Assembly (NCBI RefSeq): GCF_018977255.1
Contig: NW_024704742.1
Coordinates: 110,548,001-110,612,000, forward strand
Length of the DNA stretch: 64,000 bases
DNA from: Callorhinchus milii
Lineage: Eukaryota
Direction of reading: 5' to 3'
Shown here: positions 1 to 64,000 of the stretch, piece after piece
Numbering within the stretch: position 1 is the first letter of the stretch
Layout: each line of letters opens with the position of its first letter
Notes under the pieces: generated by a model
Databases searched by the model: none
What the model was told of the DNA's origin: nothing
The model's input: the letters and a program-made list of their open reading frames with translations, nothing else
Position numbers and translations under genes: made by a program

Positions 1-350
1 AGGGTTTCGGCAGCCTGAGGGTTGAGGCAGTGGCGGAGTCTGGCAATGTTGCGGAGGTGGTGGTAGTCAGTGCCGGTCATGGCGCGGATGTGGGGGAGAA
101 AGGACAGTTCAGGGTCAAACAAGACACCCAGGTTCCTGACTGGCTTTGTGAGGATGAGTGTGCAGCCATGGAGGCTGATGTTGCCAGCGCCCGAAGTGCG
201 GAGGGAATGGCGTGAGCCAATCGGGAGGACCTCGGTCTTGCTGACGTTAAGTTGGAGAAGGTTGTCCCTCATCCAGGACTTGATGTCGGACAGGCAGTTG
301 GTCAGAACGCCAGTAGTCGTGGAGTTCAGGGTAGGGGCAGAGAGATAGAG
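1..350 (-). mobile_element. L2 LINE ORF2 fragment (post-YADD RT region), runs off window start
   Basis: Minus strand reads LYLSAPTLNSTTTGVLTNCLSDIKSWMRDNLLQLNVSKTEV, closely matching the L2 peptide at ~23840-23960. Confidence 0.9.
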
Positions 351-401
351 ATGAATTATACATGTGTACTATGAACTATACATTCTGTATAATCAATGGA
401 A

Positions 402-590
402 ATCATAGAACGTTTGCAGCACAGAAGGAGGCGAATTGCCTATGGTTTCTGTGCTGGTGCTAGATCCCTGAGTTGAGCGATCTATTCTACACCCATTCTG
501 TATCTCATTTCACTCAATCTTTAATATTAATTTTACTCAAGTATTTATCCAATTCCCTTTTAAATGCTGCTACAACTTGACTTCAACAAC
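402..590 (-). mobile_element. Old CR1-type LINE 3' end
   Basis: atcatagaa tail plus gcacagaaggaggc motif also seen at 4690, 8930, 12470 and 51075. Confidence 0.55.
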
Positions 591-790
591 CATTTGAAGA
601 CAAGGGAGTTGAAGAAAATTTTCTCTGGTGTCCTGGCCAACAACCAGCTGAATAAAATTGGTCAATCACTCTGCAGCTGTTTGTGAGACACTGCTGTGTG
701 CAAATTAGCTGCCACCTTCTCTCACAAAATACAAACAGTCAACCGATTTTGCAATATACCCTGTATAGTGCTTTGAGAGAACTATACAGG
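590..790 (+). mobile_element. Deu-domain SINE, 3' part
   Basis: ggtgtcctggccaac ... ctgtttgtgagacactgctgtgtgcaaattagctgcc, as in fuller copies at 9395 and 17415. Confidence 0.7.
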
Positions 791-799
791 GTATATTCC

Positions 800-1092
800 C
801 AGGGCGGGGAAGCAGAGAGATCGAAAGCACAGTCGAAGAGGAAGGTCTTGAGATGGGTATTGAAGGTGGCAAGGGAGGGGGCGCGATGGAGGGACTGTGG
901 GATGGAGTTCCAGCGGGTGGGGGCAGAGTGGCGGAAGCCCTACCCGCCAATAGTGGGGCGAGCAATGTGGGGGACAAGAAGCAAGCTGGAGCCCACTGAG
1001 CGGAGGCAGCGAACAGGATGGTAGGGGGTTAGGAGGTCACAGAGGTAGGCGGGAGCAAGACCGTGGAGGGCTTTGAAGGTGAGGGCCAGGAG
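800..1092 (-). mobile_element. L2 LINE ORF2 C-terminal fragment
   Basis: ORF 940-1143 gives LTFKALHGLAPAYLCDLLTPYHPVRCLRS, a typical L2 C-terminus. Confidence 0.9.
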
Positions 1093-1402
1093 TGGTAATG
1101 TAAGAACATAAGAAATCATGGAATGAGAAGCAGGGATAGGCATGTGGGGCCATTCAGTCCATCAATATTATTATTATTATTATTATTATTATATTATTAT
1201 CAAGGTGGGGGAAGGGGGAGGGAATGAGTAATAGAGTACTTTGAAAATTGAACCAGTCAAACAAGTCTTTCCAGGTGTCGCACATTTCTTTAGAGTAAAA
1301 ATTGCAAAATCCAATATCGTAATTATCATTAATGGACGCGTGGCATTTGCAGAAAAGTAAAATGACCTCCTTAGACTTTATGAAAATCAATAATAAAAAT
1401 AG

Positions 1403-1684
1403 TGATCCTTACATTTTATATAGCGCCTTATCACATCTTTGAGAAGTCTCAAAGCACTTCACAGAGTATACTGTAAAGTGTAGTGATTGTATATTTTGTG
1501 GGTGAGACTCAGCAGCCAATTGCGCACAGACGTGTCCCACCAAAAGTCATGGATTGAAGTGACCAACTTATTATTATTATTATTATTAATTTTTTAAAGG
1601 AACTATTACCCCCGGAAAAGTGACCCAACTCAAGTGATCTAACAACCGGGTTCCTACTTACTGGTAGATAAACAGAGGAGTGGA
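1403..1684 (-). mobile_element. tRNA-derived SINE, long subfamily, 5'-truncated
   Basis: Matches 39747-40102, including caaccgggttcctacttactggtagataaacagagg. Confidence 0.85.
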
Positions 1685-2234
1685 CTCAAAGCACTTTGTA
1701 GCAGTCATTGAGCTGACCTGACCTGTATCCAAACCAAAGTACGGGGCAACCTTGTTATTGTGGGTGTCAGCATTTTGGAGGGGGGTTGGTGGAATGCTGA
1801 CTTAACTCAAGTTACGCAGTTTTTAATCCAACAACCATTTTCACAAAGTTTTTTTTGGGTGGGAGTCAGGGAGTATGGACAGCATTCATTCACAGCCAGT
1901 TATTGACTGGGACTTTATGAGGGACAGAAAGTCCAACAATGTGATAATTATCACTGGTGATGATCATGATGATGAATGTCACATTATTCAGCTCATTTTT
2001 CCTGCGTACAGCATTAAACATTGATGGAAAAAATATGGCACATAGTCTTACAAGGAATAGAATGGAATTAGAGCAGAGAGGCTTAGAATGGGACTCTGGT
2101 GTAATAATAAACATATCACTTTCAGTAATATTGACAAATGATGAAGCAATTAAAATGTTAATGTAATGGTAAAATAGAAAAGTAGAATACTAGCATATAA
2201 GTCTACAAGAAGGCAAGCGGAGACATCACAGTGC

Positions 2235-2590
2235 ATTGAACTGTGCTCAGTTTTGGTGACCGTGCCATAAAACATATCTATTGCATTAGAAAAGGTACAG
2301 AAGAGCAATACGACTGATCACGAGTTCAAAGGCAATGATCTAAGAAGAAAGATTAGAGAAACATAAGCTTTGCAAACTAGAAATAAAGTGGTGGAAGATG
2401 AGAGAATCTCATCAAAGAATGTAAAATATTTAATGGAGTAGTTCAGGTAAATCCAGATTATTACTTCAAAGTAAATGAAGACCAGGTAACATAATGGAAA
2501 TCAGTGGGAAGTACGCTTATAAATAGCAGAAAAAACTTCTTTGCTTGAAGAATTAGATATGTTTGGAGTAACTTGCTAAACAAGGAATAC
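2235..2590 (+). mobile_element. Decayed CR1 LINE ORF2 3' fragment
   Basis: cagttttgg...ttagaaaaggtacagaagag...gaaagattagagaaac (QFW / LEKVQ / ERL motifs of the CR1 C-terminus), frameshifted. Confidence 0.65.
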
Positions 2591-2922
2591 ATGCAATACC
2601 TTCCTGCTAGTCAAAATATAACAATACTGTCAATACTACGATTGGAGAGTTAGCCATCACCTGCGCTAGGCAGGTAACGTTTAGTGGTGGCATGAATGGT
2701 CCTTTCCAGTCTCTGGTTTTTCCTATATTCTGATTCATATAACAGTTTTTTTTTGGTCAGCTGGGTTATTGAAACAATCAGAAACCTTTTACTGTGCTCA
2801 AGAGTATCCAAACCGAAGTACAGGGCGACTCTGTTATAATGCACCCTGACTTAGCATGGGACCGCAAATGGATTAGGATGGGTCATTTCTTGGAGGCACA
2901 AACACCAATTCGAAAAAAAACT

Positions 2923-3057
2923 GTTCTGACGAAGGGTCGTGGACTCAAAACGTTGACTCGCTTTCCTTTCTCCATAGATGCTGCCTGACCTGCTGCGTTT
3001 TCCCAGCGACTTCTGTTTTTGTTTCAGATTCCAGCATCTGCAGTATTTTGTGTTTTG
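2923..3057 (+). mobile_element. Penelope-like element terminal fragment with a degenerate minimal hammerhead motif
   Basis: gttCTGACGAagggtcgtggactcAAAAcgttgac then tccatagatgctgcctgacctgctg; homologous to 51312-51447 (minus). Confidence 0.7.
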
Positions 3058-3214
3058 ACCAATACGAAAAAAATGGGCTGATTGTCCTCCTACTTTGTCA
3101 TACATTTTTATAGGTCTGGGTAGTGTACAGTGGACCAGTGTCCTGCCCACAGCGCCTCAGTGTCACATTATATCCATGCAACACAGATGGTGTTTAGGAT
3201 ACACTTTGGCTTGG

Positions 3215-3525
3215 TGCTCTTGGTACCTGTATAGGGAGGATAAGAGGGTATTCGAAGGCGCAGTCGAAAAGGAGTGTCTTGAGACATGCCTTGAAGTAGG
3301 CAAAGAAGGGGGCGAGGCAAAGGGAATGTGGGATGAAGTTCCAAGAAATGGGGGCAGAGAGACTGAAGGCCTAACTGCCGATGGGGGGCAGGCCGGGCGG
3401 GGGACATAGACCAGGCCGGAGCCTGATGAGCGGAGGGAACGGACAGGTTGATATGGGGTTAGCAGGACACAGAAGTAGGAAGGGGTAAGGCTGTGGAGGA
3501 CCTTGAAGGCAAGAACAAGGATAAA
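3215..3525 (-). mobile_element. L2 LINE ORF2 C-terminal fragment
   Basis: ORF 3163-3606 contains LVLAFKVLHSLTPSYFCVLLTPYQPVRSLRSSG. Confidence 0.85.
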
Positions 3526-3544
3526 CACAAAGTCCTCAAAGGCA

Positions 3545-3720
3545 AAATAATAATAATAATCCCTGAATTTGATATAGCACTTTATCATGTCTTCGAGACG
3601 ATTCAAAGCCCTTCACAAAATATACTGTAAAGTGAATTGACTATATATATTTTGTGTGCAGCAGCCAATTGCACACAGCAGTATCTTACAAACAGTCATG
3701 GATTGAGTAACCAAATTGCT
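3545..3720 (-). mobile_element. SINE 3' half
   Basis: (taa)n-tccctgaatttgatatagc ... gcagccaattgcacacagca. Confidence 0.8.
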
Positions 3721-5639
3721 TTGGGTGCATTACTGTATGGGCATCTGAGTCTGGGCTAGGAGCTGTGGGGGTAGGGAGGGAAAAAATAACCGAAAGCACA
3801 GACAAAGAGATACTTATTGAAATGTACCTTGTAGATATAGACCAGCATGACTGGAATTTGATTTAACAATGAATTTAGCATTATATAGATAGAGAGGATG
3901 TGGCGAAAGTGATTTCAGTATTTGGATTTCATGAGATATTGTTCTTAACACCTGCAGAAAGTAGTCTAATCAGTAAAGATTTGTTCTTTATAGGTGTTTT
4001 CACCAGAACTCAGGAAAGAACAAAGAGCAGTAAAAAAGATAAGCAAGTTCTGCCACAAGTGGATTTGCCTGGCTAGACTTGAACAAAACCAAGCTTTAAT
4101 CTAAGTAACCTTTCAGTCCATCCATAACTCTAAGTAGGTGGAGTTGACCTTTACTGTAAATACTTAAAAGCGTGCAAGTCAGAAATAGTTTTTTACAGAG
4201 TGGGTGGCCAGTTTTCATTCTCACCTGATTAGATTGGAAATGAAAGATCAATGTGACTTTGTATCACATAAACAATGATTTTGAGAAGGTCTAAATTGGA
4301 ATCGGTCTTCACTTGAAAGACTTTATATGAAAATCACACTTTAAAAACGGTCGAAAGACTGACTACAATTTCTCCTGACAAATTTCACTTTAATGAACCA
4401 ATCTCTTGCTAAAGCTGTGCAGAGCTGCTACCAACATTGCACCTCCCACCTACATCATCATAACAAAGGCAGAGCACCATGAACTCTTCAATTAGATTCT
4501 CAGCCACTTAATTCACAATGTAGTTGTGTTGCTTAGGTTTCTAATTGTGGAAAGTAGTCTATTATTGAAAATAAATCCCTAATTCTCCTCTTTGAGCTGG
4601 TATAGCACCACTATTTAAATGATCTGAGACGTGGAGGGCGGTATATAAGTGCAAGTTGTTGTTGTTGTATAAATACTTGCCTTGTTATAAACATAGAAAC
4701 CTGCAGCGCAGAAGGAAGCCATTCAGCCCATCGAGTCTGCACTGGGCTGCTGCAGTTGGGACAAATTTGTTATATGAAGTGATCAACCTAATTGCACATT
4801 GTTAGAGATCTTTCCTCCAGACAAAGAACCAACAACTGATAGGATTTCCTGTTTAACACATCATTGAACGTTTTAAGTGACATCAATACCAGAAAGGTTC
4901 AAAGTCAGTAAAAATAGACTTTCTTAATAAGTTCATACATTCAGTCTTCATTAGTATGGTCAGGTTTTCTACGTTTGCGAAATCAAAGACAGTTTATCAA
5001 AAGAGCACAGCCTTTTGAAGAAATATTTGATTGACACACAAATGACTTCTGTGACCCATAAACATTACTCAAGTTGTTTGTAAAAAATATCAAATAGGGG
5101 GAGACGGTTGTAATTTCAAGGCTGAGTACCTTGTGGCATGTGGCCACACAAGCTCAGCTATTAAAATGATAACACTATGTACAGCCTTAGGGAAACCAAC
5201 ATAAAATAAGTGAAGTTCTTGTTGTATTGGTATGGCATTTTAACTTCACTCTTTGATTTTTCAGACTGGAAACAAAAGAATTGCTAGCAGCTTGTTTCCA
5301 TAAAACGTACAAATGGCTACTGGCATTTCTACTATTAAATAAACATTGGGAGCCCAGTCTGAAACAGAGGCACCGCGGTCACAGTACTTAATCTTTTTTA
5401 AAAACTCAGTCATTGAAGACCTAGAATTAAAGTATGGTAAATCCAAGGCAGGGGCAATAAGTGGGAAATGCTGGTATTATCTAGCTGGAAGAAATTGTTT
5501 GCTATTAAAAAGACAGTTTGCGTTAAGAAGATATTGACAAGTGATAATAAACTAATAGTAGGGGAGATTTATTCAAGTGGGTATATCACAGTGGAGATGT
5601 ACAATATGGTATACCAACATGTTGTTCTGCAGCCTGGTT

Positions 5640-6025
5640 CACTTTGGCCAGCCATGTGTCCAACCATTCAGTAACTCAACATCATGCTTGTACCCAAACC
5701 AGTTTGAGAGATCTACATGTATATGTTTGCCACCTACACATGGAAATTTCCCTGAGTCTGAAGTAGAATGCACACTCACTCCCTGGAGGGTACACCTTGT
5801 TTTATGTAATTCTAGAGAAGATGAGGTACAGGTTGGCAAGAACGAAGGCTGGGACCCAGAGTGTGCATTGGTGTGCTGCTGGAGTTTAACCAACTAAAAC
5901 CACATAGAGTACCCTCTGCCAAGCTTCCCCACACTACCAGTTAGGACTTTGCCAGGTTAACGGGAGCCTCATGGGAAGAATTCCTGCCACCAGCGACTGG
6001 TCTGCCTTTCTAAGTCCTGTTGAGC
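5640..6025 (+). repeat. Unclassified old interspersed repeat, copy 1 of 3
   Basis: Shares gaatgcacactcactccctgga, aattctaga, caggttggcaaga and aagcttccc blocks with 52330-52910 (minus) and 62410-62790. Confidence 0.7.
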
Positions 6026-6029
6026 AATG

Positions 6030-6302
6030 TTGCATTGTTGATGGGGCCTTCAAGTGAGATTTTAAACTGAGGTCCTGTTCAGATAAACATGTCTCTATTC
6101 AAAAACAGAAGGGAGTTCCTCTGAGTTTCCTGGTCAACAATCCTCCAGATAAAATCATCCACTTCATGGTGGTTTATGAGACATTGCTGAGTGCAAGTAG
6201 GCTACCGCACATGCTTCAAAATACAGTCACTACACTTTGAGTCAAAATCCTGTAAAGCAGTTTCAACAATATGCTAAGACATTTCAAATGGTAGGATTAT
6301 TA
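6030..6302 (+). mobile_element. Deu-domain SINE, 5'-truncated
   Basis: gagattttaaactgaggtcc ... cctggtcaacaatc ... ggattattat tail. Confidence 0.7.
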
Positions 6303-6674
6303 TAGCATGCAATAAGGATCCAGCAGTAATTTCCCTCAAATCCTTTTGAGGAGTCAACTAGCAGTTTATAGATTTCGCTTGCTGAAAGTTGTAACGTACA
6401 ATCAATAACCAAAGGGGTAATGAGAATTCCAGTAAAAGTACAACTAAATACTAAAATATACCTTGATTATGACAACAGTGCCAAATGCAGACATTTAATG
6501 ACAATTCGATTGAAACTTTGTGTTCATGTCAACTACTCAATGCCTTGTTATTTTCTGCGGTTTCATTTTGAATCTTTCGCTTGGCATTTCTTACATGTTT
6601 CACTTTTTTAAAAAACATGTGAGATAACACTGGACAGATGAGAAAAAGGGTCCTTGATTTAAAGTCTTATGGAA

Positions 6675-7230
6675 AGGCTCAGTTGGTAGCACTCTTGCCT
6701 CTCTCGGTCAGAAGGTTGTGGGTTCAAGTTCCACATCGGGGCTTTGGACTCATATAGTCTAGGCTGACACTCCAATGCAGTGCTGGGGGTGTGCTGCATT
6801 GCCAGTGGTGCTGCTTTTGCATGAGACATTAAACCAAGAACCCATCTGCCTGTTCTCGTGGATGTGAAAGATCCCATGGTACAAATCAAAAGGGAAGGGA
6901 ATTTTGGGCACAATTCCCAGATAAAATTGTTCATAAATGAAGTGGGACATTACTGTGTGCAAATTAGCTGCCTACAACATACACATTCACAACACTTTAA
7001 AGTAAATGCTGTGATCTTCCAAAGCACTTCACATGATTTACTTGAAAGTGTAGTGTCTATGTATTCTGTAGGCGAACATAGCAGCCAATTTGCAGTGTCC
7101 CTCTGACCATAAATTGTAGGTGGGACATTTCTGTGTGCAAATTAGCTGCCACATTCCCCTACAAATTCGTAGTTAAAACTCTGTGAAGTACTTTGAGATG
7201 TTCAACATAATATGGTAAATGCAAGGATTA
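6675..7230 (+). mobile_element. Deu-domain SINE with rearranged 3' part
   Basis: A box ggctcagttgg, B box ggttcaagttcc, Deu-like atgagacattaaacc...gtggatgtgaaagatcccatgg; inverted 3' piece at ~7020-7095. Confidence 0.75.
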
Positions 7231-9394
7231 TGAATTCTATCCAAATGTGTGTTAGTAACACTCAAACAGCACGGATCGAGTACAAGAATAAAAAAAAATG
7301 AACAGAACTCAAAATAATACTGGGCATCTGCATGTATATCTTTTAAAACTTTTACTAAGGGTCCATTTACAAAATGCGTTTTCTGTCACAAACCCATTTG
7401 CAAAACTCATTTAAACTACGGCACACAAAATAGTATAGGATATTTCCAAAAAGAAATAGACACAAACAATGAGAATAACGGTCGATTTATGAGATTCCAA
7501 ACTCTTTCCGCAATACATCAGAGAGACTGGTGGAAAAATTGAGGGATCATGAGATCTTTGTAAATCACACCCTCAACTTGTGCCAAATGGGTTATAGCCC
7601 AAGGGTTTGTAAACAGCTCCCTCTTGTGGGGACACACCACTCTCTCCAGGGCAGGGCATATAATCCATTGTCCAGGAATCTTGACATACTGTAACATTGC
7701 TAAAGGAAATCGTAAATTAAAGGTATCTTGCTAACTTGGTTTCAAAAAGCTCCACTGCATGCTTGACTGCCACTTTCACCCACAAATACACAGTCACTAC
7801 ACTTTCCAGTAAAATCCTGTGATGGGTTTTGAGACGGCTCAACGATATAAGGTGCTATATCAAATGCAAGGTTTATAAGCTCAGGAATTTTGCAAATTAA
7901 TGACTTAACCAACATAACCCAGCAATCTTTCTGGGCCAGTCAACTTGACAGTTGATGGCATAAAAAAAAACATAATCACTTGGGAGATGTACAATCATTT
8001 AATTTTCTGAGTCCTCAATGCAAGAGCAAAATGCCAAACATCAGCACTTGTAAGAAATGCCATATTCCTTACTGAATCTAACTGAAAAAGATTTAACTAC
8101 CAAATAGTTCATAGTTTTTCAGAGGAAAAGCATAGCACATGATTTTGTCAGTTGTGTCTCACTATTACAATTAGTTGGTTCTAATACTTTTTTAAACAAG
8201 CAGCATTTTCTATCTGATAAAACCAAATCTATATTGGATTATTTGGAATAACGTTACGAAAATAGAATATATTTCTTTGCAGCAAACCCATCTCTGGTAA
8301 GGTCTGAATGTTTTGGGCACAGTGCTTCATAAAAGGGATAGAATTCATTCTGTTCTCAACGTAAACCAGATCTATATTAATTAGGCTTTCTTTAAAAGGT
8401 AAACATTCAGACTAAATGTATTCTCCCATTAGCCAAGGTCAATCTTGGGCAGGAGGATGGAGGCAGAAGGTTCTTATACTTAATAAGTCATGGTACATTT
8501 TATTTCATACAAGTACTTGTGTAGCACCCTAGTATATGTGTAACTATATTATACACTTTTCAGATAGTTGAACACATTTGGATAACATTAAGCATTCAGA
8601 GGACTAAGATTGCTGGCAAGAGGTCAAAAGCAAACAGGAGGTCACAGGGGAAGGCAAGGTGGATCTCTGGTGGCTGAGGGAGGTTGTTAGTTGAGTAGAA
8701 GACGGGGTGGTAAAGCCCCTCTTTCCTTGATCATTTTGTTGGTGTCAAATCCCTCAACTGTCCAGCACTTTGGGACAACATGAAAGGGCTCTAAAAATGC
8801 AATTTGTTGTTGTTAGATCAGAGAGACATCATTGGTGGTGCGAGGGGAAAGTTCTTACACAGCTTAATGTTTCTCCTCCCCAAAGTAAAGCCTAACCATC
8901 ATCTTTTCACATTGAATTTGGTTCCATAGATAGAACTATAGAAATGTACAGTACAGAAGAAAGGCTATTTGGCCCAATGTGTCTGAGCTGGCTCTTTGAA
9001 ATATGTTTCCCCACACTTTTCCAATCAGGGCATTATTGCACCAGAGTTGTGCAAATAAAAAAAATGAACAGAACTCAAAATGATACTCAGCATCTTATGA
9101 ACTGGGCATCTTATGAAAAAATGATACTGGGCATCTTATGAAAAAATGAACAGAACTCAAAATGATACTGTATACCTTTTTAGATGCCTGCGGTTAATTC
9201 CAAGTCCCCCTCCCCTCAACAACCTCCTCACCTCTCCCTTGCTCAATCTTCAACCCCATCTTTGTAAAGCACTCTGAGATGTTGTACCATTTGAAAGGCA
9301 CTATAGAAATGTATGTTGTTGTTTTTCACTTCTGAGAAGTGTGAATAATAAGAGTCAGTGTGCTGTGAGCTCCTCTCTCTGGAAAAACATCTCA

Positions 9395-9850
9395 GCCTGG
9401 CTCAGCAGTAGCACTCTTGCCTCTGAATCAGAAAGTTGTGGGTTCAAGAACCACATCAGGACTTGGAATCACATAGTCTAAGCTGAAACTCCAATGCAAT
9501 GCTGGGGATGTGTTTCATTGTTGGAGGTGCCGTATTTTGGATGAGATATTAAACCGAGGTCCCATCTGTCTGTACAGGTGAATGTTCAGCGCTTTTGGAC
9601 ATCCTCCCGACTTGAAAGGTGCTATATAAATGCAACTTGTTGTTACTGCTCTTAAATGGTACTATTTGTAAGCAATCCTCCAAATAAAATTGATCAATCA
9701 CTTCATGGCTGTCTGTGGGACATTGCTGTGCACAAATTAGCTATCGCATTCGCCCACGAATACACTCATTCCACTTCACAATAAATCCTGTGAAGCGCTT
9801 TGGGACGTCTTCCTGATGTGAAATGGGCTATACCAAATGTAAGGATTATT
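9395..9850 (+). mobile_element. Deu-domain SINE interrupted by an L2 3' tail (~9588-9645)
   Basis: tRNA head, ggaggtgccgtattttggatgagatattaaaccgaggtccc, L2-like tail. Confidence 0.8.
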
Positions 9851-10289
9851 AATATCATTAAGGTGCCACAATAGTAATGAAAACACGAATATAATATAGA
9901 CATTAGATAATGCATTTGATATTGTGCTTACAACATCAAAACATCTTAAAATCCTTCATAGATAATTGCTAACAAATTTAATGACTTTATTGGGTTAGGT
10001 TAAGACCATTGGGAATTGGAGGCCTCAGATCTCCGCATGGCCAGAGCAGTGACGGGTCGTACTGCCTGTATTTGGGGTCTCTGTACAGCATCATATTGCC
10101 TGTACTCAGGATTTCACTGTACAGGCATCACATTACCTGTATTCAGGACATTGCTCGATGAGTGACATCGACTAACAATTGGGTTCCTAGTTACTGTTGG
10201 ATAGACAGAGGCATGTGTGTGGAGTAAGGAAACTTGCCTAAGGTTTCACCCTTAGTATTTTATTTTGTAGATAGCACCTTGCCCTTTTC

Positions 10290-10680
10290 AGCGTCATACA
10301 GTGTCACCTCGTAAGTAGCGGCTCGCCTTGCAAGTGAGAGGACCTGGATTCAATTCCCAGGTGGGGCGAAAAGGCAAGTTTCCTTTGTTAACTCTGTTGG
10401 TTATTCAGTTGATCACAAGATTCTGACTCCACACACCTCTATTTACCTAGCAGTAAGCAAAAACCCGGTTGTTAATCATTTGGCTGATTGCTTTCTGGGA
10501 GAAATAATCCTTCCAAAAATCCACAACTGTTTGTGCGACACTGCTGTGCGCAATCGGCTTCTGCGTTTCGCCCACAAAATACACAGTCAATCCACTTTAC
10601 AGTATCTCTGTGAAGTGCTTTGAGATGTCTCAATGACATGGTAAGGTGCTATATCAAATGCAAGGATTGTTATTATTATT
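10290..10680 (+). mobile_element. tRNA-derived SINE, long subfamily, with 40-bp foreign insert at 10386-10425
   Basis: ctcgccttgcaagtgagag, ggcaagtttcctt[insert]actccacac, caaggattgttattatt tail. Confidence 0.85.
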
Positions 10681-10880
10681 TTGTAGGAGTATGGACACGG
10701 CAGCATAGTCTGCAGACGCACAACCTTCTGGGCTCACACACCAGGAAATAACACTTGGATGCTGGGATTAGATTAGAAGGCAACCAGCATTTATAAAGTC
10801 TGAGCAAGGTCCATCAGGAGAGAATGGGAGAAAATTGGAAACAAATGCTCTTGGCAGGGCTGACTATATATACTTGTTAT

Positions 10881-10961
10881 ACTTAAAAGTAATATACATT
10901 ATATAGACTTAAAAGTAATACACATTATATATATTTAAAAGTAATATATGCATTACTTTTA
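10881..10961. repeat. 26-bp tandem repeat (~2.6 units) ending in a hairpin
   Basis: acttaaaagtaatatacattatata units at 10881, 10907 and 10933. Confidence 0.85.
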
Positions 10962-13900
10962 CTCTACATGGAGGGAGAGATTTCAACAAAATTGTCTCCT
11001 TTTTTGGGTTCAGATGACATATTTGTCATTCACAGTTTGTGACATCTGAAATTCATACTCAACAATTATTATCAATTTAGCTTCATTCACAAATGTATTT
11101 AGCTGATTTTACATTCTGTTTTCAGTTTTCATTAGAAAATCATCCTGTACCAGTCAAGTATTTTGCACATTATTACTAAAGCAGACGTTAGTGATATCCC
11201 AAAGCTTAGGGTAGGTTCCAATATAATAGAAATCAGGAGCCAGGGACTAATAATCTCATAACACAGGTAGTATTATAACTGACATCCATATAATGATAAT
11301 GAGGTGCACACACTAAATAAATTCACTCTTATCCATTCTGTTTTCACCTCCCATTGAGAGAGCGATATAGTCCAATATTATATTCATTGAACTTTAAAGC
11401 AAATGTTTCTCTCTACCTTTTAAGTTACCTTATGGTAGGATCAATACCTTTCAAATACAATTACCAGTATTCTACTTCCTGTTGTTAGTATCTCAGAATC
11501 TTGTGATCAACTGATTAACCAACAGAGTTAATATTTAAGTAAAGGATTTTTCACCTAGGCTATCCTAGAAATGCTACATCAATTAAAGGTTTTATAAATG
11601 TAAGTAATTTTTTTCCTAAAAACATTTGTTGGAACAAGTAGTCAAAATTTGATAAGATCAGTTTTCTATTACAAATGTTAAAATGGATCGAGAGATGAAA
11701 TAGTCACCAAATGTTGTTGCCTTGGTTAATTCCTAGCCAAAAAAAATTCACTTTTGTGCACATAAGGAAGTGACATTGATGTCGCAGCCAACATTGTGAT
11801 GTATTCCGTTTTGACATCTACATATTGGGTGTTTACCGTGTGAAGGTTTGAAATTCTGATCCGAGGAAGGATATTGATTAAGAGGGAACAGAGGTGAGTA
11901 AGCAAGAATGAATGATTCCAGTAAAAAACTTGAATCATGAGCAATAAGAGAGCTGGCCTTGTTCTTTGTGAAAAAGAAGTGGCTGTGAGGTGATCCCATA
12001 CAATATTTGAGCATATTAACAATGTTGATCCAGGCAAATTATTCAGTATGGTAAAGGTATTAAATACTGGGGGCACAAGTTCAGCATTAAGAATTTAAGA
12101 ATAAGAAGGGAAGTTAAGCAAAACCTTTTTACACAAAGGGTAATAGATGTCACTGTAGATGTTACTAATGTCCATTCAATCAGACAGTACAAATGAATTC
12201 AAGGTAACTCTGTAGGAAGGGATGTGTGAATATGCTTAGAAGACTGAGAAGAAGACTAAGCAAAAACTTGTGTGATTTAAAAGACTTGTGTGATTTAAAG
12301 GCCCTTTCGTGTCCAACAAAAACCTATTTGAGACGTACCTCTTCAGCTATGCCTACGGTCACCTCTCCCTTCCCCTTCTTCATTTTATCTGTCTGTTGTA
12401 TCAACAGGTGAAGTGGCATCAATGCACTCTCATATTTTAAACAGCTTGTTCTATGCCCCAGTGCAACTTGATAGGCCAAATGGCCTCCTTCTGTGCTGTA
12501 AATTTCTATGATTTATGATTCTAAGGTTTTAACCATAATAGGAATGTACCAAATTGAGAAGGACAAATATAATCAGTCAGTCCTGCCAGAGCTATTTTGT
12601 AAACACCATTGTTATTGTTCTCTGTTTTTTATACCATTCTCCCTAATTGTTTCTGTCACCACTTTCAAATCATTTATCCACGCTGTGAAGAGAGGCCCTC
12701 ACACTCACTACCTCTTTCCATCCAGGAAAAGTTGAACTTTGTGAAGCAATTTTGCGAGGGGTATTGAGGGTTAATTTCCATTTTGTATTAACAATTTATG
12801 TGTAAGCTTTGGTGTGCAAACACAGACAGATGCCCTTAATTCTGTAATTGACCAATCTGAAGGATTCTAGAATCACCTTGCTAAAATGTACATACTCTAA
12901 TCTAATCAGTCAGACAAGCTTGATACTTTGTTTTATAATGACAAACCAGCTCATGGCTCTTTTGTGTCAGTCAATTCCCCCTTTGTCTCTGTATAGGATG
13001 TATAGGATGATTTAAAAGGTCTAAAGTCTACACTTTACACTAATGTAAAAACCAGAGACCAAAGCCTGTCCCGTGCTTAGCACCGCCCAACTGAAACTAC
13101 TCAACGATGTAAGTGTAAGTGGGACATTAGATTGGACAAAAACAAATCTCGTTGCTCTTCACTGTTGGAGGTTTGATAAAGAATAATAGGAATTTATTTT
13201 CATTGCACTGACTACAGAATATTAAGGAGTCAAACCAATAAATAGAAACCAAGATATATGATTTTCTCCAATAACAGAGCCACTGACGAAATGGCCTCAC
13301 TGACTAAAAAGACAATGAGCTTCCCTGCTACAAGGCAAAATGAAGTAAAGTTGCCATCTAGTTACAAGCTAAACCAAGATAAATCATTGGCCATATTGTT
13401 GTATTGCCAATGTAGACAATGTTGGTTGAGAAGCTGAGTTGATTATGTATTTAGAATCAAATCACTGTTTCATACATAGCTAACAGGAATAATATTTTTT
13501 GTTAAAAAAATCAATAATCGTATCTTAAATGACTGAAAAATCAATTATGAGTGATCCTCCATTCCTTCCTTTTGCCTAAAATGCATAGAATTTGATATAT
13601 TATGCAAAGACTAACATTTTGTTTAAAAAACACACCTGAATATATTAGCTTCCAATTGCACTAATCAGTTTTATGAATAAGATTTCTGAACATCAACAAT
13701 GCATTTGCAATAACCAGTTGGGTAATGATAAACTCTTTTTTGCTGTGGATTCAAGAATTCATGGTTTCTGTTCTATAACATCAGAAAATGATCAGACCAA
13801 GTATGTTTAAGGGTCAAATTATATGGGGTTTAATCTTTCAAATGATCAGCTACTGAAATTGTCTTCACATACTGTAGCCTTGAGGCTCCGTTAAAACGAG

Positions 13901-14684
13901 CTAGTTAAAAGGAAGGAAGCTCCTAATAATGGTATTGGATTTGGTTCAACCGCAGCAATTTTTTTTCTTGTTTTCTTTACGTCACCTTTTCTGTCTCATG
14001 AAAAATATTTTTTTGGCTGAACACTTCTTCCTCAAACCACAAATTGCAAAATGTTATTTCAGGCAACGTGGAAGCAATTTTGCATTTATCTTATCCGTTA
14101 CCATTACTGTTCGTATTTAGGTATTCTGGGCTCAAGTCTAGAAATTGCAACCATATTGTCAGAAAGAAATGGTTAGCTACAAGCTGAAGTTGTAAGGAAA
14201 CGACAGATGCACAAATCTATTTCACAACAAAAGCAATCCAAGGGATCAAACTGAAATCACAAACTGGTACTGCACCCTCCATTCGGTCCAACTTACCTCA
14301 CGTCCTTCTGATTTCTTGCAGAATTAAATGTCAGCAGCAATCTGATTTATTTTTTTTAAGTTCAAAGACATGCTTACTGTTTAAGCTCAAACAAGCACTT
14401 GTGCTTTTGTAGGAAAAACAGAGAAGAATGAATTGCATTTCTCTTACAATGAAATGACAAATGAGCATTACATAAAATGTTAGTTTCAATTTGGGTTTAA
14501 CTTCAGGTCACATGAACGTTTAAAGTTCAGAATCGTGATTTGGCTCTTTGGTCCAATCCAAGATAATTTATACATATCCAATTCTTTCACAAATTGTTTG
14601 CTGTACTCATATTGAACAGTTTCACATACAGAGTAGTCTGCTATCCAGCACTCCAATTGGTGTATGCTCATGGGACTAATTGAA

Positions 14685-14880
14685 GCAACAAATTGTATTT
14701 ATGACCGCACCCTTCTCACGGGAGAGTGTCTCGGAGAGCTGCACAGTGCAGCGGGAGTTGAAGTGTCCATAGGCACAGTCAAAGACGTAAGTCTTAAGGT
14801 GAAAGTTAAAGATAAATAAAGAGGGCATGAGGTGGAGGGATTGAATCAGGGAGTTCCAGAGGATAGGGGTAAATGGTTCA
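14685..14880 (-). mobile_element. Old L2 3' end
   Basis: ORF 14676-14915 has LWNSL...HLKTYVFDCAYG; ttgttg-type tail. Confidence 0.7.
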
Positions 14881-14984
14881 AAAATAAGCAATAATTTCGA
14901 GATACACAGATTCATCAGAAACCATCTGTGAATCTACAAGATTTTATCTAGACTAAGCTGAATAGCATCTCCCTTTAATAATAT

Positions 14985-15375
14985 TAATAATAATCCTTGC
15001 ATTTAATATAGCACCTTATTAAAATGCCTCAAAGTAATTCACAGGATTTATTGAAATGTGTAGTGAATGCGCAATTGTCAGTTGAACGTGGCAGCCAATT
15101 TGAGCAGAGCAATGTCCAACAAAGAGTCGTGAAGTGAGTGAACAATTTAACCTAGTGTTCTGTTGGCCAGAACACTAGGTAAAACTTGCTTCTCCTTTCA
15201 AATAATGCCATATGATCTTTAACAGGCAGACAGGACCAAGATTCAATGAGAACAGTACTTCTGATACTGCCCTATTGAAGTATCGGCCTAAACCATGAGC
15301 TCACAGTCCCAATTGAAGGGGGTGGTGAGGGAAGGAGGCCTTGAACCTACAACTTTCTGACTCAGAAGTGAGAAG
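14985..15375 (-). mobile_element. Deu-domain SINE
   Basis: taataatccttgcatt tail at left, ttgaacctacaactttctgactcaga (B box) at right. Confidence 0.7.
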
Positions 15376-17027
15376 GGCTATATAATAATAATAATAATAA
15401 TAATCTCTGCATTTGATATAGGACGTTATCTCATTGTCAAGACATTTCAAAGTGTTCCACAGGATTTTACTGAAGTGAAGTGTGGGGACGGTATATTTGT
15501 AAGCACCCACGGTGACCAATTTGCACACAGCAATGTCCCACATATCTCTGTGAAGTGAATGACCAATTTGTTACCAACTGCCCAGGCTTATACTTTTACC
15601 TGGGAATGGGATGGGGAAGGTCATAGGAAACACAATAAGCTGAAGCGTTTTTTTAATGGGATGATCTGAACTTACTGCTTCAATACATTTTACCAGATCA
15701 CAAGACAGGTTTAGATGAAGAAGGCCCTTCAGCCTATTTGTTCAAATTCTTGCAGAATACTCACTTTACTGCCCTGGTTTACAGCATCAAGCTGTTTCTT
15801 AAATGAGTCCAGTGTAATGAGTCCTGGTAACCTGTTACAGTCATTAATTAGTCTGAGTGCAAATAAATGTTTCTTGGCATCTGTCTTGGCAAGTCAACAT
15901 TCAGACCACCTGCAGTCTACAGCTCACACCACGATAACTGTAATTGGTGCAAAGTCAACTTTTCAAGGTTTTTTTTAAACTGAAAGTTTCCAATGTTAGG
16001 GAAAAGTCATTATTTTAAGCATTCAAATGCCAGTGAGTGGGACTGTGTGTACCTGTGTGTCTGTGTCTGTTGCACTTAAGTAAGGCATATGCATAGCCCT
16101 CCCCTCCCCTTGAGAACATAGTGTGAAAGCATTAATATGGCTTGGGCATTGTCTGCTCTTACTGCTCTAGAAATTGGAATTGGTATCGAATGAGTTCTGC
16201 AGTATATTTGTAGCATGAAGCACTCAGGCAAGAAGACTGATAGACTGCTGAACTAATATTGGACTGAAGAGATAGAAATCTGACAATAACAATTCTAGGT
16301 TTAATATACCTGTGGGGTAGATATTCTGGAAGGATCACATTAAATGAATTGAAGGGAACCTTGCTTGTGATCTTGGGATTCTGCCTCTACTTCAGGAATG
16401 CTGTGTATCCATCTTTTTTCAGATTCTTCATTTCAACACTTGTTCATCAAGCCATCACCTGAACAAATGCTGATGTCTTAACTCACCTACAATCTTTAAC
16501 TTAGCCCATTGATTTGGTGAATGGGGGAGAATAGAAGAGGAATACTCTCCGCTAGTCAATGAATAGGATAGTAAAAATAGAAGGGGCCTGAAATAAAATG
16601 TTTCAGTTTTAGTCAGGGACAGATTGAAAAGATACTGTTATCAATGAAATTCATTTACTATGAGAGCTTTGAGTGACAATTTGTATTGACAATTCCTAGC
16701 TTGAAACATTTAGAGTAAAACTGGAAGACTTAAAATGCCAGAAGCCCCCAATTCCATCTAGTCCTAGCTGGTAAAATCAAATTATCTTAATATTTAAGAA
16801 CACAAAGAATTGTATAAAAAAATTTAAATTCAATCTTAATTTGGAAACCAAATTCTTTTTAAGAATTGCTGAAAACTGGCATCCAAATTGGGTCTGAGTT
16901 TAAGAATTTGACAAAATTGTGGATGGAATTTTAGACTGCAGACTTTTAAGAATTGGACTTGGATAGAAATGCAAACCAGAGCCACGTTTTGGGTACCCGT
17001 GAATATTATGTTACTCCCTGCTGAGCT

Positions 17028-17100
17028 TCATTACCTTCAATCCAGATCTGATGATAATCTATAATCATTACCTTCGTCAGATCTGATGATAATCTATAAT
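17028..17100. repeat. Tandem duplication (37 bp and 35 bp units)
   Basis: tcattaccttc..cagatctgatgataatctataa occurs twice. Confidence 0.9.
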
Positions 17101-17414
17101 TATGGTTTGTGTGAGTTCGAATTATTTTAAAAGATTGTTTGTTCCTGGAAATACAATGCTTGTTTATTTTTACACTGTTTTGTTTACTTTACAATTGGAA
17201 GTTAGATAGAAGAGGCTTGTTATTGAAAATTTAAAATCCTTTTGTTTTTACTCTTCTTCATTTCTTGAACTATTTCAGAGAGATGAAAGATAAACAAATA
17301 GGCAGATATCTTGCTCCCAAGCTTTTGTAAATGTTACCCTGTACATAGCCATTGGGGAGAATCTAAAGAGCAGTTCTGTATGATTTATAACAACATAAGA
17401 CCTTTTAAGATGTC

Positions 17415-17838
17415 AACCTGGCTCAGTTGGTAGTACTCTCACTTCTGAATCACAAGATTGTACATTCAAGCCCCAGTAGTAATCCAGACTGACACTCGCA
17501 ATAGCTGTTGGAGGTGTGCTACATTGTCAGAGGTGCCATCCTTCTGATGAGACATTAAACTAAGATCCCATCTGTCTGTTCAAGTGGATGATAAAGATCC
17601 ATGACATTATCCAATGCTAGAAAGAAGTTTCCTCCTGGGGTCCTGGCTAACAATCTTCCAAGTAAAATTATACATTCACTTCATGGCTGTATGTGGGACA
17701 TCTTTATGAGCAAAATTGCCTGCCATGTTATGCTTACAAAATATACAGTCACTGCACTTTACAGTAAATTCTGCAAAGTGCTTTGAGTTGTTTGATAACA
17801 TAATAAGGTGCTATATCAAATGCAAGGATTATTATTGT
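17415..17838 (+). mobile_element. Near full-length Deu-domain SINE
   Basis: tggctcagttgg head, gaggtgccatccttctgatgagacattaaac, caaatgcaaggattattatt tail. Confidence 0.85.
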
Positions 17839-20381
17839 TATAGAAAGAGGAAATGGCCATTTAGCTAACAAGACCATTATTTTTGATAAACCGTTTCCTC
17901 CCTCACAACTCACCATCTCAGCCTACCCCTCAATCCTTTATTGCTCTAGAAACACAACACAATTTTCCACTTGCACCTATGTATGCAACCCTTTCAAAGG
18001 CCCTTAGTGCTAACTTAGTCTACAAACTTGTTTTTAAACTCCAATGGATGAAAAAGTTCCATTCATCATTCTTTTCTACTCCTAACTTTCCAATGGTATT
18101 TGAACCCTTCACCCAAGTGCACAATTTGCTTGAATCAACATGATCAAATTGCCTCCATAGTCTTGAAAATGTCAATTAAGTTACATCAAAGTCTCCTCAT
18201 TTCTAAAGAAAACACCACCAACTTTCTTAATCCTTCCTGAAAACTAAACTTCCTATTTCCTGGAATAATTTTTGTTGCTCATTATTTTAAGAGTGATAAT
18301 GAGGACATAAATAAGAAACTTCAAATTTTTCCTCATGTCATAAAATGTCTCAAAATGCCTTTATAGTAATTACTGTCGAATATAGTGATCTTTCTTTTAT
18401 AAGAAAAGTGACAGCCTTTTTGTGCTCCCACAATCAGCCATGAGTTGAATGACTGATTAACTTGACGGCAGGCAGTTGAACAGCTAATCTGGAGGTCGGC
18501 ACCTCTGACAGTGCAGCACTGTTCCAGTACTGCACTGGGGCGGCCGCATAGAGTGAAATTTTTTTACTTGAACTCAAAGTTGCAAAGAGGGATTCCTGCC
18601 AAATATCAGAAGCCTTTGTGTTGATCTGTTATCAATAGGACATTCCAAGATTATGGGAATCAATGATTCCAGGAACCACATGTTCATCAAGCATAAGACA
18701 CATTTTCATCCAAGCACATGTCACAATGGCAGGAACTTGTATCTGAATTTATAAAACTTTTTTATAGCGTCAGTGCATTGTCAGCCACCTGATGACCCAG
18801 AAGTCGGCCACTTTTTATGCACAGGAAGGTGGTTGGTCCACACCAGAAGCTGGAAGCATACACAACCCCGATATTAATAGTAAAAGCAATTTTCATTCTC
18901 TAGCGAGGCACTTAGTTAAGAGTTGTCAACTGAAGGATTGTTGGTCACAAAGTCAGAGGAAAACTTTCTTGTTTTACTCAAATAGTGTCACAGGATTTTA
19001 ACGTCCAGCTGATCAAGTAGAAAATGTAACAATGAAAATGCTGCTTATTCTATACACTGGAATTTGGTTTTCTTGGTGACCATTGAGTTTGTGGCTTCTC
19101 CAGTATTTATAATACCTTCACACAAAAAATAACCTTTAGCTGTGGCATACAGAGCACCACAAGACTTTAAAAGTAGACAAATAAGAAAGGCATACAGTAA
19201 GCTGCCACTGAAAGTCTGTTTCCATATCCCATAGTTAAGTCTGACAAGCTTCTGTTCTTTCAATCACACCCTAAGCTGATGTGAAAATTACATGATGAAA
19301 TTTTCTCAGTCCACAGAAAAGCTTGTTGACTATTGTTCCCATCCTTTGCAATACTGTAGTTCAGGTGCATGTTGCTTTTGAAAAGGTCTGAATTAGTGTC
19401 AATTTCTCTGGATGGTCAAATGATAAGAACTTGAATCTAGAGCATTCGGAGCTTGTTATTTCCAACCAGCGGAAGGAGTAAAAATAAAACTCCTGAGACG
19501 TATTATCTGTAGAATCTTCTAAAACCTACAAGTGCTTGACAGGCCATGTAATGATGGCTGTGATGCAGAAGCTGACTGAATTTGGGGCCGCCAATTTTTG
19601 CACAATGTTGGGAGGCGCATTCCCTTTAGAGGTAAAAACTGCTTTCCAAAACGCAGGAGTGAGCTGATTTGTGTTGGCTGCACCACACAATGTCTCCAAA
19701 TTTGTATTAAGATGAGAGCTGACTGTCTGAATTAGATGTGGGCGTAATGGTAAGATGAATCTGCATTTATTTTCCATGCACACTGTGTGAGTAGGAAAGC
19801 TGAAGGAATTCTGTGACTTTGAACAAGCTGTGTGTTAGCCACTGCTGGGGGATAGTAACACTCACTGGCTGTTACTGACGCCTGCTGTGAATTGAATTTT
19901 ACGCCTCTGCAATGCCTTTAAGCCATTTTTCTTGTCAGAAGATGTGTAATTTCTCACAATCCCCAAGTATTTCTTCAAGACCTGTGTACTGATGTTCTGC
20001 TTTAGTTCTTACACAGGCAGCCACCAGTACAAGGGAACAAAATATCTGCCATGCACATAAAGAAACAAAACTTTTCTAGCTTTACGTTACATGAGGGTCA
20101 AATACACTGTAAAGTTAAAGACTCACTTCTGACCTTGAAAGTGTTTGAGTAATTTCCACACTTAGGAAAATGGATGGCCAGATATGTGGGGCATTGGTAA
20201 TTTTATTGTCCACAAAATACCAGACTGATTATTTGGAAGAACACTTTGAGCAGTGTTTACACTATGCTGTGTATTAAAATATAAATTTCACATAACAACA
20301 ATGAAACCAGAAACTAATATCAGTAATTGTATCATTTATTCAGGGCGGGTTTATACTTAGGCCATATATATATAAATTGGA

Positions 20382-20852
20382 CAATAACAACTTCTGTTTA
20401 TATAGCGACCTCCACGCCAGGCATCGTCTCAGAGCGCTTAACAATGGCGAAGCCCGAGGCTGGGCTAGGGGGAGTGGGAAGGTGACCATAGGCGGGGTCA
20501 AAGAGGAAGGTCTTCAGGCACGACCTGAAGATGGGGAAGGAGGAGCGAGGAGAAGGGGTTGAGGGAGGGAGTTCCACTGCTTCGGGGCATAGTGGCTGAA
20601 GGCACGGCCACTGATGGTGGAGTGGAGGATTCGGGGGACAAGGAGGAGGCCGGACCCAGTAGAGCGGAGGCAGTGGATACTGCTGTGGGGAGAGAGGAGG
20701 TTAGAGAGATAGGGGGGTGCCAAGGAATGGAGGGATTTAAACACTAGAGTGAGGATCTTGAAGTCGATCCGCTCTGTGACAGGGAGCCAGTGGAGTTTGG
20801 CAAGGACTGGAGCAATCAGGGAGCGGAGTTTGGTGCAGGTGAGAATGTGGGT
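20382..20852 (-). mobile_element. Older L2 (subfamily B), 3' part; continues at 24460-24711
   Basis: HILTCTKLRSLIAPVLAKLHWLPVTERIDFKILTLVFKSLH..., then 3' UTR and tail. Confidence 0.9.
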
Positions 20853-20984
20853 GAGACATGGAGCGGCGCCAGGACAGCGCGGGGAGGAGCTGGGCCTACC
20901 TCTCAGGTATTTAACCTCGACGCGGGAGTGAGTACAGCCAGTGTGCGGGGTGCGCAGCGTGTGGGGCTGAGGAGGGAACGGGTG

Positions 20985-21013
20985 GGGGCGGAGCGGGGGA
21001 ACCGCTGACGTCA
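20985..21013 (+). promoter_or_regulatory. Candidate internal promoter motifs in the L2 leader: GC box and CRE
   Basis: ggggcggag at 20985-20993 and tgacgtca at 21006-21013, inside a CpG-rich stretch. Confidence 0.4.
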
Positions 21014-21024
21014 TAGTGGTAGTT

Positions 21025-21342
21025 ATAAATAAATCCTTGCATTTGATATAGCGCTTTTCACGTCGGGAGGACGTCCCAAAGCGCTTCACAGAATATACTG
21101 TAAAGTGAATTGACTGTATATTTGTGGGCGAACGCGGCAGCCAATTGCGCACAGCAATGTCCCACAAACAGTCGTAGATTGAAAATGACCAATTTATTAT
21201 TGTTTTTGGTTTTGGAGGGATTATTATTAGGCTCTGTGTGGAGTAAGGAAACTTGCCCAAGGTTTCGCCCTCTGCCTGGAATTGAACTCAGGTCTCTCGC
21301 TTGCAAAGCGAGTGCTCTAACCACTGAGCTACAGGACTCCAC
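21025..21342 (-). mobile_element. Young tRNA-Ala-headed SINE (short subfamily) inserted in the L2 leader
   Basis: gtggagtcctgtagctcagtggttagagcactcgctttgcaagc head; TAGTT at 21020-21024 and 21343-21347. Confidence 0.92.
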
Positions 21343-21653
21343 TAGTTTTCAGCAGTGTGCGCGCGCAACAACAACAACAACAACAAAAAAAAATCCTCTG
21401 CGCCCCCCCCCCCCAGGGCTCAGAGCCCACCATGGTCCTGTTAGGTTGGCAGCCCCAGCCCATGGGATAATGTGTACATCCACCTGACCGCTCGCTCCCG
21501 GTCCCCGCGTGCGCAATATGGCTACCGCTATGACCCTCACCCCCTCACCCCCTCCCTCCCTCCTCCCTCCTCTCTACCCCCAAACCCTCCCCCTTTTGCA
21601 TCTCTCCCACTCTCTCCTCCTTTCTCTCCGTCCCTCTCGCCTTCTATCCCCAC

Positions 21654-24285
21654 TTGACCCTCCCACAACCTCCCTCTGTTCCAGCCTGGGAATCCTCCGC
21701 TGGGCTCACCGTGGCACTCGGTGTTGACTGTCCAGCAGCAGCCACACCGACTGCCCCATTCCCCACCACACTCAACAGCGACCCCGGACACAGACCCGGG
21801 GAGCCAACCTCTCCTCCCTTACCCCCATTCCCCCCACCCCTGCCTCACAACCGGGACCTCCCTCCCTCCCCACACACCCTTCTGTCAACCGCTCCATCCA
21901 CATCGGACTACAAAATGTCCGCTCCCTCTGTAACAAGGCCCTGGTCATCAACGATCTCATCCTTCCCCCTCACGGAGGCCACACCACCCGGCTACACCTC
22001 CCACCACATCCCTCGCCCCAACCGCCATGGCGGTGGTGTTGCCCTTATCTCAAGGACACCACTTGCCCTATCCCCCTACTCCTCTGGCTCTTTCCCCTCT
22101 TTTGAGCACCTCACCCTCTCCCACCCTTCCTTCCTCTCATTTAAAATCCTCCTCCTCTACCGGCCCCCTAAAGCCTCTCCCACCTTCATCTCTGATATCT
22201 CAACACTTCTCACATCTCTCTACCTCTGCTCTGATCGCCTTATCATCCTGGGCGACTTTAACCTGCACTTCACCCCCTCCTGCTCCATCTCCTCAGATTT
22301 CTCTTCCCTGCTCTCCTCGCTCAACCTCTCCCTCCACATCAACTCCCCCACTCACAGTCACGGCCACCCACTTGACTTGGTGATCACCCGGGGCCTCAGT
22401 GTCTCGGATGTCACCATCACCGATAAGGCCATCTCTGACCACCACTTCATTTCCTTCACCACATCCACCCCCCTCCCCACCTCCACCAGACCCACCACCA
22501 TCTTCTACCGCCCCTGGAAGAAGTTACCCCCTCAATCCCTAACCGCTGCCTTGGAGTCCTCTGAACTCCTCTCCCTCTGGCCTTCAACCCTCACCTTCCC
22601 CTCTTCTGCTCTCACCCTCCTCCACAACACCCTCTCCTCCACACTTGACACTCTTGCCCCTATCACCTCCCGTACTGTCTCCTACTCTCGCTCCTCCCCC
22701 GGTTCACCACCCACCTCCGCTCACTGAAGAGCCAGGTGCGGGCCGCTGAACGCACCTGGGTCAAATCTGGCCTAACGGTCCACCGACAAATCTGGCTGGA
22801 CCTCCTCAAAATCTACCGCTCCACTCTAGCCTCGGCCAAATCGTCCTTCTACTCCAGGATAATCCTGGAGGCGAAGGACAACCCCAGGCTACTGTTCTCT
22901 ACCACATCCCAACTCCTCCGTCCCCCCCGCCACCCTGCGCAGGTCATCTCCTCCAACCTTCACTGCGAGGAGATGCTGGATTTCCTTGAATCCAAGATCA
23001 AGGGAATCCGCTCCGCGGTCACTTCCCCTCCAACATCCACCCACCACCCACCCCTTCCCTCCCACACTCCGACTCCTACCCATCCTCCCCTACACACCTT
23101 CGTACCCGTTTCCCCATCCTCTGTCACCAAACTCATCCTATCCCTGAAACCTACCACCTGCTCCCTTGACCCCATCCCCACTCCACTCCTTATCTCCCAG
23201 CTCCACCTCCTTGCCCCACATATCACAGACATCGTCAACCTGTCCCTCTCCTCTGGCTCTATTCCCATTCCCTTAAAAACTGCCACCATCACTCCCACCT
23301 TAAAAAAACCCTCCCTTGATGCGTCGCAGCTATCAAGCTACCGGCCCATCTCCAACCTCCCCTTCCTATCCAAGGTCCTGGAACCAGTTGTCACCTCCCA
23401 GCTGCGCTCTTTCCTCTCCAACCATTCACTATTCGAACCCCTTCAATTGGGTTTCCGTGCTGCCCATAGCACAGAAACTGCCCTGGTCAAGGTCACCAAT
23501 GACACTCTGACCATCTGTGACCAGGGCTCTCTCTGCCTCCTCGTCCTCCTCGACCTATCGGCAGCATTCGATACGGTCGACCGTGCTATCCTCCTCCACC
23601 GCTTGTCCTCCCACCTAAACCTTCAAGGCCCTGTCCTTGAATGGTTTAGGTCATACCTCTCCCATCGTCTTCACTTTGTCTCCACAAATGTTTTTTCCTC
23701 CGGCCCCCGCACTGTCTCGTGCGGTGTCCCTCAAGGCTCTGTCCTCGGTCCCCTCCTCTTCACCCTCTATATGCTCCCCCTGGTGACATCATCCGCAGAC
23801 ATGGGGTTAACTTCCACATGTATGCGGATGACACCCAACTCTACCTTTCCTCCTCTATCCTCAACTCCACGACCACCGATGTCCTGACAGCCTGCCTGTC
23901 CGACATCGAGTCCTGGAAGAGAGATAACTTTCTTCAGCTCAACGTGCGCAAAACTGAGGCCCTCCTGATTGGCTCACGTCAGCGCCTCCGCACCTCAGGC
24001 GCTGACAGCATCAGCATCCAAGGCTGCACTCTCCACCTCTCAAAGCCAATCAGGAACCTTGGGGTTCTGTTCGACCCTGAGCTGTCCTTTCTCCCCCATA
24101 TCCGCACCACAACTGGCACCGCCTTCCATCACCTCCAGAATGTCGCCAGACTACGGCACTACCTCACCCCTCACGCTGCTGAAACTCTGGTCCACGCCTT
24201 TATCACCTCAAGGCTGGACTATGGGAACTCTCTCCTCGCCGGCCTTCCCGGCACCTCCCTCCACAAGCTGCAGGTCATTCATTAA
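21654..24285 (+). pseudogene. Disrupted L2 ORF2 (apurinic-like endonuclease + reverse transcriptase)
   Basis: [76 protein letters not shown]; spread over three frameshifted ORFs. Confidence 0.93.
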
Positions 24286-24299
24286 CCCTAACCCTAACC
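24283..24299. repeat. Short interstitial telomere-type repeat (TAACCC)x2.8
   Basis: taaccctaaccctaacc at the L2 deletion junction. Confidence 0.8.
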
Positions 24300-24459
24300 T
24301 CCCCTCTCGACTCTCTACCCCCTCCTCGCTCCCTTCCTTCCTTCCCCTCACCCTGACCATTTCCCCCTTGCTCAGGTCCTGACCCAACTGTACAGCGCCT
24401 TGGGACGTCCTCCCGATGTGAAAGGCGCTCAATAAATGGAATCTTGTTGTTGTTGTTGT

Positions 24460-24711
24460 TGGGTAGCAGAGATTTGAATAAGCAGAATTTTGTGAATAGT
24501 GGAGGAGGGGAGACCGGCGAGGAGGGCGTTTGAGTAGTCCAGGCGAGAGGTGACAAAGGCATGGACAAGGGTTTTGGCAGTTTTTGGGGTGAGATATTGT
24601 CAGAGACAGGCAATGTGGAGGAGATGGAAGCAATGGTGCTGGTCAGGACCGGATGTGGGGGAGGAAGGATAACTGAGGATAGAACCTGATGCCTAAGTTA
24701 CATTCGATGTA
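24460..24711 (-). mobile_element. Older L2 (subfamily B), 5' part
   Basis: Minus strand encodes KTLVHAFVTSRLDYSNALLAGLPSSTIHKI..IQ; colinear with 37070-37310. Confidence 0.88.
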
Positions 24712-26221
24712 CTTTAATACCAATGAGAAAAGTTCAGCTTCACTGGAATGTGAATATCTGTATAAATTCCCTTCATCATGTTTTTTTTCAGCGCCTTGGG
24801 ACATCCTCCCGACGCGAAAGGCGCTTTATAAATGTAATTTTATTGCGTTGTTATCTTTTATCCCTCCTGTCTCATTGTAAAAAGTCATGTTCATTTGCAT
24901 AAGCCAAGTGGCTGATTTCCATTCAATAGTGAGTGAACTCGATAGGAGGTCACTAAAGATCTTGATGGTTTACATAACCAACCACACAACTGCTTTCTTG
25001 GGTCCAGCTGTTATGTGTGATCCAACACAGCATTATTCCATCGTCAGCCCACAACTCTCAGTGGAAGTGCCTCAAGAGGACATTGTAGATAGTTCTTTGA
25101 TACTCTGGACCAACCATCTGGTAATGCTAAATATTCAGGTCAGTTACATCATAAAATTATGACAGCACTAAGTCCTTCATTTGTCTGTTCACTGAAATTA
25201 TTCACATTTAGAGCTCAAGTGAGAGTAACTCAGCCACTTGACCCGAGCAAATCAACATAACTTATGATAATAACAGTAAAGGACAAAATTGGCACCAAAA
25301 GAAAAGTCATACAGCAGAGAATACATTTTAGTCATGTAAGACAGTTACAAAGATTAGTTCAAGCATATCGTTAGGGCTTTAGACTGACACTGTAATGCAG
25401 TGCGGGGAGAATGCTGCAATGTTGAAGGTGACGTCCTTCGGATTCAGGTGGATGATCTCATGGCACTATTTTAAAATAGAAGAAGTTCTTCCTGTGTTCT
25501 AACCAAAATTCTCCCAGGTAAAATTGATCATTCACTTCATGGGACATTGCTGTGTGCAAGTTGGCTACCTAGAAAAATGAAGTAAAATTCTGTGAAGCAC
25601 TTTGGACGTTATGATGTTATGGTGATATATTATCAATTTTTAAACATTTCGACAATCGGTGGTGGTGACATGTTTTGACATCTTTAATCTGACATAGTCA
25701 AAATCTTTGATGCCTGGGATTGTATTTGAAAAGAGCAATGTGGCTGAGTTTTCTTGGGCTTTGCTAATTTGCAGTATAACATTGGAAAAAATGGAGACAT
25801 CTATGGAGCACATGACAATTTAGACAGTATGAAGCATTATATCATTGAAAATAGTCTTCCAAATACAGTTCTGTTGAACATGTATGGCAAGAATGGTGAG
25901 AGACGATTACAGTTTATGAGAAATGGGTGGAGAGTTTTCAGTTGCTGAGCACTGACATCACTTTCAATAGCACTGCACGTCATGTGGAGTTTGCTTTTGT
26001 GTTCCCAGGTACTTATGCACCTCTTGAGAGAATAAGCCTGGATACGGGACATAAATTGAATAGTGAAAGTGACAGGAGTTGTGAAAACAAACATTGATAG
26101 CAAATGTTTTGATTTCCACAAGATGCTTCTAGGGGAATAACAAGTTGTTCTGCCAGATTTAATTATTGGGACAATAACCTAAATATATTTGAAGGCTGTG
26201 ACTATTTGGAATAGGAATGAA

Positions 26222-26600
26222 CAATAATAATAAAAATGCTTGGATTTGGTGTCGAAGCATGTTTCAAAGTGCTTCACAGGATTTACTGTCAAATGGAGTG
26301 ACTGCGTATTTGTAGGCAAACGAGGCAGCCCCTTTGAGCACAGCAATGTCACAAAAAACAGCTATGAAACAAATGACCAATTTTATTTGGGGAATTGTTG
26401 TCCAGGACACTAGGAGAAACTCCCTTCTCTTTTAGATTAGGGTCGTGGGAATTTTAAGGTCCACCTGAACAGGCAGAAGGGACCTCGGTTTAACATCTCA
26501 TGCAAAGGATGGTACTTCTGACAATGCAGCACATCCCCAGCACTGCATTGGATTGTCATCTTAGACCATGTAAGTTCAATTCCTCATTTGGGATTAGCTG
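26222..26600 (-). mobile_element. Deu-domain SINE
   Basis: gtccacctgaacaggcagaagggacctcggtttaacatctcat. Confidence 0.8.
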
Positions 26601-26994
26601 TGTGAAGTCCTTTGGCATGTGCTCCCAACCTGAACAGAGCTATAGAAATATAGATTTGGTTAAAATTGTATTTTGACTAAAATTGATGTCCATATATTTT
26701 GTTAGAAAAATTCACAATATGATGTTTACTTGAATACATTAAGTCTCAGGTGCCCAAACTTTTGTTTGTTGTGGACTATATTCCAAAACTGAGCTGCAGC
26801 ATATTGTTATGTAGAATGCATAAATATGAATATTGGCTATCCTTGTGTCTGCTTAACTGTGTCAGGCTCCAATGCAGAAGTGTAATACCAACAAAATAAA
26901 TTAGTTGCCCACATAAATGCAAGGTTCCCAGGATATTTTGAGTTTTCCCACGTAATTTATTTTAGGTAAGTGTGCAGCATAGTGTTAGACAAAT

Positions 26995-27150
26995 GGAGAG
27001 AGTGAGAGTTAGATGTAGAGAGAGAGAGAAGAGGTGGAAAGTAAAGAGTCACAGAGAGGTAGAAAGTTAGAGTCAGAGAGGCAGAGAGACAGAGTCACAG
27101 ACAGAGAGACAGTCACAGACAGACAGAGGAAAGTCAAAGAGAGGAAGGGA
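26995..27150. repeat. GA/GACA-rich low-complexity microsatellite
   Basis: Runs of agagagag and agagacagagtcacagac. Confidence 0.8.
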
Positions 27151-28304
27151 TCTGAATTAATAGGATTAGCCCCATTGGGGATACGGAAATAATATAGATA
27201 ATTGATCATCGCACAAAATTCAAATTGGTTAACTAAAACATTCTTCCATTAAGAATTAAAGTAATACTCTAACACCAGACTGTGCCAGTCATTCTCTCTG
27301 TTTGCCATTTTATCTTTCTAATCTTCTCTTTCTTGCAGAGCTTCTTTCTCTCACTGAGTTTCTCTAACTTTCTATCACTCTCTAACTTGTTATCTTTCTG
27401 ACATTGGTATTCTTTATTTCATCTCTGACATTTTTATTATTTCTATTTCTGACTCTCCATGGTTCTTACCCTATGCTATACCTGGAACAGATTACTAAAT
27501 AAACATTTACTTTCACGCTGTCAGCTCACAGTCATGCTGTTCCTAGCAACCTCACACGCATGCTGGTATTGCAGCCCCAAATTCATGTAAATGGACATGC
27601 AGATAGTTGGCATGTGGATATACTGTGTTCTTTTATGTATCTTATGTTATTTCCAAGCTTGATGTCCAATAGTTTCCATATATTTTCCTAATGTTAATAA
27701 CTAACATTTAAATATGTCATGTTGTCATCTAACACCCTTCTTGGTAACCTGTTTAAGCTGTTGATATCCCTCTGTGCAAAGAAATACTTCTTTCAAGGCT
27801 GAATAAATAGGCTTAACTTAACTTTAAAGTGTTCTGTCAAGCTCTGCAAGGCTGGGATCCGTAGACAGCAGGTTCTATGCCTAATGACTGTTGTAAGTGG
27901 CTTTGGATGAACCATTCGTGCAAAGGGAGAGGGAGGAAAGGTCATTCACATGGTCAGTCACTGACTTTAATTTCCACCTACCTCTGAAAACCTACCTCTT
28001 TGGCTGCACCTATTGTCACACCCTCTTTCTTCCTTGCTCACCCACTACGCAGTGCTCCAAGACGGAACCCTGCATGGAGGGTGCTGTACAAATACAGTTG
28101 GTGTTGTTGGATTTTGCCAGGTGTACCATATTGTGAAAATGAGCACCAGTGACAAATTATCACCCACAGTGTTTCATTCACAATTAGCAAATGGCAACAA
28201 ACTCACTAAGCTCAAGCGCTCTGGGACGCTACCTTGCATGCGGGGCACTATCTAAATACAAGTTGTTGTACCCTTGGGAAATGGAGCAGAATAATCTCAT
28301 AGTT

Positions 28305-28614
28305 GTGGAGTCCTGTAGCTCAGTGGTTAGAGGACTCGCTTTGCAAGCGAGAGACCTGGGTTCGATTCCTGCCAGGGTGAAACCTTGGGCAAGTTTCCTT
28401 ACTCCATATGTCTGATAATAACCCCTCAAGAAAAAAAAACAACAATAAATTGGTAATTTCAATCCACGGCTGTTTGTGGGACACTGCTGTGAGCAATTGG
28501 CTGCCGCATTTCGCTCACAAATATACAGTCAATTCACTTTACAGTCTATTCTATGAAGCACTTTGAGACGTCTAGAAGACGTGAAAAGCGCTATATCAAA
28601 TGCAAGGATTATTA
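28305..28614 (+). mobile_element. Young tRNA-Ala-headed SINE (short subfamily)
   Basis: gtggagtcctgtagctcagtggttagag...gggttcgattcc...caaggattattat. Confidence 0.92.
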
Positions 28615-28970
28615 TCAGTAGTTTGTTTTAAAAGTAATGTTTGAGCATTTGCCTACAAATTAAAAGTTCAGAGTTTCTAACTGTGCCTTGTTCCTCAACC
28701 TAGCTTGTAACAGTTTGGTCTCAATTTTCAGTGTTGTTACTGGTCAGTGCACTGTATGGAAACAATAAGTGCAGGAAAATCGGATGTACAATTTATCTGA
28801 CTTGCATCACACCATTCCTTGTATCCATTCAGTTCAGTTTGACCCTCAAGTTCCCAGTCTAATGTAACTAACTGAAATTTATTTATTTTCCCTGAAATTG
28901 CTCTTTTCAGTGGAACCTTTGTTTAAATAAGAATGACCCAATCATACCAACATATAAAGCATCCTTCTCT

Positions 28971-29148
28971 TTGACCGTGCCTTCGGCTCCCCTCTCGACT
29001 CTCTACCCCCTCCTCGCTCCCTCCCTTCCCTCCCCTCACCCTGACCATTTCACCCCTGCTCGGGTCCTGACCCAACTGTACAGCGCCTTGGGATGTCCTC
29101 CCGACGTGAAAGGCGCTCTATAAATGGAATGTTGTTGTTGTTGTTGTT
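28971..29148 (+). mobile_element. L2 subfamily A 3' end (5'-truncated)
   Basis: Nearly identical to 24299-24459; (ttg)n tail. Confidence 0.9.
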
Positions 29149-31224
29149 CTGTTGTCCTTTCTTTGAAAATGTTCCCTTATGCTTATATGTCGATTTGCTT
29201 GCACTACTGTAAGTCTTGCAAATAATGAAATAAATGTAAATGAAAAATCTACTGTTTTAAGATTGATGGATTTGGAAAACCTCAAGAGTAATGTTTGATG
29301 CAAATGAGAAAACCTGAACATGGGAATGGAAATGTTTTACATATTTTTTGGCATGAATAGCAGTCCTAAGAATGAGAAAATATTCTGTACATTCTGTCAA
29401 AACAGGTGCTTTGCCATTATGGGAGGAAGCTGAAAACATATGATTCTTGGTTTACCTCACGGTGCTAGTTTTCCTTGTCTGAATTATCAGGAGCAGAACA
29501 TCCTTTTGATGACTTCAAAGTGCAATGAATGTTAAAATTGGACAAGATTAAATCTTAAATAGACATTATGATACAATTGAATGAAATGAGGCATTTGATG
29601 TTGTTATATTTATCTCTGGTTATATTATCTCATTGTCAGAGTCCCTGCTGTTGAACCCCCCCCCACTCCCCCTTTCTGGGCCCTAAAGCCTCTTGTGGCA
29701 GCTATTGAACCTGTCACCCCATAGATGGCGCCATTCCTGTGCTGGTTCTCAGAGTGTGAGTTAGATCAGGCTTTAAAAGCGAGAACTTTGGAGTTCGAGA
29801 CCATCAATGGAAAATGTTATCAGACGTCCTTCAGAACGAATAAAAGTCGAGGTCCTAACTGCCTATTCAGGTAGACATTAAATGTACTATTGAAAAGAGA
29901 AGAGAGTTTCTACCTGGGGTCCTGTTGGGTTCTGTTCCTGTGTAAATTTTCTGTTAATGTGGAAATAATTCCTGCATCAGCCAGGAATTTGTTCACTCTA
30001 GTTTGATAACATGGGTACTATTTGGTACTTTCCATGTAGCCATTCTTCACCTATCAGTCTAGATAGTGAGATCAGCAAACTATTTGACAATGGAAGGCAT
30101 CACCACCCAAACCTGCACTCAGCCAACATCTATTTGTGTGTGTTCTCAAACAGGAATCATGGGATGATGAGTAGGAGTAAAAATCCTAGTTTGAAGGTAT
30201 TGAGGTTAATCAAAGCACCTATATTGCTTATCTCAACTAACTCAGCACAGACTAGAGATCTACTCTGAGACCCTTGAACAAATCTGTTCTTCAGGTGAAA
30301 CATTAAACTGAGGTCCCTTCTGCCTGTTCTTGTTCATGTTAAAGGTGCCTTGGCACTATCCCAAAAGAGAAGGGAACTTCTCCCAGTGTCTTCGCCAACA
30401 ATCTCCTTGATAAAATTGATCATTCATTTAATGGCTGTTTGTGGGACATTGCTGTGTATAAATTGTTTATGTACAGAATACACAGTCACTACACTTTACA
30501 ATGGCCAGATAATAATCCTTGTATTTGCTATAGTGCTTTATCACATCGTCAAGACATCTCAAAGCGCTTCATAGGATATACTAGAAAGTGGGTTGACTGT
30601 ATTTTGTGGGAGAATGTGGCAGCCAGTTTGCGAACAGCAATATCTCACAAACAGCTGCCGCATTTGCCCACAAAGTACAGTCAATGCACTTTACTGTGTA
30701 AAGGCATACTAAGGTTTATTGTTATACTGTTTCTTTGTGGTTCTGTTTCTATGTTCTATGACTTTATGAACGTAGCCATAAGCAGTCACCAATTTATTTT
30801 GTAAAAATCTATACCAATAACCCGCTCTTCAAAAAACTACCCCTCAATCCTTTGATATGTAGCAATTATCTGTAAAGCTTTTATGGTCTTTTTTCAAAAA
30901 AGAAAAGTTCAGATAAATTTCAGATTCTTAAATAAAGTTACTCACACAATGTTGTCCAAAGTGAATGGAATCTCTGAATAAAATGATACATTTCATCAAT
31001 ACCCAATTTTCTGCACTTCAACCAGTCACACTCTCAGCAGTGGAAAGTGTAGCTTACATTTCCTTCACCCACAGCTTTTTTCAGCTCCCTCCTCCAAAAT
31101 CTGAAGACACTATGTTTCACACCTATTAGAGTCCAGGACTTTGTAGCCTTTTTGGCACTTCGAATGATCTTTGCGGAAATGGAAATTTATACCTCCCCCA
31201 ACATTTAGCTTGAAATATGTCACA

Positions 31225-31470
31225 AGAGACCATAAGAACACAAGGTTTGTTTAGATGAAGAAGGCTCTTCGGCCCATCCAATCTCATCTCTCCAGAATAC
31301 CCACCATTATTGATCACAATATCAAGCTGCTTTTTAATTGAGTCCACTGGCATGGTCTCAACCACCCTTCCTGATCACCTGTTCGAGTAGTTGATTACAC
31401 TGAGTAAAGAAAAACCTTCTGGTATCTGTCTTGAAATTGTCTTTTACAATTCTAAACCTATATCATCTTT
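31225..31470 (-). mobile_element. Old CR1-type 3' fragment
   Basis: cataagaacacaagg...tagatgaagaaggctcttcggcccatc; similar pieces at 15700 and 62225. Confidence 0.55.
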
Positions 31471-34400
31471 TTCTACTGTATTGATGTATCCTAATGTTAC
31501 AAAACTACATTAAAATAAAGATTGGTAAAAAATTGCATTCACTCCTGAGCCATTTAAGGAACTGGTAGATGGAGTAAACCAGCTGTAGCCAAACTTTGAC
31601 AACCATTGACTCAGTATACAGTTGCCTGACAACCACAGATACCAATATGGAGAATGTGACAAAGAAAATGTTTGTTGGAGGAAAAAAATCCAGATGATCC
31701 ATCTTTTAAGCAACCAAAAAAATCCTAATGTGGAATAGGAATAAGATTCATTGAGTGTGTCACGAGCATCGATTTCCAATGACTGCCAAAAACTAAGGAT
31801 GTAATTCTTTCAGATTGGCAGGTTAATGAGAGCCCAGGCAGATAGAGAGAATAGAAGCCCAACCTGATGCTGTGAAGTGCTGTACCTATAGACTTAGATG
31901 AACAAGAATGACATTTACAACAAAGAAAAATCTGTTAATACTATAATAATCTTGCCTGTAATTTAGCACCTTTCACATTGAGAGGACGTCTCAAAGTGCT
32001 TCACAAGATATACTGAAAAGTGTAGTGACTGTGGATTTCATAAATGAATGCAGCCATTTCCTTGGGATATTCAGAATTTTAACCTACAGTTGGAATTTAA
32101 CATATTAAGTATGGTACAATATTCTTTTCCTGAAAGCTCACAGTGTGACAATGGCACAGACACCAAGGTCATCTCCTGGAGGAAGACACAAATTACAGAA
32201 GTATTGAGAGATCACAGCCCTTGGGACATGTGTGTTGGTCAGGAGCTTATTACAACACAGTTCCTGATGGCAGATCAGCAGTCAAGAAGGAATCCAGGTA
32301 AGGAGTAAGAAAGTAATGAAAGATTTTAACTGTGTTATGAGTGGAACAACATAGAAAAACAGAAATAGAAGGAGGCCATTCAGCCTGTTCCACCAGTCTA
32401 TTCGATCTTGACAAATCATTTAATTCCAATACCCTGCCCTTTCGCCATACCCCTTTATATCTCTACCATCCAAGTATCTGTCTATCTGCCTTTTAAACAT
32501 CTCAAAACATTCCACATCTTCACCACCGTCTATGTGAAGCAATGCTTTCTGACCTCAGTTCTAACTGTCCTAGCTCTGATTTTTAAGTCTATGTCCCTAG
32601 TAATTGAGCCCTCTACCAAGGGGAAGATTTGTCCACCACCTAAGTTGTCAATGCTTTTCATTATCTTAATAAATCATCCTTTAATCTCCTCTGTTCGAAG
32701 AAATAATTTTGTCCTTAACAGGTCAGTGAGGAGGTGCGTTTAAAATATCTGACTGGCCTCATCTAAATATCAGAGCTGAGTGGCCATAATTTCAAATGTA
32801 AATAATATTTGCGATGGCAAAGTTAATTGTTTAAATCCCCCGCCCTCCCCCCTTGGTAGGTACGATTATGGCTCACTACCAACCAAGATCAGAAATGTTA
32901 CAAACTTATTTAATAAATAGCCCGATGCACTTACGAGAAGATGTAAGGGTGTTTATTTTGGAAAGATAAGATCAAATAGATCAAAGGCCTTTTTTTATTT
33001 GGAAGTCTCTTATGAACTCTTTCGGTTTCTTTTTATGTTGCAAAGCCTTAGTCAAAGGCATCTGTATGCACTGTTAACATATTTATCATAAAATAATAAT
33101 AATCCTTACATTTGATAGAGTGCTTTTCATGTCCAGAGGACATCTCAAAGCGCTTCACAGGATAGGAAACTCATTGTGGACCAGGATTTGAACCAGCAAG
33201 CTCCTGGTACATAAGCTACAGCTCTATTCACACCATAGAGGCTGCCCCCATCCTCCTTGATTGAAGTTATTCCATTTTTACAACATATGAAAAGATTGCA
33301 ATTTTTAGCAATCTTCAGGTAAAAGACTTCATTGGACAAACATATAGAATTTAAATCATTGCACAGAGTTTCTGTTGTATGTTTCATGTATGCTGCTGTC
33401 GCTGAGATTTTGTCTCAGGAAAAACTATTCTATTCCATTGATTTATGTTGTTATCTCTCGATTGTATTTCTCAATGATAAATCCTTGGAACATTTTATCC
33501 CATTTTGTAGCTTCATGAGTAATCTACGGTCAACTACAATAGAATTATAACCAGGTCATGTCATGGCAAGATTTAACAAATTTCTTTAGATTTGAAATAT
33601 TGTAGATTTTGAGCAATAATGGAATGGCATAAAAATCAACAGGCTTTTAATAACTTTGCAGTAAAAAATATTGTAATTATCAATTTGATAGCATGATGTT
33701 TATTAAGAATGCGAGATTTCATTTTCTTTGGTGTCTAAAGCAATAAATGCATACTACCTAGGTTATTAAACTTTGCTTTAAACCAGGATAATAATGTTAG
33801 ATTAATTCCTGAAATCCTATTAAAAATCCATCATCAGAACAGCCCTGTCTGTAGCTGTTAAGGCTTGCTACCACCCAGTTATAAGAATGTATTGGAGTGT
33901 ATTTTCTGTTTATTCACATGTTCATTTTTATTTTTCATGTCAAGCCCCAAATAAAATTGCATATGTAATAATTTTATATGGTGGTCAGTAGCTAGATCCC
34001 TTTAAGTTGTTATCTGGTGTTTACATGGCACTACCACACTGTGTTCTTCATGAACACATTATAACAATATGAAAAGGGCCTCTGCTGCAATGCTTTCTGC
34101 CCTGGGAAATAATGGCATAATTTTACTGAGTGATATTAATAAAAAAAGTGGTGTGGGAATTTCTTTTCTTTCACGACATTGTGTCTCTGAAGAAGAAATT
34201 GCAGGAGAATGATTTATTTTAAGAATAACTTGCGTGGATGTTTCAACATAATTCCAAATAACTGTTAGTCAGTTTAGTTGTACTCTTATGGGGTCTCTTT
34301 AGGTTCTTTTACTTAAAAGTCATCCCTACATATATACACCAATAAAAAGGATGCAGCTGCTTTGAAATGATTGCCCGAATGAACAGGAAGCAAATGCATT

Positions 34401-34479
34401 TACTGCACTAGTAAAAATGCCCTGGGAGGTTTAGTCTTGCCAGTCACCCATTCTATCAGCTCAAAAAATGATATTTAAT

Positions 34480-35255
34480 ATAATAATCCTTGCAGTTGAT
34501 ATAGCGCCTTATTACATTGTCAAGACACCTCAAAAGATGTCACAAGAAGTGTAGTGACTGTATATTTCTGGGAAAACGCAAATCCAATTTGCGTACATCG
34601 TTGTTCCACAAACAGCATTGAAGTGAATGACGTTTTTTTAATTCGGGCAATGATGGCCAGGATACTGGGAGAAACTCTCTTCTTTTATTGAAATAGTATT
34701 GTGAGATCTTTTACAAACACCGGGAAAAGCAGTCAGGGCCTTATTTAGGGTCTCATCTGAAGGGCCGCACCTCAACAATACAGAATAACCCCTTGCATGT
34801 GGTATTGCGCCTTATCATGTTTTTGAGACTTCTCCAAGAATACACAGAATATAATGTAAAGTAAATTGACTATATTTTATGGGCGAACTGCGGCAACCAA
34901 TTGCACACAGTAGTGTCCCACAAACAGTCGTGGATTGAAGTGACCAATTTATTATTATTATGTTTANTTTTTTGAAGGAATTATTACCCCCGGAAAAGCA
35001 ATCTGCCAATTGACTAACAACTGGGTTCCTACTAACTGCTAGGTAAACAGAAGCGTGTGGAGTAATTAAATTTGCCAAACATTTCGCCCTGCCGGGGATC
35101 AAACCCAGGTCTCTCGCGCGGCGAGTGCTTTAACTACTGAGCTACAGGACTCCACAATATTAGTCTAGATTGTGAGTTCAAAGTCCAAACATGGGGCTTG
35201 AATGCATAACTTTCTGACTCGGAGATGAAAATTTAACTAACTGAGCCAGGCTGAA
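34480..35255 (-). mobile_element. Deu-domain SINE with a long-subfamily SINE nested at ~34785-35155
   Basis: Deu tail and body 34480-34780, complete tRNA-Ala SINE, then Deu head ttgaatgcataactttctgactc...ctgagccagg. Confidence 0.8.
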
Positions 35256-36339
35256 ACCTTGATATAAACCTTCTCAATAAAATTTGTCCAATAGACATAA
35301 AAAGCAGGGGAATGTGCAAGACCAGAAAACACTGTTTTACCCATTCCAAAATTTTAAAAAATCTTTCTTCTATATCTCACATGCCTCAGTCTAACTATCT
35401 CTTAAATGTGCTGGCATATCTTAAACCCTCACAAAAAAAAAAGGAAATCCCAACAAAATTGTAATGGAGTTTTATGAAAGTTCTAATATCTGAAGTGCAA
35501 AGATGAATAAATGAACACTGTTTCCAATGTCAGGAGAATGAAGTCTGAATTATCCGTAAAGCATTCCACCCTACTCCATTTATCACAATACATTTTTATA
35601 CACAACAGGTCTCTCAGTTTTTAGTATTGATGGATTGTTTGTTTACTTATCTTCAGGCACTATTCGCACAGTGATATTTTTTAAGTTCAAAGGTTTCACA
35701 GATGGGATTTAGCTTTTAGAACACAGGTAGCCAGAGTTTCATTCTGTGTTTTCTTGGTAACTTTACAAATGATCTGAGCAAAAGTTTCTGAATGTTTGAT
35801 GCTATTGAAGGAAACGTTTCAAATGGGATGAAAAAATGTGGTGTGTGATGTGCTATTTATCACACTGTGGGACATTCTGCAACTAGAAATGTCCACCTCA
35901 GTTGATAACAGCTACAGGGAAACACCTCACTCATCTGGCGAGCCACCTGGTAGGACTTTGAACCAATTACCACATTTTGTTGCTGGTTTCAGGGAATAAG
36001 ACTAACTCAACATGTCCAGGACTCTCTCACAATGTGATAATTATAATATCACACACTTTCACACCATATTTTCAGGTGATAGAATGTTGCAGCATAGAAA
36101 TATGCCATTGACACACCAAGTCTTCATTGGTGTTTTTCTGCACATGAGCCACCTAATCTAATGCTCCCTTTCTTAACTTTTCTGTCTCACTCCCTTTCTA
36201 TCTTCAAAAGCTACCTAAAAACCTGCTCATTTAACCGAGCAAGCTCCCATCTCTCCAATCTCCCGCTCAGTATCTAACATTGTCTCCATGTGAGTAAGTT
36301 GCTACAGAACCATAGAAATCTACAACATAGTACAGTTCC

Positions 36340-36468
36340 TTTTCGACCATGCTTATGGTCACCTCTCCCCACCTGGGCTCGGATCGGAGTCAGGCTCTGC
36401 CATTATTAAGTGCTCTGAGACGCTACCCGGCGTGATAGGCGCTATTTAAATTCAAGTTGTTGTTGTTG
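36340..36468 (+). mobile_element. L2 subfamily B 3' end
   Basis: ttttcgaccatgcttatggtcacc...aagtgctctgagacgc...aagttgttgttg. Confidence 0.8.
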
Positions 36469-36599
36469 ATGATGCCATTTAACCCACGTATTAGTATCAG
36501 GGTTTGCTCCTTCAATTAAGCCATCTAACCTAATCCTGTTACTCTTTCTTTGTACCCTTGAATACTCCTGATTATCTAAAATAAAATGAATCCCCAATT

Positions 36600-37604
36600 A
36601 ACAACAACTTGGATTTATATAGCGTCCTCCATGCTGGATGGCGTTTCAGAGCGCTTTCCAGTCACGGATCCCAGGGCTGAGTCAGGGGGAGGGGTGGGAA
36701 GGTGACCAAAGGCGCGGTTGAAAAGAAAGGTCTTCAGCAGAGACCTGAAAGTAGGAAGAGAAGGGCCAAGGCGAAGGAATGGAGGAAGGGAGTTCCAGAG
36801 CCTCGGGGCGTAGTGGCTGAAGGCACGGCCGCCGATGGTGGAGCGGAGGACTCGGGGGACAAGGAAGAGGCCAGATCCAGCGGAACGAAGGCAACATGCA
36901 CTGTTTTGAGGAGGTCAGAGAGGTAAAGGGGTGCGGAGGAGTGGAGGGATTTTAAGACAAGGGTGAGGATCTTGAAATCGATCCTCTCTGGGATAAGCAG
37001 CCAATGCAGTCTGGCGAGGACTGGGGTAATCGGGGAACGGAGTTTGGTGCGGGTGAGAATGCAGTCGGCAGAGTTTTGAATAATCTGGATTCTATGGATG
37101 GTAGTGGATGGGAGGCCGGCGAGGAGGGCATTTGAATAGTCCAGCCAAGAGGTGACAAAGGCATGGACCAGGGTTTCAGCGGCTTTCGGAGAGAGGTATT
37201 GGAGGAGAGGGGTGATGCGTTGGAGGTGGAAGAAAGCGGTGCTGGTGAGGGACCAGATGTGGCGGAAGAAGGATAATTGGGGGTCGAACCTGACGCCTAG
37301 GTTGCGTATGGGTTCATAGAGTTTTAGGGGGAGGTCAGGTAGGTGGAGGAGGTGAGAACCATGAGATTTTAGACGTTGACGAGAGCCAAAGAGTATGGCT
37401 TCCATCTTGTCAACATTCAGCTGAAAGAAACTTGCGCTCATCCAGCCCCTGAGGTCTGACAGGCAGGCTGACAGAACATCAGGGGACTGGGGAGGAGGAA
37501 AAACAGAGTTGGGTGTCATCCGCGTACATGTGGAAATGTACCCCATGTTTGCGGATGACATCCCCAAGAGGGAGCATGTAGATCAGAAAGAGGAGGGGGC
37601 CAAG
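36600..37604 (-). mobile_element. 5'-truncated L2 (subfamily B), RT C-terminal half plus 3' UTR
   Basis: ORF 36734-37567: FFQLNVDKMEAILFGSRQRL, NLGVRFDPQLSF, LVHAFVTSWLDYSN, LHWL..RIDFKIL. Confidence 0.92.
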
Positions 37605-37624
37605 GAAGCATCAGGACAAGATAA

Positions 37625-37972
37625 ATCAGAATAAAAAGCAGGTGTCTTACATGAGCTATGAGCAATGATTAGACAAGTCTAGGCTCTTCAATCTTGAAAG
37701 GAGATATTTCAAATGGGGACGTTATAGAATTGTGCAAGATTTTAAATGGGATTGAGAAAGTAAACCCAGAACAAATATTTCGGATGCAGCAAGAGCAAAA
37801 GTGGACGTAGGTTTTGGGTTGCAAAGGACAATTTCAGGACAGACACCAGGAAGTATTTCTTGATCCAGAGGGTAATGGATCCAGTTATGAAGAAGGATGG
37901 TTGAGGACATGAGACTGAATTCATTTAAAAAAATAATGTTGTGCTGAGATGATAGGGTAAGTGTTCTGGAAG
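37625..37972 (+). mobile_element. Decayed CR1 3' fragment, resuming at ~38328-38390 after a SINE
   Basis: ctaggctcttcaatcttgaaaggaga...atagaattgtgcaagatt...ttcaggacagacaccaggaag. Confidence 0.7.
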
Positions 37973-37973
37973 G

Positions 37974-37974
<1 letters not shown>

Positions 37975-38026
<52 letters not shown>

Positions 38027-38327
38027 CCTTGCATTTGATATTGCGCTTTTCACATCTTCTAGACGTCCCAAAGCGCTTCACAGAATATACTATAAAGTGA
38101 ATTGACTGTATATTTGTCGGAAACGCAGCAGCCAATTGCGCACAGCAGTGTCCCACAAACAGTTGTAGATTGAAAATGACCAATTTATTATTGTTTTTTG
38201 TTTTGGAGGAATTATTATTAGGCGTGTGGAGTAAGGAAACTTGCCCAAGATTTCGCCCTGCCTAAAATTGAACTCAGATCTCTCGCTTGCAAAGCAAGTG
38301 ATCTAACCACTGAGCTACAGGACTCCA
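37975..38327 (-). mobile_element. Young SINE (short subfamily) with expanded (TAA)~17 tail
   Basis: Full head ...aaccactgagctacaggactcca; tail microsatellite at 37975-38026. Confidence 0.92.
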
Positions 38328-39169
38328 AGATAAGATCAAATAAGCTAAAAATCCTTCTCATCTGACCCTATCTTGTGATCTTCTATGTTAATAATATTTG
38401 TTGTATTCAATATAATATATAACAGGGGTGGGAGGAATTAAGACACACAATGGCCAAAATGAGAAACCCGTGTAAATTTGGGGATTAGGGACAACAGTCT
38501 TACTTTTCCTGCAGCACACATTCTCTGCCTGGAGAACAGCTTTTTCCTGCCTGTGGCCTTAGAATTTCCGCAACAGCGATTTCTTGGCGGTCTCATGGTA
38601 ACACTAGAGAGTTCTGATAGGATTCATTGGGGACCTATAATGCATACTTACTACTCTCTGCTTCTCTCCTGGCCCTTCCCAATCTGTAAAAACATTGTAA
38701 TAATAACAATAATCCTTGAATTTGATATAACACCTATCATGTTGTTCAGATATCAAAGCATTTAGACATCAAAGCACTTCACAGAATATCCAGTAAAATG
38801 AATTGACTGTATATTTTGTGGGTGAAATACAGCAGCCAATTGTGCACAGCAATGACCCCAAAACAGTCATGAATTGAGTCATCAAATTATTATTATTTTT
38901 TTGAACAGAGGACTCAGTTGTATTACACATCCCACAAAAAGAACATTGTAGGAGTTTGAATTTGCCATAACTAAAGTATTGGATATGGTGAATTAATGAA
39001 TCTCTCCTTAATATATTGTATTCATCCATTCATTCTAGATTGAAGGAAATATCCAGATCAATTATCATAACCATGAAATCTCTAAAGCACACAACATTAA
39101 TTAATTAATCCTTGTGTATCAGAATGGAGCTTCAAGAATTCTGCTTTTTGACAAAGCACAACCTCAGTG

Positions 39170-39610
39170 CGGATAGAGATAGAAACAGAAGTAGGCTATT
39201 CAGCCCCTCGAGCCCGTTCTGCCATTCTGGAAGATCATGGCTGATCTGTACCTCAACTCCAAATACCTGCCTTTGCCCCATATCCCGTAATACCCTGACC
39301 TAACAAATATCTATCCACCTCAGTCTTGAAAATGTGAATGGATTCACCTTTGGGGGAGAGAGTTCCAGATGTCCACTACCCTTTGGGTGAAAAACTGCCT
39401 CCTGATATCACTCCTGAATGGCCTAGCTCTAATTTTAAGATTTGCCATTTGTTCTGGATTCCCCGACCAGAGGAAATCTTTATTAACCTTATCAAAACCC
39501 ATTATTATTTTAAAAACCTCAATCAGATAACTCCTCAACCTTCTAAGCTCAAGGGAGTAGAGACCAAGTTTATGTAACCTGTCCTCGTAATTTAACCCTT
39601 TAAGATCAAT
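39170..39610 (-). mobile_element. CR1 LINE 3' end
   Basis: GLNYEDRLHKLGLYSLELRRLRSYLIEVFKI...FFTQRVVDIWNSLP followed by 3' UTR. Confidence 0.9.
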
Positions 39611-39746
39611 CAAATAATACATTTACATAGAATGCTGGAGAATAGAAATAGCAAATTCAGTTTGACGGGTCCATGCTGATATAAAAATTATAACGCAGAA
39701 GATCTTTCGACCCAATACCTAGATATGCTGGTGTAAGATACAAATA

Positions 39747-40102
39747 AATAATAATCCCTGCATTTGATATAGCGCCTTATCACATCTTTCAGACGTCTCA
39801 AAGCGTTTCACAGAATATACTGTAAAGTGAATTGACTGTATATTTTGTGGGCGAGACACAGCAGCCAATTACACACAGCACTGTCCCACAAACAGTTGTG
39901 TATTGAAGTGACCTTTTTTTAAGGAATTATTACCGCCGGAAAAGCGGTCCACCAATCAACTAACAACCGGGTTCCTACTTACTACTAGGTAAACAGAGGC
40001 ATGCGGAGTAAGGAAACTTGTCTAACATTTCGCCCTGCCAGGAATCAAACCCAGGTCTTTCACTTGCAAGGCGAGTGCTCTAGCCACTGAGCTACAGGGC
40101 TC
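39747..40102 (-). mobile_element. Full-length tRNA-Ala-headed SINE, long subfamily
   Basis: Head, gcctctgtttacctagtagtaagtaggaacccgg central block, shared 3' half and tail. Confidence 0.9.
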
Positions 40103-42239
40103 TGTCCTCCATTGGAACTATAGTTCCTAACCTCAATGTTGGTGCCATCTCCTACTTTGGAGCTACAGATCCTAAACCTTTTCCTTTTCCACTGAATACA
40201 CCAATTGTATTATTTCTCAAATTCCAATTGTACATAAACATTAAATAAAAAATTGGATAATTTGTCTCTAAACTAGCGAGTTGGCATGCCTGTCTGTTAC
40301 CAGTTGACAATGATTAATGATACAGATGGAAAGTTTGCTGATAACCAGTGGACAAATCCCTAAATTTGTACATCAATCCCCATGACTTTCTATTCTACAA
40401 AATAGTCCAGTCAAGATATCCATTTTAACTTAACTTGTAATACAAAGATGAAATCACAGGCTTTCTAAAGAGTGCTTCTTATATTTGAAGTCGCTTGTAG
40501 GCATTAAAATCATTTTGTTCACATGCTGAGTCTCCACACTACTCTTGCCAGTTCTAATTTATAATGGCCACTGTGCACCTTATTATTCATTGGCTGATTC
40601 ACTTCTTTTGAACTACTTACTTGTGATATATTTAAAAAGAGAAGCTATAAAAATTTAGCTGCTGTGCCCTTTAGGTAACAAGAGAAAAAAGGGGGAGTTT
40701 TCATGTGTTTTATACCTCACAAACAATACCATGACTCAGCTAAAGTGCAAAGTCTTGCACTAAAGAGCTTTATAGTACAGATATAGCAGGTTAACTGAAT
40801 CATTGATCACAAATGAGAATTATGTTTCCTCAATCTTGCTTGATCTGCAATGAATATTTCCTGAACACAGACCAAACCATTTTGACTTCTACTTTGATCT
40901 CCACAATTGCCTCAAACAGTCATATATAACACTAGACAAGCATTCAGAGTTTTTTCGTTGAGACGACTACAGAATGCTGCCACAGAAATGCTTTTGTTAG
41001 GTACAACTTGGGAGGTATTAGCAGCTTTCCTCAAGGGCTGGATAAAGTTTAGCCACTCTGGATTGGCCTTTTGTGTATGTCAAATGGATTTAATAAGGTC
41101 AGATTACAGACTCATACTTTAGGAATGCAAAAGGCAATTGGTAATCTCATCCTACGAAAAAAAAAGCTGCTTTGGTGCTGCGTTTCAAGATATCTTAAAC
41201 GACTCAATGACTTTGCACTTGATATGTCAAAACTGCTGATACCACGCAAGCTAACAACCTAAGCAGCTAACTAAAGGCCTTTCTGTACAAAGGTCAAAGT
41301 GTCCTTGTGGTTTGAGTTGAAAATGAGCAGTTTTTGAAAATTCTTCGCTCTGTAATTTTGGGCTATATGGTTCAGCATTTATCCACGATTTGCACTCTAC
41401 ATTTAAATTTGAATTGGTTATTTCTAAACATGCCATGGCTTAAATAAGAGTTTACTTGACAGGTTTTCCAAAAAAAAGAAAAAGAGATGTGCATGGAAAG
41501 GATAACCAGAGCTGAATTCAGTTAAACACATAACTGGCTTAACAAGAAGTGTTATGCTTGAGTCAGGATTTCCATAAGCTATACATAAAAATAGTCTGCT
41601 TGAAAATCTTTGAATTGTAGTTAATTTAATCGTTCACTCAGTGATTCAGAAACAAGAATTGCTGAAAATACTCAATAGTGCCTAAATGTTTCATATAAAA
41701 CAGGTCACATTTCTGAAATAGACCGACCGCTGCCTCTAGGTGAAATGTTTCATTTAGCTGATACACTATATTGAGATTTATCTGAATAAAGATGTAGCAG
41801 AAAGATCCCTATTTTAACATGCAGCATAAGATAGACCCCATTGACTAGATTCAGGATTAAAACCTTTGGAGAATATTTTATGCTTTGTTTTATATCTTGT
41901 ATGTAAATGTTCAATCATTTGTTCTGCTCAAGGCAATTTATCAGGTTACTAAATAGAGAACACCACAAATGATTGGTGATGCGATAACATCACCATTTCA
42001 GTGAATGTGTCTGCTAGTGATTTTTTAAATTGAACCTTTAAAACAAACACATATGGCTTATCGAATTTATGTACAATGTAACTGAAATTACCAACTAGGC
42101 CATTTTGAAGTTACTCAGACAAAGATACCTGATTTACGGGTGATTCATAACATTTAATTTTGATTCTGAGTCGTGATAGGGAATCCAGCTGATAATCGGA
42201 AGTGGGTCTTGCTGACTTGGGGGAACATGGTAATTGACT

Positions 42240-42850
42240 TCTAATAATAATTTTCACATTTGATATCACCTCATTGAAATGTCTCAAAGCACTTCATATC
42301 AATTGTAAAATGCAGTAACGGTATTTGTCGACCAATGTGGCAGCCAGTTTGCTCACAACAATATCTGACAAACAATGCACACACCGGTTTCCCACAAACA
42401 GAGATAAAATAAATGAGCAATTTTATAAAATAATATTAATCCTTGCATTTGGCATAGTGTTATTGGCCAGGGCACAGGTAGAAATGTCTTTCTCCATTCG
42501 AATAACGTCATCAGACCTTTCTTTTCGACCGTGCCTTTAGTCACCTTCCCACCTCTCCCCCTGGCTCTGTCCCAGGATCCTAAATTGTTAAGTGCTTTGA
42601 GACGCCGTCTGGCGTGGAGGGCGCTGTATAAATCCAAGTTGTTGTTGTTGTTGTTGTTTAATGACCTGAACATGTAGAAAGGACCTCGGTTTAGCATCTC
42701 ATCTGTAGGTCAGCACCTCTGACAATGTCCTGAACCAGCAGCATAACATTGGAGCAACAGTTTAGACTATAAACTCAAGTTTGTGACATGGGACTTGAAC
42801 CCCCAACCTTCTGACTCAGAGACAAGAGTGGATACTTTTGAATATCACTG
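42240..42850 (-). mobile_element. Fragmented Deu-domain SINE(s) interrupted by a plus-strand L2 3' end (42512-42657)
   Basis: ggacctcggtttagcatctcatc, cttgaacccccaaccttctgactcagag; the L2 piece ends in (gtt)n. Confidence 0.75.
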
Positions 42851-44055
42851 AGCTTCAATGGCATAATCTATAGCTGGTTCCACTCATGCAAAGAACCCAA
42901 CAAATACTTTAGTAAAATCACCATCAATGTCTGTGTCCGCGCTCCTTTGTGTTTCTTGCTGTAACATTGTTCAACAGCAGGTTTAAATAATGGGATTGTT
43001 CACTGTTGTGACAATGGGGAAAAAGAAATGCTCAGCTGCGACTGATTATTTATTGTATGTGTGACCTAGTATCAACCAGATGTTTTTTTGCCTTTACAAA
43101 GGAGATCCATGTAAACTAAGTGGGTGGTAATTAGATTTTGCTGATTATTTCATTTGTTCTGCTCTATTCGGATGGTGGGAGCCACAGAAGAAAAAAAATG
43201 CAACATTGCTCTGTTATTATCGGTTTGGGCAAGGAGGTTGTCCCGTTAGCTCCTTTGTATCCCTGAGTACTGTACACGTTCACTGCAGTGAGGTCTGATC
43301 AATTTGATCAAACACCAATCCCATTAATAAGCCTAAATAGTGCTAAGCTGCCGGTTTCACAAACCTGTTTCTAATGTCAGGAATACAAGTTGGAAAATTG
43401 TAACTGCTGTTCTTAATAGATGAACATATTTTTAGATATTTCTAGCTCTCATCGCAAACCCTTCCAATTACCTCAGGGATGCTTGGAGAAGCAACTTGGA
43501 TGAGAATAAACATCACCTCACTTCACCCAAGCACAAATGAGCCTCATCACCAGATAGCAGGAGGCAACAAATATCCATCACTGCCAGGGTTTAAAGTTTA
43601 GAAAATTAGACCTTAAGCCAGAATCATAAAATTGAAGTGGAAGCAGAGACATTTTGCCAGCATCTGTACACCCATCTTACAATTGTTACTGTTCTGCTGC
43701 GTTTCTCAAAAGTCGCTCATTCTGAACAGAAGAGAATTTATTTTGACAACAGCCTATCATGCCAACATTCATTTCATACCGTCAATTCCTCTTGCAAAGG
43801 TGCTTCTAATTCTGTCTATCAGTGACCTTGCTGACCCATATAGATGGCATTGGTCTCTATGGGGGAAAAGAACTGAAATCTGTGAATCCCCCAATGTTTT
43901 GTGTAATACATGGTTTGTTGTACTTTAAAAAGGTTATTTTTATTGATGAGCTCATTTATGGATGAGCATGACACTCATCCATATTATCTCAAATCTAGCA
44001 CACAAAGGATAACTATAGTAAGTACTACAGCACAACCAGTCTTAATACAATACAA

Positions 44056-44374
44056 AATAATAATAATAATAATCTTTGCATTTGATATAGCGCTATTCAC
44101 ATCGGGAGGACGTCCCAAAGCGCTTCACAGAAGACACTGTAAAGTGAATTGACTGTATATTTGTGGGCGAACGCGGCAGCCAATTGCGCACAGCAATGTC
44201 CCACAAACAGTCGGGGATTGAAAATGACCAATTTATTATTGGTTTTGGTTTTGGAGGGATTATTATTTGTCGTGTGGAGTAAGGAAACTTGCCCAAGGTT
44301 TCGCCCTGCCTGGAATTGAACTCAGGTCTCTCGCTTGCAAAGCGAGTGCTCTAACCACTGAGCTACAGGACTCC
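44056..44374 (-). mobile_element. Young SINE (short subfamily)
   Basis: Near identical to 21025-21342. Confidence 0.93.
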
Positions 44375-44384
44375 GATTACAAAT

Positions 44385-44979
44385 TACATTTGTAAAGTGC
44401 TTTCACGTCACGAGGACATCCCAAGGCACTGATTAGGACCTGAGCGGGCGGGGTGGCAGGTGGCGGGGTGTTTAGATCAGGGAGGGTGGAAGGCAGAGAG
44501 GGTAGGAGGGCATACCTTGAAGGAGGCAAGGGAGGGAGCGAGGCAAAGGGAATGTGGGATGGAGTTCCAGAGGGTAGGACAGAAAGGCTGAAGCCCCAAG
44601 CGCCGATGGTGGGGCGGGCCAGTGGGGGACATGGAGCAGGCCGGAGCCTGCTGAGCAGAGGGAATGGACAGAGTCTTGAGCAGAGGGAATGGACGGAGCC
44701 TGCTGAGCAGAGGGAATGGACTGAGTCTAAGGGGTTAGCAGGTCGGAGAGGTAGGACTGGACAAGCCCATGGAGGGCCTTGAAGGTGAGGACAAGAATCT
44801 TGAACTCGATCCTCTGAGGGATGGGGAGCCAGTGGAGCCGGACAAGGGTGGGGGTGATGGGGTCACGGAGCCTGGTGTGGGAGAGGACATGAGCTGCAGA
44901 GTTCTGTATGATCTGCAGCTTGTGGAGGGAAGAGTTGGGAAGGCCAACAAGCTGGGCGTTGGCATAGTCAAGCCAACCT
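44385..44979 (-). mobile_element. L2 3' fragment with internal tandem triplication (44644-44728)
   Basis: Minus strand encodes LDYANAQLVGLP...LHWLP...RIEFKIL; subfamily A-like 3' UTR. Confidence 0.85.
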
Positions 44980-46164
44980 AAGTAAGTTGCTTACTTAATA
45001 GAGAAATAATCAACAATCATTTGTTACATTATATGAATCGCCCCTTCCTCCAAACACAAACCAAAGGGGTTCCTGTTTTAATGCTGATTCCCAGTTTACT
45101 TAGTCATTCAAACCACTTGGAAGTTACAAATGTTACAAATGCACCAAATTCAGTCTAGTTATTGTGGATCGGGTTGAATTGAAAGGCTATTGTCACAGTA
45201 TAAGTAGGATCAGGAACACAACCTGCTTTTTAACTGAGTTCAACTGGTTCTGTGGGAAGGTTTACACTGAAGAAAATGTGCCTTTCATTGTTGGAATTTT
45301 ACTGGATGAGATTAAACTGTTGCCGCTGGGAAACAGAGATTTAAACCTGCACAGTCAGATCATTTACACTTTGAAAATGAGGAGTTTGACCCATGAAAAA
45401 TCCCAAGAATGAGGAAAAAATCCAGCGTCATTTCCATTGAAGTGTCTCGCATATTTCCTGAAGATTTCATCCCATTCTAACTATGGAAATCCATTTGAAG
45501 AGAATGTTCAACACACAAACATTCCTAACCTGGCTACGCAAGAAGAGATAAATTAACGCTGTCACTGCCTGTCTCCAGCTGCACTGAAACCAAACCACAA
45601 AGGAATGTGGTTAACAACGAAGTCATCCTTTTTGCCACTTCACTTATTCCATTTTTAATAGACGATGNAAAAAGACTGCATCTTGAAAACCAGTAAGATA
45701 TGAATTCTATCACTGCTGGAGATATGAATTATATCTCACTTGTGTTAACTGACTAGGTCACTCATCAGTTATCAGATTAGTTCACTGAAGCAATTCAAAA
45801 TAAACACCATCGGGTTTCCATAATGCATGATGAAACAATTCTGATTAGAATGAGAAATTCCCATGATAAGCTCACAGCACTAAAGTCCACACAATTACAG
45901 ACAAATGTAGAATAAGTCGTCTATATATTAAGAGACTATTGAGAATTATCCTGAATATTTTATTGAGCCTCAATCCCCCATCCTTTCTGGGTCTCATATC
46001 TTTTAGATTCTGCTCTTTAATAATAATAATAATAATCCTTGCATTTGATATAGGGCCTTATCATGTCTTTGAGAATTCTCAAAGCGCTTCACAGAATTTA
46101 TTGTAAGGGGAATTGACTGTATATTCTGTGGGCCAGAAGTTTATCGTAACATTCATGTGTCAGT

Positions 46165-46540
46165 CTGGCTCAATTAGTTGCTTCAAGTCAGGACTTTAAA
46201 CTCAGCCTAGGCTTACACTCCAATGCAAAGCTGAGGAAATGTTGGAGGTGCCATCCTTCGATGAGAAGTTAAAGCGAGTTCCTATCTGCCTGTTTAGGTG
46301 GACGCTGAAGATTCTGTGGTACTATTTGAAAAGAGAAGGCAGTTGCTCCCGGCCAACAATCACCCAAATAAAATTGCTCATTCACTTTATGGATGTTTCT
46401 GGGACACTGCTATGAGCAGATTGGCTGCTGTGTTCACCTATTAAATAATCATTCACTACATTTTACAGCATATTTTGTGAAGCGCTATTAGGCGCCCTCT
46501 CTATGTGAAAAGCACTATATCAAATGCAACGATTATTATA
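46165..46540 (+). mobile_element. Deu-domain SINE
   Basis: ggaggtgccatccttcgatgagaagttaaagcgag, caaatgcaacgattatta tail. Confidence 0.75.
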
Positions 46541-47524
46541 ACATTCATACAGACCTAAAAGAAATGCCTTGAGCTGTATGAAAGAGCAGCCATTACAGTT
46601 CCACTCAAACCACAGTGCAGAAATAAATGTAGCAAAATCAATGATTCTGGAAATATAAAATTACAGAATGATTTGAATGTTACTAGTTGAAAGAAGTAGA
46701 AGCTCAGGGTTAGATCCTTTTATAGAGAATTATTCAAATCCCTGCTTTGATTGCCATTTGAACTAAGCTCTATGACTAAGTGTTGGCAGTTCTCATTTAG
46801 GTTTCTTGATCATACAGCTCACTGCGGAGGGAAACTATAGTACCGTATAAAGCAGCATTGACACTGGGGATAGAAGTTTGCCATCCAGATCGTGCCCTCT
46901 CATGGATTAAGATGGAGACTATTTAAGCCGGATGACGGTACATACTTAAATGGGGAGTGTGGTTCAAACAGAGAATGCTTCAATTTGCTGAAAAGTTGTC
47001 CTAAAGGAAACCCATAACACATTAAATGAAAGTACTGATGGTGTTAATTAGCTTGTTGTTGTGTAACAAAATTTTCAATGTTTTCTTCAGTTGAATATTC
47101 TCTTCAAATGGATTTCCATTGTTAGATCTTCAGGAAATATAAGAGGTATTTAGTGAAATGATATGGTTGCACAAGGTATAATTAAATGAATGGTCGCATC
47201 AGGACAGAAGTCACTAAAGCACTTTAGTAGATTCTATTATTACCTCCATCCTTGCCTGACAGAATAAGGATACTCTATGCTAAATGGGCTAATGTATGAG
47301 ACATTCTCTGAGATAGGTATGCAGCATCAGCCAGACACTTGTTATTATGCTTTTGGCTGGAAAATGAATCAAAAGCCAGGACACTGTAGGCATTCCCTAA
47401 ATCTGCAGGCAGTGTAAACACTGGGCAAAAGGAACCTGAAACAAGTGGTCAACAAGACTCGAAAAATTAAGAAACAGATGGGTGTTTCCCAAAATTATTG
47501 TCTGTAATAACACTGTAACGTATC

Positions 47525-47783
47525 CCCTCCATTCCACCATCAGTGGCCATGCCTTTAGCCACTACGCCCCGAAATTCTAGAACTCTCTCCCTCAATCCCT
47601 CCACTTTACCTCCTTCCTCCCTCCCCACTTTCAAATCCCACCTAAAGACTTTCCTTTTTGACCGTGCTTACGGTCACCTCCACCTCTCTTTGCCCCCGGC
47701 TTGGTATCAGACTCTGACACTGTCTAACCCTCTGGGATGCTACCTGCGCGAAGGGCTCTATATAGACGCAAGTTGTTGTTGTT
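47525..47783 (+). mobile_element. L2 3' end
   Basis: FKSHLKTFLFDRAYG, then 3' UTR and caagttgttgttg tail. Confidence 0.85.
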
Positions 47784-50700
47784 AACTGTAGTTACACTGT
47801 TTTTCTTTATTTATCTGAACCTACTGCTAAATTATATGTGGATTTAATTTTAAAAAAGTGTTACTAGTCAACAAGATGAGGATCTTTTTCATATGGAAAT
47901 TGTAACCTTTTAAGGACATACATCAAGGGTCCTGTAGCAGGAAAAGTGAGGTAGGGAATTAAATCATACATTTTTATGAAACGGACCTGTGTCATTGGAC
48001 TGTGAAAGGTTGGTTGCATCAAGGTTGAGGAAGTCAGGTGATTTAGGGCCCCACTTGTCCCAAATGCAAACTCTGAAAAGTTTATTTGTCAAGAGACGTT
48101 AATGAGCCAATAATACATCATGCCTGCTAAACCCCTTGAAGTAGAAAATAAGTTGTTCTCCAGACAGAAAAGCAATGGCCTGCTTGGCGTGCCCAACTTC
48201 ACAGCTTTCACAAGTGACAAAAGACCCCATTAGATCTGTCACCTTTTTGTTCAGTAATATGAATTGTGTGCTCAGATTCTCTAAACTTAGCATAGATCCT
48301 CGCAGCTAGTGACAGCCTACCTGAACAAAATCAACCTCCATGTATTGGAGATCTGGTCATTAATATTTGTAATACAAAGGTGGCATCACATCAGTTTTTC
48401 TTCATGCTCAGACCACAAATTAATGTGTGAACTGCCCAAGATTCATCCGAAGAAGTCTGAGGGGAGGGATGGAAGCTCAGAATTTATATTTCCCCAGGTT
48501 TTAAGATCGGGGAAAATGGTCTTCCCAGTGGAGAACTTCACCAGTTTACTATGCATTTCCATCATTCATCTTGGCACTTAATTCAGAAAGACAAGTAAAG
48601 TAATGCAGAGAGTGGCTGAGACAAGGTGGCCTAAAATGAAGAGGTAATACCAGATGTTGTTGAACAAAAGAATCAATGATCCTTACAAAGTGTTATTTAA
48701 AGAGCCCACAAATCAGCACGATGGAAGATCCAATAAGAAGGTCTTGCTTGAAGAGCCTTGTTTGTTAGGGAGTGTAGGTGGCAGGAGAGTAGACGACTGC
48801 ATTCTCAGCACTGCACTGTCATGTTCATTCAGTGCTAAATATCTAGAGAATGAATAGTGAGTATAATATTCCAGAAATGTCTTGTAATTTGAATTGTTTT
48901 GATGTACAGGGGTCAAAATTACAATATTATTATACACATTATGTTCCTTAATTGTTGACAAGATATTGAGCTGCACATATTCTATATTTTAAAAATACAG
49001 TCACTACACTGTACAGGAAATCCTATGAAGTGCTTGAGACATCCTCACAATGTGAAAGGAGCTAGATCAAATGGAAAGAATATGATTAATATTGTTAATA
49101 TTTTATTAGAAAATATTTGCTCCATTCATTGTGCAACACAACTTTATAGACATCATTCAATCAGCTTATATGATTTATCATATAGAACTCACTGCCACAT
49201 TTATCATCACTAGTATTTTAAGACATATACATTCTAATCATTATAAATTGTTTAACTCATTTTGGTCAATGTTATGTATTTAATATTTAGCCATATTGAG
49301 GGAATCAGCACAAATGTTGCACATGTATGTGTTAATATCCTTGCTCAATAGTCAATAAAGCACATGGATTCAGTAAAAGAGGTTTTCCTGCGTGAACAAA
49401 TAAATGCAATTTGTTGTTTTATTACACTTTATTTTACAAAGAATAACCATTTTATTTTCATTGAACGCGTTTTCCATATACTACACTGTGCAAGTCTATT
49501 GTCATCATTGTCACATGAGCTGATAAAGAGCACTTGAACCTTTCGAGCAATGATTTACATTGTGACCTCAAGTTGGACTTCCACTGAACTTTCTGTGGGA
49601 TCTTTGAAAAAATTATCTCCCCACGAGGACTAAATAGCACTCTGGGACCTGCATTTGAACCCAATCCAGATTGATGGAACAACAGTCTTTCCTTTCTGTT
49701 GGTTTTAAAGATGATAAGTGAAATGAATTTGGCCAGTTTGCTAGTTACAAGCCCAGGGCAACAAACTAGACATAATTCTACTTTAATTGGTAGTAACTTG
49801 GCATTCATTCACATCTCTAGTATATTTGATATTTAGTAGCACATTTAGGTTGTTCTTATTGTAAATTGATTATATGCATAGTGGCTCAGCACTACACTTT
49901 ACTGTGCCAGGAGGAACAAGACCTCCATGAAGTTGAGGTCTGGCAGTGGACCCGTGTTGGGTCAGCTCCAATCTGAGATGAAAATCCAGTACAGTGCATC
50001 GGAGTTTACTGTCCATCAATTAATCGTTCTGATTACTTACCTACCATCAGCATTAATCTGCCTTCTTGGCTCATCTCTGAGGATTATTTGTGTGCGCTAG
50101 GTAACACTGGCTGAAGATTTGTGATACTCCAGATGTCCTTAATTCTTGGAGCATCACAAATGCTACTGTTATTACATGCACATACAGACATGTACATGGC
50201 ACTGTGATGTTTACTGCCAGATGTATTGTGTTACACTCACACATACCCTGATGGTAATAATGACAGTGCTAGATTTTGCAGTAAATGGAGGGGAATAAAT
50301 TGCCATATTGAGAGAATCAGCACAAATGGTGCACATGCGTGTATAACAGCAGCATCAGAAAGATAACAAAGGCATTGGAAAGCTCACAATAACAGCAGTT
50401 GTGGAAAATATACATTTAACACTGAAGGAGCATACTCTGCTTACCTAGAGCCTAAAATAAATGCAAGTTTTCCTCTAATTGTGTTTTACTCGATCTGTTT
50501 TACTTGACCATGATACTGATGCTGGAATGCAAAGCCAATGGGAACGGCTTCATTCTGCATGTTGACACCCATCATCTGGAGGAGGACAAACCGCACAGAA
50601 AGAATGTCAGCTCCTCATCTCTTTGAAGAGATCTAACCACTTCAATGAGAGTTTTGAGTCAGTTCCATGAACAGAGAATTCAGATATACTCTAAACAGAT

Positions 50701-51311
50701 GCTTTGTGAAGGGCTATAACAACCTCAACTACAAAAGTCCCTCTATCTGATGCAACAGAAACATAAATAAGAAGACATTTTGAAATCATACTATTTATTA
50801 TAAACGTGCTATTTATTATAATCAAGTTTTACTCTATTTATGAACAAAGTAATCTTTCTTGCAATGGAATATAGATAACTATTCTTTTGGGGCTCATTTT
50901 ATAGAAATATATAATTTGAAACTTTCCAAGCAACAAAAAAATAAAATATTAGAATTTTCTGGATGATCAATGAGGCAAGTTGTTCAAATATCATCACAAA
51001 GAGACATTTGGAGATAAAATGTTATCAATCTTGTATCTTTGAATAACATGAAGTGTGTGTCCTGTTGAAATTATTCATAGAATCATAGAAATTTACAGTG
51101 CAGAAGGAGGCCATTCGGCCCATTAAGTCTGTACCAGCTCTCAGGGCAATTTGTGCTTTCAATCTCTTTTTACTTGGATTTTCCCCCCAGATATCAAATG
51201 ATCAGAAGCCTATATTGGTTTTTGGCTCTTCAAATTTATTTATGACTCCTCCTGAGTCACCTTGTTTGTTCCCCAGCTTGTCACAGCTGGAACCAACCAA
51301 CAAAAATAGAT

Positions 51312-51635
51312 TAAACGCAAAATGCTGCAGCTGCTGGAAATCTGAAACAAAAACAGAAGTCGCTGGGAACACTCAGCAGGTCAGGCAGCATCTATGGAGA
51401 AAGGAAAGTGAGCCAACGTTTCGGGTCCACGACCTTTCATCAGAGCTGGGGCATGTTGGGAGGAAGGGCAAGGAAGACAAAGGAGAATTTAGGGTAGAGG
51501 ACAGGGGATGATGGGTTAAAGAGGTGTTAATAATGCAAAACAAAGGGGGAATTCCAACCAAACTGGGGAATAGAGGTCTTAATAATGCAAAAAGGGTGGG
51601 GGGGTGGGGTAATTGGGGGCGGGGGGGGGGGGGGA
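51312..51635 (-). mobile_element. Penelope-like element terminal repeat fragment
   Basis: Homologous to 2923-3057 and extends further upstream through a pyrimidine-rich segment (minus strand). Confidence 0.7.
51411..51447 (-). ncRNA. Minimal type-I hammerhead ribozyme motif
   Basis: agct-CTGATGA-a-aggtc-gtg-gaccc-GAAA-cg-TT-ggct: intact core, stem II, palindromic AACGTT in place of stem III, stem I agct/ggct. Confidence 0.65.
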
Positions 51636-52329
51636 ATTAAGCTTGCCTAGAGAGCGGTACAGACTCAATGGGCCGAATGGCCTCTTTCTGCACTGTACAT
51701 TTTGGAAAAACTGAACCCAGGAAAATACCAAGCCCAACTGATCTAAATAGTTTTGCATTGTTGTGTTTCATCTTAACTTTTAAAAGCTCCAGTGAGATTT
51801 TCAGAGATTTCCTAACACAATAAGTAATCATTGTATACTTTGTAGGGAATTCAATCCCACTGGCCCTTTTACTTTACTTAGTTCATCCAACGCATGGAGA
51901 ATTTCAACCAGCACAGATGTTGGTCAGGCCAGAGTTTCATGAAGTCACTTACAATAGAGGAAGAAAGCAAGAGCCAGCCAGAAGATAGAAAGAAATTATG
52001 AAACAATAAGTTAAACAGGGAAACATAAAAGAGAGACTTAGAATGAATGGAGAATTGAGTGAGGGAACAAAATCAAACAAAAAATAAAAGGAAACAAGCA
52101 GAAGGAAACATAAAAAAGCTAAAACAATAAAAAACATTGAGGAAGCTAAAAGAGAGTGACAAGAGTGGCTGTAATACTTTATAGGATCATGTTCTTGTTG
52201 GTTAATCATTTCCAATTAGAGGTTATCTTTCTTAGAGGGAGGTAAGTGGGATTTCTTTGGAGTTGAGCTGACTCCAAGATGACGTGCTTGACAGCAGAAT
52301 GTCAGAATCGAGTTAACACTTTGCAGTCG

Positions 52330-52910
52330 CCTCAGGAGTTTGGTTCCTGAGCCAGTCGGGGCTGCAATTCTTCAAGGCACTGCAGTTGACAGACCAGCCA
52401 GCCTGACTCATCATCAGGATTTAAAAAAGGCAGATGAGTCACTGGGCCAGGGATTCTTCTAACTCGCTTTCTGGTAACCCTGTAAACCAAAAGCCTTAAT
52501 GGGTAGGATAATCTTAGTTGGATAAGCAATGGGAAGCTTGCCAAATTGTGCTCTCAATGGCAAGATAATAATAAGACTTGCATTTGATATAGCCCCTTAT
52601 CATGTCTTTGAGATGTCTCAAAGCACTCAAAGGTATATGTTTTTACCCGATTAAAATCCAGCAGTACCCAATTGCACACTCTGAGGTCCCCAGGTCTAAA
52701 ATCTCACTAACCTGAATTTAATAGTGTCTAGAATTGGGCAGCAAGGTGCAACCATCCAGGGAGAGAATGTGCATTCCATTTCAAACACAGGGGAATTACC
52801 ATGTGTACGTGGCATGGATATGTGAAACTCTGAATCTAGTTTGGATACTCTTAAGCATGGTAATGGATTTCTCCATGTGCCAGACACCCAGCTGACCAAA
52901 ACAATTATGA
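52330..52910 (-). repeat. Unclassified old interspersed repeat, copy 2 of 3 (SINE tail inserted at ~52565-52635)
   Basis: tccagggagagaatgtgcattccatttca, tctagaatt and gggaagctt are reverse complements of blocks at 5640-6025 and 62410-62790. Confidence 0.7.
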
Positions 52911-55900
52911 AAGTAAATGGGAATAGAAAATGGTGAATGATCAATAATTATGTTATATCATAATCTGAGGTCAAATATCATCATGATTTCATTTTTTTTC
53001 TTGGAAATCCTTACTTAGGTACAAAATAATCTGCTAGAAAAATCAATTAAAGGATAATGTGGAGAAGTGGGAACGAAAAAACATTTTCCATGAAACGTCT
53101 GATATCTGGGCAAACTCGGATCAAACTCCACATTGGGGTTAAAGCTTTGCAAGTCAATCATTTAACAGTTTGCATACTGAGAAATGAGGAAAAGCAGCAA
53201 GTGGAAAAGTATTAAAGTTTGAAGTTTATTACAACCATGAAGGTTCAAGATTGAAAGAAATCATTTGAACTACAAGAGATACAAGAAAAATGTCACAATC
53301 ATGAAGCTTGCTTAGTAGAAAATAAAATCACCGAATCTTCTACAAAAATAGCATTTTTGTGCAAAACTTTAAACTGCTCATGTTTTGTGTGACCTAACTC
53401 TTTAACATCTTCAGACCTTTGCCATGTATTCTGTAAGCTTACCTCAAATAGATCAAGAAAGTTGCAATACATTTCTCATACTGCAATAACCACTTGATAA
53501 CCATTGTTACGGAACAGCAAACATTTATTTTCCAATTGAAAGATAAGCATTGTTTTAAAAGAAAAGTCAGCCTTGAATTTCTATTTCACGTTTCTAATGA
53601 ACAGTTTATTAACTAAAAATGGCACCAGTGAAGGAGCTCTCTTATTCTTCTACACATTATTTTGGTTCCATAATACTGTATTCAGTAAAATAGTTAATTG
53701 TAAAATAGTTTTTGGAGTTGGGTTGCATAGAATTTGCCTATTTATAGCATTCCATAATGCTACTCAATGTGAAAGTTGCTACAGTATATAAATATGTATG
53801 CAAATTGTTGTTGCAAAAAATACAGTATATACATTTTGAAATGTAAGCAAATTATAGAGCTCAAAATTTCTTATAGAAACTAAATTAAACTCACAGTACA
53901 GCATAGAAAATATAAATGACAGCACCAGTTTTTTAAAAATGACTATGGATAAATTTGAGACATAACAGTGAAACATGTGTCAAATACATCCGTTATAATG
54001 TTGCTTGTCATTTTTTTCCATTGGAGATCTCATAAGCAGCTCTTGGGTATCAGTCATGGAACTCTGTGACAGATCTGCCCTTCCCAAGTGGCTGAATACA
54101 CTATCTTCACTGAAGCCTTTTGACCAAAGCAATAAGCAATTCTATATACTGTATTAAAGTCATTTTCCACATGCTACCTCAGCACGACCCATTGTTCATG
54201 CAGACTCCTGCTGACCATGTAAAACCTCAGCTCCAGACTAAATGACTGCACTTGTACAGTTACACAAGTTAAGCAATAAGTCCCCAACTGAATTTTTTTT
54301 CCAGTTAGACAGAAAAGTGTGATTATCACAACTGCTCAAGGTGCAATTTTGGACTGTCAAAAACCTGCAAACAATCTGAACGCATGGAAAATAAATCTGC
54401 TGACCTGCCAAACTTTATTTTTTTAATTCGCACCCATTTGGTGCATAAATGCTTCAGTGTGGTGCACCATCTGTGTAAGCTTCAGTTGCCCTGATCACTC
54501 AAGGTCAAAGGTTGCAGTTTGCCCCATGAAACCCGGCCCATCTCTGCTGAAATCAGCTTTGTTGCCTGTGACAAATGAGTCCAATCTAGGCTGCATGCCC
54601 TTGACTTGACCCTGACCAACATGAACAATGGGGCAAACTCAGTCAGTGGAAAAGATGTTCTGCACTAATGAACTCGGTGGTGGCCACAGGTCAGTGAAAA
54701 AGGGATAATGTTCAATCTTTTCAGGTGCGCTTGTATAATGAGACACGCACACTATTTGCAGGATCGTGTACATGTAACAAAGAAAGGTATTTGTACACTC
54801 ATTAAAGGTATTGAACCTTTGGGATATAATAAAACTACTGGTTTTAATTTAATCTTTATTGACTCAAAATCTTAATAATAATAATAATAATCCTTGCATT
54901 TGATATAGCGCTTTTCACGTCTTCTAGACGTCCCAAAGCGCTTAAGTGATGTGTTCTCTTTATTTCAGTTTGCCAAACCCTGTATGGGCACCAATTAACT
55001 CACGCGTACCCTAAATGATGTGTGCATTCCTGTAAAATTTGCTTCTACTTTATTTCTGCTATGTAATACCAGTCATGGCAATTCTAAACTCATTGGGCAC
55101 ACTTCCCAGCCCCTTGACATAGTGGAAGTAAAGCTGTACACATTGGCATACATTGTATTTGTACCCAGTGGAAGCGCAGAAACTAGGATTGTGAAACCTT
55201 TGTTTTTCCCTTTTCTTTTCAATGCTGCTTTTGGGAGACCTCTGGTGAGGATTTAGACGAATTGAGCAGTCTGTGCGTCAGTCAGCCTGCTTGTCTGAAC
55301 CCTTGCCAGAAATGCTAACCTAACTTTAAAAAATATTTGTAACCGACACCGCAAGGCAAAAATAAGTTATTTGTGTAGTAATAAAAAAGTGAGTGACATT
55401 TTATGCCTACAAATGCTTAAAAGTGGCATTTAGAATCCTTTTCACTAATGGAGTACTTTCCAAATAATTCTTTCAAGAGAAGGTATGGAGTCTCCCCAAC
55501 AGTACATTCCCTTTCCATGAGAATCACTGCTCTTTGAATTAGTATTCTGGCCAATTTATACAAGTTATTATCTGAGATATAATCATGCCACTGTTACTTG
55601 ATCAATGCCATTTTCATTCAAGAAAATTTTCATTCTCTGAATAACATTATCAATAATTTAGAAACTGGGACTATTTGGTAAACTGGATTAAATTGTTCAC
55701 ATCTCATGAAAGTATCTTATGGGTGTGAAATATGCAAATGCAACATGATAATAATCATTGGTGATAATTATCACATTACGTTGAGCATTTTCCCTAATAT
55801 CATATTCAAATAGTAATAATAATAATAATCAGACCCTTTTACACTGAACTCCAGCCCTCCAGATGAGAGTTTACATCTCCATTCTGTGTTAAAATATGTT

Positions 55901-56395
55901 TTAAGTTGTGAATGTAGTTCCCTTTCCAGCCTTCTGCAGTTGTAAGGTTTTATGAATATTGCAGTTTCAATCCCATTAGCAAAGAAAGACCTGGATAGCT
56001 TTGTGTTTGGGTCAAAGAGATAAATTCAAATATCAGCTTTGGTACTTTCAGCTCTGAATAGCTGGGAGACAGTATCTTAAATAACTGTTCAGTTCTGAAC
56101 ATATAATGCAATAATGACCTAACACAAATAGCCTTAAGCATTTTGCTTTAAAGATCATCCTTATATCCTAAGTTCATACAGCAAAGCACTCAACCTGTTA
56201 TCTGTTGTCAGACTGACCATGTTCACAGACCTCAAAGAGTCACCCATTTTTACATAGGTTACATTATCATAACAATTTTCCTAAGTGTCTTCCTTGACAT
56301 CTCATACCAGTCTTAAAAACTGCCTGGGAAATTCAACGTTCATCCTATCAAGTGGTAATAGCTGTTCTAATAAAATAGGGGTTTATACAGAGGCC

Positions 56396-56800
56396 TCAGC
56401 CTGGCTCAGTTAGTTGTACTCTCACCTCGGCGTCAGAAGGTTGTGGGTTCAAAACCCAGGTTGGGACTTTGAGATCGTAATCTTGACTGCTACTCAATGG
56501 CAGTACTGAGGGTAAGATGCATTGTTGGAGGTGCCCTCCTTGAGATGAAATATAAAACAAAGGTCCCATCTGCCTCTTCCTGTGGATGTTAAAGATTCAA
56601 AGGAAAAGTGCCTAGCCAACAGTTCCACCAGATAGAATTAGACATTCACTTAATAGTTTTTTATGGGACATTGCTGTGCGAAAATTGGCTGTGGTGTTTG
56701 CCTACAAATAGGCAGTGGTTACATTTTAAAATAAATCTTGTGAAGCACTTTTAGAAGTCTGAATGGCAAAAGGAACACATCAAATTCAAGCTTTATAATA
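56396..56800 (+). mobile_element. Deu-domain SINE
   Basis: ctggctcagttagt, gtcagaaggttgtgggttcaaa, ggaggtgccc...tgagatgaaatataaa. Confidence 0.8.
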
Positions 56801-56879
56801 ATTGTTATAGTATCTCTCCAATCAACTGTTCCTCCAAAGAGGCAATTGGAAACATGATTTGAAATTTAGTTCAGCTTCT

Positions 56880-57290
56880 GGATGTCACTACACCAAATAT
56901 CTCTAAAACCCTTATCCACATCTTTGTTACCTCTTGTCTGGACTGTTAAAATGCATTCTTTGGTGATCTCCCATATTCCTCCACCATCTAAAACTTAATT
57001 TTCCACAATCTCATCAGCACCAAATTCCACAGACCTCCACTGGCTCCCTGTCTCTCAGTGGATGGAAATGAAAGTCCTCACCTCACCTTCACACCCTCCC
57101 TCTGTCCCTCTATCTTACCCCTCTCTCTATTTGTCTTCAAGTACTGCCATAAAATCTACTGCTTCGATCATGCCTATGGTCATCTTCTTCCCCCCTCTCC
57201 CTTTTCTCCTGCTTAGCATCTGGCCCTGTAAAGTGCTCAAAGACGTTACTCAATGTGAAAAATACTACATTAATGCAAGTTGTTGTAATA
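56880..57290 (+). mobile_element. Heavily decayed L2 3' fragment
   Basis: acccttatccacatctttgttacctc, ctccactggctccctgt (LHWLP), gcaagttgttg tail. Confidence 0.65.
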
Positions 57291-57364
57291 AGGGCATGTT
57301 TCCATTGCAGAAAAGAAAGCATTCAATGAAGTTTGGATGTATAGTTCCCCTCCCATAGAAAATA

Positions 57365-57773
57365 TTCTCTAGAATATAGAAGAATTAGGGGTGGTCTTAT
57401 AGAAACATATAAGATTCTTATGGGGCTAGACAGTGTGAGACTGTTTCCCCTGGTAGGAGAATCCATAACTTGGGGTCACAGTGTTAAGATTAAGGGTCAG
57501 TCCTTTCGAACAGAGTTGAGGAAACACTTCTTCACTCAGAGGGTAGTGAATTTAAGGAATTCTCCACTCCAGAAGGCTGTAGATGCTCAGTCCTTGAACG
57601 TACTCAAGACTGAGATTGATAGATTTTCAAAGGATAGAAGGAATAAGGGATATGGGGATAAGGGGGGATGGAGTTAGGTTAGAAGATCAGCCATGATCTT
57701 ATTGAATGGCGGGGCAGGCTCAAGGGGCCGAATGATCTACTCCTGCTCCTAATTCCTATGTTCCTATGTTCCT
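57365..57773 (+). mobile_element. CR1 LINE 3' end with (TTCCTATG)n tail
   Basis: FRTELRKHFFTQRVVNL..NSPLQKAVDA..LKTEIDRF; ttcctatgttcctatgttcct. Confidence 0.92.
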
Positions 57774-57954
57774 AAAAAGTAAATATCAATTATGAACTTA
57801 TCTCCTGTTAAATCAGTGGAAGTGAGTCAACAGTGTCCAGTCCACAAAGAAGCAGAAAATGGGCACATTAAATCTAATAGACTTTCAGGGAGCAGGTACT
57901 GATGGATATAAAGTCATTAGAGTACCACAGAATTCTGGCACAGATATGCAGCTG

Positions 57955-58294
57955 CTGGACCACCAGGAAACTCCAGTGCATCAAGCACACTAGACCACCA
58001 GAACACTTGGATAGAAAGATACCCAGCCCCAAATCACCAGGGAATGTGGATGGACCTACACTAGACTGCCAAGGAATTGAGATGTATTTGACCCACTGGA
58101 CTAGCACATATTTCAGATGGATATTCCACCAGGGAGCACAGATGTATCGAATCCAGTAAACCACCCACAAACACATGTACAGATACATAGTGACTTGACT
58201 GCCAGAAAAGTCTGAACTATTGGATTCACTTGACAGCTCGGGAACTCGGATGCATCAGAGCCACTGGATTGCCAGGTAAATTGGATAGATGAGC
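57955..58294. repeat. Degenerate ~35-bp tandem repeat
   Basis: ctDgaY unit starts at 57955, 57990, 58061, 58096, 58194, 58229 and 58264. Confidence 0.7.
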
Positions 58295-58619
58295 GTTCAG
58301 CAAGGGAATTTGGTCAAATAATAATGCAAAATAAAAAAAAATCATCTACCTGGCAGTCATAACACTCAGAATCTGAAAAATATAGCCAAGAAGAAATTGT
58401 TAGTTTGCTATCACCAAAGTTGCCCTGCATATACGAAGAATTAACAGGAAAAGTATTATTTGCCATTCTTTACCCACAAACATCTGATATCATGGGTTCA
58501 AAGGAGGAGCAGTAATTTTGAATGCTTGGCTCCATAAGACTTTTCTAAGAACAACACTGTGCCTTTCAGCATACCACCATATAGAACCAGCAAATCCCAT
58601 TTTGTTATTTTTAACTAAA

Positions 58620-58965
58620 AAAAATCTTACATTTATATAGGGCCTTTAATGTCAGGAGCACTTCTCAAAGCGCTTCACAGGAATGTCCACAGACAGCTGT
58701 GAGGTGAATGACCAATTTTATTTGGGGGATTATTGTCCAGGACATGGAATAAACTTCTTTCTCTTTCCAAACAGTGCCATGGGATCTGAAATGTCCATCT
58801 GAACATTCAGACATAGTCTCTGTTTAAAGTCGCATCCGAAGGACGGCACTTCCAATAATGCAGCACACCCCCAGCATTGGAATGTCAGCCTAGACTATTT
58901 GGGTCTTGAACCCACAACCTCTTCACTAAAAGGCAAGATTGCTACCAATTGAGGCAGGTTGACAC
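58620..58965 (-). mobile_element. Deu-domain SINE
   Basis: gtttaaagtcgcatccgaaggacggcacttcc, cttgaacccacaacc. Confidence 0.8.
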
Positions 58966-59638
58966 TGAAAATGACAAAGTAGTGAATTTAATTTTCAATC
59001 ATTACAACAGCAATTTAAATGTATACAGAACCTTAAACATCTGGAAACCCGAGCTGGGTAGGGGGGCTATTAATTATCTTGGTACAAATAGGCAAACTTA
59101 GGTTGCTAGTATTCTGGTTTCTCTAACTGTTGTAAACAATGGAGAATTGTACACTTATTGCAGAAATGTAAACCAACCGTGTGTTATTACTTTCCTTAAT
59201 ATAGTCATGCAAGGTACCTGTGAAAGGGACGTTACAGATTTAAAGTTGATTCAATAAACAAGAAGCAATTGGTCGTAATTAAAATGACAACCCATCATTG
59301 TGCTCTGCCTGCTCCACCCTTGAATCAGGAGCAGTACATTTTCCAAAAAAGTAATATTATGTGAATTTAAAAGAGTAAAAGATGCAATGGAGCAATGCAA
59401 CTGTCAATATGGGTCGAGAAATCAGTGGGAATTTAACTCTTGTATTATTGAAAATTTCATCAGTTGGTTTTCCGAATATTTTCCTCTTCTTCCAAATTCT
59501 ACCTACAAAATTATTTGTGATATTTGATGGCTCTTATAAAATAAAATTTGAAAAACAACAGCTACCAAAGAACATTCCTAAACTCATCTTGCCCATGGTA
59601 AGGGGTAAAGAAAATGGAAAATATAGGGTAAACTCATT

Positions 59639-59840
59639 AATAATAATAATCCTTGCATTTGATATAGCGCTTTTCATGTGTTCTAGACGTCTCAACGGGC
59701 TCACAGAATATGCTGTAAAGTGAATTGACCGTATATTTATGGACAAAATGCGGCAGCCAATTGCACACAGCAGTGTCCCACAAACAGTCGTGGATTGAAA
59801 ATGACTAATTTGTTATTTTTTGGAGGAATTATTATTAGGC
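59639..59840 (-). mobile_element. Short-subfamily SINE, 5'-truncated
   Basis: Matches 38020-38223. Confidence 0.85.
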
Positions 59841-59933
59841 TATCATTACATAAATAATTATTTATTATTAAAATCGACTTTGGGTGAGCTACTGTGGATC
59901 CACTCAATATGGGAACATGGTGATTCAATAAAA

Positions 59934-60184
59934 GATACACCTAACTTCCAATGCTGAATGATCGGCTTCCTACTCTAAAACATGGGCACCTTCCAGGTCA
60001 TAAGGTTAATGTTGACGTCACTTACTGCACATGTATGCAAGAAGTAGCATCAACAATACATCACTTCTTGCACACATGAAAGAAGTTATGCCAGTGGAGC
60101 TTACTGGTTATAGCACACACAACGCAGGAGTTGGCCTTTTTTAGCATAGGAAGCTGACCATTCAGCACTGAAAGTCAGTGTATC
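59934..60184. repeat. Long imperfect palindrome (MITE-like fold-back)
   Basis: Outer arms 39/47 complementary; inner arms 60030-60045 and 60063-60078 are 15/16. Confidence 0.85.
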
Positions 60185-62409
60185 ACTCTTTCAAGAGTTA
60201 ATGGATGAAGTTTATTATATTTCTCAATTAGTTTCTTAATTAAGAAATCTGTTTCCACGACAAAGTTACCTTTGAGTTAGCATCACTTACTTCCAGTCTT
60301 ATAGGTCGCTGCCCTGTAACTTTTAATTCTTTTATTACAATATTATCTTCATATCTACATACATATTTTTGTTGCCTGAGTGACCAGATTGACGTCTTCA
60401 GGATTAAATTCGAAAGAACTCTTTCAAGGTCACTGACCTGTAACTTTCAATTCTTTTATTGATGCGCTCATTTTTCTTTCTGTGTTACCTGTCAGCACAC
60501 CCCAATATTCCTTCTGTCAATCTATGTCTCTTAGCTTTTATTAGGGAGTAAAATACTACCATTTCTGTGGTGTCATGTGTACCATAAAGATAAGACTGAC
60601 AAGTCACATATTTTTTGAGCTATTTTCTATGTAATAGAGAAACAGTTTATTACTGTTAAGCAGTACCTGTCTCTCTACTGTGAATAATGCAGTCCTCGAG
60701 GCCAGTATTTTACAGTCATAAATATAAAAACTCATACCTTCACATCAGGCCTTTACCACAGTAGATGTCACAATAAAAGCACTTCCTTTGTCATTGTGTC
60801 CTTTGATTTGGTAAAACTGAACCGCATCACAAGATTTACACCGTTGCTTGAATAAGGGTTATTACTACACATTTTAAAGAATCTAAATTCAACGGTATTT
60901 CAAAAGCAGTGATCTATAAATTATTACAGCCATGCTTCATACTGTATAAAATTAAGCAACAAGACAGATTAGTTGTCCTAAAATTGTAGTGCTGTTTTGC
61001 CAGCTTGAATTAAGGGTGTAAACACATTACAATATTCCAGAAACAAAGGTACTGCATTGTAAAGATAATATGTGCTTTAAATGTCTTTGATATTTATCAG
61101 ACCTGATATTTTGAATGCAGGGCTACATTCCTTGGTTAGATTCACAATGTGCTGATGTTATAATCAATTTATGCTATATTAAAAAATGTTTAAAGGTTGT
61201 ATTAAAATTAGGTATAATTTTTTTCTCTCTTTTTGATCATCCCTTTAGCATGTGCTCTGTAAAATGTGACATGTTTGCTCTTACACTCTCTGTATTGTAC
61301 TGGTCGAGAATACTTAATTGCTAGGAACCGATCTCCAAGTGTTTCTGCCACACCGAATGTTTCAGCTATGAGACAACATTCTTTTGTGTCATTTTACCCA
61401 TTCTATTTTATAAGTTATTTCATTTACTGTCTCACTTTAGATGTTGCAGGTCATTCAGATGTCTTGTAGCTGACCCAGGCCAGGTCTCTTTCAATGTGAT
61501 GCTTCATGCAGCTATTTAGATGCGGATGAGAAACATTGGAAACTCGCTGCATAAGGAGTCCCAAGTACCGAATTTGTTCTCTTCCTCACATATCGCACCA
61601 TGAAAGGCCCACACTGTTCCAGCTTTGTGCATTAATCCTCTCGATTAATACATGTAATAAAAACTTACAACTTCTTCAGAGAATGGTGCACTGATGTGAT
61701 TGGATGGGTTATGAGTGTTGTAAAAGGGAAGGTTAGTCACACGCCACATCTTCAGAATTAGGTTGGAGAAGTGCGGCTCAAGTGCTGAGTCCTTTTGCCT
61801 TTGAATAGATGGGATATTGATGTCTATTTAAAACCCGCAATACAGTGATTGAGAGAGGTCAGCCATAGGGCCTTGCAGCATTTTAATGATGTACAGAATT
61901 ATTGACTGAAACAGCACAGAGAGCTCTTGGCCCACAGCAACCATAGAGTTTACAAACTAAGATATTCATTTCACTAAACTGTAGCTGTTTGCATTTCCTT
62001 TTAAATCCCCTTCAGCTCACGTCACATTCCATTCTCCACCGGAGATGGTGAGCAGGTATTTTCTCTCAACCCAAGGATTGCCACTCTTTTTGCGGATATC
62101 ATAAAATGCCGCATCCCCACATCAGGCAGCTATTGCCATTTCCAATGCAATATCACAACCCAAAACATTTTTTTGAAGGTCAGTTGAGTGTCTGACACAT
62201 TTGGAAATCCATCACCCTAATTCATACAAGATCACAAGATGAACCTGGATGAAGAAAGCCTTTTGGCAAATCTGATTTCATCCCTCCAGAACACCCACTC
62301 TACTCTGACCCCTTCACTACATCAAACTGCTTTTTAAACTGATTTTTAAGTATTCTGGCCCCCACTATCTGTCCTGGCAACCTGTTTCAGTCATTGATTA
62401 TTAAGAGTA

Positions 62410-62790
62410 ATCCAACCGTACAAAGTTCCACAAATGTATGCTACCACATATAAAGATTTAATTGTGTCTGAAATGGAATACACATTCTCTCCCTTAAGGG
62501 GCACCCTCTACTTACCTAATTCTGGAGAGTATTAGGCACAGGTTGGCAAGAGCCAAAGCTTGGGGACCCCAGGGTGTGTGTTGTTGTACCAATGGAGTTG
62601 AATCAGCTACAACTGTATAGCTTGCCATTGATAGCACTGTCTGGTAAGCTTCCCTACCTACTTGTTAATGCTTTAGTATGCAGGGTTAAAAAGAGCAGAG
62701 TGAGATGTATTCTGCTCCCAGTATACCCCTTGACATCCTGCTGATGAGCCAGGCTACATGGTTTGTCATCATTGCTGACCAAGGAAGCTC
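62410..62790 (+). repeat. Unclassified old interspersed repeat, copy 3 of 3
   Basis: tgaaatggaatacacattctctccc, caggttggcaagag, aagcttccc, atcctgctgatgagccaggct. Confidence 0.7.
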
Positions 62791-63074
62791 AAATGAGCCA
62801 TTCCCATCTCCTTTTTCAATTATCCTAAATGAACCTCCATTGTTTTGTTCTTCATTCTGACAACCAAACCAGAATCAGAAACTTGCCATGTGAGAAACTG
62901 CAGGCGTGAAACTGTTTCTTTCCACTGGCTGAAGCAGGATCTAAATAACTCAATGGTCTGCTTTGTTTCAATTCCCCCCTGCCCAATTCCACTGCACTAA
63001 TTTTCTCTCCACACATCTCCTCTCCTGAATATATTTGATTACTTTTTTTCTTCTATTGACTGATGGTTCTACAA

Positions 63075-63407
63075 GAACCAGATGCCCTCTGGTACCTCAC
63101 CTAACTAGCCATTATTCATTTGCGAGTTTTGACAGCGAGTTTTGACAGGTAATTCAACCACTGAGAGCATCAGAGCCAAGCCTGTTCTTGCCTTCACCCA
63201 ACATCCACGCAGAGGCAACTTCCTGCAGATTATTTGGATAGCGCTCTGACTGATTTCCCCACCAGAACCAAGGGCACTAGGACCAATTTTAACATTCAAA
63301 CTTCTTTCCGGGATGAGATCGTCTAACTCAGCACAACAGGGATACGAACCTGCAACATTCTGGTTTGTTTGACTAAGTGCTTTTACCTAGTTGACCATCA
63401 GTGAAGC
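63075..63407 (-). mobile_element. Ancient tRNA-derived SINE of a separate family
   Basis: Minus strand has B box ggttcgtatccc then gtgctgagttagacgatctca; body unlike the other SINEs here. Confidence 0.55.
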
Positions 63408-63479
63408 ATTATATTATTGTATATACGTTAACAGTCAAAAGGGATGAAGGCAGGGTGCAGACCTAAACAAAATGCAATA

Positions 63480-63790
63480 TAATTTACATTTAAATAGCAG
63501 CTTTCATATCAGGACGATGTCTCATAATGTTGGATGGGCATCTGAGTTGGATTGAGGATTGGGAAAATGACCGAAAGTGCGGTCAAACAGGTACATTTTC
63601 AGACATGCCTTGAAAGAGGGAGAAAGAGTCAGAGGGGCTTCTAGATGAAATTCCAAAGAGTAGAGGTAGAAAGGACTGAAAGCCTGCCCACTGATGGTGT
63701 GGTGGATAGGGCAACGGGATATGAAGCAGGCCAGTGTTTGCTGAGCAAAGGGAGCAACTGCGACAGCATGGTTGGAGGAGGTTGCAGATA
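63480..63790 (-). mobile_element. Decayed L2 3' end
   Basis: gaccgaaagtgcggtcaaacag, ggactgaaagcctgcccactgatggtg. Confidence 0.65.
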
Positions 63791-64000
63791 AATAAATAAA
63801 ATAAATAAATGTGGTACTTTGGCAATCATTATATTTTCACCCTAAAAGGTTCCATTTATGAGGTAATGTAAAGTCCATGGTGGTCTCTAGTGAATCTCTG
63901 ATCTCATGAGTTGGTACCTAAGGCTGCATTGCAGATGTTTGAGAATATTTATATGGAAATCTTGAAAAAGTTCTCAAACATATTTCTGTGGGGCTTCTAA

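Follow-up and report, generated by a model that had tools for sequence, protein, structure and literature searches.

A minimal hammerhead motif in Callorhinchus milii, most likely inert, at the end of an abundant repeat of probable Penelope-like origin

A hammerhead motif with a nearly vanished third helix raises two questions at this locus, namely what kind of sequence carries it and whether its RNA would still cleave. The motif lies on the minus strand at positions 51411–51447 of the window, the 64,000-nt stretch of Callorhinchus milii contig NW_024704742.1 that we analyzed, and is referred to here as the 51k copy. Its letters and coordinates were reproduced exactly as originally predicted. 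Helix I is formed by a 5′ arm at 51447–51444 and a 3′ arm at 51414–51411, with four base pairs (A-U, G-C, C-G and U·G); C3 to A9 occupy 51443–51437 and are followed by an additional A at 51436; helix II consists of 51435–51431 and 51427–51423 around a 3-nt GUG loop; G12 to A15.1 lie at 51422–51419, and C15.2, G16.2, U16.1 and U17 at 51418–51415, which places the predicted cut at 51415|51414. The palindrome AACGUU, described earlier as all that is left of stem III, was located at 51420–51415, where C51418 and G51417 form the 15.2/16.2 pairing with no loop 3.

All of the single-stranded core letters (C3 U4 G5 A6 N7 G8 A9, G12 A13 A14, A15.1, U16.1 and H17) are present in the 51k copy. The single additional base that characterizes minimal hammerheads (min-HHRs), placed between 9 and 10.1, is the A at 51436, and both helices, at 4 bp each, have the lengths expected of the class (3–5 bp for helix I and at least 4 bp for helix II). 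The exception is the pair 10.1–11.1 that closes helix II, which is an A·C mismatch (51435/51423) in place of the conserved G-C. The claim of an intact core thus holds for the single-stranded letters and fails for this pair, and the lower-case letters at helix II in the original prediction already hinted at the mismatch. Although G10.1-C11.1 is highly conserved in min-HHRs, it is outside the published descriptor; the family described below belongs to the class, and the 51k copy is a mutated member.

Short motifs of this kind could resemble a hammerhead by chance inside an unrelated repeat, and several observations agree with that explanation. The loose pattern CUGANGA..GAAA has 8 matches in the window compared with 6.18 expected, a count reached by 29 of 100 shuffles and thus at chance level, and the other seven of the eight matches are without hammerhead helices. 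No hammerhead family is found among the 12 Rfam matches in the window at E≤5, presumably because the Rfam hammerhead models require a genuine helix III. The folding z-score is 0.38 with a minimum-energy fold that is not a hammerhead, which counts for little because the folding model omits the core's non-standard contacts. Against chance, however, the full descriptor (core, helix II of at least 4 bp, paired 15.2/16.2, UH and helix I of at least 3 bp) matches the 51k site and no other in the window, with at least one match in just 3 of 200 dinucleotide shuffles. Relatives of the repeat keep both helices with changed pairs, and the place of the motif in the repeat, together with the repeat's termini, agrees with the ends of Penelope-like elements (PLEs), as described below. 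We find an accidental likeness hardly credible.

Judged by its architecture, as seen in the letters, the descriptor match and the consensus published in Fig. S3 of PMC4209133, the motif at 51411–51447 (minus strand) is to be grouped with the min-HHRs of metazoan PLEs, a known class (Cervera and de la Peña 2014), and so agrees with the initial assignment as a minimal type-I hammerhead of Penelope kind. Like the min-HHRs of metazoan PLE pseudo-LTRs, the 51k motif combines a CUGANGA core and one extra base with a short helix I, has a helix III consisting of paired 15.2/16.2 (C-G) followed by U16.1-H17, and comes from a family with thousands of dispersed, mostly solo copies and some opposite-strand pairs (PMC4209133). 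Its C-G-U-H end occurs in 24 of the 44 rows of Fig. S3 examined, 12 of them with CGUU. The 51k copy differs from the same class in missing the conserved G10.1-C11.1 pair, and helix II is 5 bp long in its relatives, whereas it spans 7–8 bp in S. mansoni (PMC4209133). Two supplementary files of that paper, file 1 not included, hold no shark, Callorhinchus, Leucoraja or Squalus entry.

The motif is part of a longer repeat, of which two copies had been noted in the window. These were confirmed at 51313–51444 and 2925–3055 with 90.9% identity over 132 nt, and a two-copy nhmmer profile detected no third copy in the window (next match E 0.48). The second copy of the repeat end unit, at 2921–3057 on the plus strand, begins 5 nt ahead of its C3 and retains G10.1-C11.1 and a U-A pair in helix I; it also has a G12A change and, within helix II, a G·U. 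With G12 changed to A, cleavage is reportedly more than 500-fold slower in minimal hammerheads and slower by a factor of about one million in full-length ones (PMC2553840). Immediately around this copy is a 16-nt target-site duplication (2904–2919 on the left and 3058–3073 on the right, plus strand) with 1 mismatch between its halves, whereas 2,000 random spans gave no such repeat longer than 11 nt. Because a 16-nt direct repeat flanks it and it starts 5 nt before C3, the second copy is a discrete retroposed insertion. For the 51k copy, no target-site duplication above background was found (best 7 nt). With 48 kb between them and opposite orientations, the two copies are unable to dimerize in one transcript.

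The repeat had also been described as a dispersed family, which the public sequencing runs bear out. We aligned four of the 24 runs listed to 51230–51600 at 80% likeness and obtained 13,458, 27,392 and 4,675 contigs plus 8,318 RNA reads, which possibly come from other species than that of the window and none of which spans the 51k locus. The 3′ ends of the aligned records pile up at 51313 in all four runs (340, 769, 129 and 760 records), and second 3′ termini occur at 51343–51349, 30–36 nt inside the first (24–577 records per row); beyond the termini, the copies continue into unrelated A/T-rich flanks. At the other end, 5′ ends pile up at 51444 with 165, 276 and 289 records in runs X1, X4 and X21, among the rows listed. 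Loose letters at 51444 follow the helix I arm for about 4 bases and then diverge (agreement 0.36–0.44). Alignment clipping at the mismatched position 51445 could be part of this pile, and the second copy, bounded by its target-site duplication, starts at the same place. Among the 15 joints listed, 13 switch strand, 8 of these being anchored at 51444/51448, and each joint is supported by 1–6 contigs per run. Within 1 kb of either window copy, an inverted partner is absent.

The same alignments suggest how the helices have fared in the relatives. In helix I, the 51k copy has C51445-G51413 where the second copy has U-A, so that both sides have changed. U at 51445 makes up 97–99% and A at 51413 makes up 94–99% of the aligned run depth, and the helix I letters of the 51k copy account for 1–6% of it at each position. 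A covariation test on the two rows was not significant (246 of 500 shuffles reach the value), and the compensated change may mark a subfamily or may be two hits that coincided by chance. In helix II, G at 10.1 makes up 77–93% of the aligned depth and restores the 10.1–11.1 pair, with an A-U version in one loose-end consensus of run X1. Both helices are thus kept in the family, with one pair lost in the 51k copy.

On the minus strand, the common end unit of the repeat comprises about 136 nt (51313–51448), that is, the hammerhead and about 100 nt downstream of it to the main 3′ terminus at 51313. The 3′ loose-end piles define an optional tail of 30–36 nt (51313–51349) between the termini at 51343–51349 and 51313. 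Translation of 51314–51391 gives an ATG followed by 26 open codons that reach the terminus, a frame that may be the start of the parent element's ORF. A pyrimidine tract and UAG precede the ATG at 51391 and resemble a 3′ splice site. A CUCAC resembling a branch point lies partly within the 3′ arm of helix I and is followed by the pyrimidine tract, UAG and ATG (51412–51389), and a second acceptor-like site of the repeat ends at 51342; introns within the pLTR are frequent among PLEs. Upstream of the hammerhead, a pyrimidine-rich part extends over 51449–51640 with an approximate 5′ edge. It is repetitive in all four runs up to 51593, which is the edge of the aligned stretch, so that the repetitiveness extends at least that far. 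Contig pieces 15, 20, 21 and 22 bridge this part to the hammerhead, no further copy of it was found in the window, and it is probably the body of the pseudo-LTR. Relatives have 30–40 extra letters at 51461–51465 that are absent from the 51k copy, which in turn has a short internal duplication at about 51592–51520.

The sense peptide of the ATG frame has no protein homolog (3 candidates, none at E≤10). An antisense frame of the repeat matches 2 of 81 candidates, both of them Callorhinchus milii UniRef proteins, within residues ~130–160 of P0001 (Ig-like) and ~375–405 of P0002 (golgin A1), and the antisense repeat stretch in these proteins is probably a gene-model error or an exonized repeat. 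Because of these two matches the repeat family can be placed in cartilaginous fishes, and it would extend the known class of PLE min-HHRs to them. Our literature search found no paper on the family, with the qualification that 10.64898/2026.07.22.740005 surveyed one chondrichthyan and its supplements may name it. In prokaryotic and viral collections there were no true relatives of the repeat: pattern scans of viral contigs and a first scan of metagenomes gave 0 loci each, and 12 metagenome and 7 genome loci returned by a shorter pattern were rejected as chance, with likeness spanning just 19–29 nt around the pattern.

The structure of the repeat's end is what ties the family to PLEs. In accounts of EN+ PLE ends (PAc Poseidon of Anolis, PMC11167929; A. 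vaga Penelope, PMC3846280; 10.1101/2021.04.23.441226), we find the same hammerhead near the pLTR/ORF junction, the same combination of tail, 5′ truncation and inverted head-to-head partner, and the same A/T-rich targets, target-site duplications and first ORF codons inside the end piece. A tail of 30–40 bp is known at PLE insertion ends (PMC11167929, PMC3846280), and the termini at 51313 and 51343–51349 delimit an optional one here. The inverted 5′-truncated partner is seen in the joints of relatives, not at the two window copies; the target-site duplication is seen at the second copy, and the A/T-rich target at the loose ends. There are also differences in detail. The ATG of the 51k copy follows the cut site by 23 nt, the order in PAc being the reverse, with the cut 26 nt past the start codon (PMC11167929), and the target-site duplication of the second copy measures 16 bp in contrast to 8–10 bp in A. 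vaga Penelope (PMC3846280). The 26 codons from 51391 recall the A. vaga pLTR, which holds 12 codons with a tail extending them to 22 (PMC3846280).

EN+ PLEs carry, between two direct pseudo-LTRs, a single ORF with a telomerase-like RT and a GIY-YIG endonuclease, but none could be tied to the 51k family here. The suggested link to a PLE RT/GIY-YIG ORF was not found among the 330 stop-free frames of at least 55 aa in the window (Pfam), as expected for a truncated copy, and the suggested tandem array is absent at either copy; the only RT of the window belongs to an APE-type LINE at 21.5–24.3 kb. PLE parentage is therefore inferred from four insertion hallmarks and the motif, not from an ORF. Weighing against it are this lack of a PLE domain in the window frames, the ATG-frame peptide without a homolog and the lack of a target-site duplication and of an inverted partner within 1 kb at the 51k copy; a course of plain decay would, in addition, leave the compensated helix I pair of this copy unexplained. 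Taking the evidence together, we hold with good confidence that the 51k repeat is the 3′ pseudo-LTR end of a 5′-truncated PLE insertion carrying its family's minimal hammerhead, now most likely inert.

The sharp 5′ boundary could also be read in another way, in which the unit of about 136 nt would be a non-autonomous mini-element (SINE-like or a monomeric retrozyme) whose own start lies at helix I and which is mobilized in trans by a PLE. The pile of 5′ ends at 51444, with flanks unrelated after about 4 letters, the start of the duplication-flanked second copy 5 nt before C3, and the proposal that retrozymes are PLE derivatives all speak for such an element. Non-LTR retrozymes, as described in PMC7229834 and 10.64898/2026.07.22.740005, are similar in their type-I hammerhead, non-coding sequence, kinship with PLE pLTRs and presence in one chondrichthyan genome. 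Yet retrozymes form tandem units and circular RNAs with mostly canonical hammerheads, in contrast to the solo minimal motif of the 51k copy. No tandem arrangement of 150–450 bp units, the mark of retrozymes, exists at either copy (16 TRF rows), nor is there a head-to-tail joint among the 15 joints listed. Moreover, the 51k copy and several contigs continue past helix I into the common upstream pyrimidine-rich part. We consider a separate mini-element unlikely and retain the truncated PLE insertion as the preferred reading.

As for activity, the proposal of a potential self-cleaving RNA was not upheld for the 51k copy. It is solo, has A·C at 10.1–11.1 and is not predicted to fold in its native context, while its sole relative in the window is 48 kb off, on the other strand, and carries G12A. 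A mismatch at 10.1–11.1 would be expected to slow hammerhead cleavage; no measured effect of it was found in the one review searched. Being solo with a broken 10.1–11.1 pair, the 51k copy is most likely inert. Solo min-HHRs showed no cleavage and dimers low cleavage in published experiments (Cervera and de la Peña 2014, PMC4209133); the PAc hammerhead cut only with protein present, insertion used uncut RNA, and the cut site was not the end point of any RNA-seq read (PMC11167929). The one raw RNA run aligned to the repeat (27% of it read), a fragmented poly(A) single-cell library possibly of another species, has both orientations in equal share (48.5% versus 51.5%) and no pile-up of starts or ends, and carries no weight for or against cleavage.

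A working ribozyme kept by the host, cutting a transcript at 51415|51414, would agree with the complete single-stranded core letters and with the compensated double change in helix I, which is rare among relatives (1–6% of aligned depth per position). However, the A·C mismatch and the missing dimer partner stand against it, and so do the folding predictions: pairing probabilities in a 49-nt piece are 0.13–0.16 for helix I and 0.67–0.68 for helix II, both helices fall to about 0 in three native contexts of 121–288 nt, and two copies are predicted to co-fold into something other than a double hammerhead, with a palindrome duplex of only −3.5 kcal/mol. The non-standard contacts of the core are left out of these models as well. 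The remaining positions drift as in any repeat copy, and no host exon was detected nearby (Pfam, 330 frames). We judge a host-kept ribozyme very unlikely.

If the 51k repeat is a truncated PLE insertion as we propose, the parent element's GIY-YIG endonuclease would have nicked A/T-rich DNA, and its RT would have started at the tail, either at 51313 or at the inner site 51343–51349. A PLE protein is known to start reverse transcription at either of two RNA sites, which yields an optional tail (PMC11167929). The RT would then read through the hammerhead on uncut RNA of the element and in most cases come to a stop at helix I or just ahead of it; an inverted partner would sometimes be added during insertion. 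The family fits such insertion from uncut RNA because its copies begin upstream of the hammerhead and contain it in full. In tandem transcripts of the parent, the hammerhead may cleave as a dimer or with the help of protein; the solo 51k copy would have mutated since insertion, acquiring the A·C at 10.1–11.1, and is most likely inert, with any transcription of it being passive read-through.

The 5′ ends of genomic copies fall at the 5′ arm of helix I (about 51444–51448), not at the cut site 51414, and the inverted partners are anchored there too. We offer, quite tentatively, the idea that in this family the folded hammerhead serves as a structural cue for insertion and not as a cutter, such that the RT stalls at helix I and the cDNA folds back through the complement of helix I and self-primes. 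That PLEs self-prime at inverted junctions is a proposal already in the literature (PMC3846280). Given many thousands of junctions per genome, comparing how many 5′ ends fall at the cut site and how many at helix I would show directly whether PLE min-HHRs cleave in vivo. A single worn leftover of a very abundant repeat, such as the 51k copy, is of little weight; since in published work cleavage in vitro was low and insertion used RNA that had not been cut, the many sharp junctions of the family could help to settle the role of PLE hammerheads.

Other repeats surround the locus. Two LINE 3′-end fragments of about 60 nt, 90% identical and inverted relative to each other (51075–51149 on the minus and 51643–51702 on the plus strand), flank the hammerhead-bearing repeat about 500 bp apart, one of them with a short tandem tail end; we take them to be CR1-like. 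A motif related to these 3′ ends comes after an ORF fragment at 57345–57734. The LINE with AP endonuclease and RT domains (21534–24282, plus strand), presumably L2-like, is frameshifted, and shorter fragments of it lie at about 20.4–21.3 kb, 36.6–37.6 kb and 44.5–45.0 kb. Finally, tRNA-Ala(TGC)-like heads at 21267–21337, 28309–28380, 35084–35151, 38254–38323, 40030–40101 and 44302–44371 were rejected as true tRNA genes, as they have a common downstream body and instead form a tRNA-derived SINE family.
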